Source: a bacterium (GTDB lineage: Bacteria; Hinthialibacterota; Hinthialibacteria; Hinthialibacterales; Hinthialibacteraceae). Taken from it: a stretch of DNA of 64,000 nt. The stretch is from contig CAXXMV010000006.1 of NCBI GenBank assembly GCA_963662285.2, positions 1,216,001 through 1,280,000 of the forward strand, written 5' to 3'. Each line of letters begins with the position of its first letter. Position 1 is the stretch's first letter. The notes under the pieces were generated by a model, which was not told where the DNA came from, ran no database searches, and saw nothing but the letters and a program-made list of their open reading frames with translations. Below, piece by piece: positions 1 to 64,000 of this stretch. Position numbers and translations under genes: made by a program.

Positions 1-21
1 CATCCAGATTCAGACAAAAGT

Positions 22-990
22 TTATTTCTTGGGTTCACCAAGGGATTCTTTGATTTGTTGGATGAACGGGGCTGCATCCTTGGGTGGTTTTACGATGAAA
101 ACTGCGTACTCTGACATATCTTGGCCTTGATGATGAAAGCCTATAATCTCACCGCGATATTTATCCTGGGCGTGGAATGCCTGCGGGCCGCAATCAACCA
201 GGTCTTCTACCGTACCGGTTTTGGCGATGCGTTCGCGTAATTGCGTCATACGTTCTTTAACCTCTTCAGGAGTTTTGCAGTAAGCCAGCACTAAGGTGGT
301 TTTTTGTTCTTTATCTTCTCCAAAAGCATATTCAGCAATCAAAGCAGGAGCGAGGAACTCATAACCCAAAGCCGTCTTATTACTGTATTGATATGAATGG
401 GGAACAAGATTCTTCTTAGGGAAGCGTCTGAAGACGCCGGGTATTTTCTTTCCTTTTTTTATGGTCTCTGCAACCTTGGCGGAGAAATCTTTGAGCAGCG
501 GCTCGGTCTTGCCCTCTTCGCCGAAGGTGGAAAGTTTAATGTAATAGCGTCCCTGCATGAAATTGAGAGTATCCGGCTCCAGGTATCCCGTGGCGCCGAT
601 ATCGATGAAATTATAATCGGTGGAACTCTCAGCCGAGAAGATGCCATAGGCGTTTAAGCGGTTGCCCATGTCATAGATGTCGACGGTAATCTCGTCGCTG
701 CCGCGTTTGTATATGGCATGTCCCAAGGCTACGAAATCGTAATCGTGATAGATGCCAGCGGCGCCGTTGATCAATTCGTAGAGGTTTTCACCATAAAATT
801 CCGCTTTGCCGTCCAGAGCGGCATTCATCTCCTGAGCGTCAGGCAGTAGGGCGGATAGTTTTTTGATTAATTCTTCAGAGACAGCTGGTTTATCGGATTT
901 CTCTGGAACTTGAGCGTGAACCGTGACGGTTAAGATTAGTGAGGCGATAAATAGAGTGATGATTCTATGGGGATAAAATTTTTGGTGCAT
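22..990 (-). CDS. Secreted DUF6599-like protein
   Basis: 322 aa ORF with Sec signal peptide (..TVTVHA/QV). Motifs LYELINGAA-x-x-Y-x-x-YDF, VDIYDMG and AYGIFS resemble DUF6599, which is commonly found beside Tat AKR/DUF362 genes. Confidence 0.65.
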   Translation of the reverse strand: MHQKFYPHRIITLFIASLILTVTVHAQVPEKSDKPAVSEELIKKLSALLPDAQEMNAALDGKAEFYGENLYELINGAAGIYHDYDFVALGHAIYKRGSDEITVDIYDMGNRLNAYGIFSAESSTDYNFIDIGATGYLEPDTLNFMQGRYYIKLSTFGEEGKTEPLLKDFSAKVAETIKKGKKIPGVFRRFPKKNLVPHSYQYSNKTALGYEFLAPALIAEYAFGEDKEQKTTLVLAYCKTPEEVKERMTQLRERIAKTGTVEDLVDCGPQAFHAQDKYRGEIIGFHHQGQDMSEYAVFIVKPPKDAAPFIQQIKESLGEPKK

Positions 991-1034
991 TGTTTTTTCT
1001 CCGTAATATGAATTTGATGATTATTTTACATCTA

Positions 1035-1070
1035 AAAGGGCCTGAAAGGCATCCGCCTGACAGGCCCTTT
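1035..1070. terminator. Hairpin / probable intrinsic terminator
   Basis: AAAGGGCCTG(1035-1044)...CAGGCCCTTT(1061-1070) with an inner AGGC/GCCT stem, downstream of the minus-strand AKR gene. Confidence 0.55.
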
Positions 1071-1097
1071 ATATAATAATGTTTGGCGTCTTTCAAA

Positions 1098-1125
1098 CAG
1101 GGCGCCCACGAGGGGCGCGCCCTAC
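1098..1125 (-). repeat. GTAG-type REP palindrome
   Basis: Minus strand reads GTAGGGCGCGCCCCTCGTGGGCGCCCTG. Near-identical copy at 5706-5732; relatives at 33847, 33929, 34091 and 49723. Confidence 0.7.
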
Positions 1126-1149
1126 ATTGTTAATTTGTCTGGCGTAGTC

Positions 1150-2301
1150 CTAGGCGAATAATTGACGGGCGCTTTGTAGTCTTTCCACAATATTTATATC
1201 ATTGGGACATGCTTTTTCGCATTCATGGCATTCGCCGCATTTTGAACTTAGACGCTGGTTTGGTGAAAGTTCGTGATAGGTCTCCATCGCGGTTTGCCGG
1301 TCGTGTTGCTCTTCCAGGTAATAATCTTTGCAGCGCAGTACGGTGGATATTTCAATGTTATCGGGACAGGCGTCTTTGCATTCGCTGCATGCCATGCAAT
1401 GGGTGGATCGGTTATTCATGGCGTAACGGTAGAGTTTCATATCTTCACTGGCGGTCAATGCTTCGCCAGCCGCTTTTTTATATGCGTCGAACATCTCAAA
1501 AGAACCGATGCCTTTAAGAACCGTAGTGATAGCGGGATTCTTGAGCATTTTCTTGACATACATGCATTGATCATCGATAGATTCCAAGCCGGACATTGAT
1601 TTCATGGCCATGACGCCCACTTTTTTGGCATGAGCATCACGCAAGACGCTATCAAGCACCTGAAGGTTTTTCTGATCCAAGCGTGGATTAAGCAAACTGA
1701 ACATGCCGCTGGCTAATGCCGAACCGCTGGCTTTGAGGTTTTTATCATGACTGGTATGTCCGCAAAAACGTACTTTGCCTTTGGCTTTGAGTTTTTCGAA
1801 GGATTTTTTGATTAGAGGATCGCGGGCGGATTCTTCATCGTGCCGGTTAAACATAAAGAAATCGACGTAATCGCAATTCAACACTTTCAACCATTCATCC
1901 AGTTTACTGTAATCTTCCTTTTCATAATCTTCGCGGTTGAAGAAATTATCTTTAAGAGCGACGTAGACATCTTTTCTTCTAGTTTTGAGAACTTTGCCCA
2001 GTTCTACAATGGAACGGCCGCCGATATAAGAATTGGAGATATGAACCAGGTTGACGCCATTATCGATGGCGTATTCGTGGATGCCGGGTTCATTAACCAG
2101 ACCGCCCATGCTGATGGCGGAAATCATGAGGCCGGTGTCGCCTAACATGCGATAGCGCATATCTGGTTTGTAATTCAATATTTTACTGGTATCGGTTTTA
2201 TTCTCTGAGGCCTGAGCTGACGCTCCTAAGCCTGCAATGGCGGCGGTTGCGGCGCCGCTTTGGATAAATGAACGGCGACTCATGAAGATTTTTTCTGTCA
2301 T
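1150..2301 (-). CDS. Tat-exported aldo/keto reductase with C-terminal 2x[4Fe-4S] domain
   Basis: SRRSFI twin-arginine signal, MRYRMLGDTGLMISAISMG AKR start, and two CxxCxxCxxxCP ferredoxin motifs. Confidence 0.85.
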   Translation of the reverse strand: MTEKIFMSRRSFIQSGAATAAIAGLGASAQASENKTDTSKILNYKPDMRYRMLGDTGLMISAISMGGLVNEPGIHEYAIDNGVNLVHISNSYIGGRSIVELGKVLKTRRKDVYVALKDNFFNREDYEKEDYSKLDEWLKVLNCDYVDFFMFNRHDEESARDPLIKKSFEKLKAKGKVRFCGHTSHDKNLKASGSALASGMFSLLNPRLDQKNLQVLDSVLRDAHAKKVGVMAMKSMSGLESIDDQCMYVKKMLKNPAITTVLKGIGSFEMFDAYKKAAGEALTASEDMKLYRYAMNNRSTHCMACSECKDACPDNIEISTVLRCKDYYLEEQHDRQTAMETYHELSPNQRLSSKCGECHECEKACPNDINIVERLQSARQLFA

Positions 2302-2423
2302 TATTACATTCTCCCTTTTTTTATTAAATCAATATTATTATGCGTATATTATTTTACATTAGTCTATAGTTTGAAGGAAAAAGGTTCGGTTTTAATTGCA
2401 ACAATAATATTATGCGGATATTT

Positions 2424-3743
2424 TTAAGATATTAATAAATCAGCGGCCATATTACCGCTGACAACCGCTCCTTCAATTGTAGCGGGTAGAGCAGTTGCAG
2501 TCCAATCTCCAGCAAGAATGAGGTTATCAATTGCAGTTTGAGCATTTGCCCGTTTTTTAACATTATCAGGCGTTGTTGAGAAAGTAGCGCGAGGCTCCCA
2601 AAATACCAACGAATCTGTAGGCGCTTTTGATATGCTGCGGGGATAAACCTTTTGAATATCTTCAATAGCTGCTTTGACTAAATCTTCCCTGCTTAATCCC
2701 TTAAACCTGCGTGCTGCGCTGATTAGAAGACAGACGCAATGCGACTTGTGCTCTCCAGGGCGCATGAAATTGGCGCGGTGGAATATCCATTCGTATGTAC
2801 AATCCAGTAAACAGCAGAAATTTTCATCCGATATGGGTTGGTCATACCATAAATAGGTGCTCAATATGGGCGATGCGCCCAGATCGGGGATGGGGATTTG
2901 TTCTTCTAAGCCTGAATTTTTCAATAACTTACGTAAGTTATTATCTGGAGCGGCTGAAATGCAGGCGCCGCACTCAATGCGTTCGCCGGATGAGCATATA
3001 ACTGCTGACACTTTGTTATTCTTATATTCCAGACGTTCGACGCGGTGATCAAGCAGTACTTGGCCGCAGCGTTCTTCGATAAATCTGATGGCTTTTTCGC
3101 CATGTAGTTTTTGGAGAGCTACACTGGCTAAAGCCATACGCGAATCGGCTCTTCCAGAAAAGAAAGCCTGTTTGAGCACGGTTTGCAAAAGGGCTGCGTC
3201 GGCGATCTGAGGTTCTTCGTTAAGGGCGGAGAGGGCGATTGATTCCCACATGCGTTTGCGAAGCTTGGGAGTCTGCCCCAGGCGTTGGCATAGTTCCGAG
3301 ACGGTTTCGCCATTGTGTACAGCCTTTTTTCTTTTCATCTGCAAGCCGAAATGGATGGCGGAGACCTTATCGCTTAATCCCAGCGAACGCATGGATAATA
3401 GACCCGCTAAAAGATCGAGCGGCGCCGGGAGTGGATAAGAGCGTAAGTGGTCACGCAATCCATCACCGCCCCGGTAAGGAACCGAAAGCGATGGTTGGAA
3501 ATAGAGGTCGTCGTAGGTTCCCAGGAGGCGCAGTAAGTCGAAGGTCTTGTGATAACAGCCCATTAGGGCGTGTTGACCGTTGTCGATCATATCGCCGGTG
3601 CGCCGGTCGCGGGTAGAGTAAACCCGTCCGCCCAGGAATTTTCTTTTTTCGATAAGGGTGACTTTAGCGCCTGATTGGGCCAGGCGAACTGCTGCGGATA
3701 TACCGGCCAGGCCGCCGCCTATGACGACGACATCGGTTACCAT
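2424..3743 (-). CDS. hpnE: Hydroxysqualene dehydroxylase HpnE
   Basis: GGGLAG FAD motif, LGGR, DNGQHALMGCY and LAGDWT..LPATIEGAV; follows hpnC/hpnD in the same operon. Confidence 0.9.
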   Translation of the reverse strand: MVTDVVVIGGGLAGISAAVRLAQSGAKVTLIEKRKFLGGRVYSTRDRRTGDMIDNGQHALMGCYHKTFDLLRLLGTYDDLYFQPSLSVPYRGGDGLRDHLRSYPLPAPLDLLAGLLSMRSLGLSDKVSAIHFGLQMKRKKAVHNGETVSELCQRLGQTPKLRKRMWESIALSALNEEPQIADAALLQTVLKQAFFSGRADSRMALASVALQKLHGEKAIRFIEERCGQVLLDHRVERLEYKNNKVSAVICSSGERIECGACISAAPDNNLRKLLKNSGLEEQIPIPDLGASPILSTYLWYDQPISDENFCCLLDCTYEWIFHRANFMRPGEHKSHCVCLLISAARRFKGLSREDLVKAAIEDIQKVYPRSISKAPTDSLVFWEPRATFSTTPDNVKKRANAQTAIDNLILAGDWTATALPATIEGAVVSGNMAADLLIS

Positions 3744-4609
3744 GGCAAAACCCTTGAGATTCTGCTGCCCAGCCAGATGGATAAGGCGATGCGCATTTTC
3801 TGGCTATTAGAGATTCTTATGCGTTCTGGATAAACGTTAAAATCGGCCAGAACAATTTTTTTATAGAGGGAATAGTATATTTTTTTCATTATTTCCGCTG
3901 GAAAAAGCAGGTGGTGATCACGCCGGGAATAGAGTTTATTGGCGCTATCATAATATTGCTGGGCGCGGTCAGCGTGAAATTTCATGAATTCTACGAAAGC
4001 GGGATTATACACTTCATTGAGCAGGTCGCTCTCGGAATACTTGAATCGTTCTAGTTCGTCGGCGGGCATGTAGATGCGGTCGATGCGGGCGTCTTCGCCG
4101 ACGTCGCGCATGATGTTGGTCAGTTGCAGAGCCATGCCCAGATCGATGGCGTATTGTTTGGCGTTTGGAGAACTATAGCCGAAGATTTCTATACTGATCA
4201 AACCCACTACGCTTGCAACGCGATAGCAATATTCCTTTAACTCTTCGAAAGTCGCATAACGCTTTTTAACCAGATCCATCTCGCAGCCGTCGATCAATGC
4301 ATGGAAATATTCTTTGGGCATGTTGAATTGCTCAATGACCGTCTGCATGGCCTCAGTTATGGGATGCTGAGGATTGCCGGCGTAACAGGCTTCTAATTCA
4401 GAGCGCCACTGGTCTAACTCTTTTCGCGCTGCGTCGGGCGATTCTATGTTATCGACGATATCATCGGTCTGACGGCAGAAGGAATATATGGTGAAGATCG
4501 CATCCCGCTTGGCTTTAGGTAGAAACAGAAACGAATAATAGAAATTCGTTTTACTCTTCCTGGTTTTATCACGCGTATAATTGTTGCTGTTTGACTGTTC
4601 CATATCCAC
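3737..4609 (-). CDS. hpnD: Presqualene diphosphate synthase HpnD
   Basis: NFYYSFLFLP, FCRQTDDIVD, YCYRVASVVG and LQLTNIMRDVGED (squalene/phytoene synthase motifs). Confidence 0.88.
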   Translation of the reverse strand: MDMEQSNSNNYTRDKTRKSKTNFYYSFLFLPKAKRDAIFTIYSFCRQTDDIVDNIESPDAARKELDQWRSELEACYAGNPQHPITEAMQTVIEQFNMPKEYFHALIDGCEMDLVKKRYATFEELKEYCYRVASVVGLISIEIFGYSSPNAKQYAIDLGMALQLTNIMRDVGEDARIDRIYMPADELERFKYSESDLLNEVYNPAFVEFMKFHADRAQQYYDSANKLYSRRDHHLLFPAEIMKKIYYSLYKKIVLADFNVYPERIRISNSQKMRIALSIWLGSRISRVLPW

Positions 4610-4617
4610 TCAATTCA

Positions 4618-5592
4618 TTATGCGACTTTGGCCGCCATTTCAAATAATTTATTATACCGTCTCCGCATTCGAGTCATGCGAAACAGAGAGCGCCCTCCAC
4701 AGGAGACGAAATCCCACTTGTTTAATTTAGGACGGTTATCAAATACGTTATAGCCATTTTTTAATGTCCGCGAAAGGATGGTTACGCCGCCGAGCCAGGT
4801 GAAGCGCAACTCAGCCGACAGGGGCCAGCGTACGCTTTCCAGCAGGGGATAGCCTTCATCGAATAATTGCCAGGTACGCTGAACCAGTTCCTGCATGATA
4901 TTGATGTATCGTTCATCATAGACATGAGCGAATAGATCATCCATAGAATACCCGTTGGCCTGCATCAGTTCTTTGGGAATGTAGACGCGGTCTTTTTGAA
5001 GATCGATGGCTACATCCTGCCAGAAGTTGGTCAGTTGCAAGGCGGTGCAGATGCAGTCGGACATGTGGAACAGTTCCTCATCGCGGTAGTCGAACAGGTG
5101 GAGGATAAGGCGTCCCACCGGATCAGCGGAAAATCTGCAATAGTTTTTAATCACGCCGTCGAAGGTCTCGTAACGTTTTACAGTTACATCCTGCTTGAAA
5201 GCGTGCAACAAACCCCGGAACAGATCAATCGGAAGTTCGCATTTCTTGGCAGTATCGGCCAGAGCGATAAATACCGGGTGTTCGGCTTTACCTTCAAAAG
5301 CTTGTGATAGCAATTCATCCCATGAATTGAGATAATCCATGCGGCGGCCTTCGTAGCAATCTTCGTCAGAGAAATCGTCCGAAATGCGGGCGAAGGCGTA
5401 GATGGCGTAAACGTGAATCCGTTTGGCCTTGGGAACCAGCATTGATCCAACCGGAAAGTTTTCGTAGTGGGATACGGTCAGGCTCCGGCAGAAGGCATAG
5501 GAATCCTCCACCGACCAATCATCACGCAAAAGCTGATGAGGCAGGTTATACATCGAACAGATGGCATCTAATGTTGGTAGTTTTATGCCCAT
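4618..5592 (-). CDS. hpnC: Squalene synthase HpnC
   Basis: HYENFPVGS, IYAFARISDDFSDE, YCRFSADPVGRL and LQLTNFWQDV are characteristic of HpnC. Confidence 0.9.
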   Translation of the reverse strand: MGIKLPTLDAICSMYNLPHQLLRDDWSVEDSYAFCRSLTVSHYENFPVGSMLVPKAKRIHVYAIYAFARISDDFSDEDCYEGRRMDYLNSWDELLSQAFEGKAEHPVFIALADTAKKCELPIDLFRGLLHAFKQDVTVKRYETFDGVIKNYCRFSADPVGRLILHLFDYRDEELFHMSDCICTALQLTNFWQDVAIDLQKDRVYIPKELMQANGYSMDDLFAHVYDERYINIMQELVQRTWQLFDEGYPLLESVRWPLSAELRFTWLGGVTILSRTLKNGYNVFDNRPKLNKWDFVSCGGRSLFRMTRMRRRYNKLFEMAAKVA

Positions 5593-5705
5593 AATATTGA
5601 GATGTATGGTATCATAATAGATGGATTTACTCCAGCATCAGGTAATATTTGTGAAATTACCTGATAGTGATTTATTTTTCCCCTCACCATAGCGCCTGGA
5701 AATTT

Positions 5706-5797
5706 CGGGCGCCCACGAGGGGGGCGCCCTACTTTGGATAGGGGATTTGTTATCAGGAGTGGATTTTTGATGGGTCGGTAAGGCTGACCCATCCTAC
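5706..5797 (-). repeat. Two GTAG-type REP palindromes
   Basis: CGGGCGCCCACGAGGGGGGCGCCCTAC (5706-5732) and GATGGGTCGGTAAGGCTGACCCATCCTAC (ending 5797); both read GTAG+hairpin on the minus strand. Confidence 0.6.
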
Positions 5798-5816
5798 GCG
5801 TGAGTGGATTTACATT

Positions 5817-6377
5817 ATGGACGATCATGATTTTTCTTCAATAGAGCAGGCTTACCGTAATTCATCCAGAAGGGCGCCTCTTCCTCAGCCATCGCGGCGT
5901 ATGTTCGGCATTGATTTCATGTTTGTTATTTTATTTATGGTTGCAGGTTTTTATTTTGTGTGGCCTAAGATGTTTCAAACTCCCGAAGCTTATGCTCCTG
6001 AATCGGCGATTCATGAAACTCTGACGGTTTATTTGATGGCTCAAGGTTGTTGTATTGCAACCGAAGATTATGGTGACGAATCGAAATTTTCGGAGCAAAT
6101 CAAGCAGGCGTTGGAAGCGGTTCAGCCTAAAGGCTCCAAGGCGCCCAAAATATTGCTCATAGATGATTCGGGGAATCTTCTGGTTGGGGAAGAGGAATGG
6201 CCTGAAGCGTGGGAAAAAGCAAATCCTCCCTGGCAATACCGCAAAGCAGGCTCAATGATTTATCGCCTTAAAGGCAATGCTATTCTGATTTTTTTTGAAC
6301 CTATCGATGATAGGCAATTGACGCTGGTGGTTATTAAACGTTTTACGCCGATGTTTAAGGGTGATGGGAAGAGCTGA
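5817..6377 (+). CDS. Hypothetical single-pass membrane protein
   Basis: 186 aa ORF with one TM helix (FMFVILFMVAGFYFVW); no family recognised. Confidence 0.6.
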   Translation: MDDHDFSSIEQAYRNSSRRAPLPQPSRRMFGIDFMFVILFMVAGFYFVWPKMFQTPEAYAPESAIHETLTVYLMAQGCCIATEDYGDESKFSEQIKQALEAVQPKGSKAPKILLIDDSGNLLVGEEEWPEAWEKANPPWQYRKAGSMIYRLKGNAILIFFEPIDDRQLTLVVIKRFTPMFKGDGKS

Positions 6378-6433
6378 TTTGGTTATTCTTGGTGGGTTAT
6401 GCTATCGCTCCATCCTGTTTGTAGGCGTATTCA

Positions 6434-6469
6434 ATCAAGGACTGAGCGCAATGCGCTCAGTCCTTGGCG
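6434..6469 (+). repeat. Solo CAAGG(G/A)C-hairpin repeat
   Basis: ATCAAGGACTGAGCGCA-A-TGCGCTCAGTCCTTGGCG, a 15-bp perfect stem between convergent genes; variant of the dispersed family. Confidence 0.7.
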
Positions 6470-6501
6470 TTCGGCCCTAGATAGAAATATCAGAACAATA
6501 C

Positions 6502-9500
6502 TTATTTTGTTTTAACTGGATCTGCTGGTCGAGGAGGCAGTTTTCTAGGATATTCATCTATCTTTTTTAGGATTTCCTGGATTCCCTGCTCTAACTGAGG
6601 ATCCCGGCCTTTGAGTACTGATTCCGGATCATTATCGATTTCAATATCCGGATCTACCCCATAGCCCTCAATGATCCATTGGCCATTTTCATCATTGGTA
6701 CCACTTAACGGAACGAATACCTGCCCGCCGTCAAGCAAGGGGCCCCGTCCGGAGATTCCTACTACGCCACCCCAAGTTCGTTTACCAATCAACGGACCAA
6801 GACCTGCTTTGCGATAATAATATGGGAAAATATCACCGTCTGAAGCAGAGGTTTGGTTAATCAAACATACCGTATGACCGTGGAACACTGTGTAAGGATA
6901 GGTCTCCGGGTAGTTGCTGGAATTACCAAATCGCGTCCCCAGTAACTTTGTGTCTAGGCGTTCGATGATCCATTGAGACACATTCCCGCCGCCATTAGAG
7001 CGCACGTCAATGACAAGACCTTCCTTGCGGATTTGGGGATAAAACCATTTGATAAACTCATAGATGCCATTTGCGCCCATGTCCGGTATATGAAGGTAGC
7101 CAACCCGTCCATCAGTCAACTTAGCGACTTTTTCAAGATTCTCGCTAACCCACTCCAGATAGAGGAGATTATCTTCACTAAAGATCGGCTTAAATGTTAC
7201 TTCACTCGCATCCTTTATAGTAGGATTAGAATTAAGAGTAAGAGTTATTGGATCAGTTTTGTGCTGCAACAATCGATAAGGATTATCGTCGCCTTTCAAT
7301 TCAACTCCATCAATGGCGAGAATATAGTCGCCAACATTAGCCTCTATACCGATTTCGTTCAGGGGAGAAATGTATTTTTCCTCCTCATTATCGCCTTTGA
7401 ATATTTTCGAGATGCGATACCTTCCTGCTTCCTTATCCAATTCGAACCGGGCGCCCGGTAAGCCCACTTTGGGCCGTTCAGGAATCTCAAAATCTCCTCC
7501 GACAATATAACAATGCCCCGCACTTAGTTCAGACACCATTTCACTCAAAACATAGTTAAGGTCAGAACGATGAGCCACATGTTTTAGCCAGGTTCTATAT
7601 TGATCGCCTATTGCTTTCCAATCATACCCGTGCATATTTTTCACGTAGAAAAAGTCACGGTAGCGCCTCCAGACTTCGTTGAATATTTCCTCCCACTCTT
7701 GAGATGGAACGCGGTCCACCATCAGGCCTTTGGTCGAAACAGTCTTTTGATCCTTCGCTTCTGGTTTAGCATCGTATAAATGGTACGCTCCCTTTTGGCT
7801 TACCAATACTTTATTACCATCTGAAGAGAGAGCGTAACCAGACATATCTTCAACCAGTACTTTGTCTTCCCGTTTTTCCAGCGAATAAATATGAAGGTTC
7901 GATTTTTCGTAGCTGTCCCGGCCATAGAAAGGAGCGCCTGATGTCTTATAAATCAAGTAGCCTTTCTTTGCGGAAAGACTGCTAATGTTATTAGATTCTA
8001 TCGGCGCCCGGACAACCCGATCCGCGAGACCTAAATAATCAATTTCGATGTAATCTTTCTGCTTATCTTTCTTTTTATCTTCAGATTTATCCTTAGATTT
8101 CTCATCACTCTCATCACAGTCTTCGACTTTTTTATCAGTATCCTTGTCTTTATTCTCTTCTTTTTCTTCCTCGAAGGTTATTTCATCGTTTTCAGGCGGA
8201 AAAGGATGTTTAACGTCTTTACGCAGCGACAAGGCAAAAATGCCTGTTTGACGGTTCGTTGCAAAGTTCCACTCAAGGGAACTGATCTGCGGAGCAAAAT
8301 TGCGATCGGAGAGATAGTAGAGATAGTTGCCCTCAATACCCCACACTGGATTATATTCATCGAAATAGTCATCCGTGATTTTTGTTAGTTTACAATCATC
8401 AACGCTCCAGATATAAATAGAGCGGTATCTATTAGGATTTTGCATGGAGAAAGCCAAATGCCCGCCATTTTTGGACCAGACATAGTCTCTGATCATTCCA
8501 AACTCGTCGTCTGCGATTTGAACGATTGTTTTATCAGAGATGGTTAGCGCATAAAGTTTTCCGTTTTTATCGGAGAAAGCCAGCCGTTTTCCATCTGGAG
8601 ACCATTCCGGTGCGTATAGCATGGCTTTAAATTCGGTAGTAAGTTGTTCGGGTTTTCCGGCGCCATCCTGATCGATTAGATATAGCTGATCTTCGCCAGT
8701 CATGTCCGAAATAAAGGCGATCTTTTTACCATCCGGAGACCAACGCGCCCATTTATCGTGCGCATTGGAGGTATTGGTTAGATTTCGAGTAGTTCCTTTT
8801 TCGATAGGCGCGGTAAAGACATCTCCTCTTGCTACGAATAACGCTCGTTCACCTTTAGGACTAAGTTCGAAATCTTCAATGTTCTTCTCAGCCGAATAGC
8901 GGGATGGCCGCATAGCTAAACCGTCATCAGGCACTAAAATAGAAATCTTCTGATCCTGTCCGGATGTTGTATCGAAAATCTGAAGTTCACCGTTCAACTC
9001 ATATACGATTTTGTTTATATTATCTGAACTGGGCCAGCGAATATCCCACTTGGTGCTATGTGTAATTTGCGTTAATTCCCCGGAATCGACTTTGTAGTCG
9101 TATAGATTGAGCGTGCCGTCACGATCCGATGAGAAATAAATGGAATTACCGATCCACATGGGATCACGCTCGGAACGTTTGCTTGGGGCAATCTTTTTAG
9201 CCTCATACGTATTTAAGTCAAAAATGTAGAGATTCTGCGCCCAACCGCCTTCGTAACGCTTCCAAGTTCGAAAGTCGCGAAACAGAGGGGAGTAGACTAC
9301 TTTTTGGCCATCAGGTGAATAGTCTCCAGCGCCGGAGGTTGGCATCTGAAGTTTTTCCGGTAGACCGCCATCAGTACTTACGGTATACAAAGCCGTCAAC
9401 ACGCGACCGCCATTGGCGTCGCGAAGCGAGCGGAATAGAACTTTTTCGCCATCCGGCGTCCAACCATATACTTGGTTGTCGTATCCCCAACGCGGCGGTA

Positions 9501-9843
9501 ATGGTCCATGAGCGGGGTAATATGTGAGTTGCTTGGGGATGCCGCCTTCTGCGGGGATTACGTAAACTTGTTCGTCGCCATCATACTGTCCAGTAAACGC
9601 TATCCATTTACCGTCCGGTGAGAATTTAGGGAACAATTCTTGACCAGAATGAGCGGTAAGCCGCACCGCAATTCCCCCAACGCTATTTGCCTTCCATAAA
9701 TCCCCCCCATAACAGAATACTACCGTATCCTCATGAATGTCTGGAAACCGCAACAACTTTGTTTGAGCAGATACTATTTCTGTTGTGAATAGAACGCATA
9801 AAAAAAGCATAATCGAACATAGTATGGATTGACGTAAGCGCAT
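6502..9843 (-). CDS. Tricorn-like S41 family protease
   Basis: Signal peptide, PD40/TolB-like propeller repeats (FSPDGKW), PDZ-like region, DVRSNGGG, SASDGD catalytic motif, GKRTWGG and DPQL. Confidence 0.92.
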   Translation of the reverse strand: MRLRQSILCSIMLFLCVLFTTEIVSAQTKLLRFPDIHEDTVVFCYGGDLWKANSVGGIAVRLTAHSGQELFPKFSPDGKWIAFTGQYDGDEQVYVIPAEGGIPKQLTYYPAHGPLPPRWGYDNQVYGWTPDGEKVLFRSLRDANGGRVLTALYTVSTDGGLPEKLQMPTSGAGDYSPDGQKVVYSPLFRDFRTWKRYEGGWAQNLYIFDLNTYEAKKIAPSKRSERDPMWIGNSIYFSSDRDGTLNLYDYKVDSGELTQITHSTKWDIRWPSSDNINKIVYELNGELQIFDTTSGQDQKISILVPDDGLAMRPSRYSAEKNIEDFELSPKGERALFVARGDVFTAPIEKGTTRNLTNTSNAHDKWARWSPDGKKIAFISDMTGEDQLYLIDQDGAGKPEQLTTEFKAMLYAPEWSPDGKRLAFSDKNGKLYALTISDKTIVQIADDEFGMIRDYVWSKNGGHLAFSMQNPNRYRSIYIWSVDDCKLTKITDDYFDEYNPVWGIEGNYLYYLSDRNFAPQISSLEWNFATNRQTGIFALSLRKDVKHPFPPENDEITFEEEKEENKDKDTDKKVEDCDESDEKSKDKSEDKKKDKQKDYIEIDYLGLADRVVRAPIESNNISSLSAKKGYLIYKTSGAPFYGRDSYEKSNLHIYSLEKREDKVLVEDMSGYALSSDGNKVLVSQKGAYHLYDAKPEAKDQKTVSTKGLMVDRVPSQEWEEIFNEVWRRYRDFFYVKNMHGYDWKAIGDQYRTWLKHVAHRSDLNYVLSEMVSELSAGHCYIVGGDFEIPERPKVGLPGARFELDKEAGRYRISKIFKGDNEEEKYISPLNEIGIEANVGDYILAIDGVELKGDDNPYRLLQHKTDPITLTLNSNPTIKDASEVTFKPIFSEDNLLYLEWVSENLEKVAKLTDGRVGYLHIPDMGANGIYEFIKWFYPQIRKEGLVIDVRSNGGGNVSQWIIERLDTKLLGTRFGNSSNYPETYPYTVFHGHTVCLINQTSASDGDIFPYYYRKAGLGPLIGKRTWGGVVGISGRGPLLDGGQVFVPLSGTNDENGQWIIEGYGVDPDIEIDNDPESVLKGRDPQLEQGIQEILKKIDEYPRKLPPRPADPVKTK

Positions 9844-10010
9844 GGCTTCTCCTTTAATTCAGTAAATTAAATAATATTTTAGTCCTGTGAAAAACAATTA
9901 AACTGACTGGTATTATATATTTAATAGTCGCTGTCTTTATAGACGTAATATTGAATAAAATTACAGAGTTGTAAGGTCTCTACAGAACAATAGGTTTAAC
10001 ATAATGGTTT

Positions 10011-10053
10011 ATCAAGGGCGGAAAATACGGAAAATACACTGCCCTTGGCGTCC
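10011..10053 (+). repeat. Solo copy of the array core hairpin
   Basis: ATCAAGGGCGGAAAATACGGAAAATACACTGCCCTTGGCG: the core of the 12.3-13.8 kb array with a duplicated GGAAAATAC in the loop. Confidence 0.75.
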
Positions 10054-10072
10054 AACTTAAGGTGTATAAAAT

Positions 10073-10111
10073 CCCCCCTCGCCCTAGCCCTCTCCCGCCG
10101 GGAGAGGGGAC
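10073..10111 (+). repeat. BoxC-like CCCTC...CTCTCCC/GGGAGAGGG palindromic repeat
   Basis: CCCCCCTCGCCCTAGCCCTCTCCCGCCGGGAGAGGGGAC; relatives at 42850-42887 (+) and 49681-49718 (-). Confidence 0.7.
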
Positions 10112-10123
10112 TTTGGATTGATT

Positions 10124-10957
10124 CTATTTTAAGCCTTCCGGTAGGATTAAGCCTGATGGGGGTATGGTTAGTTCGGAGCGCAGCTGGGTGTGGTTTTGCG
10201 TGTCGCCTCCGGTTTGCAGGAAAAAGCGCAGTGCTGTGGTGATTCCGGCGTCAATGTTGAGCGTCGGGGTATTATCGGCTGTGAATCGTGCGCGGCTTAG
10301 TGATACCCAATCGCCGTCCACCGTTTTGACCCAGCCGCCGCCGTATTCTGCATTTCTTACTTGAGTCGCGCTGAGGCCATTGCGCCGGAAATCTTCCACA
10401 AAGCAATAATACCCTTTCAGATACTCTCCGCCGGTAGTGGTTTGGAAACTCGCTAAATGCTTCCACGCCTGTGATTCATTTAAGAAAAAATAAGCGGAAT
10501 AAGTGGTGTGTTCACCATCAACTTTGGCATGGACCAGGCATTTGTACGTCTCGTCCACTTTCCACTGATAGGGGAACATGCTTTTGCCGCCGGTTCCTTC
10601 ATTGCCGAAACGGCTGATGCGTACGCCTTCGCCATTGTGTAACACTTTCACCCGGCGGTCTTCTTCTACTGAGTTGGGATCATTTTGTTTTCCGGGATCC
10701 CAGACGGAAAAGATAACCACTTTATCTTCGGGAGAACGAATTTCTTGAATGCCGAAATACCCATGCCGGAATCCACACACGGAAAAATAGGTTCCAGGAT
10801 GAGACTCTTTTACAGTGACTTCATTGTAGTAGATGCTGCCATCCGGCGCCGGGAACCATAAATGCACCGACCGCGCCGCTTTTGGTTTTTCTTCTTGGGC
10901 TTGAATAGATGATGAAACGAAGAATAAAACCAGTGAAATAATTATTACGCTTTTCAT
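10124..10957 (-). CDS. Secreted DUF3472-like protein
   Basis: Signal peptide from MKSVII (10957; upstream starts to 11005 possible). ARSVHL, GYFGIQE, IFSVWD, FGNEGTGG and FVEDF motifs. Confidence 0.7.
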   Translation of the reverse strand: MKSVIIISLVLFFVSSSIQAQEEKPKAARSVHLWFPAPDGSIYYNEVTVKESHPGTYFSVCGFRHGYFGIQEIRSPEDKVVIFSVWDPGKQNDPNSVEEDRRVKVLHNGEGVRISRFGNEGTGGKSMFPYQWKVDETYKCLVHAKVDGEHTTYSAYFFLNESQAWKHLASFQTTTGGEYLKGYYCFVEDFRRNGLSATQVRNAEYGGGWVKTVDGDWVSLSRARFTADNTPTLNIDAGITTALRFFLQTGGDTQNHTQLRSELTIPPSGLILPEGLK

Positions 10958-11231
10958 ACGGATTGATTGTAAGTTTATCATGTTAAATTGATTATCATTA
11001 AACAAAGTTTAATGCTCTTTCTATGGATAATATGAAACGACATTTTAGTCGAAATAAATCTTTACCCAATCTCTAGTGTAGGGATTAAACTTGCTATATT
11101 TGCAACATGAATCATCTGACTGAATCCTTGACTGAATCCGCTATTATGAGAAAATTAATACTAATCCGGTAAACGGGTATATTTTACCTGTCAAATTTGA
11201 ATATCCCGGACGATAAAGAAAGGAAATAGTT

Positions 11232-12224
11232 ATGAAAAGAAATATTTTGTTGTGCTGCTTATTGTTGATTGCCATGGTTAGTGGATGGAGCGCTCCGAGT
11301 GATATTGTGTGGACCGATGATGTTGCTAATAACCCAGTGATTATTGAGCCGGGTTTGACCGAAGCCAACCGGGCCTACTATGCGACAGTTATATTTGATC
11401 CATACGCCAATATCTGGCGGGCCTGGTTCGACGCCAGCAGCGGCGCGGATGTGGCATACGGCCAGTCTTCTGATATCGATGGCATCAACTGGGGCGACTA
11501 TGCTCTATGTCAGGGATTCACCGAATCGTTTAAGCAGAGCAAAGCCTTTGTTATTCAATTAGGTGAAAACTTGTTTCGCATGTGGTATACCGCTGATGAC
11601 CGTCTTGGAGGATATTTTATCAACACTTGCGAATCAACCGATGGCGTAAACTGGACCAATGATCAATGGACGCTGGGCATCGCCGAGCCGGATGCAGCTA
11701 CCTATGGCCCCATTGAACGGTTCACCGCCGTTCGTTTGGAAGACGGAAGTTTTGTCGCTTACGTTCGTTGTGAAGAACCGGAAATCGAAGGAACTGTTGA
11801 AGGCGTAAAACTGCTGTACCGTTATACCTCAGATGACGGCATACAGTGGACCTGGACCAATGATACATTGGTTAACGGCGTTGAGGGATTGGAAGGCATC
11901 GAATTTTCATCGGTTGTTAAACATCCGGATAAAGCAGGCGTGTGGTACGCCTGGGGGAATCCCGCAAATTCATCTGGACCGTTTCAGTCTTTTGTTTCAG
12001 TTGATGACGGCCTGACTTTTACGCTTGACGAGAATCCTGTTTTGGACATCGGTGAACTGGGAACTCAATCCTATAACGTTGACCGCAACTATCATCCCAG
12101 CGCTACTTATATGGGTGATGGCAATTGGGTTATGTTCCGTACTGTGGCCGAACCTAAAGGAACCGCTATAGCAACTGGAATTGAACAAATCGATACTGGT
12201 TTGAATGCGTGGGAATTATATTAA
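11232..12224 (+). CDS. Secreted beta-propeller (glycoside hydrolase / sialidase-like) protein with C-terminal WELY tail
   Basis: Signal peptide, repeated Asp-box-like SxDGxxW motifs (SDIDGINW, STDGVNW, SDDGIQW, SVDDGLTF) and NPV repeats. Confidence 0.6.
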   Translation: MKRNILLCCLLLIAMVSGWSAPSDIVWTDDVANNPVIIEPGLTEANRAYYATVIFDPYANIWRAWFDASSGADVAYGQSSDIDGINWGDYALCQGFTESFKQSKAFVIQLGENLFRMWYTADDRLGGYFINTCESTDGVNWTNDQWTLGIAEPDAATYGPIERFTAVRLEDGSFVAYVRCEEPEIEGTVEGVKLLYRYTSDDGIQWTWTNDTLVNGVEGLEGIEFSSVVKHPDKAGVWYAWGNPANSSGPFQSFVSVDDGLTFTLDENPVLDIGELGTQSYNVDRNYHPSATYMGDGNWVMFRTVAEPKGTAIATGIEQIDTGLNAWELY

Positions 12225-12252
12225 ACGCAAAAATGTTTCATCGTAAATTAAA

Positions 12253-12284
12253 GACGGGGCGTTGATTATTGCGCCCCGTTTTTT
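12253..12284 (+). terminator. Intrinsic terminator
   Basis: ACGGGGCG...CGCCCCGT followed by a T-tract, about 30 bp after the stop at 12224. Confidence 0.75.
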
Positions 12285-12313
12285 CGTTTAGGGGGAAAAA
12301 TGAAATCGGAAGT

Positions 12314-13798
12314 GGAAGTGATAGCATCAAGGGCAGAAAATACACTGCCCTTGCCACCCTTCTTGCTCTTGGCGCTCGTCTTGCTCTTGGAACTCGTCGG
12401 AAGTGATAGCATCAAGGGCAGAAAATACACTGCCCTTGCCACCCGTCTTGCTCTTGGCGCTCGTCTTGCTCTTGGAGCTCGTCGGAAGTGATAGCATCAA
12501 GGGCAGAAAATACACTGCCCTTGCCACCCTTCTTGCCCTTGGCGCCTGTCTTGCTCTTGGAGCTCGTCGGAAGTGATAGCATCAAGGGCAGAAAATACAC
12601 TGCCCTTGGCGCTCGTCTTGCTCTTGGAGCTCGTCGGAAGTGATAGCATCAAGGGCAGAAAATACACTGCCCTTGCCACCCGTCTTGCCATTGGCGCCTG
12701 TCTTGCTCTTGGAGCTCGTCGGAAGTGATAGCATCAAGGGCAGAAAATACACTGCCCTTGCCACCCGTCTTGCCCTTGGCGCTCGTCTTGCTCTTGGCGC
12801 TCGTCTTGCTCTTGGAGCTCGTCGGAAGTGATAGCATCAAGGGCAGAAAATACACTGCCCTTGCCACCCGTCTTGCCCTTGGCGCTCGTCTTGCTCTTGG
12901 AGCTCGTCGGAAGTGATAGCATCAAGGGCAGAAAATACACTGCCCTTGCCACCCGTCTTGCCATTGGCGCTCGTCTTGCTCTTGGAGCTCGTCGGAAGTG
13001 ATAGCATCAAGGGCAGAAAATACACTGCCCTTGCCACCCGTCTTGCCCTTGGCGCCTGTCTTGCTCTTGGAGCTCGTCGGAAGTGATAACATCAAGGGCA
13101 GAAAATACACTGCCCTTGCCACCCGTCTTGCCCTTGGCGCTCGTCTTGCTCTTGGAGCTCGTCGGAAGTGATAGCATCAAGGGCAGAAAATACACTGCCC
13201 TTGCCACCCGTCTTGCTCTTGGCGCCTGTCTTGCTCTTGGAGCTCGTCGGAAGTGATAGCATCAAGGGCAGAAAATACACTGCCCTTGCCACCCGTCTTG
13301 CCCTTGGCGCCTGTCTTGCTCTTGGAGCTCGTCGGAAGTGATAGCATCAAGGGCAGAAAATACACTGCCCTTGCCACCCGTCTTGCCCTTGGCGCCTGTC
13401 TTGCTCTTGGAGCTCGTCGGAAGTGATAGCATCAAGGGCAGAAAATACACTGCCCTTGCCACCCTTCTTGCCCTTGGCGCTCGTCTTGCTCTTGGAACTC
13501 GTCGGAAGTGATAGCATCAAGGGCAGAAAATACACTGCCCTTGCCACCCGTCTTGCCCTTGGCGCTCGTCTTGCTCTTGGAACTCGTCGGAAGTGATAGC
13601 ATCAAGGGCAGAAAATACACTGCCCTTGGCGCCCGTCTTGCTCTTGGCGCCTGTCTTGCTCTTGGAGCTCGTCGGAAGTGATAGCATCAAGGGCAGAAAA
13701 TACACTGCCCTTGCCACCCGTCTTGCCCTTGGCGCTCGTCTTGCTCTTGCCACCCGTCTTGCCCTTGGCGCTCGTCTTGCTCTTGGCGCCTGTCTTGC
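12314..13798. repeat. Hierarchical tandem repeat array, 17 units (mostly 85 bp)
   Basis: Unit starts (GGAAGTGATA): 12314, 12399, 12484, 12569, 12636, 12721, 12824, 12909, 12994, 13079, 13164, 13249, 13334, 13419, 13504, 13589, 13674. Each unit is a 32-bp head plus 2-4 copies of an ~18-bp subrepeat and carries the hairpin CAAGGGCAG-8nt-CTGCCCTTG. Confidence 0.95.
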
Positions 13799-13838
13799 GG
13801 GCGCCTAAAGTCGCCTTGGATATGGGATAGTATTGTAA

Positions 13839-15290
13839 TTAACCTTTAGAGGCGATTAATGCGCAGGCTTCATCGATGATCTCTGAGATGTGGCCGGTTT
13901 GGCTGGTTGCGTTGCCCAGGAAAGAGAATAGATAGGTTTTACCGCTTTTGGCATTGATCAGGCCGGATAAAGATCGAGAACCGTTGAGCGTACCGGTTTT
14001 GGCGAAAACCCGCTTATAGGCCGCTGTATCCCGCATGCGTTGTTTCAAGGTTCCACTCACGCCGGCCTGGGGGAGGGAATTAAAGAACAACTTTGATTGG
14101 GGTGATTTTCTAACTGATTGCAAGATGGCTATTATAGCGTTGGCGCTTAAGCGATTCTCGCGGGATAAACCGGAACCGTCAGCGAAATAAACGCCATCCA
14201 GTTTGCAGCCATGTTCGGTCAGGATGTCTTTTACCGCCGCCACTCCCATGGGCCAACTGCCCTGGCCGTATTCAGCGTATCCCAGGGTCTTGATAAAATG
14301 TTCGGCGTAAAGGTTCTGACTGTTTCGTAGGCAAACTTCAACCAGCTGCTTTAGTGGAGGAGATTTATAAACGTCAATCTTTTTCCATTGGTTACGCTCT
14401 TTCAATAAAATATCATCTCCATCAACCGGATCGCCTTTGACAGTTACTCCTTCTTTTTGCAAAGTCTCCTTAAGCACCGTAGCGAAAAACAGGGTTGGAT
14501 TGGGTACCGAAGCATAGATTGTTGATGAACGTTTGGCGCGAATGGTTCCCTTAACCTGAAGAGCGGTCTCTTTAGGATTACGTACTATTTCGACGCCTTT
14601 ATCAGATTTTCTGGTTTTGACAGTTTTTACTGAAGGTATGAGTTGAATGTATTTGGTAGGTGGATTAAGGGATAATTCAGCTGGTTTACCAGAGGCGTCG
14701 GATCCCTTGATTAAAATATCTATGCAGCCGTCGTTGAACGAGAGTGCGCTTATTTCAGCTGCATACCATTCTACTAAATCTATTGGATTCCAGTTTAATC
14801 CATGCGGTATGTCATCAAATACATCGTCAACTCCGATGATATCTCCCTGGATTGATTTGATTCCTTTTCTTTTTAGCAGCTCAGCCCATAGACGGAACTG
14901 ATAAGTAACATCTCCATTGTTGAATCTACCGCCGATGCTGGGATCGCCGGAACCGGTGATGATCAAATTACCATACAGGGTAGAACCTTCAATAGAACCG
15001 GTATGGAAGAGCGAAGTTTGATAGATGTATTCCGGACCAAGTTTGAGCAGAATGGCTGCGCAGATGGGAATTTTCTCATTTGATGCAGGAATTAATGTCC
15101 GGTGGGGAGTGATCTCGAATAGTTTGTCTGCGCTGTTGGCATTCTCGACCGAAACGCTCCAGACATAAGAAGGCTGCGTCTTGAAGAGAGTTGTAAGTTC
15201 TTCCTTCAAAGACGCAGCCGAAGATATGACATTATTGGTAAATAAGATCAGGCAGACGGTTATAAAATAAATTCGCTTTATCATTTGCAA
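13839..15290 (-). CDS. dacB: D-alanyl-D-alanine carboxypeptidase/endopeptidase (PBP4, peptidase S13)
   Basis: PASNEK (SxxK), GSGDP, SQN (SxN), DGSGLSRENR and AKTGTL (KTG) motifs. Confidence 0.9.
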   Translation of the reverse strand: MQMIKRIYFITVCLILFTNNVISSAASLKEELTTLFKTQPSYVWSVSVENANSADKLFEITPHRTLIPASNEKIPICAAILLKLGPEYIYQTSLFHTGSIEGSTLYGNLIITGSGDPSIGGRFNNGDVTYQFRLWAELLKRKGIKSIQGDIIGVDDVFDDIPHGLNWNPIDLVEWYAAEISALSFNDGCIDILIKGSDASGKPAELSLNPPTKYIQLIPSVKTVKTRKSDKGVEIVRNPKETALQVKGTIRAKRSSTIYASVPNPTLFFATVLKETLQKEGVTVKGDPVDGDDILLKERNQWKKIDVYKSPPLKQLVEVCLRNSQNLYAEHFIKTLGYAEYGQGSWPMGVAAVKDILTEHGCKLDGVYFADGSGLSRENRLSANAIIAILQSVRKSPQSKLFFNSLPQAGVSGTLKQRMRDTAAYKRVFAKTGTLNGSRSLSGLINAKSGKTYLFSFLGNATSQTGHISEIIDEACALIASKG

Positions 15291-15356
15291 CCGTTTATGG
15301 CTCCCTCAAACTAAATCGAATTACGCATTAAACATAAGACTCTAAACATTAATACC

Positions 15357-17885
15357 TTAGTTCATGCTCATCTGGCCGCTCGCCGCTGGAGTATCCACTT
15401 TTTCCTCAATTACATTCTTAAGAGAATGACTTTCAATATCCATTAAGGCGTTAACTGTTTCACTCTCTTTATTGGTGATATTGATTGCGTTGATTGTCTG
15501 AACGCGGGGGCCATATTCGATGTTATACATATAGTTCATAAGTGATTTATAGTCTGCATCAATATCCATGGTCAAAGAACGTTTGATGTAATAATCCTGT
15601 CCTGAATCTTCTTGAGCCTTATTGAATTTTTCGATGACTTCAGGTGGGATCAAATCATCCTTGAAATATTTCTGGTATGTTTTGTACTTTTCGACCATAT
15701 CAATAATAGTGCGAACTACAACCATCTTTTCATCTATTGTAAGTTTGGCGTCTGCTTCAACTTTTGCGGGATCAGCATCAGGGCTTAGTTCAGTCCAGAA
15801 TAGATCGCCGATCTGCATAGCTTTTTGTCGGATTCCGAGATCGGTTGTATCGGCGTCGCGGAACATGCTCATCAAGCCGCTGCCGCCTCCCATACCGCCC
15901 ATACCCATGCCCATCATGCCCATGCCCATACCACCGCCCATGCCCATGCCGCCCATGCCCATGCCGCCCATGCCCATGCCCATCATGCCCATGCCCATAG
16001 CGCCGCCGCCGGCCCAGTCATATTTGACCAGATAATTATTTTCACTCATGAGTTCGGCTTGGAGTTCTCCACGTTCACTTTTAAACGAATCTTCCAATTC
16101 TTTATCGACCACGTTGTAGCCATGACCTTTGTAGATAATCTGGTTGATGCTGATCACATTATCGTTGATCGCTTGTTGGGCCAAGTCATAGCACAAGCGT
16201 TGAAATTCGACGATTTGGTGAAGTAGAAGAGAATCATTTTTCATGATTTCATCATCAACCTGGAAAATAGGAATTAAATCAGCGAAACTTTTGCCGGTAT
16301 TTTGACGGATAAAATCAAGTACATAGAGTTCACGAATTGTTCTGGTAGTTTTGTCTGATGCCAGGAACTGGTCATTGATGCCCAGCGAATGCTTTAACAT
16401 GGTGTAGGTTTTTTCGTAAACTTCACGGATCGCCGGATTAATTGTTCCGATACTTTTTTGCTTTTGATATTGAGCAATTTCCAACAGTAATTGAGGCAAT
16501 TCTTTTGCTTCGGGCAATTCATCCTCGAAATGATCGAGGTAAGTGGTTGATTCGTTAGCCTGGATTTCAGCGCTAGGCTGGGGGCTGATGTTCGGGCGAT
16601 TTTGGATGCGTAAGTCATCAAATGTACAATCAGCGGCGAATCCACCTTCTTCGTCTGTTCCCAAATAAACTCCGGTAACAACTGAAGGTAAAGAAATATT
16701 AGTGGTCAGAGCCGTACCAGCTGTAGGACCCATTGATCCCATACCGCCGCCCATGCCCATGCCGCCCATGCCCATGCCGCCCATACCCATGCCGCCCATG
16801 CCCATGCCGCCCATACCCATCATGCCCATACCCATGCCCATCATGCCCATACCCATGCCGCCCATGCCATATCCACCGCCGCCTCCGCTGAAGAGAGAGT
16901 CTTCTTCGAGGTCGCGGGCGTCGCGGATGGATTGTCCACCGCCGTAGGGTACGCCGCGGTTCTGGCCGTTAATGTATAGAGCCTGGCGTTTCCCTTCCCA
17001 GATAGCATTGATGTGATACCACTGTCCTTTTTTCCAGTCAGAGATATAAGCCGTGACGATGCTGGGAGGTTTTACGTAATCGCGTAATTCAAAACTCAGT
17101 GTGGCGCCTTCGCCCTTATAGATGGCAATCATACTGTCACGAGCGAATGGGCCAGGACCCACAGGCAGCATCTGGTTTATGTTCATTCTTTCAAACATGG
17201 AATTGCTGGTATCCTGGCTTTCCTGGTCAGTTTCCATGCGAAGTTTGATTTGATCGCGGGTGAACTTACGTGAATCAAGGGCCATAAAGAGGCATTTATG
17301 ATGAATTTCAGTGTCTGAAGGATCCCAATCAGGTTTGACGAAAAACTCTAAGGAACCTTGGCGTGGATTAATAACCTGGTGAGTTTGTACATTGGCGTAA
17401 GCGATTGCGCGGCCATTGCTGGCTTTGAATCCTGTGCCGAAGCGGCCTTCGGTGATGCCGCCGCCAACTTCCCAGGAACTGCTTACGGTTAGTTTGGTTG
17501 TTTTGCTTTCTTCTTCAACCTTTTTCATGCGAACGATTTGATTGATAACTTCGTCGCGATAATTTATCGAAGGATCGAAGCGTTCGATGATTTTTACTTT
17601 CTTGTCTAAATCATTGAATCCATTTCTGGCTGTATTTATCTTATCTTGAATAACTTTGATGACTTTATCGGCTTGAGTGGGGAGAGATTCATTGGTTGAG
17701 ATGCTAGAATCGCCCTCTTTTTTAATCTGAGAAACGATGGTTTTATATGTTCGCGAAAGGCCTTGCAACTTTTCATTATACTCTTTGTATTGCTTTTGCT
17801 TTGGAGCGAATACATACAGATGCATTCCTGCAACGACAACTGCGGCGATGATAATCGCAATAATTGCTTTAACTTTTTTACCCAT
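15357..17885 (-). CDS. Bitopic membrane protein: PilO/GspM-like termini, LamG-like insert and two Gly-Met tracts
   Basis: N-terminal TM plus coiled coil. QGSLEFFVKPDW...GQWYHINAIW...LYING...FDDLRI is LamG/concanavalin-like. C-terminal DADYKSLMNYMYNIEYGPRVQTINAINI is PilO-like. (MG)n repeats at ~15880-16010 and ~16740-16880. Confidence 0.55.
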   Translation of the reverse strand: MGKKVKAIIAIIIAAVVVAGMHLYVFAPKQKQYKEYNEKLQGLSRTYKTIVSQIKKEGDSSISTNESLPTQADKVIKVIQDKINTARNGFNDLDKKVKIIERFDPSINYRDEVINQIVRMKKVEEESKTTKLTVSSSWEVGGGITEGRFGTGFKASNGRAIAYANVQTHQVINPRQGSLEFFVKPDWDPSDTEIHHKCLFMALDSRKFTRDQIKLRMETDQESQDTSNSMFERMNINQMLPVGPGPFARDSMIAIYKGEGATLSFELRDYVKPPSIVTAYISDWKKGQWYHINAIWEGKRQALYINGQNRGVPYGGGQSIRDARDLEEDSLFSGGGGGYGMGGMGMGMMGMGMGMMGMGGMGMGGMGMGGMGMGGMGMGGGMGSMGPTAGTALTTNISLPSVVTGVYLGTDEEGGFAADCTFDDLRIQNRPNISPQPSAEIQANESTTYLDHFEDELPEAKELPQLLLEIAQYQKQKSIGTINPAIREVYEKTYTMLKHSLGINDQFLASDKTTRTIRELYVLDFIRQNTGKSFADLIPIFQVDDEIMKNDSLLLHQIVEFQRLCYDLAQQAINDNVISINQIIYKGHGYNVVDKELEDSFKSERGELQAELMSENNYLVKYDWAGGGAMGMGMMGMGMGGMGMGGMGMGGGMGMGMMGMGMGGMGGGSGLMSMFRDADTTDLGIRQKAMQIGDLFWTELSPDADPAKVEADAKLTIDEKMVVVRTIIDMVEKYKTYQKYFKDDLIPPEVIEKFNKAQEDSGQDYYIKRSLTMDIDADYKSLMNYMYNIEYGPRVQTINAINITNKESETVNALMDIESHSLKNVIEEKVDTPAASGQMSMN

Positions 17886-17973
17886 TATCCTATACCTCTC
17901 CCTGCGCCATTAAACGGTTTTTTTTTTGCGTTTTTTTTTTGAAAATTTGTAAAATAATTACTAATTTTAAGTT

Positions 17974-19182
17974 CTATCTCATTTCAGGCGGATCACCGCT
18001 GGATTTATTAAGTTCCTGTGAACTTAATTTACGAAATGAGCCGTTCTCGCATTCCGCACACCCTGCCTTCTTTAAGTCTTTAATCGTAAGATACTTATGC
18101 TCAGGTCCAACCGCATAGCGCGTATCGCATGCCGTACATGCGTAAATTCCGCCGGGCGGACGAACCTCTCCCGTATAAAAAGGAGTATAACGCAAGCGGG
18201 ATGATTTTTCAGGTGTTGGAGATAAAACCTTTTCTACTACTAATAGCGACGATTGGTTGGCATGAATAGAAGCGCCATGATAATGATTGAAATTTGGATG
18301 GATTTCATTGATCACCCAACCCATATCCAATAGATTACTCTGGATGGGATTTAACTCTGATCCAGATGGAAAAGGCATTGATAATAATAGACTTGCGCCG
18401 GTTTTTACGGCCACATTACAACGGTGCGCGAATGTGGTTATGCCATTCAGGGTATATGACGGATCGGTTAAAGCTGCATCGAAGCGATCATGTAATTCGG
18501 TTGGTAAAGGTTCACGCACATCATATTTAAAAGTTTTAATATAATCGCATGTAATGTCTTTAATATAAGATAAGTAACGATCATCAATGTCAGCGACGAA
18601 CAGTTCTCCAGGCGCTTCCAATTCGGACATAAACCTTTTACGAACCAGAAAACAGGCTACAGAAATCAAATCATCGTCGCCCATAAATATGATAGAGCGA
18701 CCAAGCAACCCTTTTTCCAAGAGAAACAATGCTTTGCGGACGCCCGTTTCCGCCGTGGCGTGGCTTTGGTCTAGAGTGACATCAACTTCCGGTCTGGACT
18801 GGCATATTGCTTCAAATTTTTCAATAACAGCGAATGATTCGGGTGAAGTGATTCGTCCGGTTCCTAAACATGCAGAGCATTGCTGATTTACGAACTCTTG
18901 TTTTCCGAAAAGATTACGCAGTAGTTCACTGCCTTTTTCGGTAATTTTAAGTTTTTGGTCTGTGACGAAGAAATCTCTTTTTTCTAATTCGCGGCGCATG
19001 GCGGCCAGGACCGGGACCGGGATTCTAATCTCGGCGGACCAGTCGCGCGTTGAATGAATCTTTTTTCTGTACAGCGCCCATAGAGCTTTGGTAACGCCTT
19101 CAATGCCTTCACGCAATTGAATGGACTGGGCGATTCCGCTAAGCCATTCCGTTTTTTGGATCGAATTCATTTTATCATTCAT
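17974..19182 (-). CDS. Branched-chain polyamine synthase (BpsA)-like aminopropyltransferase with zinc ribbons
   Basis: RPEVDVTLDQ, MGDDDLIS, DIDDR, YDVREPLP and TDPSYT motifs; CSACLGTG and a C-terminal CTAC...CAEC. Start taken at MNDK (19182). Confidence 0.72.
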   Translation of the reverse strand: MNDKMNSIQKTEWLSGIAQSIQLREGIEGVTKALWALYRKKIHSTRDWSAEIRIPVPVLAAMRRELEKRDFFVTDQKLKITEKGSELLRNLFGKQEFVNQQCSACLGTGRITSPESFAVIEKFEAICQSRPEVDVTLDQSHATAETGVRKALFLLEKGLLGRSIIFMGDDDLISVACFLVRKRFMSELEAPGELFVADIDDRYLSYIKDITCDYIKTFKYDVREPLPTELHDRFDAALTDPSYTLNGITTFAHRCNVAVKTGASLLLSMPFPSGSELNPIQSNLLDMGWVINEIHPNFNHYHGASIHANQSSLLVVEKVLSPTPEKSSRLRYTPFYTGEVRPPGGIYACTACDTRYAVGPEHKYLTIKDLKKAGCAECENGSFRKLSSQELNKSSGDPPEMR

Positions 19183-19195
19183 ACTTAATCCGTTT

Positions 19196-20140
19196 TCAGT
19201 TCTTTTCTCTAAATTTAAGCAAATCAACCAGCGTTTCATTTACAGGAGTTGGAACGCCGCTTTGCTGACCGAATTTAACAATGGCGCCATTCAGGGCGTC
19301 GATTTCAGTTCTGCGTTTTTTTTCTATATCCCGCAGCATAGATGGATAATGCGCTGCGGTTGTTGGAACCATCTGGTGGTAAAATGCATCCCGGTATTCA
19401 TCGGCGCTATGCCAGAATTGTTTGATAGCGCATTTTCGGGTTACTTGAAATGCTTCTTCAATAATTTGATCCATTATCGAACGGGTTGATTGGTTGTCAG
19501 CCAAATCTCCGTAAGTAGCGTTGAGCAATGCGCCTAATGGATTCAATGCTGAATTATACAGTATTTTAGCCCAGATGTATTGCTCTAGCGACTCTGTTGC
19601 TTCAACTGGAATCTGCGCCTCCCGCATGGCGTGGGCGATGTTTTCTATTTTATCCAGGGGGAATTGACAATTATAGTGACCGATGCGTATGGCGTCGGCA
19701 TGGACATTAACTTGGATAACGCCTGGCCGGGGAAGTTCAACTCCCGTTATTACGCGGGCGCCGAGGGTGCGTTCCCACCCAATCGCTTGCGCGATGGTCT
19801 GGCAATTGCCATAACCGTTCTGGCATGAAATAACCAGAGAATCATCATTGACCAGAGCTGCGCATGATTGAATCGCCTGCTGTGTGTCGAATGCTTTTAC
19901 GGTAATGATTATTTGATCGAACCGCCTGGAATGGTTTGGTATGTCGTCTATTGACTCATAGGCGGGTAAGGGTTGGGTTTGGTGTTCGCCCCATTTGCCC
20001 GATATGCGGATGCCCTGGTTGATAATGCCGTCAATATTCCATTTTCTTCCAATGAATATTACCTGGTGGCCGGCATTGGCGAGCAATCCCCCAAGCAGCG
20101 TTCCAACGGCGCCAGCTCCGAAGATAAGAATATTATTCAT
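19196..20140 (-). CDS. panE: 2-dehydropantoate 2-reductase
   Basis: GAGAVG Rossmann motif, TVKAFD, QNGYG, WAKILYNSALNPL, SMLRD and TEIDALNG. Confidence 0.88.
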   Translation of the reverse strand: MNNILIFGAGAVGTLLGGLLANAGHQVIFIGRKWNIDGIINQGIRISGKWGEHQTQPLPAYESIDDIPNHSRRFDQIIITVKAFDTQQAIQSCAALVNDDSLVISCQNGYGNCQTIAQAIGWERTLGARVITGVELPRPGVIQVNVHADAIRIGHYNCQFPLDKIENIAHAMREAQIPVEATESLEQYIWAKILYNSALNPLGALLNATYGDLADNQSTRSIMDQIIEEAFQVTRKCAIKQFWHSADEYRDAFYHQMVPTTAAHYPSMLRDIEKKRRTEIDALNGAIVKFGQQSGVPTPVNETLVDLLKFREKN

Positions 20141-20218
20141 AGTAACGGTCTTTTTGAAAAATCAATAAAAAATCAAGAAAAATTTAAAGGAACTTTTTTA
20201 TACAAAAAGTTCTAACAA

Positions 20219-20243
20219 GAAAAGCCCCGTGGCGGGGCTTTTC
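20219..20243. terminator. Intrinsic terminator downstream of rpmA
   Basis: GAAAAGCCCCG-TGG-CGGGGCTTTTC perfect hairpin with A/T tails. Confidence 0.8.
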
Positions 20244-20284
20244 CAGTGGTATCTTTTTTATAGGTATGGCAATTATGCCTAACC

Positions 20285-20545
20285 TTAATTTGCGTTGGGA
20301 ATAACCGAGATTACTTTCCGGTTACGTTTCAACTCAAATTTGACGATTCCTGTTGCTTTCGCGAACAGCGTATCATCGCCGCCTTTTCCTACATTCTCGC
20401 CCGGGTGATATCCGGTACCGCGTTGTCGGACAAGAATTGATCCGGCGTTAACTAATTGGCCGCCAAATCTTTTTACGCCAAGCCGTTTAGCTTTGCTGTC
20501 ACGACCGTTACGTTGTTTTCCACCGCCGCTTTTTACATGAGCCAT
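20285..20545 (-). CDS. rpmA: 50S ribosomal protein L27
   Basis: [28 protein letters not shown] and GGDDTLFA. Confidence 0.97.
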
Positions 20546-20925
20546 TGATTCATATCTCCATTTCAGGGAATAACCGGGAAATTTTAGTCCTGATTGCGCT
20601 TTATATCAAGAGCTAAGAGCCGCCATAAACTCGATTTAGAATTGTTCTTTTGTAATAATCATATAAAATATCTCCTCATAGTCAACTTCTTCATATGCAA
20701 ATACTGATTATTGATCAGGCTGCTCAGGGTATCAGGTTGGGCTATTATGAACGTAGTAGTCTGTCAAGCAAAGGTTTATGAATATCCATCTCTTCAGAGT
20801 AGGCCAGGATATTATTCCATAATTGATGCTCTACTAGATTAATTTCATCAGTGTGATTAGATATAACCAGTTTAATTTTAATAGATTAAGAGTTGAATTA
20901 TCTTTTAGGTTTGAGTGAAAACAAC

Positions 20926-21291
20926 ATGCGTAGTGATAAGAAAAAGCGTTTTTCTGAAAAAGATGATCAACAATTAATATCAGAACGGCTTTGCGCGCAT
21001 ATTTCGATGCTGGAAATTGTGCAACAAAATCTTAGAGAAGCCGGATTAAAGAAAAGCGACCGCCTGATTCGCGCGTGCGGAGATATTAAAAAGCATCTTG
21101 AAAGTCTGGAAAAGCAGATCAATAAAAAGAAATTTTCCAAGGATAATAAAATAATTCCCGTTCTTGATGCAGCGAAAAAGAAGCAAAAGCAATTTGTGGT
21201 ATCGACCTCAATGTATAAGCGGCTTAATTCCCGGAAGGTTTTGAAGAGTTTTAATCAATATTTAGATTCATTATCCAAATTGAAAAGATAG
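20926..21291 (+). CDS. Hypothetical basic helical protein
   Basis: Lys-rich ORF (ATG at 20926, TTG at 20893 possible) directly upstream of the CHAD gene. Confidence 0.5.
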   Translation: MRSDKKKRFSEKDDQQLISERLCAHISMLEIVQQNLREAGLKKSDRLIRACGDIKKHLESLEKQINKKKFSKDNKIIPVLDAAKKKQKQFVVSTSMYKRLNSRKVLKSFNQYLDSLSKLKR

Positions 21292-21333
21292 AATATTTTA
21301 GTAGATTAGAGTTGATTATTCTCTAAATATTTT

Positions 21334-22287
21334 GTGAGTATAGTTATGGTTGTTAATTATTTGGAAACTCCTCCCCCAAAAGGGAATTCTGAAGCAGCCG
21401 CTTTATCGGGTAAGAAAGTTTTATCGTTATTATTCGATTTGTTCCTGGAGAAAGAAGCCGGAACCCTGGCGGGTGATGATATTGAATTTCTGCATAGAAT
21501 GCGCGTGGCGACGCGCCGCATGCGCTCTTTGCTGAAGATCATGAACGGGGTGTATGACGAAGAACGCGTCCAGCCGCTATATTATGATCTGCGCCGCGTC
21601 GCGCTGTTGCTGGGTGAGGTGCGGGACATTGATACTTTTGTGCCCTTTCTGCGATCCTGCCAAACCACTCTGCCTAAATCAGTCAACCCAGCGATTGAGC
21701 ATGTTATTGAAGACCGCTTAATGGTCCGTGAGAAAAGCCTCAATATTATCCGGGCGGAATTTAAGAGCGAATGGTATATTGATTTCAAGCGCAGTATGGC
21801 CGATTTTATTGCTGAACACTCTTTTTATGATCTGGAATCGGAAGATATTCAGATCGTCGCCCCACGATTGATTGAAAACTGTCTGGTAAAGATATTGAAA
21901 CGCCGCAACCGGATTTATGACGCTACTCATGAAGAATTGCACCGCCAGCGTATTAGATTCAAGCGCTTCCGTTACGCCTGCGAATTTTTTATGTCTTTTT
22001 ACGGCAACAAATTAGCCTCTTTTATTCAGGAACTGGAGGAGATTCAGGATATCCTGGGTCTGATGCAGGATCATTCGCGCGATATTAAATTCCTGGAATC
22101 CAGCAAAGATGAGATCGTCGCTGACATGAAAAACAAAAACGGCGCCGCTTCCCTAAACGACCTTCTAAAACATTTCCATAAATCCATCGATCAAGAACAC
22201 AAAAAATTCCTCCTGACCTGGAGAAGATTCTCCCTGCCGGAAAATGAATTACGCTATCTTTATATTATCCGGAATGGGATTGTTTGA
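21334..22287 (+). CDS. CHAD domain (polyphosphate-binding) protein
   Basis: EFLHRMRVATRRMRS, LGEVRDIDT, LHRQRIRFKRFRYACE and QDILGLMQD. Confidence 0.88.
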   Translation: MSIVMVVNYLETPPPKGNSEAAALSGKKVLSLLFDLFLEKEAGTLAGDDIEFLHRMRVATRRMRSLLKIMNGVYDEERVQPLYYDLRRVALLLGEVRDIDTFVPFLRSCQTTLPKSVNPAIEHVIEDRLMVREKSLNIIRAEFKSEWYIDFKRSMADFIAEHSFYDLESEDIQIVAPRLIENCLVKILKRRNRIYDATHEELHRQRIRFKRFRYACEFFMSFYGNKLASFIQELEEIQDILGLMQDHSRDIKFLESSKDEIVADMKNKNGAASLNDLLKHFHKSIDQEHKKFLLTWRRFSLPENELRYLYIIRNGIV

Positions 22288-22517
22288 GGTTACACCACTC
22301 TATGTAGAAATGACGTAAGTACGCTTCACATTTGGTTATTAAAAGTATACAGTTGTAAAATATATCAGATATATTCAGGAAATGTGCTATTGACTTCCTG
22401 TTTACTTATATGTAATTATTGAATTGAAAATAACGAATTAATTTTAGTTACTTTTGATCTTGTAAAACGTAAAAAATTTAATCGGGATTAGTGAAAGAAT
22501 TATCCTAGACCTTTATT

Positions 22518-23366
22518 ATGAATAAAAATACACAATCATTAACGTCATTAGATAATGATTCCATTCCAGAACCTCACGAGTTAAAAAACAAACCTCTTGT
22601 TGAAGCAATTTTTGAACTTCGATGGAAACTTCAACCAGTGGAACCTCAGAGTCAGCAGGGTAGTATTATCAAATTTGGCCTTGATCCAGGATTTCAAGTA
22701 CTTGTTGGGCAATATTATGAGCAATGTAAAAAAACCTTCCCGGAAATAGAAGATTTACCCATAACTGATATTCCTCCGGAATTAACAGGGCATTCGGTTA
22801 GACATAGATTCCGATCAGGTAAGGGTGATTGGCCTGTCACTCAAATTGGCCCAGGAATTTTAACAGTAAATGAAACGGAGAAATATAAGTGGGATACATT
22901 CAAAAAACTCGTAATGGAATCAATTGATAACATGTATAACATTCATACGAGATCGCCATTGTACCCGATCCGAGTAGAATTACATTATATTGATGCAATT
23001 GCCTTTGATATTGAGGACTCGAATATATTAGAGTTTTTGCGTAAAAATCTTCACATTGACATTAAAGTCGATGAATCATTGATAGAGGAACAATTAAAAT
23101 CAGCACAACCCGCTGGTTTCTTCTTTCATGTTGCATATCCGCTTTCAAAACCAAAATGCACTGTTATAACTGAATTTAAGATTGGACATAAAAATAACAA
23201 ACCATCTATAATCTGGGATACGATTCTCAGATCAGTAAAAGAAGATGTACCTCAAAAACCAGAAGATATCAATTCATGGCTTGATGAAGCTCATGAAATT
23301 ACTGATAAAGTATTCTTCACATTGACAAGAGGCGATTTACAAAAAGCATTCGAGGGCAAAAAATGA
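22518..23366 (+). CDS. TIGR04255-like protein
   Basis: LKNKPLVEAIFELRW N-terminus, QIGPGILTVN...YKWDTF, RVELHYID and WLDEAHE..FF match the pattern recalled for TIGR04255; AT-rich. Confidence 0.75.
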   Translation: MNKNTQSLTSLDNDSIPEPHELKNKPLVEAIFELRWKLQPVEPQSQQGSIIKFGLDPGFQVLVGQYYEQCKKTFPEIEDLPITDIPPELTGHSVRHRFRSGKGDWPVTQIGPGILTVNETEKYKWDTFKKLVMESIDNMYNIHTRSPLYPIRVELHYIDAIAFDIEDSNILEFLRKNLHIDIKVDESLIEEQLKSAQPAGFFFHVAYPLSKPKCTVITEFKIGHKNNKPSIIWDTILRSVKEDVPQKPEDINSWLDEAHEITDKVFFTLTRGDLQKAFEGKK

Positions 23367-23758
23367 TTACCACAGAAATAATGAATGCGGAATTCAAGCA
23401 AAATTCATCAAATTCAAGTTTTTTTTATGAAAATGAATTCATGAGTTATCATGAAATTGATGATAATTTGAATATTTTTCCTCAAAAAATAAAATCTGTT
23501 AATTATTTGCTAAGTTTATTCTTAGCAGGTACCATGTTTACAGTTCCAATTGTTTATGATGATCCATTAAATGAATTTCGAAGGTCGGGATCTTCGTCGC
23601 ATTCTTGGGTTCAGAGAAAAAGAAATAGACGAATAATTACTATGCATGAAGCAAGATTAATTGCTTTACAAATATACGAAGATACAGAAAAAACCTTACT
23701 CGAAGATTATCTTAGAGAATCTCTTTTACTAGACTACTTATGGGATGAAGAAGAATGA
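23363..23758 (+). CDS. Hypothetical protein (middle gene of three-gene island)
   Basis: 131 aa; ATGA overlap with the upstream gene, a hydrophobic central segment and an acidic aromatic tail DYLWDEEE. Confidence 0.65.
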   Translation: MITTEIMNAEFKQNSSNSSFFYENEFMSYHEIDDNLNIFPQKIKSVNYLLSLFLAGTMFTVPIVYDDPLNEFRRSGSSSHSWVQRKRNRRIITMHEARLIALQIYEDTEKTLLEDYLRESLLLDYLWDEEE

Positions 23759-23764
23759 GTTGTT

Positions 23765-24391
23765 ATGATATATGAAACATTGAATTCATCAGATTCTATC
23801 AAACAAGGTGATATATTTCAAAACATACCAAGAATTGATATGTCTTTGTTAGGTATTCCTATAATTGGAGATGATGAGACTACCTCTCTTGAGAATTGGA
23901 AAGATTTGGTTGAGGAGGATAATAATAAATTTGCAGCAATCTTACCAATTTCTAAGGTGCAAGGTATTGTAATAACTCAAAATTGCGATTGCCAAACGTC
24001 AACTTTTGTAAACTTGTGTCAAATAAGACCTTTCTGCGAGATGGAAAAAAATACGCCAACTACGCCCAAAAGATGGGCGAATTTTATTAGAAAGAAATCT
24101 CGTGAATCTCTGCGATATTTTTATTTACCTGAGGACAAAAAATTTGGTTTCAATGAAAGAATGATATCTGATTTTTTAACAATAATCACGATAAAGCGCG
24201 AAGAATTGAATCAAATAAAGGAATATAGGTTAGGTCGACTTAATAATATTGCTTATGAAAATTTCAGAGAAACATTATCTCAATTTTTCCGTCGATATCC
24301 ATACGATGAATGGTATCCTTTTACAAAAGAAGAATTCGATGCTTATAAATTAGATTATCCACAATCCGAGCCATTTGATTGGCAAAAATGA
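23765..24391 (+). CDS. Hypothetical protein, possible MazF/PemK-like fold
   Basis: QGDIF, GIVITQNCD, and DFLTIITIKREEL...RLGRL...FRETLSQFF. The ORF is well supported; the fold assignment is inference. Confidence 0.55.
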   Translation: MIYETLNSSDSIKQGDIFQNIPRIDMSLLGIPIIGDDETTSLENWKDLVEEDNNKFAAILPISKVQGIVITQNCDCQTSTFVNLCQIRPFCEMEKNTPTTPKRWANFIRKKSRESLRYFYLPEDKKFGFNERMISDFLTIITIKREELNQIKEYRLGRLNNIAYENFRETLSQFFRRYPYDEWYPFTKEEFDAYKLDYPQSEPFDWQK

Positions 24392-24457
24392 ATTTCACAT
24401 TCTCCCCACCCCCACCAAAGCTAAATCCAAATAACAAATCCATTAAAAAAATTACTT

Positions 24458-24488
24458 ACGCCCAAGCGTATAAAGGCCACTTGGGCGT
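24458..24488. terminator. Hairpin between convergent genes
   Basis: ACGCCCAAG...CTTGGGCGT 9-bp stem. Confidence 0.45.
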
Positions 24489-24515
24489 TTATAAAGTTTA
24501 CGCTTCGAATAGCGG

Positions 24516-25388
24516 TTATAGTTTTTTCTTCCACTTCCCAAAATCAGTTTCAATATCCGGGGTCCATTTGCGGTCTATTTGGCCTGGGGTGTATTTTCCT
24601 TCGCGGAGCATTTGGTGGCCGAAGTTGTCTCGTAGGCGGATGTTTTCTGAGGTGGTTACTACTTCTTCAGCCAGATGCGGGGGGATGAAGATTACTCCTT
24701 CGCGGCGTCCTAGGACTATGTCGCCGGGCATTACGGTGGCCTTGCCGATGCGGATGGGGATGTTGATGCCGGTCAGGGTTACGTCTGCTATGGCAGATGG
24801 ATCGACGCCGCGCACGAAGGTGCAGAAGTCGGGCAGGGCGTAAATGCCGTCCAGGTCGCGGATGCCGCCGTCGATTATCATGCCGGTTTTGGTTTTGGCG
24901 TTGATTGAGGTGGCCAGGTTATCTCCCGCGAAGGTTCCGTCGACTACTTTGCCGAAGAGGTCGATTACTATTACGTCGTTCTCTTGCAGGGTGTCGATGA
25001 TCCATGAGTTCTGGGCGCCGATGCGTTTATCCTGCTTGCCCAGTTTATTGGTAGCTTCATCAAGATCGGGGCGTTTGGGGATGAAAGCGGCGGTTACGGC
25101 TCGGCCTACCAGCACCCGGTCGGGATGCAGGTTCATCCAGTCGCCTTCGAATTGCAGAGTGTATTTGTGTTTGCGCAACACGCTCCAGGCTTCTTCGATG
25201 GTGACCTTTTTCATGCGCTCCAGAATATCATCAGGGACTTTGGGGCGTCCATCGTCGAACCGTTCATAGAGATTGAGTTTGGTGTATTCGATGCGCAACT
25301 CTTTGGATAATGCGCCATACTGCGCGTAAGAGGGGCTGGTGAAAACCAGGGCTAGTAAAACCGTTAATGAACAACTTATAAAACGCAT
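24516..25388 (-). CDS. Secreted RraA / HMG-aldolase family protein
   Basis: Signal peptide, DGRPKV, LVGRAVT, GDNLAT, DGGIRD and VMPGDIVLG. Confidence 0.8.
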   Translation of the reverse strand: MRFISCSLTVLLALVFTSPSYAQYGALSKELRIEYTKLNLYERFDDGRPKVPDDILERMKKVTIEEAWSVLRKHKYTLQFEGDWMNLHPDRVLVGRAVTAAFIPKRPDLDEATNKLGKQDKRIGAQNSWIIDTLQENDVIVIDLFGKVVDGTFAGDNLATSINAKTKTGMIIDGGIRDLDGIYALPDFCTFVRGVDPSAIADVTLTGINIPIRIGKATVMPGDIVLGRREGVIFIPPHLAEEVVTTSENIRLRDNFGHQMLREGKYTPGQIDRKWTPDIETDFGKWKKKL

Positions 25389-25426
25389 AATTTATTCTCC
25401 TTATCTATTTCTATGTTATTAAAAAC

Positions 25427-26817
25427 GGTTCTATAAAGAAATCTGTGGGTGAATGATAGCAAAAATACTTCGAATAGTAGAGGTATAAAAAAGACATCCG
25501 GTCTCTTATCCTGAAAGAATGAAATCAGCGAAAAATCATCAACCAGGAGGAAACCGGATGGATGTCATTAGAATCCTCAATCGTGTTCATAAAATCAAGG
25601 GGTATGTATATGCTTCTAGCAAATTTGGTGAATGGAATGGTAAAACATCCATAGAGGTAAAAGTCCGTGCTCATGTCAAAAGCCGCCCGATATGTTCATG
25701 CTGCGGAGAAAAAGGATCAGGTTATGACAGATTAGATGCGCGCCGATTTGAGTTTATCCCGATATGGGGATTAACCGTATTCCTGATCTATGCCATGCGC
25801 CGCGTGAATTGTCACCGCTGTGGAGTGAAAGTTGAAAAGGTACCTTGGGCCGATGGTAAACATGAATTAACGCATATCTATCAATGGTTCTTGGCGAGCT
25901 GGGCCAAGCGGATGAGTTGGAGCCAAGTGGCGGAAGCATTTCAAACAAGTTGGTACAATGTTTTTCATTCGGTTGAACGGGCGGTAGAATGGGGCCGCCA
26001 GCATGTGAACCTGGAAGGAATCACCGCCATTGGAATCGATGAAATGCAATGGGGCGGCGGCCATCAGTATGTGACAGTGGTATATCAAATCAATGAGAAT
26101 TGCAAACGGCTGCTGTGGATCGGGGAAAAAAGAAAGATCAAAACACTGTTGAAATTCTTCAGATGGTTCGGGGAAGAGCGTTCAAAAAAATTGGAATTTG
26201 TGTGCAGTGATATGTGGAAAGCTTATCTCAAAGTCATTCGCAAAAAAGCCAAAAGCGCGCTGAATGTATTGGATCGGTTTCACATCATGGCTCATATGAA
26301 CAAAGCCATAGATCAAGTCCGCGCTGGAGAATCCCGTGAATTGAAGGCCAAGGGATTAGAACCGGTATTAAAAGGAAGTCGCTGGTGGTTTCTGAAACGC
26401 CCGGATAATTTGACAGTCAAGCAGGTCGATAAATTAGCCAACGTGGTTCGATATAATCTGCGCACGGTGAGAAGTTATCTTCTCAAAGAGGAATTTCAAT
26501 TTTTCTGGGAATATAAATCAGCATGGTGGGCTGGACGCTTCATGGATCAGTGGTGTACTAAAACCATGCGCTCGCGAATCGAACCAATGAAGAAAGTGGC
26601 CAAGATGCTGCGCAACCATCGCGAACTGATTTTGAACTGGTTTCGGGCGAAAAAGGAGTTTTCTTCTGGAGTGGTGGAAGGCTTAAACAACAAGGCCAAA
26701 GTGACTACCAAAATGGCGTACGGTTTTCGAACCTACAAAGCGCTGGAAATCGCCTTATATCATACACTTGGCGATTTACCAGAACCAAATTTCACCCACA
26801 GATTTTTTTGAAGAGGC
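25427..26817 (+). mobile_element. ISL3 family insertion sequence, 1391 bp
   Basis: Left IR GGTTCTATAAAGAAATCTGTGGGTGAA; right IR (reverse complement) GCCTCTTCAAAAAAATCTGTGGGTGAA. 8-bp target duplication TTAAAAAC at 25419-25426 and 26818-26825. Confidence 0.93.
25558..26811 (+). CDS. ISL3 family transposase
   Basis: CxxC zinc finger, IGIDE, CSDMWKAY, DRFHI and VEGLNNKAK..AYGFR. GGAGG RBS before ATG 25558. Confidence 0.95.
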   Translation: MDVIRILNRVHKIKGYVYASSKFGEWNGKTSIEVKVRAHVKSRPICSCCGEKGSGYDRLDARRFEFIPIWGLTVFLIYAMRRVNCHRCGVKVEKVPWADGKHELTHIYQWFLASWAKRMSWSQVAEAFQTSWYNVFHSVERAVEWGRQHVNLEGITAIGIDEMQWGGGHQYVTVVYQINENCKRLLWIGEKRKIKTLLKFFRWFGEERSKKLEFVCSDMWKAYLKVIRKKAKSALNVLDRFHIMAHMNKAIDQVRAGESRELKAKGLEPVLKGSRWWFLKRPDNLTVKQVDKLANVVRYNLRTVRSYLLKEEFQFFWEYKSAWWAGRFMDQWCTKTMRSRIEPMKKVAKMLRNHRELILNWFRAKKEFSSGVVEGLNNKAKVTTKMAYGFRTYKALEIALYHTLGDLPEPNFTHRFF

Positions 26818-26906
26818 TTAAAAACTATGTTACTAAGAACTACGTTGAGTACCCGACATAAAAGTTTTGAAAATGTTCTCGACTAACCTTAATATTAGGT
26901 GGCTTA

Positions 26907-26946
26907 ATCAAGGGCTGAGCGCAATGCGCTCTTGCCCTTGGCACCC
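26907..26946 (+). repeat. Solo CAAGGGC-hairpin repeat
   Basis: ATCAAGGGCTGAGCGCAATGCGCTCTTGCCCTTGGCACCC. Confidence 0.75.
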
Positions 26947-26981
26947 ATATTTTGCTTCCATCTTGGGGAAGGAGCATTAAC

Positions 26982-28343
26982 TTAACTCCACAGCCTATCG
27001 TGGGAGCGCATTTGATTCCATTCGGGGGTTGGTTTGAAAAATTCCGGTTTGTATAAATGTTCCTGGGCGGCTGCTTCATTCAACTCTACGCCTAATCCCG
27101 GAGCATCGGGAACTTGGATGAATCCGTTTTGTACAATTGGTTTAGGTACTCCGGTTACCAGATCATCCCACCAGGGGACGTCGACTGAATGGTTTTCCAA
27201 GGCCAGGAAATTATAGGTGGCGGCGGCGCAGTGGACATTGGCCATGCATGAGATGGGCGTTCCGGCGAAATGAAGCGCCATGGCTACGCCTTTTTCTTCG
27301 GCGTAGTCGCCAATCTTTTTGGTTTCCAGAATGCCTCCCGCCGTAGCCAGGTCGGGATGAATCATATCCACCGCGTGGGCGTCGATCAGTTTGATGAAAT
27401 CTTCTTTGAGGTAAATATCCTCGCCAGTCAGGGTGGGGACGTCGATGGCGTCAGTAATTTGCTTCCATAATTCGGTGTATTGCCAGGGGACTAAATCCTC
27501 CAGCCATGCGAACTGAAATGGTTGAAGCGCTTTGCCCAGGCGGATGCAGCTGTTAACTCCGATATGGCCGAAATGGTCGGCGGCCAGGGGAACCTCATAG
27601 CCTACTTGTTCACGTATGGCGGCTACGTATTCTGATAGGTGATTGATTCCCTTATCGGTTATTTGAGTTCCGGTGAATGGATGGGGAAGCGAGTAATTGA
27701 GTGAACCCAAAGGACTGGAAACAGTGTTGGGGATGTCTTTGAGCAGGCTGATTCCCAAATCCATTTTCAAAAAGGTGTATCCCAATTTCATTCTTTCTTT
27801 CATGCGTTGAGCGAATACTTTGGAATCGGGTGAGGATACGGTGTCGCAATACATACGAATTTTGTCGCGGTGTTTGCCGCCCAGCATTTGATATACCGGG
27901 ACGTCATAGGCTTTTCCGGCAAGGTCCCATAAAGCCATCTCGACTCCAGATACGCCGCCGCCCTGCCGGCCATGATGCCCGAATTGTTTGATGCGCTTGA
28001 AGAGTTTTTCTACATTACAGGGATTTTCTCCAAGAATACGGCTCTTGAGAAACAGGGCGTATTTTTCGCTGGCGCCGTCGCGCACTTCGCCCCAGCCGCA
28101 GATGCCCTGGTTGGTGTCGATGCGGATAATGGGGCAACGCATAGGCGCGTCTTTGATGACCGCGAAGCGCATGTCGGTTATTTTTAGATTGGAGGGGCTG
28201 GAATTGCGGTTCACATTACGGGCGCCGTATGCGATTTCTTCTTCAAAGGCGAAAGGAGAAGCAGCGGCCAGGGCTGATGCTCCGAGATATTTCATAAATG
28301 AACGTCGGTTTGAGTTGCGTGGTTGACAAATATTTTTTCCCAT
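26982..28343 (-). CDS. Tat-exported mandelate racemase/muconate lactonizing (enolase superfamily) enzyme
   Basis: NRRSFM signal, EMALWDLAGK, PVYQMLGG, KMD, WLED, TGED and PGLGVE. Confidence 0.88.
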   Translation of the reverse strand: MGKNICQPRNSNRRSFMKYLGASALAAASPFAFEEEIAYGARNVNRNSSPSNLKITDMRFAVIKDAPMRCPIIRIDTNQGICGWGEVRDGASEKYALFLKSRILGENPCNVEKLFKRIKQFGHHGRQGGGVSGVEMALWDLAGKAYDVPVYQMLGGKHRDKIRMYCDTVSSPDSKVFAQRMKERMKLGYTFLKMDLGISLLKDIPNTVSSPLGSLNYSLPHPFTGTQITDKGINHLSEYVAAIREQVGYEVPLAADHFGHIGVNSCIRLGKALQPFQFAWLEDLVPWQYTELWKQITDAIDVPTLTGEDIYLKEDFIKLIDAHAVDMIHPDLATAGGILETKKIGDYAEEKGVAMALHFAGTPISCMANVHCAAATYNFLALENHSVDVPWWDDLVTGVPKPIVQNGFIQVPDAPGLGVELNEAAAQEHLYKPEFFKPTPEWNQMRSHDRLWS

Positions 28344-28466
28344 TCTGATTCTCCAATGCGCATATTAATTTGTTTTGAAAATAACATAAAATATATTACC
28401 GGGATAGAGCGATTATTGCATGAAACTGGTTCAATTCAGATTTGAGTATTTTTTGTGACAATCGCG

Positions 28467-29690
28467 CTAAACATACTGTCCAGCGCACCAGCCTGATGAC
28501 CATGCCCATTGGAGATTATAACCTCCCAGCCAACCGCTCACATCAAGAACTTCACCAGTAAAAAATAGCCCCGCCACCTGACGAGTTTCCATAGTCTTGG
28601 GTGAGATTGCATTACAATCTACTCCCCCCATAGTCACTTCTGCGGTGCGGTATCCCTCTGTGCCGTTTGGCTTGATGGTCCATTGCTGGATCTGCTCTGA
28701 AATGTCCTTAAACTGTTTGTGGGATAGCGCCCCTATTGAGCTTTCGGCAAGATCACCAGGCGTTATTACAGCCGCAAGACGTTTGGGTAAATATTCCGCT
28801 AACACTGATGTCACCTTCCGCTTCGGGCGTTGTTGTTGCTGTTCTTTCAGCGTTTCGAATAGATCAATTCCTGGCAACAGATTGATCGTAATATCCTCGC
28901 CGGGGCGCCAATATGATGACATTTGCAAGATGGCAGGGCCGCTCAAACCCCGGTGGGTAAATAAGATGTTTTCACGAAAACTCTGTCGTTTGTTACTGAC
29001 AACGGCATCAACCGCAATACCCGATAAGGTTGATAGTTGCTCTTTATCTTTGGGTTGCAGGGTGAAGGGAACTAAGCCGGGAGATTGCGGCCATATCTTG
29101 ATATTAAACTGCTCTGCAATTTTATACCCCAAGGGGCTGGCGCCTATGGTCGGTATGGATAATCCACCCGTAGCAACGACTAACGACTGGCAGTTATAAT
29201 CGCCCCGGCTGCTATTTACTTTGAAATGATGGTCGCCTAATTGTTCAATCTTTTCAATAGTTGAATTTAGTTGAAAAGATACCCCGGCCTGTTTGCACTC
29301 AGATAACAACATATCCAGAATGTCACGTGAACTGCCGTCGCAGAAGAGTCGTCCATGTTCGCTCTCGTTGAAGGCGATATTATGCTGCTGCACCAAGGTC
29401 AAGAAATCCTGAGAAGTGTAGCGACTGAGAGCCGATTGGCAGAAATGCGGATTATGGGAAATATAGTTTTCGAAATTTATGCAGTAATTGGTGAAATTGC
29501 AGCGCCCGCCGCCGGACATCAAAATTTTCCGCCCCGGCTCCTGGGCATGATCAATAACTAGCGTCTTGCGTTCACGCTTGCCTGCTTCAATTGCGCACAT
29601 CAATCCTGACGCTCCGGCGCCAATAATGATGACATCTGTTTTCCCGGTCGACAGGGAATGCTGTTTGATCACACGTTCTTTTGCATCCAC
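28467..29690 (-). CDS. HI0933/BaiN family FAD-dependent oxidoreductase
   Basis: GAGASG, KILMSGGGRCNFTN, VATGGLS, LFTHRGLSGP, AEVTMGGV and GWLGGYNLQWAWSSG. Confidence 0.92.
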   Translation of the reverse strand: MDAKERVIKQHSLSTGKTDVIIIGAGASGLMCAIEAGKRERKTLVIDHAQEPGRKILMSGGGRCNFTNYCINFENYISHNPHFCQSALSRYTSQDFLTLVQQHNIAFNESEHGRLFCDGSSRDILDMLLSECKQAGVSFQLNSTIEKIEQLGDHHFKVNSSRGDYNCQSLVVATGGLSIPTIGASPLGYKIAEQFNIKIWPQSPGLVPFTLQPKDKEQLSTLSGIAVDAVVSNKRQSFRENILFTHRGLSGPAILQMSSYWRPGEDITINLLPGIDLFETLKEQQQQRPKRKVTSVLAEYLPKRLAAVITPGDLAESSIGALSHKQFKDISEQIQQWTIKPNGTEGYRTAEVTMGGVDCNAISPKTMETRQVAGLFFTGEVLDVSGWLGGYNLQWAWSSGWCAGQYV

Positions 29691-30130
29691 GTAATATAAG
29701 TTCCTTTGTTGGGGTTAAGCATTTGAGTTCACTGGCGCGTTAGAGTTCGGTGAGATGATTTGTTTTTTCTTCTATTAATTTTCTCATGACGATAAGACCT
29801 TGTCAACAAATGTCTCATTAAAATCATGTTTTCGTCAATGATATTCATGGTTCATGAAGGTAAATACTGAAAATATCGGCGTACCACTCACATCTAATAC
29901 AACTAACTTTCAATCGATTGATTCAGGCGTGCGTTTTATGAATTGCCTTGCCATAGATAACAATATAGGAATAGAATATAAAGGTAATGCAATCATAATG
30001 GATTATACAGCGGTGGGGAATCGTTCCTTTGATATTCTGGTTCGAAAAGATATATCGTGGTTGATAAGTTTATATGCTTACTGAAAGCGATGGATTTTTA
30101 AAATCGCTATAACGAAAAGGAAAATGTTCG

Positions 30131-32344
30131 ATGAAAAGAAAGGGAATTATTCAATCAGGCGTGGCATTGCTGGTATGCTTTATCTGTGCGGCGGCCTATG
30201 CGGATGCAACTTTATCGATTGGGCCTTATTTGAAATTCGTAACCCCGGAGAGCGCCGTCATATCATGGCGAACTGATCAACCAGTCAAAGCCAAGGTTGA
30301 GATTACAACCGGAGATAAAGTATTTGACGTTATCCAGGTTAACACATCGTCAACCAAGCAAAGCGTTACTGTTAAAAACATGGCGCCTAAAACACCATAT
30401 TGTTACCAGATCATTTTGCAGCCGGGTGAATCAGAGATTAAGAGTCCAACCTATGAAATAGATTGGAAGATGAATTATACCAAGCATCCATTGCCGGATG
30501 GAGCGTCTCTGTTTGATAACGCTGCTGATTATGCGCGGTATGCGAAAATGGCGCAGCAGATACTGAGCGACAGCGGCGTCACGAAAGGCTATTGCGTGGT
30601 TTATGGGTGCAGCGATGGACGTTTGGCTTATGAATTAGCCCGCCAAAGTGAATTGACTATCCTTGGTTTTGATGAAGATAAAAATCGCATTCAAGCCATA
30701 CGCAATCGATTGCTGAAGAGTAATCTCTATGGATCAAGGTTTACTTTTTATAACATCCAATCTCTTAAGGAACTTCCCCTGCCGGATTCATTCGCCAATT
30801 TAATTGTTTCAGAAAAATTGTTGGATGATGGCGTTGCTCCGGGAAGCGCCCAGGAATTGAGCCGCGTGCTGCGTCCTGCAGGGGGCGCGGTTTGGTTGGG
30901 ACAATTGAAAAAGCCACCGCAGACTTTCGCTAAAGAGAAACTGGTTGAGTGGCTCGGTGATCTTTCATACTCTTTTAAGTGGAATAATTCTGATGAGGCC
31001 GATTGGCTTACTTTTGAACGTCAGGGTTTAGTTGGCGCCGGTTCGTGGACTCATCAATATGGCAATAATTCAAACACCGCCAATAGCGGTGATTCATTGT
31101 TAGGCGCATCAAGTACTGAGGATATGGGCGTGCAGTGGATCGGGCGTCCAGGGGCTGATTTTGGTATTGACCGTAACCCAAGAATGCCGGCGCCGCTTGC
31201 GGTCAATGGGCGTCTATTCCATCAGGGCATGAATCGATTGGCGGCGCTAGACGCCTATAACGGCAGCATATTATGGTCGCTGGAGATTCCCGACCTGCGC
31301 CGGGTTAACATTCCCCGCGACGCCAGCAACTGGTGCGCCGATGATGATTATATCTATGTGGCGATTGAAGAGGAATGTTGGCAGTTAAATGCCGGTAATG
31401 GCGATTTGGAACAGGTATTCGTAATGCCTTCGACTGTAAATAGAGAGACTGATGAGTGGGGTTATATCGCCAGTGAGGGTGAACTTATCTTTGGCAGCAC
31501 TATTAAAAAAGGATCGGTCTACACTGATTTCTTTGGCAACAAAACCTGGTATGATCAAACTTCCGGTTTCGGGACGGGCAAAATATGCAGCGACCGTTTA
31601 TTCGCTTGCCAGAAAGAGAATGGCGCAACCGTCTGGCAATATGAAGATGGAGTGATTATCAATACAACCATTTCTATGGGAGGCGGCAAAATCTTTTTTG
31701 TCGAGTCACGCTATCCGGCGGTCAACAGTTTAACAACAAGCCGTGTTGAAAGCGCCGGCTTATGGCGTGATCAATACATGGTGGCGTTGGACGCTGAAAC
31801 CGGAAATAAGTTATGGGAAAAACCGCTTGATACTCATGACGGGATCGTGGTCTTCTTTATGCTGTATAGCGATGATTCCCTGGTGATTACCTCATCCGGC
31901 AATAACAAATATCACCTCTATTCTTATGATGCGCAGAATGGAAATGAGAATTGGAACAATTCTCATACTTGGCCGAACAATAATCACGGCGGGCATATGC
32001 AGCATCCAGCAGTGACAAATCAGACGGTCTATGTTGAACCATGCGGTTATAACATGAAAACCGGAGAAATCGTCACCAAAGGCATGGGACGCCATAGCGG
32101 TTGCGCTACCTATGCGGCCACTTCGGATGCATTGATATACCGGGGCGACTCGCGGCGCATATCCATGTGGGATTTTGAAACGGGCAAAGTTTCCAGTTGG
32201 TATAACTTACGCCCCAGTTGCTGGTTGAGCGTCATCCCGGCTGGTGGAATGATTCTGGCGCCGGAAGGCGGCGGCGGTTGCAGCTGCGGCAACTGGTTGG
32301 AAACATCCGTGGGATTCATGCCCATTAAAGAGAACATTCAATAG
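30131..32344 (+). CDS. Secreted FN3 + SAM-methyltransferase-like + PQQ-type beta-propeller protein
   Basis: Signal peptide; GPYL..SAVISWRT (purple acid phosphatase N-terminal-like); KGYCVVYG...GRLAYELA...RVLRPAGG; LDAYNGSILW / LDAETGNKLW propeller repeats; C-terminal RPSCW...GCSC. Confidence 0.75.
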   Translation: MKRKGIIQSGVALLVCFICAAAYADATLSIGPYLKFVTPESAVISWRTDQPVKAKVEITTGDKVFDVIQVNTSSTKQSVTVKNMAPKTPYCYQIILQPGESEIKSPTYEIDWKMNYTKHPLPDGASLFDNAADYARYAKMAQQILSDSGVTKGYCVVYGCSDGRLAYELARQSELTILGFDEDKNRIQAIRNRLLKSNLYGSRFTFYNIQSLKELPLPDSFANLIVSEKLLDDGVAPGSAQELSRVLRPAGGAVWLGQLKKPPQTFAKEKLVEWLGDLSYSFKWNNSDEADWLTFERQGLVGAGSWTHQYGNNSNTANSGDSLLGASSTEDMGVQWIGRPGADFGIDRNPRMPAPLAVNGRLFHQGMNRLAALDAYNGSILWSLEIPDLRRVNIPRDASNWCADDDYIYVAIEEECWQLNAGNGDLEQVFVMPSTVNRETDEWGYIASEGELIFGSTIKKGSVYTDFFGNKTWYDQTSGFGTGKICSDRLFACQKENGATVWQYEDGVIINTTISMGGGKIFFVESRYPAVNSLTTSRVESAGLWRDQYMVALDAETGNKLWEKPLDTHDGIVVFFMLYSDDSLVITSSGNNKYHLYSYDAQNGNENWNNSHTWPNNNHGGHMQHPAVTNQTVYVEPCGYNMKTGEIVTKGMGRHSGCATYAATSDALIYRGDSRRISMWDFETGKVSSWYNLRPSCWLSVIPAGGMILAPEGGGGCSCGNWLETSVGFMPIKENIQ

Positions 32345-32367
32345 TAGAATTAAAAAGGAAATCCAAA

Positions 32368-33828
32368 ATGCGTTCAATAATAATTACAATAAATATACTC
32401 TTCGCTTTCTCTTTATGCGGGTGGTCGGAAGACTGGTCCACCTATCGCCACGATAACCGGAGAAGCGCTATAACCTCTGAATCGGTCAAGTTTCCTTTAA
32501 AGGAATTGTGGACTTATTCGTCAAGCATCCCTCCTCAAACCGCATGGTCTGGACCGGCCAAATGGGATTCGTACGCTAATCTTATTAACCTGAAATCCAT
32601 GCGCGACTTTGATCCGGTTTATTATACCATTGTTGTAGAGAACCGGGTTTTCTGGGGTTCTTCGGTGGATGATGCAGTGCATTGCGCCAGACTGAGTGAT
32701 GGTAAGGAGCAATGGGCGTATTGTACTGATGGTCCGGTTCGAGTCGCTCCATCCTGGTATGAAGGCAAGGTATACTTTGGCTCCGATGATGGATATGCAT
32801 ATTGCGTAAATGCGGATAATGGCAAGTTGGTCTGGTCGTATAAACCGTCGCCTGAATCGAAAAAGATTCCCAGCGATGGGAAATTAATATCGCCCTGGCC
32901 CTGCCGCACCGGCGCATTCGTTCAAAATGGCATTGTATATTTCGCCGCCTCACTGTTGCCTTGGGAAGATTCATACCTATGCGCGGTAGATGCCAAAACC
33001 GGCTCAGATCAAGGCGAAGGATTGTATAAGATCAAGCATGCGCAATCTGCTATGCAGAGCGCTATTTTGGCTTCTGAGAAGAATCTTTATTTGTCGCACG
33101 GACGTCAGCAACCCCAAGTTTATGATATAGGATCAGGACGAAAGGTTGGCGTGATCGGTGACAGCGGTGATGGCGGGTCTTACGCCATCTTGACCGAAGA
33201 TGATATATTGATTCATGGCCGGGGGCAAAACCACGACACTGATGGAGAACTGAGAGGATTTAACGCCCAAACCAAAGATCATCTGGCCACTTTTCCCAAT
33301 GCCAATTGCATGGTGATTCAAAAAGAGATTGCCTATCTGCATTCTAATGGCAAACTGACTGCTTTTGATCGAGCCAAAAACATGTTGTTGCAGTCCAACA
33401 AACTTAAATTGCAGAGTGATGAAGAAAGATATACCAAAGAATTCAAGAAATTAAAAGATCCTAAAGGCGATACGGAAGCCGGGAAAAAACTGCTGGAAAC
33501 AATCAGCGCAGTGCAGGTGCAGATTAAAGCCATTAATCAACAACTGCCATCAACTTTTAATTGGAAAATTGATGTCCCGTTTTTTCATTCGATGATCCTG
33601 GCCGATGATGCTTTGATTCTTGGCGGGGAGAACCTTGTCGCGGCGTATAATATATCCAATGGCGAGCAGCTTTGGAGCGCAGCAGTGGAGGGCAATGTGC
33701 ATGGTTTGACTTACGCCAATGGTCATCTAGTGGTGAGCACTGATCTTGGTAAGATAGTATGTTTCGCAGGATTAAGCCAAAGCAGTTCTAACAGTTTGAA
33801 ATTAGGAGCGCTTTTGGGGATTAGGTGA
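32368..33828 (+). CDS. Secreted PQQ-binding-like (BamB-like) beta-propeller protein
   Basis: Signal peptide, DWSTYRHDNRRS, and GSDDGYAYCVNADNGKLVW-type repeats. Confidence 0.8.
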   Translation: MRSIIITINILFAFSLCGWSEDWSTYRHDNRRSAITSESVKFPLKELWTYSSSIPPQTAWSGPAKWDSYANLINLKSMRDFDPVYYTIVVENRVFWGSSVDDAVHCARLSDGKEQWAYCTDGPVRVAPSWYEGKVYFGSDDGYAYCVNADNGKLVWSYKPSPESKKIPSDGKLISPWPCRTGAFVQNGIVYFAASLLPWEDSYLCAVDAKTGSDQGEGLYKIKHAQSAMQSAILASEKNLYLSHGRQQPQVYDIGSGRKVGVIGDSGDGGSYAILTEDDILIHGRGQNHDTDGELRGFNAQTKDHLATFPNANCMVIQKEIAYLHSNGKLTAFDRAKNMLLQSNKLKLQSDEERYTKEFKKLKDPKGDTEAGKKLLETISAVQVQIKAINQQLPSTFNWKIDVPFFHSMILADDALILGGENLVAAYNISNGEQLWSAAVEGNVHGLTYANGHLVVSTDLGKIVCFAGLSQSSSNSLKLGALLGIR

Positions 33829-33846
33829 GTGGTGCAGGGCGCAGAT

Positions 33847-34205
33847 GTAGGGTGCGCCTCTTGTGGGCGCCCGTAATTTTCAATCGCCCTTTGTGTTGAA
33901 TTTGAATTATTATAGTTCGTGAGTGGCTCAGGGCGCCCATGAAAGACGCCCCTACGGGTTTGGTTTGGATAGAGGTTTTAATAAAACCGTAGGTGGCAGC
34001 ATCAAGGGCTGACCGCGATGCGGTCTTGCCCTTGGCACCCGTTAATCGCCCTTTGTGTTGAATTTGAATTATTATAGTTCGTGAGTGGCTCAGGGCGCCC
34101 ATGAAAGACGCCCCTACGGGTTTGGTTTGGATAGAAGTTTTAATAAAACCGTAGGTGGCAGCATCAAGGGCTGACCGCTATGCGGTCTTGCCCTTGGCGC
34201 CCGTC
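33847..34205. repeat. BIME-like mosaic: GTAG-REP plus a 162-bp direct duplication
   Basis: GTAG-REP (+) at 33847. Units 33882-34043 and 34044-34205 each contain an inverted GTAG-REP (CAGGGCGCCCATGAAAGACGCCCCTAC) and a CAAGGGC hairpin (34001, 34163). Confidence 0.85.
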
Positions 34206-34255
34206 TAAGGTTTTGGATAGTTTGTGGTTTTAATCTGATTATATGGAGAGTGTTT

Positions 34256-36070
34256 ATGAAGAATTTACATCATTTACTTTTTGAGCGGTTGGTTATCTGT
34301 GTAATTGCGGTTTGTTTTCTAGGCAGCGTTTGGGTGGATGCAGCTGATCCGCCAAGAATGAAACGGGCTGATGCATTTCTTGGAATCCATTTTGATTTCC
34401 ATGCAGGAGAAGACTGCAAGCGCGTTGGCGAGCGTACCACGCCGGAGATGATCGAGACGGTCATCGACAAAGTTAAACCAGACTACATTCAAATCGATTG
34501 CAAGGGGCATCGCGGCTTCTCCAGTTATCCGACCAAGGTGGGGAATCCGGCGCCCGGATTCGTCGGCGACCCATTGCGTATCTGGCGGAATGTAACAGCG
34601 AAGCGGGGGATGCCTCTGTTCATGCATTACTCAGGCGTTTGGGATTTCGAGGCGGTCGCCAAGCATCCAGAATGGGCTGCGGTCAATGCAGACGGGAAGC
34701 CTAACGATAAAGCGACTTCAGTATTTGGAGCGTATGCCGATGAATTGATGATTCCACAACTAAGGGAATTGGCCGGCGAGTATGGCGTTGACGGAGTTTG
34801 GGTCGACGGCGATTGCTGGGGAACTGTAGCTGACTATGGCGAGAAGGCCGTTCGAGAATTTTGTGAACAAACCGGCGCCAAGGCGGCGCCGCGCGAGAAG
34901 GGTGAGCCTTATTGGGACGAATGGATGAATTTCAACCGCGAGGGTTTCCGCCGTTATGTGCGCCATTATGTAGACGAAATGAAAGCGTCCCACCCGGATT
35001 TCCAAGTTATCAGCAATTGGGCGTTCAGCGATCATATGCCAGAAGCGGTTACCGCGGATGTGGCAAGTTTGTCGGGTGATTTCTCACCGGATGACAGTTT
35101 AAACTCGGCGCGTTTCGCCGGACGGTGCCTCGAAGATCAGGACACGCCTTGGGATTTAATGTCGTGGTCGTTCAGCCGCAGAACAGGTAAACAGAAACCG
35201 GCTATTCAACTTATGCAGGAAGCGTCTCTGGTACTTGCGCTGGGCGGCGGATATCAGGCTTATTTTAAGCAGGATCGAGATGGCGCGGTTCGCGATCTGG
35301 CTGAAATGGACGTCATGGCTGAAGTCGCCAGGTTTTGTCGTGATCGCCAGGCGTACTGTCATCGATCAGTAGCCGCGCCGCAGATTGCGCTGCTCTATTC
35401 TACGGCTGGACATTACCGGGAATCTCCCAGGCTTTTCCACTGGAGCGGCGCTAATGGCGTTAAGGTACTGCGGCAAGCGCTGACTCAGATTCTTGAGAAT
35501 CAATATGGAGTACAGATACTCAGCGAGCACCAACTGAAAGGGAATGCATCCAACTGGCCTGTTATCGTTGTGCCGGGGTGGGAGTATCTTGAGTCAGATT
35601 TTCGCGACGAATTGGCGTCATACGCCAAATCCGGCGGCAGTCTGCTGTTGATTGGTTCCGGGCCGGAGAAACTCTTCAAAACCGAGTTGGGCGAAAAAGC
35701 CGATTACTCCATCGCCCTGGTTGATCAGGTTGACGATGAATTTCCAAAAGTACTCAGTAAGGTATTCCCTGAACCGATAGTTGAAATCACTGGCGCCAAG
35801 GATGTTGATGTTAGTCCACGCATGTTGAATGGAAAACTGGCGATTCACCTGGTAAATACATCAGGTCCGCACGCCAATGCGCCGGATGGCGGCATCACAG
35901 AGGTTAAGCCTCTTGGACCACTGAACGTATCGATTAGTTTGGATAAGGCTCCGAAGGCTGTTATGATGCAGCCGGAAGGAAAATCGCTCGAGATGAAATG
36001 GGCTAAAGGCAAGGCAACGGTTATAGTACCGCGCCTGGAACTCTATTCAATTTTGGTTGTTAACGATTGA
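34256..36070 (+). CDS. Secreted glycoside hydrolase, alpha-L-fucosidase-like (GH29/GH151-like TIM barrel)
   Basis: Signal peptide, GIHFDFH, DCKGHRGFSSYPTKVG and YGVDGVWVDGDCW, with a GH42-like trimerisation domain downstream. Confidence 0.65.
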   Translation: MKNLHHLLFERLVICVIAVCFLGSVWVDAADPPRMKRADAFLGIHFDFHAGEDCKRVGERTTPEMIETVIDKVKPDYIQIDCKGHRGFSSYPTKVGNPAPGFVGDPLRIWRNVTAKRGMPLFMHYSGVWDFEAVAKHPEWAAVNADGKPNDKATSVFGAYADELMIPQLRELAGEYGVDGVWVDGDCWGTVADYGEKAVREFCEQTGAKAAPREKGEPYWDEWMNFNREGFRRYVRHYVDEMKASHPDFQVISNWAFSDHMPEAVTADVASLSGDFSPDDSLNSARFAGRCLEDQDTPWDLMSWSFSRRTGKQKPAIQLMQEASLVLALGGGYQAYFKQDRDGAVRDLAEMDVMAEVARFCRDRQAYCHRSVAAPQIALLYSTAGHYRESPRLFHWSGANGVKVLRQALTQILENQYGVQILSEHQLKGNASNWPVIVVPGWEYLESDFRDELASYAKSGGSLLLIGSGPEKLFKTELGEKADYSIALVDQVDDEFPKVLSKVFPEPIVEITGAKDVDVSPRMLNGKLAIHLVNTSGPHANAPDGGITEVKPLGPLNVSISLDKAPKAVMMQPEGKSLEMKWAKGKATVIVPRLELYSILVVND

Positions 36071-36093
36071 TTGGAATACTCAATAAAAAATTC

Positions 36094-36134
36094 AATACCC
36101 CATGTGAACTGAGTGTACATGGGGTATTTTTTTT
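36094..36134 (+). terminator. Intrinsic terminator
   Basis: AATACCCCATGT...ACATGGGGTATT followed by a T-tract, after the stop at 36070. Confidence 0.8.
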
Positions 36135-36181
36135 AGATAACAAGGCGTGTTTTTGGTGGGTTGGTGAGGCGCTGATCCTAC

Positions 36182-36390
36182 GCGTGGGTGGTGTTTGGTG
36201 GGCTACGCTATCGCTTTTAGCCCACCCTACGCGTGGGTGATGTTTGGTGGGCTACGCTATCGCTTTTAGCCCACCCTACGCGTGGGTGATGTTTGGTGGG
36301 CTACGCTATCGCTTTTAGCCCACCCTACGCGTGGGTGGTGTTTGGTGGGCTACGCTATCGCTTTTAGCCCACCCTACGCGTGGGTGGTGT
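36182..36390 (-). repeat. Tandem array of 4 x 49-bp GTAG-REP units
   Basis: Units at 36182, 36231, 36280 and 36329 plus a partial copy. Minus strand reads GTAGGGTGGGCTAAAAGCGATAGCGTAGCCCACC. Confidence 0.9.
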
Positions 36391-36444
36391 ATTACAACAG
36401 AGGATTTTCCACTTGGATATATGGGGATGATTATGATAATCGAT

Positions 36445-37113
36445 TCACCGTCGGATAACATCAATGGTGACGGTGTAATTTCCATCGTTATCTGCGGAGG
36501 CGCCGGGATAATCCAACATGGCGAGATAGAGTATTCTTGCTCCACGAGGCGCTTTGATCTGAGTATGTCTTCCAATTAAGAATGGTTCTTTTGAATTATC
36601 AAATACTCCCACCAGTGATCCAATCAATCCTTCATATTCCCGTAAGTTCAGGATAGGCTCGGTTTTTACCCAAATGCCCGATTGAGTCCATCCTTGAGGT
36701 CCATAAACAACAGAACGCAATGGAAGGTGACGCGCCTTACCGGTGGCGTGTATATCAAGCGTCTCTCCGCCGATAATCACGCCTTCCAACGCCGTTACTG
36801 GAGAGTTATCTGGAACCCGGTCGATGCATTCATCTTCAGGATATTCAATTACAACTCCTTCTTCGGCGCCAGTTAGAAATATGTCGGTGGTGGCAGAAAC
36901 AATCAATACTTCTGTTTTCAGATGTCCATATTGTTGAGAGGGATCTAGAATGCTGGGAGTATTGAGGAAATCTTTTGGTTTAAGAAAACCTTCTGGTTTA
37001 AGAAAACCATCTAGTTGCTTATTGCAGCCATGCATTGTAAAAAAAGCAATGCATATCCAGGAGAATAACCAGGATTTATGTGATTTCAAAAATCTGGAAA
37101 ATATACTGTACAT
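36445..37113 (-). CDS. Putative lipoprotein with LecA/PA-IL-like lectin C-terminal domain
   Basis: Lipobox-like MHGC and GFLKP repeats; IGSLVGVF..PFLIG..LYLAMLD..ADNDGNYTVTI resembles PA-IL-like jelly rolls. Confidence 0.5.
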   Translation of the reverse strand: MYSIFSRFLKSHKSWLFSWICIAFFTMHGCNKQLDGFLKPEGFLKPKDFLNTPSILDPSQQYGHLKTEVLIVSATTDIFLTGAEEGVVIEYPEDECIDRVPDNSPVTALEGVIIGGETLDIHATGKARHLPLRSVVYGPQGWTQSGIWVKTEPILNLREYEGLIGSLVGVFDNSKEPFLIGRHTQIKAPRGARILYLAMLDYPGASADNDGNYTVTIDVIRR

Positions 37114-37416
37114 TTATTTACTCGAACCCTCAAAAGACGCAATAGCGAATGCATAAAAGAAAAATTACGTAAAAACAAATTATAAAAAAATCAAAAAGCA
37201 AAAACCAATATATCATTTCAAAATACTATATATATTAACAATCGCTCTATCGCACTTGGTAAAAGAAAAGATCGCTAGTTGTCTGATCTAATGATAAGTT
37301 CATACTATACAGACTTTTAACAAGCGCTACCCTCAGTATATTATAACAACAAGGACGAAATTGTCCCATAAAAAATTCAATCTTTTTTCAATAAAATAAA
37401 TACCGCTCAAACTACG

Positions 37417-37451
37417 CTTCAAAAAAGCCTGAAAGACAGGCTTTTTTGAAG
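37417..37451. terminator. Intrinsic terminator downstream of the MFS gene
   Basis: CTTCAAAAAAGCCTG-AAAGA-CAGGCTTTTTTGAAG perfect 15-bp stem. Confidence 0.8.
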
Positions 37452-37490
37452 GTATAGATTATTGAATAAGAACGAAATACTGGATGTAAC

Positions 37491-38765
37491 TTAACTGTTT
37501 TGTTCGATATTTTCTTCTGGATCCTTGAAGAACAGAAGGAAAACCGCTGAGCAAATTACGGTCAGGACGCATGGAACCAGGAATAATCCGGTGTAATTGA
37601 TCACAGCAGGCTCTACCGAAGTATTTGTAAACATACCCTGAATCCATCCTACCAGGTAACCGCCAAGGGTTAATCCCAGCCCGAAAGTGACTTGGAAATA
37701 TAAACTTTGGGCGGAAGCGCGGATATTGGCCGGAGCGATTTTATCTACATATATTTGTCCTACGATGAAGAAGAAGACATAGCAGATGCCATGCAATGGT
37801 AGAACGGCGATAATTAACCAGGATGGTTGTCCCAGAGCAAAGACGGCGTAACGAATCGGCCAGGCTATGATGCCGATAGCTATGGTTTTGCGAATGCCTA
37901 ATCGGGGTAAGGCGAAAGGTAGAATTAAAAGAAGCGTGAACAACTCACCGACCTGAGCGATGATGGTGCAAGCGGGAACCCATTCTTTGGAAATCATGGT
38001 CTCAAGAAAACCGGGAGTGGGAATGTAATAGAACATCAATTCGGTAGATACTACCAGAGATAGGATCATGAAAAAGGCGAAGTTTGGATTGATGAACAAC
38101 TTAAAGGCTTCGACGAAAGCAAAGGGATTCTGGGCTTCTTTTGCAGGAGGCGTGTTTGGCAAAGTGAAGCAGAAGATGCCCATGATTATGGAAAAGACGC
38201 CGGCCAGAGTAAATAATTTACTTTCTATTGAAAGGTATGAGGCGATTTGTGCGGCTTGTTCTGATGCGGGCAATTGAAAAATCTCATCCCATTTAACGCC
38301 AAATGGTTGAAGGTATTTCCACCATAGAGTTAGAAGTAAGCCTGCAACTACCCAACCGATAGTGCCGAAAGAGCGTACGATGCCGAAATCTTTTTCTTTA
38401 TCTTTTAAATGATGGAAACAAATAGAATTGGTCAAAGCCAATGTGGGGGCATAAAGCAACGAATATAGAAACATATAAGTCCACATGGAGCCAAATACTT
38501 GGATTCGGGCTATGTATAAAAGCAGTACGCCGCCGATAATATGGACAATAGCCAGGAAGACCTGGGTCGGCATCCAACGGTCAGCAATTTGTCCACCTAT
38601 AAAAGGCGAAATTAAACTGGCCAGGGTGAATACGGCGAAAATGCCGCCTACCTGCATCCCGGTAAATCCAAGATGGGTTAAATAAGGCCCTAAAGTGATG
38701 TACCACAATCCCCAGATGATGTATTGTAGGAACATCATGATGCTAAAACGAATTTTCAAACTCAT
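37491..38765 (-). CDS. MFS transporter, NupG/YegT nucleoside permease-like
   Basis: MMFLQYIIWGLW, GQIADRW, YAPTLALTNS, FGTIGW, LHGICY and RASAQ. Confidence 0.85.
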   Translation of the reverse strand: MSLKIRFSIMMFLQYIIWGLWYITLGPYLTHLGFTGMQVGGIFAVFTLASLISPFIGGQIADRWMPTQVFLAIVHIIGGVLLLYIARIQVFGSMWTYMFLYSLLYAPTLALTNSICFHHLKDKEKDFGIVRSFGTIGWVVAGLLLTLWWKYLQPFGVKWDEIFQLPASEQAAQIASYLSIESKLFTLAGVFSIIMGIFCFTLPNTPPAKEAQNPFAFVEAFKLFINPNFAFFMILSLVVSTELMFYYIPTPGFLETMISKEWVPACTIIAQVGELFTLLLILPFALPRLGIRKTIAIGIIAWPIRYAVFALGQPSWLIIAVLPLHGICYVFFFIVGQIYVDKIAPANIRASAQSLYFQVTFGLGLTLGGYLVGWIQGMFTNTSVEPAVINYTGLFLVPCVLTVICSAVFLLFFKDPEENIEQNS

Positions 38766-38846
38766 TGCGTCCTCCAGGATATTTATTGATGATTATCTAT
38801 AAGTTAAACAATTTGATGCTATTACAAATGGTTTAATCTGATGCGG

Positions 38847-38999
38847 CTAGAAAATTGTATAGATGAAAGGCGCTATGACCGGGTTTGAAGTCAAAAGGAT
38901 CAATGCGCTTAACGCCAAAATAACCAATATAATAGGCAGCAGCCAATATTTCTTACGCTCTTTTAAGAAAGCCCAGAATTCTAATAATAAATCATACAT
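38847..38999 (-). CDS. DUF5989 family small membrane protein (50 aa, absent from the ORF track)
   Basis: Manual translation gives MYDLLLEFWAFLKERKKYWLLPIILVILALSALILLTSNPVIAPFIYTIF; RKK-x-WLLP and APFIY-x-x-F are family hallmarks. Confidence 0.85.
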   Translation of the reverse strand: MYDLLLEFWAFLKERKKYWLLPIILVILALSALILLTSNPVIAPFIYTIF

Positions 39000-39102
39000 A
39001 GTTACAAATTTCCATTTTCTAATAATTTAAGAATAAACCTGAACATTATACACTGGACTTATACGGTCTTGCTAGTTGTACCAGAACCCTGACAATGTTC
39101 TC

Positions 39103-40137
39103 TCATTTATGGCCTGAGATTGCGATCCGTAGATCGAGCAATATATCCATCATGATTGATGAAGGATTCACATAGCGCTCATGAACTTTAAGCGCATCCA
39201 GGATTCGTTCCATGACTCCCGTCAGTTGATCCAGTTTAGCTCCTTGCCATAATTTTTGCAGGTCTTTTTGGCGGTCAGGATTCTCAAACTGCGATGAATC
39301 GCCTCCAGAAAGCGCAACAATGCCATCACGAACAATGCGGAAAAGAATGGTCAGGTTGTCGGGCAGGTCATCGCGGGCTTTAGCGATTTCATCAGCTGAA
39401 TCAACCACGTAGGACTCTTTCTGCTTGATCTTGAGCAGAAATTCCAGCATCCAGTCGCGTTTGTCGAGGTATCCCTCTTCAATAAGTTTGTGAGCCTGTT
39501 CCGGCAACCCTCCGGCGGCGCGGGCAATTGCTGTGGCCTGGGCGAATGATAGTTCGTCCGGCAGCGATTTAGCGAGCGACTCAATCTCCAACGGCATCAG
39601 ACGCACCGACCAGCACCGTGAACGGATGGTTGGCAAAATACCTGCTACGCGGTCGGTTAGAAGCAGGAACCGGATATGGTCATGCGGCTCTTCTAATATT
39701 TTGAGCAGGCTGTTGGATGAAGATTCATTCATGCTATGGGCGTCATGAATGATGAAGAACTTTTTATCTCCCTCATAGGGCAGATGAAGAGCCTGTTCCT
39801 GCATTACTCTCATGTGGGCTACGGAATATTGGTTCTTTTTACGTTGTTGTCTTTTTTCTAATTTTTTTTTATCTTCGCTCCAGTCTTCCCACGGATGCAT
39901 TTCGATGACGTCCGGGTAAATGCCTTGCTCTATCTTTCTGCAATTGGGGCATTCTCCACAGAATTCATCTTGATTAATTTGGCATATATAAGTCATCACG
40001 ATTGCCCGTGCGACCTCTGATTGACCGGCGCCGGGCGGTCCGTAAATCAGAGAGGTGCGGCCGAATATCCCCCGGCTGATGGCGCGGGTAATTTTTTTGT
40101 GAACCGTGGTATGACAGGGTACTTTATCCCAAGGCAT
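39103..40137 (-). CDS. holB: DNA polymerase III subunit delta-prime
   Basis: Degenerate P-loop GPPGAGQ, CGECPNC zinc motif, YPDV, NSLLKILEEP and ILPTIRSRC. Confidence 0.88.
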   Translation of the reverse strand: MPWDKVPCHTTVHKKITRAISRGIFGRTSLIYGPPGAGQSEVARAIVMTYICQINQDEFCGECPNCRKIEQGIYPDVIEMHPWEDWSEDKKKLEKRQQRKKNQYSVAHMRVMQEQALHLPYEGDKKFFIIHDAHSMNESSSNSLLKILEEPHDHIRFLLLTDRVAGILPTIRSRCWSVRLMPLEIESLAKSLPDELSFAQATAIARAAGGLPEQAHKLIEEGYLDKRDWMLEFLLKIKQKESYVVDSADEIAKARDDLPDNLTILFRIVRDGIVALSGGDSSQFENPDRQKDLQKLWQGAKLDQLTGVMERILDALKVHERYVNPSSIMMDILLDLRIAISGHK

Positions 40138-40311
40138 AATATTGTTTGAGAGATAATTGGTTTTTTGCTGAGCGGTTTATATAATATATTTTGATAATCG
40201 CTCTAATCATAGCCTTGAATAATCCAGGGCAGTTTGGCTATGCTAGATATATCTCTTCTCTGCGATAATATTGGGGGGAAGCGTTAAAAAGTCAAGCAAC
40301 CGCTATTATGT

Positions 40312-41577
40312 TTGTGGAGATTTCCGTTGCGCATTTATCAAATAATTACTCTAATCATTATGTTAATCGTTGTTATCGGTATAATTCTATTTCGCGTCAT
40401 CGCGGTTAATCCATTGATATCACAACCGGATATCCAGATTGATCCCAATGAATATCGTGCAGATATTTCACTACGCTGCCTCAACAGCCGATTTAATGCT
40501 GATGTTATTTTTGTTACTGATCCCGAAACTCCCCTTCAATTTCAATACGACCTGAAACTGATTAAAAATCCTCCGGAAGGGTATTTGCCAGCTCCATCCG
40601 ATCAGGCATGGAGCGTTACATCCGGAATGATTGAAGAACGCGGCGGCAAGGCCTACTGGAAAGGAGGATTGGAAGGATTGCAAATTATCAGCATATCCGG
40701 CCAGGTTAAATTTATCCCCCCTGATCAGGATGGTCTATTCGCCCGGAAATTACCGGAGATTAAAATACCTTATGAAGCCTCCCTCAAATGTTTTTTCCCT
40801 AGAAGGGTAGATTCAATAGTTGATGGGAAAGTTAATGGTTTTAAAGTCGGGATATATCCCGATCCAACTGATCCTGAACATCTTAAAAAAACAGCCAATG
40901 CAGAGTCGGTTAAAGCGCATCAACAGGTTTATCAACCGCCGAAATATTTCTATCCCGTCACTCCTGATACGTATCGGCTTAAGATATTCAAAGATTATAC
41001 GTTGGGTGAATTTGATCTTGATCCACGATTTATCAAACTGACCTATCCGCGCTATGTCGCTATTAATCCCAAGATTTTCACCAAACTGGAGATGTTGGAG
41101 GAGGTCGTTCGCAGCCAGGGCGTCAAACTCTCGAAATTCAAAATTTTCTATGGATACCGTTCACCGTTGTACAACATCGGTTCGCGTGAGAATGACGGCG
41201 ACACGACCTTGAAGAGTCCTTTTTCGACTCACATGTATGGTTTGGCGGTGGATATCATGATCGATGAAGACGATGATCTTGTGATTGATGACCTGAATCG
41301 CGACGGGAAGATTACTCATGCGGATGCTGTAGTGTTGCTGAGGTACGTCAATATTCTGGATAATAAACTGCAAGAAGAGAAAAGCGACCTGTTGGGCGGC
41401 GCCGGATCATATATCCATCATGATTTCTGGGAACGGGGCGAGTATGTCCAATCGCCTTATGTCCATATTGATGTTAGGGGATACCGCGCCCGCTGGGGCG
41501 CCAAGGACTCAATAGGCATTCTCAAAGAGAAAGAACCATACCGTTTGAAAAAGCCGATTCCGAACTGGCCTTTCTAG
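40312..41577 (+). CDS. Membrane-anchored peptidase M15-like (D,D-carboxypeptidase-type) protein
   Basis: N-terminal TM; GYRSPLYN...STHMYGLAVDI...VHIDVRG Zn-peptidase motifs; EF-hand-like DLNRDGKIT insert. Confidence 0.7.
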   Translation: MWRFPLRIYQIITLIIMLIVVIGIILFRVIAVNPLISQPDIQIDPNEYRADISLRCLNSRFNADVIFVTDPETPLQFQYDLKLIKNPPEGYLPAPSDQAWSVTSGMIEERGGKAYWKGGLEGLQIISISGQVKFIPPDQDGLFARKLPEIKIPYEASLKCFFPRRVDSIVDGKVNGFKVGIYPDPTDPEHLKKTANAESVKAHQQVYQPPKYFYPVTPDTYRLKIFKDYTLGEFDLDPRFIKLTYPRYVAINPKIFTKLEMLEEVVRSQGVKLSKFKIFYGYRSPLYNIGSRENDGDTTLKSPFSTHMYGLAVDIMIDEDDDLVIDDLNRDGKITHADAVVLLRYVNILDNKLQEEKSDLLGGAGSYIHHDFWERGEYVQSPYVHIDVRGYRARWGAKDSIGILKEKEPYRLKKPIPNWPF

Positions 41578-41759
41578 AATTCGTTACTCTGAGCTTAATT
41601 AATTATTATCCAAATGCTTTATTGAAGATTTAACTTCATCTGGGATTGTATCTTGAGCGGATTTGTTGGAAAATTAAAAGAAGGTTAGTCATATATATAG
41701 GTCAAACGATGATTACGTAAACTTGGTACACAAACTATTTGTTGGATTGGAGAAACAGA

Positions 41760-42617
41760 ATGAACATGCGAAGAAGAGATTTTCTAATATCGGGGATCGG
41801 CGCGGCAGCCATCCTTCAAACAGCAGGAAGCACTGCTCTAGCGCAAAACGCCCGGCGGCAAAGAGCGCCGCGCATCGGCATTCAATTGTACGCCGTACGC
41901 AATGATTTTAGCAAAGACGTTCCCGGCACCATCAAAAACATGGCCGGATTGGGATATCAGGGCGTCGAGTTTTGGGGATATGGCGGAACTCCAAATGTTT
42001 TCCAGGACTGGTCGGCGGAAAAATTGCGTAAAGAACTGGATGACAATAATATCCGCTGCTGCGGCATGCACATCAACTTAAGCGCGCTGAGCAAAGACAA
42101 TATTGAAACCACCATCAAAAACAATCAGGTCTTGGGAAACCGTTATTTGAACGTCGCGGCTGCGGGCAATATGATGGAATCGCCTGAGACTATCAAAAAA
42201 TTCGCCGGCATCCTGAACGAATCCGCCAAAAAATTGCAAGAGCACAGAATGCGGGTGGGTTATCATTGTCATGGATTCGATTTCAAACAAGTTGATGGAG
42301 TATCCGCTTGGGATACGCTTTTTGCCCAGGTTGATCCTGAGGTCATGATGCAACTTGATACTGGCAACTGCGCTGAAGGCGGCGGCGATCCGGTTACAAT
42401 ATTGAAAAAGTTCCCCGGACGCGTTGCAACACTGCACGTTAAAGAATTCAAAGGCGCTCCACTCAAGGGCGACAACGCCGTTTGGAAAGAAATTATTGCG
42501 GTCTGCAAAGAACTGCATCGCACCAGGTGGTACATCGTTGAACAAGGCGAAGCATCAGGCGGAGGATTAGATATTCCACGCGCTAGTTTTGAAGAGTTGA
42601 AAAAATTGCTGGCGTAA
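41760..42617 (+). CDS. Tat-exported sugar phosphate isomerase/epimerase (TIM barrel)
   Basis: RRRDFL signal, IGIQLYAVR, GYHCH, QLDTG, LHVKE and IVEQ. Confidence 0.85.
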   Translation: MNMRRRDFLISGIGAAAILQTAGSTALAQNARRQRAPRIGIQLYAVRNDFSKDVPGTIKNMAGLGYQGVEFWGYGGTPNVFQDWSAEKLRKELDDNNIRCCGMHINLSALSKDNIETTIKNNQVLGNRYLNVAAAGNMMESPETIKKFAGILNESAKKLQEHRMRVGYHCHGFDFKQVDGVSAWDTLFAQVDPEVMMQLDTGNCAEGGGDPVTILKKFPGRVATLHVKEFKGAPLKGDNAVWKEIIAVCKELHRTRWYIVEQGEASGGGLDIPRASFEELKKLLA

Positions 42618-42640
42618 GTCATTGATTTATTACAATAATC

Positions 42641-42680
42641 AAACGGGTTGTAGGAGAAATCTTACAGCCTGTTTTTTTTT
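42641..42680 (+). terminator. Intrinsic terminator
   Basis: AAACGGGTTGTAGGA...TCTTACAGCCTGTTT followed by a T-tract. Confidence 0.65.
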
Positions 42681-42740
42681 GATTTTACTTGTGGGTGCTT
42701 TCTTGAGTGTTATTAATTTCGCTCTATCGTTGGTGGTTTG

Positions 42741-42780
42741 ATCAAGGGCTGACCGCAATGCGGTCTTGCCCTTGGCGCCC
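42741..42780 (+). repeat. Solo CAAGGGC-hairpin repeat
   Basis: ATCAAGGGCTGACCGCAATGCGGTCTTGCCCTTGGCGCCC. Confidence 0.75.
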
Positions 42781-42849
42781 ATGCAAACAGTTGATGAATA
42801 GGAAGGGATTGGCGCACCGGCTAGAAGCCGATGCTCCCCTTTTTGATGT

Positions 42850-42887
42850 TCCCCTCACCCTAGCCTTCTCCCGGAAGTAGAGGGAAC
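42850..42887 (+). repeat. BoxC-like palindromic repeat (degenerate)
   Basis: CCCCTCACCCTAGCCTTCTCCCGGAAGTAGAGGGAAC. Confidence 0.55.
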
Positions 42888-42920
42888 ATTGTTGCACTTT
42901 GTTTATGGTTTATTCGAGCG

Positions 42921-44342
42921 CTATAGATTATAAATATGTTTGGCGTTATCAGCTAAATAACGCTTGGCCAGAGCCAATGCGGCGTCATAGGAAAGGTTGT
43001 TATTATCAATACGTTTTTGCAGGACGCGGGCTAATATCTTACGGCAAAAGTGCAGGGAACCGGCTGCCATTTCTACTGAGGTTGAATCGTGCCCGATGGC
43101 GACTTTGTTATCCGGCAGGTAGCCGATATAGGTCTCCATACTTTGTTCGAAGAATTCCAGACTGAGGATGGGCGACCAGCAGGGATCAATGAATACATTG
43201 GCGGTTGATTTGGCTAAATAGGCCGCCTCTTCGATGAATGGCCAGCAGTGCAGCAAAACGAAATTCACCTTGGGAAAATCGTGGATAAGTCTTTTTAAGG
43301 GCAATGGATTGGAATCGGGTACATTATGGGTGCCGACGTGAATCTGATGAGACCATCCATATTCTGAGGCCAATGCGGCGCATTCATAAACTACGAAATT
43401 GCCGAAAACCAGTCTCTTATCCCGGTCATCTGTTGCTTCAAAACAAACCTCGGAATCATTGGGGCGCTCAAAATTCAATGGCCGTTTGTAGGCTTGCAAC
43501 TGCTTAGTTCCCATGAAACCCGCCTGACGCGCCAGTGAAAAACACTTGGCGAGAAATTCGCGAAACTGATCCGCGTTTTTGGGATCGATTCCGGTCTTAT
43601 CCACGCAAAAGCGCATGGCGTTAGTGGGCTTGCTGTAGAAATCGCAGAAATGATCGATGCGCAGCAGGGGCGACATGACCTCATACTCTCTCCGCTTGCT
43701 CTGGTTGAAGCCGAATTCCAATTGAACCGGCCTGAGGATTTTCTCTATGTTGCTAATTTTGCAGGCTTCGGGATACCAATCCATTAAACGCTGGTATTTG
43801 CTGCGAACCGTGTTATCCAGTTTAAGTACGTTGTCGATTTGGTTTGATTTTGGATCAAGTAAATCCTGAATGCCTACGCTATATAATGAGCGAAAACCTT
43901 GATCCAGGCAGGTGAACCAACCAGTGCTGTGTAAGCCATCCAAGATTTCAATAATATGAGACCAGGCGGTCGCCGGTTCTTTTTTGAACCACTTTTTCAA
44001 ATCCTGAAAACCTTTGTTTCGCGCCAGGGCATTGCGGTCTACGCCCTTTGAACTTAATGCCATACCCGAATATGGATCAAATAGGATATCGATGATCGAT
44101 GCATCATCTGCTACAGCGTCTGATTCCAGGTCGGCCACATAGCCGGATTTTCTCCAACCAATGGCGTCGATTGATCCCCAATGCTCATGACCGGATATAT
44201 TGGGCAGCGTTTGGATTTGCTGGAGGAGGGATGATTGGGTTTCGCTTGCATAAGAAGGCAATGATTTTGTTGCCAATCCGGCGCCAACGGCTAGTCCGGC
44301 GCCTGCTGTGGTGATGAGGTTGCGGCGTGATATCCTGTTCAT
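42921..44342 (-). CDS. Tat-exported amidohydrolase family protein (uronate-isomerase-like)
   Basis: SRRNLI signal, HEH metal motif, QIHVG, FVLLHCWP, NVFIDPCW and GHDS. Confidence 0.75.
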   Translation of the reverse strand: MNRISRRNLITTAGAGLAVGAGLATKSLPSYASETQSSLLQQIQTLPNISGHEHWGSIDAIGWRKSGYVADLESDAVADDASIIDILFDPYSGMALSSKGVDRNALARNKGFQDLKKWFKKEPATAWSHIIEILDGLHSTGWFTCLDQGFRSLYSVGIQDLLDPKSNQIDNVLKLDNTVRSKYQRLMDWYPEACKISNIEKILRPVQLEFGFNQSKRREYEVMSPLLRIDHFCDFYSKPTNAMRFCVDKTGIDPKNADQFREFLAKCFSLARQAGFMGTKQLQAYKRPLNFERPNDSEVCFEATDDRDKRLVFGNFVVYECAALASEYGWSHQIHVGTHNVPDSNPLPLKRLIHDFPKVNFVLLHCWPFIEEAAYLAKSTANVFIDPCWSPILSLEFFEQSMETYIGYLPDNKVAIGHDSTSVEMAAGSLHFCRKILARVLQKRIDNNNLSYDAALALAKRYLADNAKHIYNL

Positions 44343-44522
44343 AAGAGATTACCTGTTTGTATGAATATGTTCTTGTTAATCTAAGTTATCAATTTTAGAT
44401 CATCCTGGCAAGCGATGCTTTTGGTTTGGTCTGTGCGGCTACCCTATAATAATGGAAAACGATTACTGTATAATGCAATATTCATCAGACATTAATCTAA
44501 AAACAATATAAGGATAAATGTA

Positions 44523-45506
44523 ATGGTTCAATCTCATCTCGATCGCCGTCATTTTATGAAAACTATCCCTGCCGCAGCAGGAGCTTTGGCTCTTACATCA
44601 AGCGCCGCACAAGAAAAAAGTAAAGTGGTTGAAGTGCATCGCCCCGGTATAGTAGGCGCAAACCATCGCCCTGATCCAGCGGGCGTGATGGAAATGCTGG
44701 ATAAAGCCATGCATGAAATATCCGGTGAGAAATCCACCCGCGACCAATGGGCTAAATATGTCTCCAAGGACGATGTGGTTGGATTGAAAGTCAACGGATT
44801 GGGCGGCCCGCAGCTGTGCACTAGTACAGTATTAATTCAGGCCGTCATCAAACGCTTGGTGGAACTAGGCGTCAAAGAGAATAATATCATAATCTGGGAA
44901 GACCGGCAACGTTGCATCAGGTCATTCGGGATGCCGGAAAACATGGGTGATACAGGAGTACGCGTATGCCGGACTGATCATCCTTCCATTGGTTGGGCAG
45001 AACAGGAACTCGTTTTTGGCGGCGTTGCCGCGAACATTTCCAAAATTTTGACTGAGTATACAACCTGTATGATCAATCTGCCCATTCTGAAAGATCATTG
45101 TTTTTCGGGAACCACTATGGCGTTAAAGAATATCTCCCATGGTATAACCAACCGCTCAGGTAAGTTTCATACCAACAACTGCAATCCATTTATCGCTGAA
45201 GTAAATACAACTCCTGTGGTGCAAAAGAAATACCGCATCACCATTCTGGATGCTTTCCGTGGATGCTACGACAAAGGCCCGGAATGCATCCCGGCCTATC
45301 TCTATAACTATGATTCTCTCTATGTAGCTGTTGACCGCGTCGCCCTGGATACTATCGGAACCGAGCGGATCGCGGCGGTTCGCACAGAGAAAAATTTATT
45401 GCCTTTTTCAGAAGTGAACCGGCCTACAAACTATATCGCCGAAGCCAACAAACTTGGATTAGGGACTAATGATATGGCGAAAATTGATTATCAAAAACTT
45501 GGGTGA
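44523..45506 (+). CDS. Tat-exported DUF362 domain protein
   Basis: DRRHFM signal, VGLKVN, INLPILKDH..GTTMALKN and DRVALD. Confidence 0.85.
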   Translation: MVQSHLDRRHFMKTIPAAAGALALTSSAAQEKSKVVEVHRPGIVGANHRPDPAGVMEMLDKAMHEISGEKSTRDQWAKYVSKDDVVGLKVNGLGGPQLCTSTVLIQAVIKRLVELGVKENNIIIWEDRQRCIRSFGMPENMGDTGVRVCRTDHPSIGWAEQELVFGGVAANISKILTEYTTCMINLPILKDHCFSGTTMALKNISHGITNRSGKFHTNNCNPFIAEVNTTPVVQKKYRITILDAFRGCYDKGPECIPAYLYNYDSLYVAVDRVALDTIGTERIAAVRTEKNLLPFSEVNRPTNYIAEANKLGLGTNDMAKIDYQKLG

Positions 45507-45614
45507 TAGGTGAAGGGGAAGAATAAAGATGGGAAGCGCTTTCGCTTTGTCACATCCTACGAGATGTCTTTGTCGGGCGTATTTTTAACGTTACTGATTT
45601 AGGAGGAATATTCG

Positions 45615-46766
45615 ATGATTTCGCGTTGTTGTTCAATGGTACTTTTTATTTCTACTATTTTGTTTTCGACTCTGTTTCTTGTCTCCGACAGTTCGGCTTT
45701 ATCAGAAAATGAGAAAAAAGCGGGTTACACCGCTCTATTCAATGGTAAAGATTTGAGCGGTTGGACAGCCACCGGCAATAGTGATCGCTGGATCGTCAAA
45801 GATGGCGCGATTACCGGCCTGTCAAATGGAGGTGGATATTTACATACAGATAAAATTTATGAAAATTTCATTCTGAAACTGGAATATAAAATCGCTGATA
45901 GCGGTAATAGCGGCATTTTCTTTCATTATGTTGAACGGGGCCGTTCATCCCAGATGGGTGGAGAGATACAGGTCCTTGACAGTTACGGTAAAAAGCCAGA
46001 TAAGAATTCCGGTGGTTCTCTGTATGATGTTTTTCCTCCAGCAGTAAACGCATGCAAGCCTTCAACTGAATGGAACTCGGTTAAGATTGTATATATATGG
46101 CCCATATTAAAAGTAACTATGAATGGCATCGTGATTCATGACCGTGATATGCGCGACCACGAGAATACCCGGTGGCGGGCGCGCAGTGGACCAATTGCTT
46201 TCCAGGATCATGGCAGCAGCGTCTGGTACCGCGATATTCGTTTAATGGATTTAGGCGGCAACGAAAAAAGCGAGTGGATTCCACTATTCAATGGAAAATC
46301 CCTGGATGGCTGGGAATCCTTTGGCGCCGCTACTTGGAATATTGAAGGCGACGTCATTAAAGCGGAAAATGGCGTCGGTAGTCTGGTTACAAAAAAGAAA
46401 TTCAAAGATTATCACCTGTGGACTGCGGTTCTCAGCGAAGACCTGGTTCAAGGAGGCGTTTTGTACCGCTGGTTGAACAAAAAAGATCAGGGACATCAGG
46501 CCATCATCAATAATGCCACGCAGGATAATGCCTGGAAGACCGGCAGTATCAAGGATATTCAGCCGGCGCCATATCTTTATCCCGGTGACGGAAGTTGGTT
46601 TGGATTGCAGGTGATTGCCCAGGGTAATCAATCAACCGTACTGGTTAATGGTAAAGTTATGGCGAAATATGACCGGACTAAAGAGGTTGAGGGCAGCGTC
46701 GGCCTTCACATTGAGAATCCATTAGGAATTCTTCGATTTGCGGATTTAAGAATAAAACCGCTATGA
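45615..46766 (+). CDS. Secreted tandem DUF1080 (3-keto-glycoside hydrolase-like) protein
   Basis: Two LFNGK-x-L-x-GW domains, GNSGIF, EIQVLD, GSLYD and FQDHG. Confidence 0.88.
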   Translation: MISRCCSMVLFISTILFSTLFLVSDSSALSENEKKAGYTALFNGKDLSGWTATGNSDRWIVKDGAITGLSNGGGYLHTDKIYENFILKLEYKIADSGNSGIFFHYVERGRSSQMGGEIQVLDSYGKKPDKNSGGSLYDVFPPAVNACKPSTEWNSVKIVYIWPILKVTMNGIVIHDRDMRDHENTRWRARSGPIAFQDHGSSVWYRDIRLMDLGGNEKSEWIPLFNGKSLDGWESFGAATWNIEGDVIKAENGVGSLVTKKKFKDYHLWTAVLSEDLVQGGVLYRWLNKKDQGHQAIINNATQDNAWKTGSIKDIQPAPYLYPGDGSWFGLQVIAQGNQSTVLVNGKVMAKYDRTKEVEGSVGLHIENPLGILRFADLRIKPL

Positions 46767-46816
46767 TTTGAGTGATTCCTGAATATTAGTATTTCACATT
46801 GATTATAGACATCTCC

Positions 46817-46840
46817 AAAAGCCCATATCTATGGGCTTTT
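46817..46840. terminator. Intrinsic terminator
   Basis: AAAAGCCCATA-TC-TATGGGCTTTT. Confidence 0.7.
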
Positions 46841-46971
46841 GTGATTTCAATTTAATTGTGATTTTATGAATCATTATCATTGATGGAATGGTTTGCTTTA
46901 TTGTTGCAATTTATGCTATAATTTTAGAGTTGTTATTTATTTTTTATTTTTCCGGTTGAGGGACGCGCCTG

Positions 46972-49650
46972 ATGATAAGGCGATTTGTGGTTTTTATAGT
47001 ATCCGCATGCGTGGTTTTCTGGGCTTTGGCGTCTGGAGAATCGGCCTATCTATATTCTTCTGAAATCACTTTACATGATTTATTTGACGATGGCAAAAAA
47101 GTCTATGACGCCAAGGATATACTGCGCTTCAGTACACTGTGGATGCGTAACACCAAGCATACTGATGAAGGCGACCTTAATGGAGACGAAGTCGTTGATT
47201 TCCAAGACCTGATAGGTTTAACCAATGCATATAAAAATAATCTTGCGCCCAATTCGTTCTCTATAACCGATGCGACGCCAACGCCAACTCCAATGTTCGA
47301 TCCAAACGCTACTCCAACTCTGACGCCTACGCTTGATCCGAACGATACGCCAACGCCGACATTTGATCCCAACGCTACGCCAACGCCGACGTTTGACCCG
47401 GATGCTACGCCAACGCCGACGGTTGATCCGGATGCTACGCCGACGCCGACGGTTGATCCAAACGCTACGCCGACGTCGACGGTTGATCCGGATGCTACGC
47501 CGACGCCGACGGTTGATCCAAATGCTACGCCGACGTCGACGGTTGACCCGGATGCTACGCCGACGCCGACGCTTGATCCGGATGCTACGCCGACGCCGAC
47601 GGTTGATCCGGATGCTACGCCGACGTCGACGGTTGACCCGGATGCTACGCCTACGCCTACTCCGACTGTTGATCCGGATGCCACGCCGACTTCTACATCG
47701 GCTTCAGGCCCGACAAACACGCCCACGTCATATCCTACAGTTGCCATTCCGACGCCAGAAATTCCAACGCCGGGCATTCCACCGCCGGAGTTTGTCCGTC
47801 TATGGGAATTGCATCCTTCACTCTCGTTGTTTCGTAATGCGGTCTATCCTCCATCAGCCGATGGTTATGCCGCCAGTGAAGAGGGGTATGCGGTTATTGC
47901 GCCATTGTTAGATGGATCGAATTCATTTATCTCTATTGATCGGTTCGGGCGGATTTTTAACCGGAATCTGCCGATCTCATTATCAGATTATTCAGGATTA
48001 GCGTTGGTTGACGGACAAGCGTCGTTTGGCAAATTTTTTGAGTCGCCGGAAGATACCCGGCGTTTTCGTTTTGAATCTTTCACCATGGAAGCGATTGCCG
48101 GTGAGCTGCTAGACGTGGAGCATTTAGGCGCTGACGCCATTGACTGGTCGTTCTGTGGTTCAACCACTGGCGCCGCGATGGCGGTATTGCGCTACCCCAA
48201 CTTGATTGTAGTGCATCGCATCGGCGTTATTGGAGAATATCTGGGTCAGACGGAAATTATGACTGGAGACGATTTGCCCACTAATCCCCAGACTTTTCTT
48301 TGCGGCGTCAGTGGAGACTACATTGCGGTTTTGTATTCCAGGAATTTTGATTCCAGTAAAAGCACATCAACTCCGTTGAGTATCTGGATTTTGAATACCT
48401 CTGGTGAATTGCAAACCGAAGAACCTATTATTATCTCATTCGATATGATGATCGACCACATTGTTGGAGATGGCAATGGGACTTTTTATATTGTTTCCCG
48501 AAGTTCGTATGGTCCTAATCTGACCAGATTTACAAAGGATGGAATAATTGGCAACCGCGTTTTGCCGCATAGCGCAATCGTCGATATTCAATGGCAAGAC
48601 GATATGTTGTGGGTGCTGGATGGCGCCTCGCATGTTATGTGGGGTTATAACGAGGAAGGCATTTTGCGCAATGGCCCGGTTTCTCTATTTCCACCGGGAT
48701 GGACCCAGGCGCCGAAATGGCTGCAATTAAAAAAGAGCGGCGCCGATTTGGGGGCTTTTTTCACTGACTTGAACACGCAAAGCACAGTGCATTATATGCA
48801 GATCGAATCGGGTATGATGGCCACGCCTACGCCGCTGCCTGCTCCGGGCGTACCAACCGGCGTGACTGCTACGGTTGAAATTGGTGATGATCTTTTAATT
48901 GATATGATCAAAATCGCACGCGGAGTATATACCTGTGGAAGCCCTGATTCTGAGTCGGGGCGTCGTCCTAATGAAGGGCCAGAGCATACTGTGACTCTAA
49001 CTCAGGATTTCTTCATCAGCAGGACTGAGATCACCAACCAGCAATACCATGCTTTTAATCCGGGTAAGCAGGCGCCAAATTATGGTGGATTGGATTTAGG
49101 TCTTGATGATATGCCCATTGTTGGAATATCTTGGGATGACGCCAATGATTTCTGCGAGTGGCTTAGTGCAACAACTGAATTTACTTTCTCGCTGCCGACC
49201 GAGGCTGAATGGGAATACGTAGCCCGTGCGGGCAGCACGACGCGGCGTCCCTGGGGGGATGATCTCGGAAACCTGGAAGTATGCGCGCATACCAACAGCG
49301 CTGATGTCAGCGCGGCGTCTGCCTATACAGATATCGAAGTGAGTCATAATTATTCAAACTGTGATGATGGTTACATCGGTCCGGCGCCGGTTGCATCGTT
49401 TCCCGCCAATGAATTCGGCGTCTACGATATGTTAGGTAATGTGCGCGAATGGTGCTATGACTGGTTTGAGAGATATGATGGCAGTTCTTTGACTGATCCC
49501 AGCGGCCCGGGTAGTGGGAAATCACGCATCATACGGGGCGGCTCATGGAAAGACGGCCCTGATGTGATCCGTTGCGCCTACCGTAGTGGACGCCCGCCTG
49601 ATGAAACAGATGCAAATTTAGGATTCAGGGTGGTGATTCGCGAGGATTAG
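46972..49650 (+). CDS. Secreted SUMF1/FGE-sulfatase domain protein with EF-hand/dockerin-like N-terminus and Pro/Thr repeat linker
   Basis: GDLNGDEVVDFQDL, (V/F)DP(D/N)ATPT(P/S)T repeats, LPTEAEWEYVARAG, YDMLGNVREW, RGGSW and LGFRVV. Confidence 0.85.
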   Translation: MIRRFVVFIVSACVVFWALASGESAYLYSSEITLHDLFDDGKKVYDAKDILRFSTLWMRNTKHTDEGDLNGDEVVDFQDLIGLTNAYKNNLAPNSFSITDATPTPTPMFDPNATPTLTPTLDPNDTPTPTFDPNATPTPTFDPDATPTPTVDPDATPTPTVDPNATPTSTVDPDATPTPTVDPNATPTSTVDPDATPTPTLDPDATPTPTVDPDATPTSTVDPDATPTPTPTVDPDATPTSTSASGPTNTPTSYPTVAIPTPEIPTPGIPPPEFVRLWELHPSLSLFRNAVYPPSADGYAASEEGYAVIAPLLDGSNSFISIDRFGRIFNRNLPISLSDYSGLALVDGQASFGKFFESPEDTRRFRFESFTMEAIAGELLDVEHLGADAIDWSFCGSTTGAAMAVLRYPNLIVVHRIGVIGEYLGQTEIMTGDDLPTNPQTFLCGVSGDYIAVLYSRNFDSSKSTSTPLSIWILNTSGELQTEEPIIISFDMMIDHIVGDGNGTFYIVSRSSYGPNLTRFTKDGIIGNRVLPHSAIVDIQWQDDMLWVLDGASHVMWGYNEEGILRNGPVSLFPPGWTQAPKWLQLKKSGADLGAFFTDLNTQSTVHYMQIESGMMATPTPLPAPGVPTGVTATVEIGDDLLIDMIKIARGVYTCGSPDSESGRRPNEGPEHTVTLTQDFFISRTEITNQQYHAFNPGKQAPNYGGLDLGLDDMPIVGISWDDANDFCEWLSATTEFTFSLPTEAEWEYVARAGSTTRRPWGDDLGNLEVCAHTNSADVSAASAYTDIEVSHNYSNCDDGYIGPAPVASFPANEFGVYDMLGNVREWCYDWFERYDGSSLTDPSGPGSGKSRIIRGGSWKDGPDVIRCAYRSGRPPDETDANLGFRVVIRED
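47270..47700 (+). repeat. Coding tandem repeat, ~30-bp units (VDPDATPTPT)
   Basis: About a dozen in-frame GTTGAYCCRRAYGCTACGCCGACGYCGACG units. Confidence 0.9.
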
Positions 49651-49680
49651 AATTGTTTTCTTATTATGCCGAATAAGCAA

Positions 49681-49718
49681 GTCCCCTCTCGCGGCGGGAG
49701 AGGGCTAGGGTGAGGGGG
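49681..49718 (-). repeat. BoxC-like palindromic repeat
   Basis: GTCCCCTCTCGCGGCGGGAGAGGGCTAGGGTGAGGGGG is the reverse complement of the 10073 family. Confidence 0.7.
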
Positions 49719-49800
49719 AATTATAGGGTGCGCCTCTCTTGGGCGCCTTGTATGACGTATTAATCATTGATGACAAAAAGCCCCTTTTCAATCAGGTTAA

Positions 49801-50007
49801 GGGTAAGGCGGGTGGCAAGGGCAGTGTATTTTCTGCCCTTGATTGAGTTCACCTCATTTATTTCCATAGTTTTTATCAACAATCCACGTTGAAGGTAGAA
49901 TGAAATTCAATTTTTTGTGCTTGTAAATGGATTATAAATAATCAAGGTTCTTTTTGTTTTTCCAAAGTTTTCAGTCAAGGGCAGAAAGGACACTGCCCTT
50001 GGCACCC
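49801..50007. repeat. Inverted pair of array-core hairpins (REPIN/MITE-like)
   Basis: 49801-49843 matches the reverse complement of an array unit at 41/43 nt; 49974-50007 is a plus-strand copy; about 130 bp of AT-rich spacer lies between them. Confidence 0.7.
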
Positions 50008-50201
50008 ATATTGATCTATTCATAGCAATTAATTCTGTCAAAACTTGTGGGTAAAGATCAGACCTTCGGGAGGGCTATAGTAAGGACGAATAAAAAAAAT
50101 CATCACCCGGCATAAAAAATTGGTCACATGTTTGTATAACCTATAACGAATAATCGATCCATATAGAAATATATTTACTGATGAATGATAAAAAAAAACA
50201 T

Positions 50202-50239
50202 TTGACAGCGTCTTAACTGTATGGTAAGATGTCATACAG
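50202..50239 (+). promoter_or_regulatory. Sigma70 promoter overlapped by a palindromic GntR (YtrA-type) operator
   Basis: TTGACA (50202-50207), 17-bp spacer, TG-n-TAAGAT (50225-50230). The palindrome CTGTATG-N9-CATACAG (50217-50239) straddles the -10 element. Confidence 0.7.
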
Positions 50240-50253
50240 ATAAGGCAAGGATC

Positions 50254-50649
50254 ATGTTGATGGATATCCGGATTAATTACAATAGCGGCGAGCCGATTTG
50301 TAGTCAGGCTATTGCGCAGATCAAGTTTAAGGTGGTCAGCGGCGAGCTGCGCACTGGCGATAAACTGCCTTCGATCCGTGAACTGGCCAAGTCCTTGAAG
50401 ATTAACCCCACTACAGTATCCCGCATATATTCGGAACTGGCCAACCAGGGAATCATCACGTTGCGCCAGGGGCAGGGGGCGTTCGTATCGGATATGAAGG
50501 TGCGGCTGTCATCCCAAGAGGTGAAGCGTTTGATGCAGGATCATGTGCGCAAGACGCTGGTTGAGGGATTGCGCCTGGGAATGGATATGGATGAGATCAT
50601 CGACATGATGCAGGCGGAGCATAAGAAAATTACGAAAAGCGGGCGGTGA
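50254..50649 (+). CDS. GntR family (YtrA-like) transcriptional regulator
   Basis: GDKLPSIRELAKSLKINPTTVSRIYSEL...QGQGAFV. Start moved to 50254/50260 because the ORF-track start lies inside the promoter. Confidence 0.9.
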   Translation: MLMDIRINYNSGEPICSQAIAQIKFKVVSGELRTGDKLPSIRELAKSLKINPTTVSRIYSELANQGIITLRQGQGAFVSDMKVRLSSQEVKRLMQDHVRKTLVEGLRLGMDMDEIIDMMQAEHKKITKSGR

Positions 50650-50652
50650 TAT

Positions 50653-51576
50653 ATGATCGAGACGCGGGGGCTTACCAAGACTTTTAATAAGAACGTCGCC
50701 GTATGTATGTTGGATCTGAAGGTCAAAGCGGGTTCAATTCATGGCTTTCTAGGGATGAACGGAGCGGGGAAGAGCACCACTATCCGCACTGTAATGGGGC
50801 ATCTTCACCCCAGCGCCGGGCAAGTGCTGACGTTGGGGAGCAATCCCTGGAAGCATAGCGAAGAACAGCGCCGTCGGGTGGCTTATGTTTCGGAAAATAT
50901 GGAGATACCTGGTTGGATGACTCCACGGAATGCAGTGCAGTTCCGTTCGGCGTTTTATCCTGAGTGGAATCATGAACTATGCCGGATGTTATTAACGGAT
51001 TTTGGACTAATCGTTGATACGGCGTTCCACGCGCTTTCTAAGGGGAAGAAGCGGTTGTTGTGCATCCTGTTGGCTCTGTGTCAAAACGCTGATCTTTTAA
51101 TAATGGATGAACCAGCTTCGGGATTGGATGTAGTCGCCCGGCGTGAGTTGCTGGATAGGATTCTGGATATCGCCTGTGACGGAAGACGTACGGTATTTAT
51201 CTCTTCCCACCTGCTCAGCGATTTGGAACGTGTGGTGGATCAGGTTACATTGATCAGCCGGGGGACGAAATTAATTGATGGCGGCTTGGATCAGTTGAAG
51301 CAATCGATCCGCGAGATTCATATTTCCGGTAGTTTCGAGCAAACTGATTTTGAGCAATATTTTCAGACGCTTCAGTTCAAGCGCAATGATAACGGCGTTG
51401 ATGCAATCATCGCTGATTATGATGAAGCAAGATTCAGCGCGTTCTGCGCAAAATTCAGTTGTGGGGATACTGCGCAGGTTAATGGATTTAATCTGGAAGA
51501 TTTATTCGTGACGCTGGAGCAAAACCGCGCTGGATTGATTAACGCAGATATGGAGGAATCCACTGATGATGCGTGA
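50653..51576 (+). CDS. ABC transporter ATP-binding protein (YtrB-like)
   Basis: Walker A GMNGAGKST, signature LSKGKK, Walker B LLIMDEP and SSHLL. Confidence 0.9.
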   Translation: MIETRGLTKTFNKNVAVCMLDLKVKAGSIHGFLGMNGAGKSTTIRTVMGHLHPSAGQVLTLGSNPWKHSEEQRRRVAYVSENMEIPGWMTPRNAVQFRSAFYPEWNHELCRMLLTDFGLIVDTAFHALSKGKKRLLCILLALCQNADLLIMDEPASGLDVVARRELLDRILDIACDGRRTVFISSHLLSDLERVVDQVTLISRGTKLIDGGLDQLKQSIREIHISGSFEQTDFEQYFQTLQFKRNDNGVDAIIADYDEARFSAFCAKFSCGDTAQVNGFNLEDLFVTLEQNRAGLINADMEESTDDA

Positions 51577-52252
51577 ATTAATGCTCTTTGAATTGCGGAA
51601 AACTTGTTTGTTATATACAGCGTCGCTGCTGGTGTTATTTGGATACATTCTTTTTCGTCCGTCACCACATGGATTTCTTGATTTGATACTTGTGTTTATA
51701 GCGTTTGTACATGGCGCGTTGATTGGTGGAAAGATATTTTATGATAAAAGATGCACCCAGGCATTTATATTTACGCTTCCGCTCACTAAAGCAAGATTGT
51801 TTGTATATAGATTTATTTATGGCATTCTTTTGATAACCATATCTATATTCATTATTCTTGTTCTATTAGCCAGTGGGATGAGAAATGTACTACAGCAATC
51901 ATTGGATTCTCTATATTTTCCTTATGTAATATGGTATGAGTTTCGAGTTTTATATCAGATTATGCTGTGTACATTTTTTGGATATTTATTTGGAATGCAC
52001 ACAATAATCCATGCGCAATTAGCAAATTATATTGAAAAGAATTTTTCTAAATATCACAATTTATTCATATTCTCTTTGATGAGTTATCATATCATAATGA
52101 ATGTTATTACCTTGACGAGTTTATTTAAATTAGAATCTGTAGTAAAAATCGTGGTGAATGATATGTTTTATATACCATTTTTGTTAGTAGTATTATTGTT
52201 TAGTGTATGTATGCCATTTTACTTCTATCAACATTTCGAAATAGATTCATGA
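51566..52252 (+). CDS. ABC-2-type permease-like membrane protein, copy 1
   Basis: About 6 TM helices, FELRK start and FIFTLPLTKARLF motif; overlaps the end of the ATPase gene. Confidence 0.7.
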   Translation: MMRELMLFELRKTCLLYTASLLVLFGYILFRPSPHGFLDLILVFIAFVHGALIGGKIFYDKRCTQAFIFTLPLTKARLFVYRFIYGILLITISIFIILVLLASGMRNVLQQSLDSLYFPYVIWYEFRVLYQIMLCTFFGYLFGMHTIIHAQLANYIEKNFSKYHNLFIFSLMSYHIIMNVITLTSLFKLESVVKIVVNDMFYIPFLLVVLLFSVCMPFYFYQHFEIDS

Positions 52253-52283
52253 TACTTCTGAAATATTACTACGAGGAAATGTA

Positions 52284-54338
52284 ATGAAAAACGATTCATC
52301 TATTCGAGAGAAACTATCCTGGATTCCATATTGCATCTGGGTAATACCTGTGTTGATTTTTTTTGTATATTATTTGAATTACTATTTAAATAACTGGCAG
52401 GCTTCATCAATAGCCAAAAGAGTTTCTGCTGGTTCTCTTGTGAATTATTACAATAAGGCTGATTCGGGAATTGAACTTATTAGAATAATTGATAATGGGA
52501 TTATAACCGGGATAGATGTTTATTGTAATGATGTTTATCTGGGGAAAACCCCAATAGAAATAACTACTAAAGAATTCGTTGAGAAAGTTCCTAAATGGAA
52601 TAAGCCACCACGTCAAACAAGTATAAATACATCTTATTTGAATTTTGTATTGCCTACTGTAATTACAAAATTTGATGGATTATTAATGAGTTACTCGCCA
52701 TGCGATCCATTATCTTCTTATACGAATAGATTTAAGTATGATAAAAATAAAAACTTGAAATGTTTTTACTGGTTTAATTTTGAGAAGGATGGCTGCAAAG
52801 GAGTAGAAGGAAATAGAGCCCTTAGTTCTGGATATGGTAAACTTAGAACATATACTCCAGACGTTTATTTCTTGTCATCGAAAAAGCATTTAGAGACTCT
52901 TCTGTTTGCATTGCGACAAAGAGAATATAAGCCAGATAAAGCATGGCTGGATCATTTCTGGCTCTATAGCAGTTTGCTTTCTAATGAATTGGTTTGGAAA
53001 TCAAAAAATGACGTACATTTAAGAAACACTGTTAATACTATTGTCCACGCTGAGTTCAATATCCATGACGGGATGAGTCAAGCAGAATGCTTTCGGGTCG
53101 TAGATGCGATTATGGATCGATCTGAAAAATCCGGTTCTTTCATTATACCTTCAGTTGAATCGTATGCGTTGGAAATAGTTGCGCCGAAGGTATTGGATTA
53201 CATCTGTGAACAATATAAATATCTTTTTGATGGATTAAGAAACTTGTGGACTAGACGGGATGGAAACATACCTATCGATAACTTTTATTACTATTATAGC
53301 CTGGAAGGGATAGATGCAAGAATATTGCCATTAGTACACGCAATATTCAATTATCATCCACCACAAATATTCAATCACCTGGTTTATAATTATTCGCATA
53401 AGAAAGATGAAAACCTTCTGTTACTCGTAGGCAATTATCCCAAAAATAATGCTTTACGTTTGGTGAAACTACATTTTGAAAATGTAGTTATGAAAAACCA
53501 ATTTGTTACTTCGACATTATTTAAATCATTCAAAGAAATACATAATCCAGATATCACACTATGGATGGCGCAAACAATAGAAAAGCATACAACAAATAAA
53601 TATTATAGCGAATTAAGAGAATTCTTTGAAACGCGTTTCAGGTATCCGAAAGATAAAAAAGAAGATTTGATCAACTATGTCTATAGTTCGAAATTACCTA
53701 ATGAATATAAAATTAGAATGCTTGCGAGAATCAAACATAAAGAATCCTATGAAGATGCTATGTCCATTGTAAAACTAAACCCTAAAAATGAATGGACTTT
53801 AATATCTTACTTATCTCATAATCCTAATCCACATTTTGAACCGTTTCTGCTGGAAACACTTGATAAGCAATATGAAAATTTAGAGATAGATAGAATTAGC
53901 TCTTCATTATTCCGGGCGTTGATTAAATGCGATACAGCAAAAACCCGTGAGGCTGTATTGGATAAATGGAATGAAAATATTCTTATTATCAATAAGAATA
54001 TAATTCGTGAGTTATCCAGTCTTAATTGGGGTGATCCCGTATTGACGCAGTGGACGCCGATACTATCAGATATAGAAGATAACGAGTTGAGAGTAATTGC
54101 GGTTGAAGCGTTAGCCAGGACTGAAACTACCCAGTCGTGGGAGGTGCTTAATAAATGGTTGGAAGATGTAAATGATGCCGTAAGTTATGCGGCTCTTAAA
54201 GCAATAACGGATTATACGAAACTTAAAAATCAGGCTCAGGCGCTGATAAATGGCCAAATTCGACCGGATGACTTGCTGTCTCCGGCTGTTCCTTACGTGT
54301 GGAATGGAAAAGATTACGTAAAGGAGTCCGCCCGATGA
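52284..54338 (+). CDS. Membrane-anchored protein with PEGA-like and HEAT-like regions, copy 1
   Basis: N-terminal TM, GIDVYCNDVYLGKTPIEI (PEGA-like) and C-terminal AVEALART...AALKAI helical repeats; paralog of 55039-57063. Confidence 0.65.
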   Translation: MKNDSSIREKLSWIPYCIWVIPVLIFFVYYLNYYLNNWQASSIAKRVSAGSLVNYYNKADSGIELIRIIDNGIITGIDVYCNDVYLGKTPIEITTKEFVEKVPKWNKPPRQTSINTSYLNFVLPTVITKFDGLLMSYSPCDPLSSYTNRFKYDKNKNLKCFYWFNFEKDGCKGVEGNRALSSGYGKLRTYTPDVYFLSSKKHLETLLFALRQREYKPDKAWLDHFWLYSSLLSNELVWKSKNDVHLRNTVNTIVHAEFNIHDGMSQAECFRVVDAIMDRSEKSGSFIIPSVESYALEIVAPKVLDYICEQYKYLFDGLRNLWTRRDGNIPIDNFYYYYSLEGIDARILPLVHAIFNYHPPQIFNHLVYNYSHKKDENLLLLVGNYPKNNALRLVKLHFENVVMKNQFVTSTLFKSFKEIHNPDITLWMAQTIEKHTTNKYYSELREFFETRFRYPKDKKEDLINYVYSSKLPNEYKIRMLARIKHKESYEDAMSIVKLNPKNEWTLISYLSHNPNPHFEPFLLETLDKQYENLEIDRISSSLFRALIKCDTAKTREAVLDKWNENILIINKNIIRELSSLNWGDPVLTQWTPILSDIEDNELRVIAVEALARTETTQSWEVLNKWLEDVNDAVSYAALKAITDYTKLKNQAQALINGQIRPDDLLSPAVPYVWNGKDYVKESAR

Positions 54339-55009
54339 TGTGTAAATTAATGCTCTTTGAATTACGGAAGACTTATTGGTTATATACAGCATCGCTGCTG
54401 GTGTTATTTGGATATATCCTGTTTCGTTCGCAACCTCATGGTGTACATGATATGGCGCTGTGGGTGATATCCATTTTGCATGGCTATGTGATAGGCGCCA
54501 GGATTTTTCATGACAACAGCCGTACCCAGGCATTTGTGTTTACCTTACCGCTTACTAAAACAAGGTTGTTCTCTTATAGGCTTATGTTCGGGATAATTTT
54601 GTTAACCATATCAACAAGTATTATTCTTGTTCTTCTAGCCAGTGGGATGAGAAATGTACTACAGCAAGATTTAAGTTCACCCTATTTTCCTTATGTTATG
54701 TGGTATGAGTTGCGAGTTCTGATACCGGTCATTTTCTATTCCTTTTTTGGATTTGCTTTTGGAATGTACACAATGATTGATGCGCAATTATTTATGTATC
54801 TTAAGAACTTTAAAAATTATCCCAACATATTTAAGTTTTTGATAATTATTTATTCCTGCCTTATTTGTCCTTTATTTTTTATGATTTTATGGGGGAGAGC
54901 AACAACGGTCAGAAATGATATGTTTCTTATCTCAATTGTCTTTTCATTATCAATATACTGTATTTGCGTCTGTTTGTACTTTTACCAACAATTAGAAATT
55001 GATTCCTGA
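54335..55009 (+). CDS. ABC-2-type permease-like membrane protein, copy 2
   Basis: ATGA overlap at 54335-54338; shares LMLFELRKT..LYTASLLVLFGYILFR and LASGMRNVLQQ with copy 1. Confidence 0.7.
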   Translation: MMCKLMLFELRKTYWLYTASLLVLFGYILFRSQPHGVHDMALWVISILHGYVIGARIFHDNSRTQAFVFTLPLTKTRLFSYRLMFGIILLTISTSIILVLLASGMRNVLQQDLSSPYFPYVMWYELRVLIPVIFYSFFGFAFGMYTMIDAQLFMYLKNFKNYPNIFKFLIIIYSCLICPLFFMILWGRATTVRNDMFLISIVFSLSIYCICVCLYFYQQLEIDS

Positions 55010-55038
55010 TATTTCTGAATTTTTTAATAAGAGGAATA

Positions 55039-57063
55039 ATGATGAAACATAATATTATTGTTCGAAAGAGTTTTTTCTGGCTGCCTTTTGCAGTTTTGAT
55101 TATAACAATATTTTTTTATCCCGTTTATCAATTTTATATAAACCACTTTAGTGAACCTGAAAGCATAATAAAAATAATTGATAATGGTTATGTATCGGGG
55201 ATCGATGTGTATTGCAATGGTGTTTATTTAGGGCAAACTCCAATAGAAATAACTAAAAAAGAGTTTGAGAATAAAGTTCCTAAATGGGATGCTCCACCGC
55301 GTCAACCAAGACTAAAACTTTTTCGTTCGTTGGTTGAAACGCCTATTGCGATTCCAGATTATCCTGGATTATTGATGAGTTATTCCCCTCGTAATCTGAT
55401 GCCTGATGATCAAAGAGATGATATTATGCATTTTCTCTATGATGGAAATCATGAACAATTTTTGAATAATTTTTCTTATTGGTTCAATTTTAAGAAATAT
55501 AGATGCGCAGGAGTCACAGGAATAAGAATTGAGAGTATGAGTAGTTTCGGATTTGAAAAACGTATGACTTATGAATATTATCCTCAGGTAGAATTTTTAT
55601 CACAACAAGAGCATTTAGAGACTCTTCTGTTTGCATTACGCCATTCTGAATATAAACCTGACAAGGCATGGGTGGAGCATGTCCGGCGTTATAGCGGTTT
55701 GCTTTTCAAGGAATTAGTTTGGCAGTCCAATAAAGATGAACGCTTAAAAGATGCTGCAGATGCAATCGTCCGTGCCGAGTTCAATATACAGGAGGGGATG
55801 AATCAAGCCGAATGCATCCGGGTGGTTGATGACATTATGGCTCGATCAGAAAAATCCGGTTCTTTTTTAATACCTTCGCTTGAATCTTATGCTATGGAAA
55901 TGGTTGCTCCTCAGGTGTTGGAATATATCTGCGAACAATATAAAGAATTTTTCAGATCAAAGCAACCATCGAGTAGAAGAGGCGTATATATGACCGATGA
56001 TAAACTACTAAACTTTTACCGCCTTGAGGGGAAATTAGCCAGAAAATTGCCCTTGGAATATGCCATCCTAAAATATCATCCCCCGCAAATATACAATTAC
56101 CTGGTTTATAATTTTTCGCAGTTGGAAGAACAAAATCTCCTTCGGCTAATCGGCAATTATCAACACAATAAATCTGCTAGTTTGGTGAAACAATATTTTG
56201 AAAAGAAACTGAATGAAGAACGATTTAACCGAAATTTTTCATTCAATCTATTCAGGCAATTGTATAATCCCAAACTTACGGATTGGATGCGGAATACAAT
56301 AGAAATGCATAGTCCGAATAGCAGGGTATCTGAGTTAAAAGTTTTTTTTGAGTCGCGAATTAATGATCCAAATTATTCTAAAACAGATTTGACTAATGAT
56401 ATTGGGCGATCAAATATGAATGAAAACGACAAAATACAACTTCTTTCAAAAATCAAAGTTCCAAAATCATATTCTAATGCTAGACATATTTTGATGAATA
56501 ATCCTACAGGGGAAGAATATTTGATCAATCTTTTATCCAAAAATCCCAATCCCCATTTTGAACCGTTTTTGCTAGAAACACTTGATAAGCAATATCGAAC
56601 TTTAGAGATTAAAAGAATTAGTTCCTCTTTATTTGGAGCGTTGATTAAATGTGACACAGCAAAAACCCGTGAGGCCATATTGGATAAATGGAATGAAAAT
56701 ATTCTCGGAATCAACAAGACAATAATTCATGAGTTATCTCAACTAGAATGGGGCGACCTAATCTTGACGCATTGGACTCAGATGTTGACCACTACCCAAG
56801 AAAGCAAATCAAGAGTGATGGCTGTTGAAGCGCTAGCTCGGACTGATACCCCTCAATCGTGGAAGGTTATCTATGAATGGTCGGGCGATGAGGATAAAGC
56901 CATTCGTGAGGCGGCTCTGAATGAGATAAACGATTATAAAGAACGCAAAAATCAGGCTCAGGCTCTCATAAAAGGAGAAATTCAACCGGATGACTTGCTG
57001 CCTCCGGCTGTTCCTTACGTGTGGAATGAAAAAGATTACGTAAAGGAGTCCACCGGAGGTTGA
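55039..57063 (+). CDS. Membrane-anchored protein with PEGA-like and HEAT-like regions, copy 2
   Basis: Shares HLETLLFALR, RSEKSGSF, NPNPHFEPFLLETLDKQY, ALIKCDTAKTREA and PAVPYVWN-x-KDYVKES with copy 1. Confidence 0.65.
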   Translation: MMKHNIIVRKSFFWLPFAVLIITIFFYPVYQFYINHFSEPESIIKIIDNGYVSGIDVYCNGVYLGQTPIEITKKEFENKVPKWDAPPRQPRLKLFRSLVETPIAIPDYPGLLMSYSPRNLMPDDQRDDIMHFLYDGNHEQFLNNFSYWFNFKKYRCAGVTGIRIESMSSFGFEKRMTYEYYPQVEFLSQQEHLETLLFALRHSEYKPDKAWVEHVRRYSGLLFKELVWQSNKDERLKDAADAIVRAEFNIQEGMNQAECIRVVDDIMARSEKSGSFLIPSLESYAMEMVAPQVLEYICEQYKEFFRSKQPSSRRGVYMTDDKLLNFYRLEGKLARKLPLEYAILKYHPPQIYNYLVYNFSQLEEQNLLRLIGNYQHNKSASLVKQYFEKKLNEERFNRNFSFNLFRQLYNPKLTDWMRNTIEMHSPNSRVSELKVFFESRINDPNYSKTDLTNDIGRSNMNENDKIQLLSKIKVPKSYSNARHILMNNPTGEEYLINLLSKNPNPHFEPFLLETLDKQYRTLEIKRISSSLFGALIKCDTAKTREAILDKWNENILGINKTIIHELSQLEWGDLILTHWTQMLTTTQESKSRVMAVEALARTDTPQSWKVIYEWSGDEDKAIREAALNEINDYKERKNQAQALIKGEIQPDDLLPPAVPYVWNEKDYVKESTGG

Positions 57064-57115
57064 TGAAATCGTATTGTCTGCCTAAAATATCAACTTGTGA
57101 AAAACGCTTCAAAAT

Positions 57116-57201
57116 GCGAGAGTGGCGGAATTGGTAGACGCGCTAGACTTAGGATCTAGTGGCCCTTGGTCGTGAGAGTTCGAGTCTCTCCTTTCGCACC
57201 A
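57116..57201 (+). tRNA. tRNA-Leu(TAG)
   Basis: GCGAGAG/CTTTCGC acceptor stem, GGAATTGGTAGAC D-loop, CTAGA-CTTAGGA-TCTAG anticodon arm, long variable arm, GTTCGAGT T-loop and encoded CCA. Confidence 0.96.
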
Positions 57202-57333
57202 TTGATTTTACTTGACTTACGAACAACAATCCCCTCTACGATAATCACCGAAATGTTGATTGGTTACCATGTCTTGATGAATAATACTGATTTATTGAGA
57301 TCACAGAAGAAATTAACCTTAAAAACTAATCTC

Positions 57334-57371
57334 GCCGCCGGGAACTAACTGTTTCTCGGCGGCTGGTTTTT
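57334..57371 (+). terminator. Probable terminator after the tRNA
   Basis: GCCGCCGGGAAC...GTTTCTCGGCGGC followed by TGGTTTTT. Confidence 0.65.
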
Positions 57372-57432
57372 CATTGTTGGTGATTTAACTCAGAAAGCGT
57401 AATATCAAAGCAACGCAATAAACAAAATGCAT

Positions 57433-58071
57433 CTACAAAGATTTTATGATAGCGGCGTTGATTTGATCAAATTTATCGATGATGCGGTCCGCCTGGTGGA
57501 GTTTATCGCGGGAGAAAGTTGTTGTGATGGCTATGGCGTACATGTTAGCGGCTTTGGCTGCACGTACTCCATTGACGGAGTCTTCGATGACTACGCATTG
57601 GCCTGGATCGACGGAGAGATTGCTGGCCGCTTTTAGGAAGCCTTGGGGGTGCGGTTTGCTTTTGGTGACGTCGCTGGCGCTGATCATGGCGCCGAACGTG
57701 GTTTTCAGGTTGAATTTATCAAGCACGAAATGCATGCTGCGTTCCTGGCCGCTGGTGGCAATGGCGAGTTTTAAGCCATTCAGCCTCAGGTCTTCGATGA
57801 ATGTAAGTACTCCGGGAATGGGTTCTACATCATGCATTAGTTGATAGAAATTTTGATCTTTATGCTCAAAAAGCAAATCCCAGTCTGGGTGGAAATCATA
57901 TTTTTCCGAGATGCCTTTTATGAAAGCATTGCGGGTGGCGCCGGACAGAAAACTTAAGTCTTTATTCTCTATTATCAGGCCATGTTTGGCTAAAGCGTCT
58001 AATTCAGTTTTTTGGTGGATCGGTTCGCTGTTGATAATTACGCCGTCCATATCGAAAATTACTGCTTGCAT
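57433..58071 (-). CDS. HAD family phosphatase (beta-phosphoglucomutase/CbbY-like)
   Basis: VIFDMDGV (DxD), IATS, KPHP and VIEDSVNG. Start taken at MQAVIF (58071). Confidence 0.88.
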   Translation of the reverse strand: MQAVIFDMDGVIINSEPIHQKTELDALAKHGLIIENKDLSFLSGATRNAFIKGISEKYDFHPDWDLLFEHKDQNFYQLMHDVEPIPGVLTFIEDLRLNGLKLAIATSGQERSMHFVLDKFNLKTTFGAMISASDVTKSKPHPQGFLKAASNLSVDPGQCVVIEDSVNGVRAAKAANMYAIAITTTFSRDKLHQADRIIDKFDQINAAIIKSL

Positions 58072-58189
58072 GATGTCAGGATTGAAACCTCCGTTGTAAG
58101 CCGCTCTAGAAAATACAAAGCGATGGCGCGATATTGCACGCCACCGCTGGTATAAACACAATACATCGTTTTAGTAAATTAAGCGATGA

Positions 58190-59065
58190 TTAACTTAAGC
58201 CCCAGGATTTCATATTACGGATGCTCATGGCAACGCTTTCGAATGGATCGCGTTGGCAACTATCCTGTTCGACGATGCAGTATTGGGCTTTGGCTTTTTT
58301 GCAGGCTCGGAGGATGGCAGGCCAGTTCAGGTTTCCTTCGCCTACTTCAGCGAATACCTGTCCTTTGTCGGTCATAACCATATCTTTCATGTGAACCGTA
58401 GGAGCGCGTCCGGCGACCTGATTAATAAAACTGGCTGGATCAGCGCCGCCATGCTGCACCCAATAAGTATCGATCTCGAAATTAAAAAGTTTTGGATCAC
58501 TCTCAGTAATCAGGATTTCCAGGCCGGTGCGGCCATTGTATTTGATGAATTCGAAACTGTGATTGTGATAACCCAGAGTCATTCCCGCTTCAGCCAGTTT
58601 GGCGCCTGCTTCGCTCATAAGTTTGGCGAATTTCATATAACCCTCGTCGCTACGGAACTCGCCCGGCATACTGCTGACCACGACATGGCTATTGCCGATG
58701 GCTTTATTCTGGTCGACGACCGCTTGAACGTCGCCTGAAATACCTTCCCAACCAGTATGCGCTGAGACGGCTTGCAGTTCGTTCTGTTTAAGGAGTTTCG
58801 ATAGCTCGGCTGGAGAAACGGCCTCGCAACTGGTGATCTCCACGCAGTCATAACCGATTTTCTTGATTTTTTCAAATGACCTGGCGATATCATCAGGAGT
58901 CTTGAGATAATCGCGCAGGGTATAAAGGATAAGCCCGATCTTGCAACTTGTTTTTTTGACTTTATCTTTTTGGGCTGAAGCCAATGACGATGCTCCCATA
59001 TTCAAAGCCACCGCCCCCGTTAATCCTGTTCCTATAAAATGACGCCGGTTTAATTGTTTTCCCAT
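58190..59065 (-). CDS. Tat-exported sugar phosphate isomerase/epimerase (TIM barrel)
   Basis: NRRHFI signal, LYTLRD, GYHNHSFEF, EIDTYWVQHGG, HMKD and IVEQD. Confidence 0.88.
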   Translation of the reverse strand: MGKQLNRRHFIGTGLTGAVALNMGASSLASAQKDKVKKTSCKIGLILYTLRDYLKTPDDIARSFEKIKKIGYDCVEITSCEAVSPAELSKLLKQNELQAVSAHTGWEGISGDVQAVVDQNKAIGNSHVVVSSMPGEFRSDEGYMKFAKLMSEAGAKLAEAGMTLGYHNHSFEFIKYNGRTGLEILITESDPKLFNFEIDTYWVQHGGADPASFINQVAGRAPTVHMKDMVMTDKGQVFAEVGEGNLNWPAILRACKKAKAQYCIVEQDSCQRDPFESVAMSIRNMKSWGLS

Positions 59066-59162
59066 TTTGGTATACCTCTTTTTAGTGGTGTCTCTTATTG
59101 GATTATAACATTTTTTCTTACGCCTTCAGAGGCCGAAGGTGGAATATCTCGAGGGTTAGATG

Positions 59163-59218
59163 CAATCGTACGTAGTAGCATCAAGGGCTGACCGCATTGC
59201 AGTCTTTCCCTTGGCGCC
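59163..59218 (+). repeat. CAAGGGC-hairpin repeat (copy A1)
   Basis: CAATCGTA-N9-ATCAAGGGCTGACCGCATTGCAGTCTTTCCCTTGGCGCC; partner copy at 61284-61339. Confidence 0.75.
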
Positions 59219-59307
59219 GCTTATCACTTATGATATTAGTATAGCTCAAGGGATGTTTTTGCCTTGCTCTAATCACCCGTTGTTGAATAAATTGTTAGGA
59301 AAACATC

Positions 59308-59619
59308 ATGAGTTCATTTCTATCCTCGTTTTCAGATGCGCCAAAAAGACCACTGGTAGAAAATCCATGGTGGAAATATGGATTCCTAATCCTGACTTGT
59401 TTGCTATTGTTTACCAGTATTTATAACCAAATTGATAGCCAAACAAAAAATTATAGCATCATAGTTTGTAGTGCTATGCTCGTTGTAAACCACTTAGCAT
59501 TTTCCTTTAAATACACGCGACAATTAAGAATATTCATGCGTGTGTTAGCTTGGTTATTTATGTTATTTGGTATTGTCTATATTTTCGGTCTATATTTTAT
59601 GCTATTTACAGGCATGTAG
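59308..59619 (+). CDS. Small hypothetical membrane protein (3 TM)
   Basis: 103 aa, three hydrophobic segments, AGGA RBS, AT-rich. Confidence 0.55.
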   Translation: MSSFLSSFSDAPKRPLVENPWWKYGFLILTCLLLFTSIYNQIDSQTKNYSIIVCSAMLVVNHLAFSFKYTRQLRIFMRVLAWLFMLFGIVYIFGLYFMLFTGM

Positions 59620-59624
59620 CACCT

Positions 59625-59673
59625 ATAATGGCTAATCGATTCGGTGGGTTAAAAAGCGCGACATACCCTACGG
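59625..59673. repeat. 49-bp direct repeat B1 (GTAG-REP derived)
   Basis: ATAATGGCTAATCGATTCGGTGGGTTAAAAAGCGCGACATACCCTACGG; 47/49 identical to 61222-61270. Confidence 0.85.
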
Positions 59674-59716
59674 TGCTTAGGTGGTTCGTGGTGGGCTACG
59701 GGGCTATGAGGTGTGA

Positions 59717-61057
59717 ATGATGTTTAAGAAGGCGTACGAAGCAGTGAAGAATAATATTGGCAAGACCGTGATGGGGCTTGGTGTTCTTGGTATGGGGCTT
59801 GGCGCATTGAGCGCGAATGCTTCTGAAGTTATTCGCACCATATATATTGATACCTTTAACAGTGCTGCATATACACAATCTGGTGCTCAGCCGATGAGCA
59901 TTGAGCAGAAGGCTAAAGCGCGTTCAGATTGGGATTCACACTATATTACGATCAAAGATGACACGTTAGAGTACCGGATTGGCTCACCTGATTCAGATCC
60001 GATTGAGACCACATTCTTGCCCAGCCGTGACGAAGATCCGAAAGGAATTGAGCGGCAGAAGATTATTGATGAATACATTGATCTGGCTGAAGATTTAGGC
60101 GGTGTTGAGGTAAAAGCAAAGACCGTCAAGGCAACCTTAGATTTCCCTGATACTATTTATGGAAATGTTTACGATCTTATAACGGGTCAGCCCGTAACTG
60201 ATGGGACCGCCCGATATTTTAATGATGATAATTCTATTAATGAGAGAACGACTTTTGATGGTTCAGGCGAGTATCGCTTTGATATTGTCATGAGCGATCC
60301 ATTGGAAGAAAATCACTTAGCAATTCAAACCCCGGAGGAAATGATGAATGCATATGATCGAACTACCGCTTCAGCAGATTCACCTCAGAGATTCGACGTC
60401 GGCCCAACCGATGAGGGCAATCCGTTCTATTTTTATCCAGGCCTTGCAACCGATATGATGGAGGGCCGGGCGCGATGGGAGTTGCCGGTTCATGTTTATT
60501 TCGGCGATAATCCAACACCTGAGCAATTAGAGAACATCCAGTCTGCAATGGATCGCTTCAACGAGCTCTGGGCGGATCAGATAAGTCCAATGAATGATTA
60601 TATTTCTGCTAATGGACTTGAACATCCTCTTCTGCCTGAAACATTTTTTGTAAGAAGGGAATATGCTAATAATTTTAGTCTTGCAACCAATTTCAATGCT
60701 GTTGAGCATCAGGGATGTAATCTTACTTTTCATCCAGGAGACGAACTTGTCGGAATTAGTGAGAATGCAGATCGAAAAATCGTTCATGCAACTCTTAATT
60801 ATGGTTCAGGCTCAATGGAGCATGCGTTTGGTCATATTGCCGGTGCGTATCACACGGGCAATAATGGGATTGATTACCCGCCGGGAATTACGAGCGCAAT
60901 GAGTCCTTCTGCTGGACTCTTGTCTACATATGATATGCAGGTTTTTGCCGCTTTTTACGCGTGGCCCTTTGACAAGGATAATGTAAGAAACATCAGATTC
61001 TTAACAACCGAGAACGTCGATATCGGAACACCAGTATTAAACTGGATGATGTATTAA
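59717..61057 (+). CDS. Secreted metzincin-like protein lacking the catalytic Glu, with C-terminal WMMY tail
   Basis: Signal peptide (..ANA/SE); GNVYDLITGQPVTDGT carboxypeptidase-regulatory-like domain; HAFGHIAGAYH plus a SAM Met-turn. Confidence 0.6.
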   Translation: MMFKKAYEAVKNNIGKTVMGLGVLGMGLGALSANASEVIRTIYIDTFNSAAYTQSGAQPMSIEQKAKARSDWDSHYITIKDDTLEYRIGSPDSDPIETTFLPSRDEDPKGIERQKIIDEYIDLAEDLGGVEVKAKTVKATLDFPDTIYGNVYDLITGQPVTDGTARYFNDDNSINERTTFDGSGEYRFDIVMSDPLEENHLAIQTPEEMMNAYDRTTASADSPQRFDVGPTDEGNPFYFYPGLATDMMEGRARWELPVHVYFGDNPTPEQLENIQSAMDRFNELWADQISPMNDYISANGLEHPLLPETFFVRREYANNFSLATNFNAVEHQGCNLTFHPGDELVGISENADRKIVHATLNYGSGSMEHAFGHIAGAYHTGNNGIDYPPGITSAMSPSAGLLSTYDMQVFAAFYAWPFDKDNVRNIRFLTTENVDIGTPVLNWMMY

Positions 61058-61221
61058 TTTTTTTTCTATAAAAATTCATTGAGGTGAATTATATTCGAGA
61101 ACAGATTCCCATTAACAATAAAAACAGAATATCTATTGCATTGGAATTGAATACAACCCCCGAATATAATGAAAACCATACAACAACCCTCCATGAATTA
61201 GGCCATTGTTTAATGCTCGCC

Positions 61222-61377
61222 ATAATGGCTAATCGATTCGGTGGGTAAAAAAGCGCGACACACCCTACGGATATGAAAACTCACAATCGTATGTGATTGA
61301 ATCAAGGGATGACCGCATTGCAGTCTTGCCCTTGGCGCCCGCTAATCGATTCGGTGGGTCAAAAAGCGGGACCCACC
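61222..61377. repeat. Repeat cluster B2-A2-B3
   Basis: B2 at 61222-61270, A2 at 61284-61339 and B3 at 61341-61377 (GCTAATCGATTCGGTGGGTCAAAAAGCGGGACCCACC). Confidence 0.8.
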
Positions 61378-61397
61378 ATGCTTTATCTATTGACATT

Positions 61398-63398
61398 TCA
61401 AAAACATCTCTTGAGAAATTCGACAACTTGTTCGGCTCGTTGCTCGACTTTGGCTGTATCAGCTTGCAGGGTTTTGATGAATTCGTTGGTTTCAAAGTCA
61501 CCGCGTACTAAATCAAAATCCAGTTGGCGGTCTTGATCATCTCCATCAGCGCCGAAGCCGATTTGGGATGTTGCGTCAAATTCTTTACGGGAATCTTTTT
61601 CAACCATTTCGCGCAAACGGGCGCAACTGTTCTTCCACTCGGCGATCATGTGTCCCAGGTTATTAAGAGTAATTTCCTGACAAATTGTTCCTAATCTTTG
61701 CTCGATCAGCGAGCAGCACCAGGCCCATTTATCCGCTTCATATTCGCTATGGAGTTTATTGAACTTTTGCTGGATATCCTGGATATTTTTAATTTCTCCA
61801 GATTCGATGGATTGAATAATCTCTTCCACCTTAGGCGCTGGAGCAAGCAAACCGGAGAGGTCGCGCCAGTCGTATAGTTCACTGTTTTCGGTTGGTTTGA
61901 AGATAGACAGTACATCCTCAAACGACGCGTCCTGGTTTAACTGTTCGATCTGATCGACCAGACAGTCTCCGATGAAGATGCGAATAGCCATTTCGTAGTT
62001 GTCGCAGCTGTAATCGATGCGGAAACGGTTGATAACTATTCCCTTATATTTAACATATTCATCCTGATGAGAATCTACGCCGCTCATGGCGCGCAGTTCT
62101 TCAATGCCCTTGATCATTCTTCCTATAGTATATGGTGAGAGCAAATCGAAATTGATCAGGTCAAGCAGATCGGGGTCTTTTCTTCTGTCGCGTTTAGGCC
62201 ATTTCTTGCTGTCACGCATGGTTCCGGCGGTCAGCAGGTTGCGGGAAGGCAGTAGGACGCTTTTTCCCTTATCTTCAAAGAGGTATGAAAAAGGCAGGTT
62301 TGATGAGTCGAACCTGGAATAATGCTTCCCGATTACCACAGTGAACGGACCCGTCTTGCTGGGCCAAAGCAGGTATGAAGAAGAACCCGTCTTGGAACCC
62401 CGTTCCAGGATGCCTTGATGCACCGGTCCCAGTTTATACATGTGGTTGCTCTGATTGGTGCTGCTTCCGGCGTTGAAGAAAGAGTACAGACCGGCGATCA
62501 GCAGCGTCGATTTATGATGCGTCACGGTATAGGGACCGGCGAAGATGGAGCATGCTTCGCCATGATACGCTTCGGAATTGGCGAAGAAGACAGAATTATC
62601 GGCGGAGAACTGTTTACCGATTTTAACGCCCTGGCCGAGGAAGCAATCAGATAAGGTTGAGTGGTCGTCAACGCTTGAACCGGATAGAATGATGAAATTT
62701 TTGGCTACAACTCCATCTCCGATAGTCGTCGGGTCTTCCTGGCAGCTGTTAATTGTTCCATTTTCTAAACGGGTTGCGCCTGATATGTAAGAGTAGTCCG
62801 CGAAATTGACGTTCTGGATTGTTTTACAGTTGGCGATGGTGCAGCGCTGGCCGATTGTCCCGATATCGGATGTTTTGGAATCGGCGTAATAATTGATCAG
62901 GCGATTCAACTCTTTTATCAGTTTTGGTTTATGACGATACAAGACCATCATATACGCAATTTGAGAAGAGAGGCGGTCAAAAATTGTTAAGGTTCGGCCA
63001 CCCCCTTCGTTCAATGCTTCCACTGGATTGCCATTGCCGAAGCTGGAGGTTCCATCAACTATAAGAGTAACCACATTTTCGATTATGGCGTTGCAATGAA
63101 CGTGATAATTGGCGATGGACCGGACATTGTCCAAATATACGTCATCATCAATAGTGCAGTTGTGAATCCTGCTATCGTATAATCCACAGGGCAGCGTCAT
63201 GCCTCCCGGCAGTTTGATATGTCCGGTGAAGGCGCCGACAAGAATGGCTCCGCTGAAATGGATGTTACGGAACCTTGCCGGATCGAAGGGGTCGGATATT
63301 TGGACATTATTCCAGTCACTGCTCGTACAGCCTTTGGCGAGCAGTGACTGGATCTCGGATTCATTGAGCATTCTGTGTTTCATATCGCAATGATCCAT
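61398..63398 (-). CDS. DUF4954 family protein (left-handed beta-helix-like)
   Basis: SFGNG..LNEGGGR, HGEACSIFAGPYTVTHHKSTLLIAG, NAGSSTNQSNHMYKLGPVHQG and KWPKRDRR. Confidence 0.85.
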   Translation of the reverse strand: MDHCDMKHRMLNESEIQSLLAKGCTSSDWNNVQISDPFDPARFRNIHFSGAILVGAFTGHIKLPGGMTLPCGLYDSRIHNCTIDDDVYLDNVRSIANYHVHCNAIIENVVTLIVDGTSSFGNGNPVEALNEGGGRTLTIFDRLSSQIAYMMVLYRHKPKLIKELNRLINYYADSKTSDIGTIGQRCTIANCKTIQNVNFADYSYISGATRLENGTINSCQEDPTTIGDGVVAKNFIILSGSSVDDHSTLSDCFLGQGVKIGKQFSADNSVFFANSEAYHGEACSIFAGPYTVTHHKSTLLIAGLYSFFNAGSSTNQSNHMYKLGPVHQGILERGSKTGSSSYLLWPSKTGPFTVVIGKHYSRFDSSNLPFSYLFEDKGKSVLLPSRNLLTAGTMRDSKKWPKRDRRKDPDLLDLINFDLLSPYTIGRMIKGIEELRAMSGVDSHQDEYVKYKGIVINRFRIDYSCDNYEMAIRIFIGDCLVDQIEQLNQDASFEDVLSIFKPTENSELYDWRDLSGLLAPAPKVEEIIQSIESGEIKNIQDIQQKFNKLHSEYEADKWAWCCSLIEQRLGTICQEITLNNLGHMIAEWKNSCARLREMVEKDSRKEFDATSQIGFGADGDDQDRQLDFDLVRGDFETNEFIKTLQADTAKVEQRAEQVVEFLKRCF

Positions 63399-63414
63399 TT
63401 CTATAATTATTTTA

Positions 63415-64000
63415 TCATAGTTGAGGTAATGCCAGGTTGTCTTGCTCGATGCCTTTGAAATACTTAACTGTTCCCACTTTCAATTCCATGGTGGCTTCTT
63501 CATCGCATACGATTATGGCATGGGGATGAGTTTGCAGCATTGATACTGTCCACATGTGATTGACGCCTTCTTCAACCACTTTTTGCAGGGCGCGGGCTTT
63601 CTTATATCCATTAACGATGATCAGTACTTCCTTGGAATCCATAACTGTTCCAACTCCAACGGTCAATGCTTGAGTGGGAACCTGATTGACGTCATTATCA
63701 AAGAAGCGTGAATTGGCCAGTATGGTGTCATAAGTCAGAGATTTGATTCTTGTGCGGGAAGTCAATGATGAGCCGGGTTCGTTAAAAGCGATATGTCCAT
63801 CAGGTCCAATGCCGCCCATGAAGAAATCTATTCCTCCAGCAGCCTTGATTCTCTCTTCGTATTCGATGCATTCTTTTTTCAGATCAGCGGCATTGCCATT
63901 GAGAATGTTGACGTTCTCTTTGGGGATATCGATGTGAGAGAAAAAGTAATGCCACATAAAGTAATGATAACTCTCGGTATGATCTTCCGGTAAATTTATG
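63415..64000 (-). CDS. nagB: Glucosamine-6-phosphate deaminase (5' end outside the window)
   Basis: Frame is open to the window edge ([15 protein letters not shown]); [26 protein letters not shown] and GVNHMWTVS. Confidence 0.95.

What the first reader, a model, noticed from the sequence alone, without database searches (positions are those of the whole stretch)
12314..13798. 1.5-kb hierarchical hairpin array, CRISPR-like in layout but without unique spacers or cas genes
Seen: 17 units. Fourteen are 85 bp, one is 67 bp, one is 103 bp, and the last has an extended tail, so length changes come in exact 18-bp steps. The head GTCGGAAGTGATAGCATCAAGGGCAGAAAATACAC is almost invariant (one substitution, in unit 10) and is followed by 2-4 subrepeats TGCYCTTG(G/C)NRCYYGTC(T). 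The first subrepeat closes a perfect 9-bp hairpin with the head, and every later subrepeat is an alternative partner for the same CAAGGGCA arm. Variation is confined to a few recurring subrepeat alleles (GCGCTCG/GCGCCTG, CCCTT/CTCTT/CCATT, GGAG/GGAA), which looks combinatorial and suggests recombination or conversion. The array is non-coding (85 is not a multiple of 3) and sits after a terminator between convergent genes. Inference: an amplified REP/BIME locus, a repeated structured RNA read from dacB readthrough, or a multivalent protein-loading site on DNA.
Basis: partly seen in the sequence, partly recalled or inferred. Interest (0 to 1): 0.72.

Follow-up and report, generated by a model that had tools for sequence, protein, structure and literature searches.

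The report
Tandem array of REP hairpin repeats
The 1.5-kb run of 17 near-identical units is a locally amplified copy of a selfish hairpin repeat (a REP element) that is scattered about 400 times through this genome and flanks its own transposase genes, so it is an unusually large repeat cluster of a known kind and not a new CRISPR-like system.

Summary
Window 12314-13798 has 17 head-to-tail units (14 of 85 bp, one of 67, one of 103, a last one of 125), and length changes come in 18-bp steps.

The array is not a stand-alone system. Its 9-bp-stem hairpin plus GCACCC/CCACCC tail is a dispersed repeat: 404 tailed hairpins lie outside the array, and 94% of them are outside long open frames. The hairpin flanks three genes that score as REP-associated tyrosine transposases (RAYTs; NF047646, 102-111 bits against a cut-off of 80). 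It also forms 37 inverted REPIN/MITE-like pairs that keep the ends of the RAYT gene.

The array head matches the 5' flank of the REP beside the third RAYT, and the 18-bp subrepeat matches that REP's 3' arm plus tail. Thirteen same-orientation REP clusters of three or more occur in this genome, and this one is the largest.

No array lies downstream of dacB in 12 same-family genomes. Rfam gives nothing, and no RNA data exist.

Best reading: a young REP-derived minisatellite that grows and shrinks by slippage or unequal exchange. Comparable tandem REP arrays are described in Pseudomonas fluorescens SBW25 (PMC3116915). Interest is low to moderate.

The parts
12314..13798 (+). Tandem array of 17 units. 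Each unit is a 32-nt head containing the 5' arm and loop of a REP hairpin, followed by 2-5 subrepeats of 18 bp. The first subrepeat supplies the 3' arm and tail; the later ones are reiterated arm+tail copies.
12306..13798 (.). Array including the partial extra head TCGGAAGT (12306-12313) at its left edge. The flank AATCGGAAGT matches the 5' flank of single copies elsewhere in the genome.
12328..12353 (+). First REP hairpin of the array (CAAGGGCAG, 8-nt loop, CTGCCCTTG). The same 26-mer recurs in each of the 17 units.
12250..12285 (+). Terminator-like hairpin plus T-run after the upstream + gene. On the - strand the same stem is followed by a weaker U-rich stretch.
   Evidence: RNA fold -29.6 kcal/mol, z -5.7 on +; -16.1, z -2.5 on -; not listed by the simple scan
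11232..12224 (+). Upstream convergent gene, 330 aa, no Pfam family.
13839..15290 (-). Convergent gene for a D-Ala-D-Ala carboxypeptidase of family S13 (dacB-like). Its stop lies 40 nt from the array with no structured element between them.
   Evidence: PF02113, E 5e-81; 13790-13845 fold z +0.55
49816..50001 (.). REPIN/MITE-like inverted pair of the same REP family, with tails pointing outward. Its interior keeps the ends of the RAYT gene.
10013..10047 (+). Single REP hairpin of the same family with a duplicated loop segment.
26909..26940 (+). Single REP of the long-stem subtype (REP-2: outer stem CAAGGGC/GCCCTTG with an inner stem).
34003..34196 (+). Two direct REP-2 copies 162 bp apart.
42743..42774 (+). 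Single REP-2 copy.
59182..59213 (+). Single degenerate REP-2 copy.
61303..61334 (+). Single degenerate REP-2 copy.

Best explanation
The array is a REP-derived minisatellite. One copy of a repetitive extragenic palindrome landed in the gap between two convergent genes, together with its 5' flank and a short run of reiterated '3' arm + tail' half-sites, and was then amplified head-to-tail to 17 units.

The REP belongs to a family that this genome maintains with its own HUH/Y1 transposases (RAYTs). RAYTs act on the hairpin in single-stranded DNA.

Shown: the identity of the parts, the genome-wide family, the RAYT link, and the existence of sister arrays.

Inferred:
- Amplification and the 18-bp and 85-bp length changes arise by slipped-strand mispairing or unequal exchange between the many direct repeats. 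The fact that any later subrepeat can pair with the single 5' arm would help this.
- Units are homogenised by conversion.
- The array has no dedicated function. At most it has the side effects ascribed to REPs: hairpins in the long 3' tail of the dacB-like transcript if that transcript reads through to the shared terminator, and extra RAYT binding sites.
For: 1. Dispersed family. The 26-nt hairpin core occurs 201 times at up to 3 mismatches, 184 of them outside the array, and 0 times for the reversed control. With a looser hairpin+tail pattern, 404 copies lie outside the array.

2. Extragenic. Only 26 of those 404 copies (6.4%) fall in stop-free frames of 150 codons or more, which cover 86% of the genome.

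3. Hairpin maintained. Stem pair 7 shows 36 double (compensatory) changes against 2 broken pairs in 184 copies. Relatives carry the CCAGGGCA/TGCCCTGG variant.

4. RAYT link.
- Three 185-189-aa genes score 101.9-110.6 bits on NCBIfam NF047646 (REP-associated tyrosine transposase, cut-off 80).
- Their best solved relative is E. coli TnpArep 4ER8 (E 8e-9). The HUH histidines and the Tyr matching Y115 align.
- REP hairpins of this family lie on both sides of each gene. The inverted, tails-outward pair is intact only at L012. L013's left one is a hairpin-less remnant, and L014 carries the REP-2 subtype.
- RAYT homologues of 52-63% identity in 5 of 5 examined relatives' loci are flanked by related hairpins with a GGGTGS/GGGTAC tag.

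5. Non-autonomous derivatives. There are 37 inverted tails-outward doublets. Their interiors keep the first and last 50-75 nt of the RAYT gene region, which is repeated 12-63 times against 2-3 times for the gene body.

6. Origin of the unit. The head AATCGGAAGTGATAGCAT matches the 5' flank of the REP-2 copies beside RAYT L014, and the 18-bp subrepeat matches that REP's 3' arm plus tail. Two single copies with the same head exist at C2:1604126 and C3:122479. The C2 copy carries degenerate subrepeats.

7. Half-site reiteration is general. Outside the array, 28 orphan arm+tail sites lie within 80 nt downstream of a full hairpin.

8. Sister arrays. Eight of 46 tandem arrays (period 30 or more, 3 or more copies) contain this hairpin, and 13 of 19 REP clusters of size 3 or more are uniformly direct. 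This array is the largest.

9. Young and local. Heads are identical in 16 of 17 units. No REP-like hairpin and no long array lies within 1.5 kb downstream of dacB in 12 of 12 same-family genomes; one of these had only 167 nt available.

10. Mosaic alleles. Four site pairs show all four haplotypes.

11. Precedent. Tandem arrays of evenly spaced same-orientation REPs are described in P. fluorescens SBW25 (PMC3116915, passages read). [quoted passage not shown]
Against: - No genome of the same genus is held, so copy-number change between strains, which is the direct sign of a minisatellite, was not seen.
- Nothing here shows which process made the units. Slippage, unequal crossing-over and RAYT-mediated cutting and joining all predict the same layout.
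- The array is not next to a RAYT gene.
- The canonical GTAG tag is absent. The stem abuts GGGTGC/GGGTGG on the complementary strand.
- Copy number rests on one assembly. Public contigs break at the array edges.
- Lack of function is an assumption. Transcription, protein binding and effects on the dacB-like gene are untested.
Confidence: 0.8

Rival explanations
1. The RAYT made the array. In this reading the HUH enzyme nicks at the foot of the hairpin in single-stranded DNA. Repeated strand transfer, or re-priming from the 3'-OH, then reiterates first the arm+tail half-site (18-bp steps) and then whole units (85-bp steps). The array would be a footprint of transposase 'stutter' and not of general recombination.
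For: - HUH enzymes leave a 3'-OH that can prime replication or attack another site. The authors of PMC8266576 (passages read) say both routes might disseminate REP/BIME sequences.
- Half-site reiterations start at the tag and end at the arm at 28 other hairpins.
- Thirteen same-orientation clusters exist in a genome with three intact RAYT genes.
- 193 of 296 collapsed REP sites (65%) have the tail-reading strand on the locally G-rich strand. This could reflect replication-coupled activity.
Against: - No cleavage site is known for this family, and no conserved dinucleotide at unit junctions was established.
- (REP-spacer)n-REP arrays are equally predicted by unequal exchange between two direct REPs.
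- Array orientation against GC skew is only 8 of 13, and skew is noisy on contigs C1 and C2.
- The array is far from any RAYT gene.
Confidence: 0.2
2. The array is a functional RNA element. The dacB-like gene has no terminator of its own, so its transcript runs through the array to the shared terminator. The 17 hairpins would then protect or regulate that mRNA, or sponge an RNA-binding protein.
For: - No structured element lies between the dacB-like stop and the array (z +0.55).
- The only terminator-like hairpin is beyond the array at 12250-12285.
- REPs have been proposed to act in mRNA stabilisation and termination (PMC3733652 abstract). They are also reported as 3'UTR regulators in E. coli (bioRxiv 10.64898/2026.03.23.713779, search listing only).
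Against: - No Rfam family matches. All 9 matches have E of 0.6 or more and are eukaryotic models.
- Units fold little better than shuffles (z -1.0 to -1.4 for three of four units as DNA; z -2.0 for three units as RNA).
- No array or REP-like hairpin lies within 1.5 kb downstream of dacB in any of 12 same-family genomes.
- Same-orientation REP clusters with other unit lengths lie at 12 other loci.
Confidence: 0.1
3. The array is a multivalent protein-loading site on duplex DNA, as proposed for E. coli BIMEs (nucleoid proteins, gyrase).
For: - The array offers 17 phased identical sites between convergent genes.
Against: - No evidence of any kind was obtained here.
- Orientation is uniform and not alternating as in BIMEs.
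- The array is not conserved.
Confidence: 0.05
4. The array is an assembly artefact: a few units inflated by mis-assembly.
For: Public contigs of the two holder runs end at 12343 and restart at 13760, and none spans the array.
Against: - Unitigs unique to variant units (for example 12771-12813 and 13607-13661) are present with 0 differences.
- Unitig depth relative to the flanks scales with assembled copy number: 1 copy gives 0.5-0.9, 3 copies give 1.4-2.6, and 4 copies give 2.9-4.6.
- The units differ in length and alleles, which anchors an assembly.
Confidence: 0.03

Closest known systems
Tandemly repeated REP arrays of Pseudomonas fluorescens SBW25 (Bertels & Rainey 2011, PMC3116915; passages read)
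   Same: Both have evenly spaced REP hairpins, all in one orientation, repeated with their intervening DNA, in a genome that also has REPIN doublets and three RAYT genes. Both are described as more frequent than chance and of unknown mechanism.
   Different: - Copies: 17 here, against 12 in SBW25's largest arrays.
- Unit length: 85 bp here, against 72/112-bp spacings in SBW25.
- Intervening DNA: here it consists of reiterated half-REPs in 18-bp steps.
- REP sequence and tag: these differ; the tag here is GGGTGS, not GTAG.
- Lineage: an uncultured one here, whose phylum I did not determine.
BIMEs and REPtrons of E. coli and relatives (PMC8266576 passages; PMC2817692 search-listing abstract)
   Same: Both involve extragenic palindromes clustered between genes and associated with a TnpArep/RAYT gene flanked by the same palindromes. 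In both, the enzyme's HUH and Tyr residues are conserved.
   Different: BIMEs pair REPs in alternating orientation, whereas the array is uniformly direct. The GTAG tetranucleotide essential in E. coli is not present here.
MITEs and IS200/IS605-type elements
   Same: The dispersed inverted pairs have hairpin ends and keep the terminal 50-75 nt of the RAYT gene region, like internally deleted non-autonomous copies.
   Different: The array itself is not an inverted-repeat element. No target-site duplication or mobility was examined.
CRISPR arrays
   Same: Both have a constant palindromic repeat alternating with a segment of similar length.
   Different: The variable segment here is built from the repeat's own 3' arm, not from unique spacers. 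There is no leader, and no cas domains occur in the six neighbours scanned.

Membership tests
REP (repetitive extragenic palindrome) | Short palindromic unit (20-50 nt) able to form a stem-loop | tested here: met
   The hairpin has a 9-bp perfect stem and an 8-nt loop and dominates the folds on both strands. Stem pair 7 has 36 compensatory against 2 broken pairs in 184 copies.
REP (repetitive extragenic palindrome) | High copy number dispersed over the genome | tested here: met
   184 core matches at up to 3 mismatches and 404 tailed hairpins lie outside the array; reversed-pattern controls give 0.
REP (repetitive extragenic palindrome) | Extragenic placement | tested here: met
   26 of 404 copies (6.4%) lie inside stop-free frames of 150 codons or more, which cover 86% of the genome. 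This is an ORF proxy, not a gene annotation.
REP (repetitive extragenic palindrome) | Conserved 5' tetranucleotide, 'most often GTAG' (PMC8266576) | tested here: not met
   The stem abuts GGGTGC/GGGTGG (GGGTAC in two relatives) on the complementary strand, and no GTAG is present. A separate GTAG-tagged family exists in the same genome.
REP (repetitive extragenic palindrome) | Cognate RAYT gene flanked by the same palindromes (REPtron) | tested here: met
   All three RAYT loci have REP hairpins of this family on both sides. The inverted pair is intact at L012, partly degraded at L013, and of the REP-2 subtype at L014. The same holds in 5 of 5 relatives' loci examined.
RAYT / TnpArep (for the associated genes) | Curated family score, HUH motif and catalytic Tyr | tested here: met
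   NF047646 scores are 107.2, 110.6 and 101.9 bits against a cut-off of 80. The alignment to 4ER8 pairs PEHAHF with PEHMHC and the Tyr of NYCHMNPV with Y115. Y115 as the catalytic residue is taken from PMC8266576.
BIME | Regularly spaced REPs in alternating orientation | tested here: not met
   All 17 hairpins of the array are in the same orientation.
REPIN | Two REPs in inverted orientation forming one long hairpin | tested here: not met
   This is not met for the array. It is met elsewhere in the genome by 37 tails-outward doublets.
Tandem REP array (as in SBW25) | Evenly spaced REPs of one orientation repeated with their spacer | tested here: met
   Spacings are 85 bp, with the exceptions of 67 and 103 bp. 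There are 12 further uniformly direct clusters in the genome.
CRISPR | Unique spacers and linked cas genes | tested here: not met
   The 'spacers' are 2-5 copies of the repeat's own arm with a few recurring alleles. The six flanking proteins have no cas domain. The rest of the window was not scanned for cas.
Any Rfam RNA family | Covariance-model match at or near the gathering score | tested here: not met
   All 9 matches have E of 0.6 or more, score 17.5-22.7 bits against gathering scores of 45 or higher, and are eukaryotic models.

The most novel reading that the evidence does not exclude
The array and the 28 shorter half-site runs elsewhere are footprints of RAYT catalysis. In this reading the enzyme nicks at the hairpin foot on single-stranded DNA and, by repeated strand transfer or re-priming, reiterates the arm+tail module and then whole units. 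This genome would then show directly how an HUH transposase builds ordered direct arrays from a single palindrome. That is the 'second mechanism' of REP cluster formation left open by Bertels & Rainey, and a possible route by which repeat arrays of the CRISPR type first arise.
Probability: 0.15. Interest if true: 0.55.

Novelty: new variant of a known kind. Interest (0 to 1): 0.3.

Why it matters
The finding matters mainly as a clarification. A striking 'hierarchical hairpin array' turns out to be the largest cluster of a REP/RAYT system, so it should not be pursued as a new defence-like or RNA system.

The genome is nevertheless a good natural case for studying how REP clusters form:
- It has three intact RAYT paralogues.
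- It has about 400 REPs.
- Its MITE-like pairs still carry the ends of the RAYT gene.
- It has 13 same-orientation arrays with different unit lengths.
- It shows a recurrent reiteration of half-REPs, which I did not find described in the passages I read.

If the half-site steps map to RAYT cleavage sites, that would give a mechanism for ordered REP arrays, which PMC3116915 left unexplained.

Tried and rejected
- Rfam scan with permissive filters on 11000-15000: only chance-level eukaryotic models.
- Coding reading: ORFs of 60-78 aa overlap in all frames, and 85 is not a multiple of 3. Rejected.
- CRISPR reading: rejected.
- Promoter and terminator scan on 11900-14100: 0 promoter-like and 0 terminator-like sites. 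The hairpin at 12250-12285 was not listed, but it folds strongly.
- Exact 39-nt head+hairpin in metagenome and genome collections: 0 hits each. The window's own genome may be left out of these scans.
- The 26-nt core in the same collections: 2 contigs of one MAG and 20 contigs of one metagenome, each with a single copy and no array. The metagenome contigs are about 80-90% identical to this genome's genes. The one nearest the array (L030) ends before the array side, and I did not ask for more of that record because of the stated half-record limit.
- RNA evidence: no RNA holder listed.
- Laid contigs: no contig spans the array.
- Orthologous locus: dacB was found in 21 of 21 genomes. No REP-like hairpin or long array was seen in 12 of 12 same-family downstream regions, and synteny is not conserved.
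- Replication-strand test for arrays: 8 of 13 on the G-rich strand, not informative.
- Atlas look-up of the RAYT confirmed the family but gave no usable taxonomy. The phylum was not determined.
- Sigma-54 idea: by eye the subrepeat TGGCGC-N5-TTGC has the GG-N10-GC spacing of -24/-12 promoters. This was not tested, and I treat it as a by-product of the 18-bp periodicity.
- Integron attC and Xer-site readings were considered by eye only. No matching consensus was seen and neither was tested.
- Earlier findings of this scan: nothing on this genome fitted.
Full report
OBSERVATION

- Tandem Repeats Finder gives period 85, 16.9 copies, 91% matches and score 2121 for 12314-13749. It also gives a 170-bp reading (score 2395) and many 18-bp sub-arrays out to 13798.
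- Cutting at the head gives 17 units: 14 of 85 bp, unit 4 of 67 bp, unit 6 of 103 bp, and unit 17 of 125 bp with an extended run of subrepeats.
- The 32-nt head is identical in 16 of 17 units.
- CAAGGGCAG in the head and CTGCCCTTG in the first subrepeat form a 9-bp stem with an 8-nt loop. This is the main element of the predicted folds on either strand.
- ORFs inside the array are 60-78 aa and overlap in all frames.
- The array sits between a + gene of 330 aa without a Pfam family (11232-12224) and a convergent Peptidase_S13, dacB-like gene (13839-15290, - strand). The + gene is followed by a strong hairpin plus T-run at 12250-12285.

THE HAIRPIN IS A GENOME-WIDE REPEAT

The window is part of contig C6 of a 7.29-Mb, 8-contig genome.
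- The 26-nt hairpin core occurs 201 times at up to 3 mismatches, 184 of them outside the array. The reversed control gives 0.
- A looser pattern (hairpin with 8-30 nt between the arms, plus the tail GCACCC, GCGCCC or CCACCC) finds 404 copies outside the array. Only 26 of them (6.4%) fall in stop-free frames of at least 150 codons, which cover 86% of the genome.
- The stem is kept through change. Pair 7 is C:G in 146 copies and T:A or A:T in 36, with 2 broken. These counts are of copies, not of independent events.
- Two subtypes share the outer stem. REP-1 has an 8-nt loop, as in the array. REP-2 has an extra inner stem.

LINK TO TRANSPOSASES

A search of the genome with Pfam Y1_Tnp gives six matches. 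Three of them are open frames of 185-189 aa.
- They score 107.2, 110.6 and 101.9 bits on NCBIfam NF047646, 'REP-associated tyrosine transposase' (cut-off 80).
- The best solved relative is E. coli TnpArep, 4ER8 (E 8e-9). In that alignment the HUH histidines and the tyrosine corresponding to Y115 are conserved. Y115 is the catalytic residue according to PMC8266576, of which I read passages.
- REP hairpins of this family lie on both sides of each gene. At L012 they form an intact inverted pair with tails pointing outward. At L013 the left one is a hairpin-less remnant with a second REP inserted beside it. At L014 they are of the REP-2 subtype.
- Elsewhere, 37 doublets have the same tails-outward geometry. 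Alignments of 10 + 10 such pairs give MITE-like elements of roughly 190-260 bp.
- The 50-75 nt just inside each hairpin of the RAYT loci are repeated 12-63 times in the genome, against 2-3 times for the gene body. The pairs therefore look like internally deleted copies of the RAYT element.
- In related genomes, RAYT homologues of 52-63% identity (G001, G002, G003, G011, G016) are flanked in 5 of 5 loci by related hairpins with the same kind of tag (GGGTGS or GGGTAC) and with compensated stem variants.
- The exact core at up to 3 mismatches is found in 3 of 18 other same-family genomes, with 14-18 copies each.

WHERE THE UNIT COMES FROM

- The head AATCGGAAGTGATAGCAT matches the 5' flank of the REP-2 copies beside the third RAYT (L014).
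- The 18-bp subrepeat matches that REP's 3' arm plus tail.
- Two single copies with the same head exist at C2:1604126 and C3:122479. The C2 copy is followed by degenerate subrepeats.
- Reiteration of the arm+tail module is not peculiar to the array. Outside it there are 659 such half-sites against about 74 expected from composition. Of these, 410 close a hairpin and 249 are orphans, and 28 orphans lie within 80 nt downstream of a complete hairpin, in runs of one to three.

SISTER ARRAYS

- Of 46 tandem arrays in the genome with period 30 or more and 3 or more copies, 8 contain this hairpin. Their periods are 85/170, 89, 133, 133, 140, 143, 202 and 264, with 96-99% unit identity in most.
- Clustering the 420 tailed hairpins at under 300 bp gives 215 singlets and 56 doublets (37 inverted tails-outward, 18 direct, 1 tails-inward). 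It also gives 19 clusters of three or more, 13 of which are uniformly direct.
- The array under study is the largest. The next have 9 and 7 hairpins.
- Several arrays have the form (REP-spacer)n-REP.

AGE AND CONSERVATION

- No other species of the genus is held.
- dacB homologues were found in 21 of 21 genomes searched. In the 12 same-family loci examined, the 1.5 kb downstream (167 nt in one case) holds no REP-like hairpin and no long tandem array, and the neighbouring genes differ.
- One metagenome holds a relative about 80-90% identical in its genes, with 20 single REPs at various loci. None of its contigs reaches the array side of this locus.
- The near-identity of the heads, together with mosaic subrepeat alleles (four site pairs with all four haplotypes among the 14 units of 85 bp), fits recent amplification with exchange between units.

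ASSEMBLY CHECK

Two public runs of one sample hold the stretch.
- Their short-read contigs stop at 12343 and resume at 13760.
- Unitigs specific to variant units are present without differences.
- Unitig depth relative to the flanks (0.5-0.9, 1.4-2.6, 2.9-4.6) follows the 1, 3 or 4 copies in the assembly.

This speaks against a gross artefact. It is not independent of the assembly's likely source, and it does not fix the number 17.

TRANSCRIPTION AND STRUCTURE

- Rfam gives only chance-level matches.
- The simple scan finds no promoter-like site in 11900-14100.
- There is no structured element between the dacB-like stop and the array (z +0.55). On the - strand the only terminator-like hairpin lies beyond the array. 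Read-through of the dacB-like transcript is therefore plausible but untested.
- Single units fold little better than shuffled controls, apart from the REP stem itself.
- No RNA run was listed.

HOW IT MOST LIKELY WORKS

Shown: the array is built from one REP of a RAYT-associated family plus reiterated copies of that REP's own arm and tail, and the same genome has a dozen similar direct arrays.

Inferred: the many direct repeats at 18-bp and 85-bp spacing promote slipped-strand mispairing and unequal exchange. The ability of any subrepeat to pair with the one 5' arm adds to this. Together these would explain the length steps, the mosaic alleles and the homogeneity. I put 0.8 on this identity and general mechanism.

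A more specific rival is that the RAYT itself generates the reiterations by nicking and strand transfer or re-priming (0.2). It is compatible with the half-site runs and with a modest strand bias: 193 of 296 collapsed sites have the tail strand on the locally G-rich strand. Neither observation requires it. That IS200/IS605-type enzymes prefer the lagging-strand template is recalled, not checked here.

A dedicated RNA role (0.1), a DNA-scaffold role (0.05) and an artefact (0.03) are less likely.

COMPARISON WITH WHAT IS KNOWN

- Bertels & Rainey (PMC3116915, passages read) describe 'tandemly repeated REP sequences' in P. fluorescens SBW25. These are ordered arrays of same-orientation REPs, up to 12 per array, in a genome with REPIN doublets and three RAYTs. 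The authors note that such clusters imply a second, unknown mechanism.
- Di Nocera et al. [quoted passage not shown]
- The array differs from a BIME, which has alternating orientation. It lacks the GTAG tag. Its intervening DNA is itself a run of half-REPs.
- A full-text search for the two stem 9-mers together returned only unrelated papers among the 10 of 20 that were listed. I therefore found no description of this particular REP family. I did not run a search for half-REP reiteration as such.

VERDICT

The array is a new variant of a known kind, of low to moderate interest.

Noticed in passing
window 36197-36374 (- strand): Four tandem copies (49-bp period) of a second, GTAG-tagged palindrome (GTAG-GGTGGGC ... 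GCCCACC). This family has 112 copies genome-wide and also forms a 142-bp x 5 array at C6:1209722-1210433, just upstream of the window. No Y1 transposase hit lies within 1.5 kb of any copy near the three other Y1 loci checked.
   Followed up: partly
window 49816-50001 and about 36 similar pairs genome-wide: MITE/REPIN-like inverted pairs keep the first and last 50-75 nt of the RAYT gene region, so they look like internal-deletion derivatives of a once-mobile RAYT element.
   Followed up: partly
L013:1262-1330 (G000:C8, left flank of the second RAYT): The expected inverted REP is reduced to tag plus flank (GGGTGCCA joined to TTGATTGAATCC) with the hairpin gone, and a second REP is inserted beside it. 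This may be a hairpin-deletion or excision footprint.
   Followed up: no
whole genome G000: REP orientation is biased with local GC skew. 193 of 296 collapsed sites have the tail-reading strand on the G-rich strand. Skew is noisy on contigs C1 and C2, and gene orientation was not controlled.
   Followed up: partly
window 12354-13798, and MITE ends genome-wide: By eye, the subrepeat TGGCGC-N5-TTGC and many REP tails (TTGGCACCC-N2-ATTG) resemble the -24/-12 spacing of sigma-54 promoters. This was not tested and is probably a by-product of the repeat's periodicity.
   Followed up: no
window 15897-15998: A degenerate GCCCAT hexamer run (about 19 copies) lies inside the 842-aa gene, which has weak PilO and Laminin_G_3 matches.
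   Followed up: no
L030 (metagenome contig) against window 5174-11073: In an approximately 85%-identical relative, the DUF3472 gene is followed by a REP and then by sequence matching window 5174-6409. The match skips the tricorn-like protease gene (window 6502-9843) present here.
   Followed up: no
G000:C8:889332-890248: The closest sister array: 89-bp units x 7, followed by two more REPs. Each spacer also contains an orphan arm+tail half-site.
   Followed up: partly
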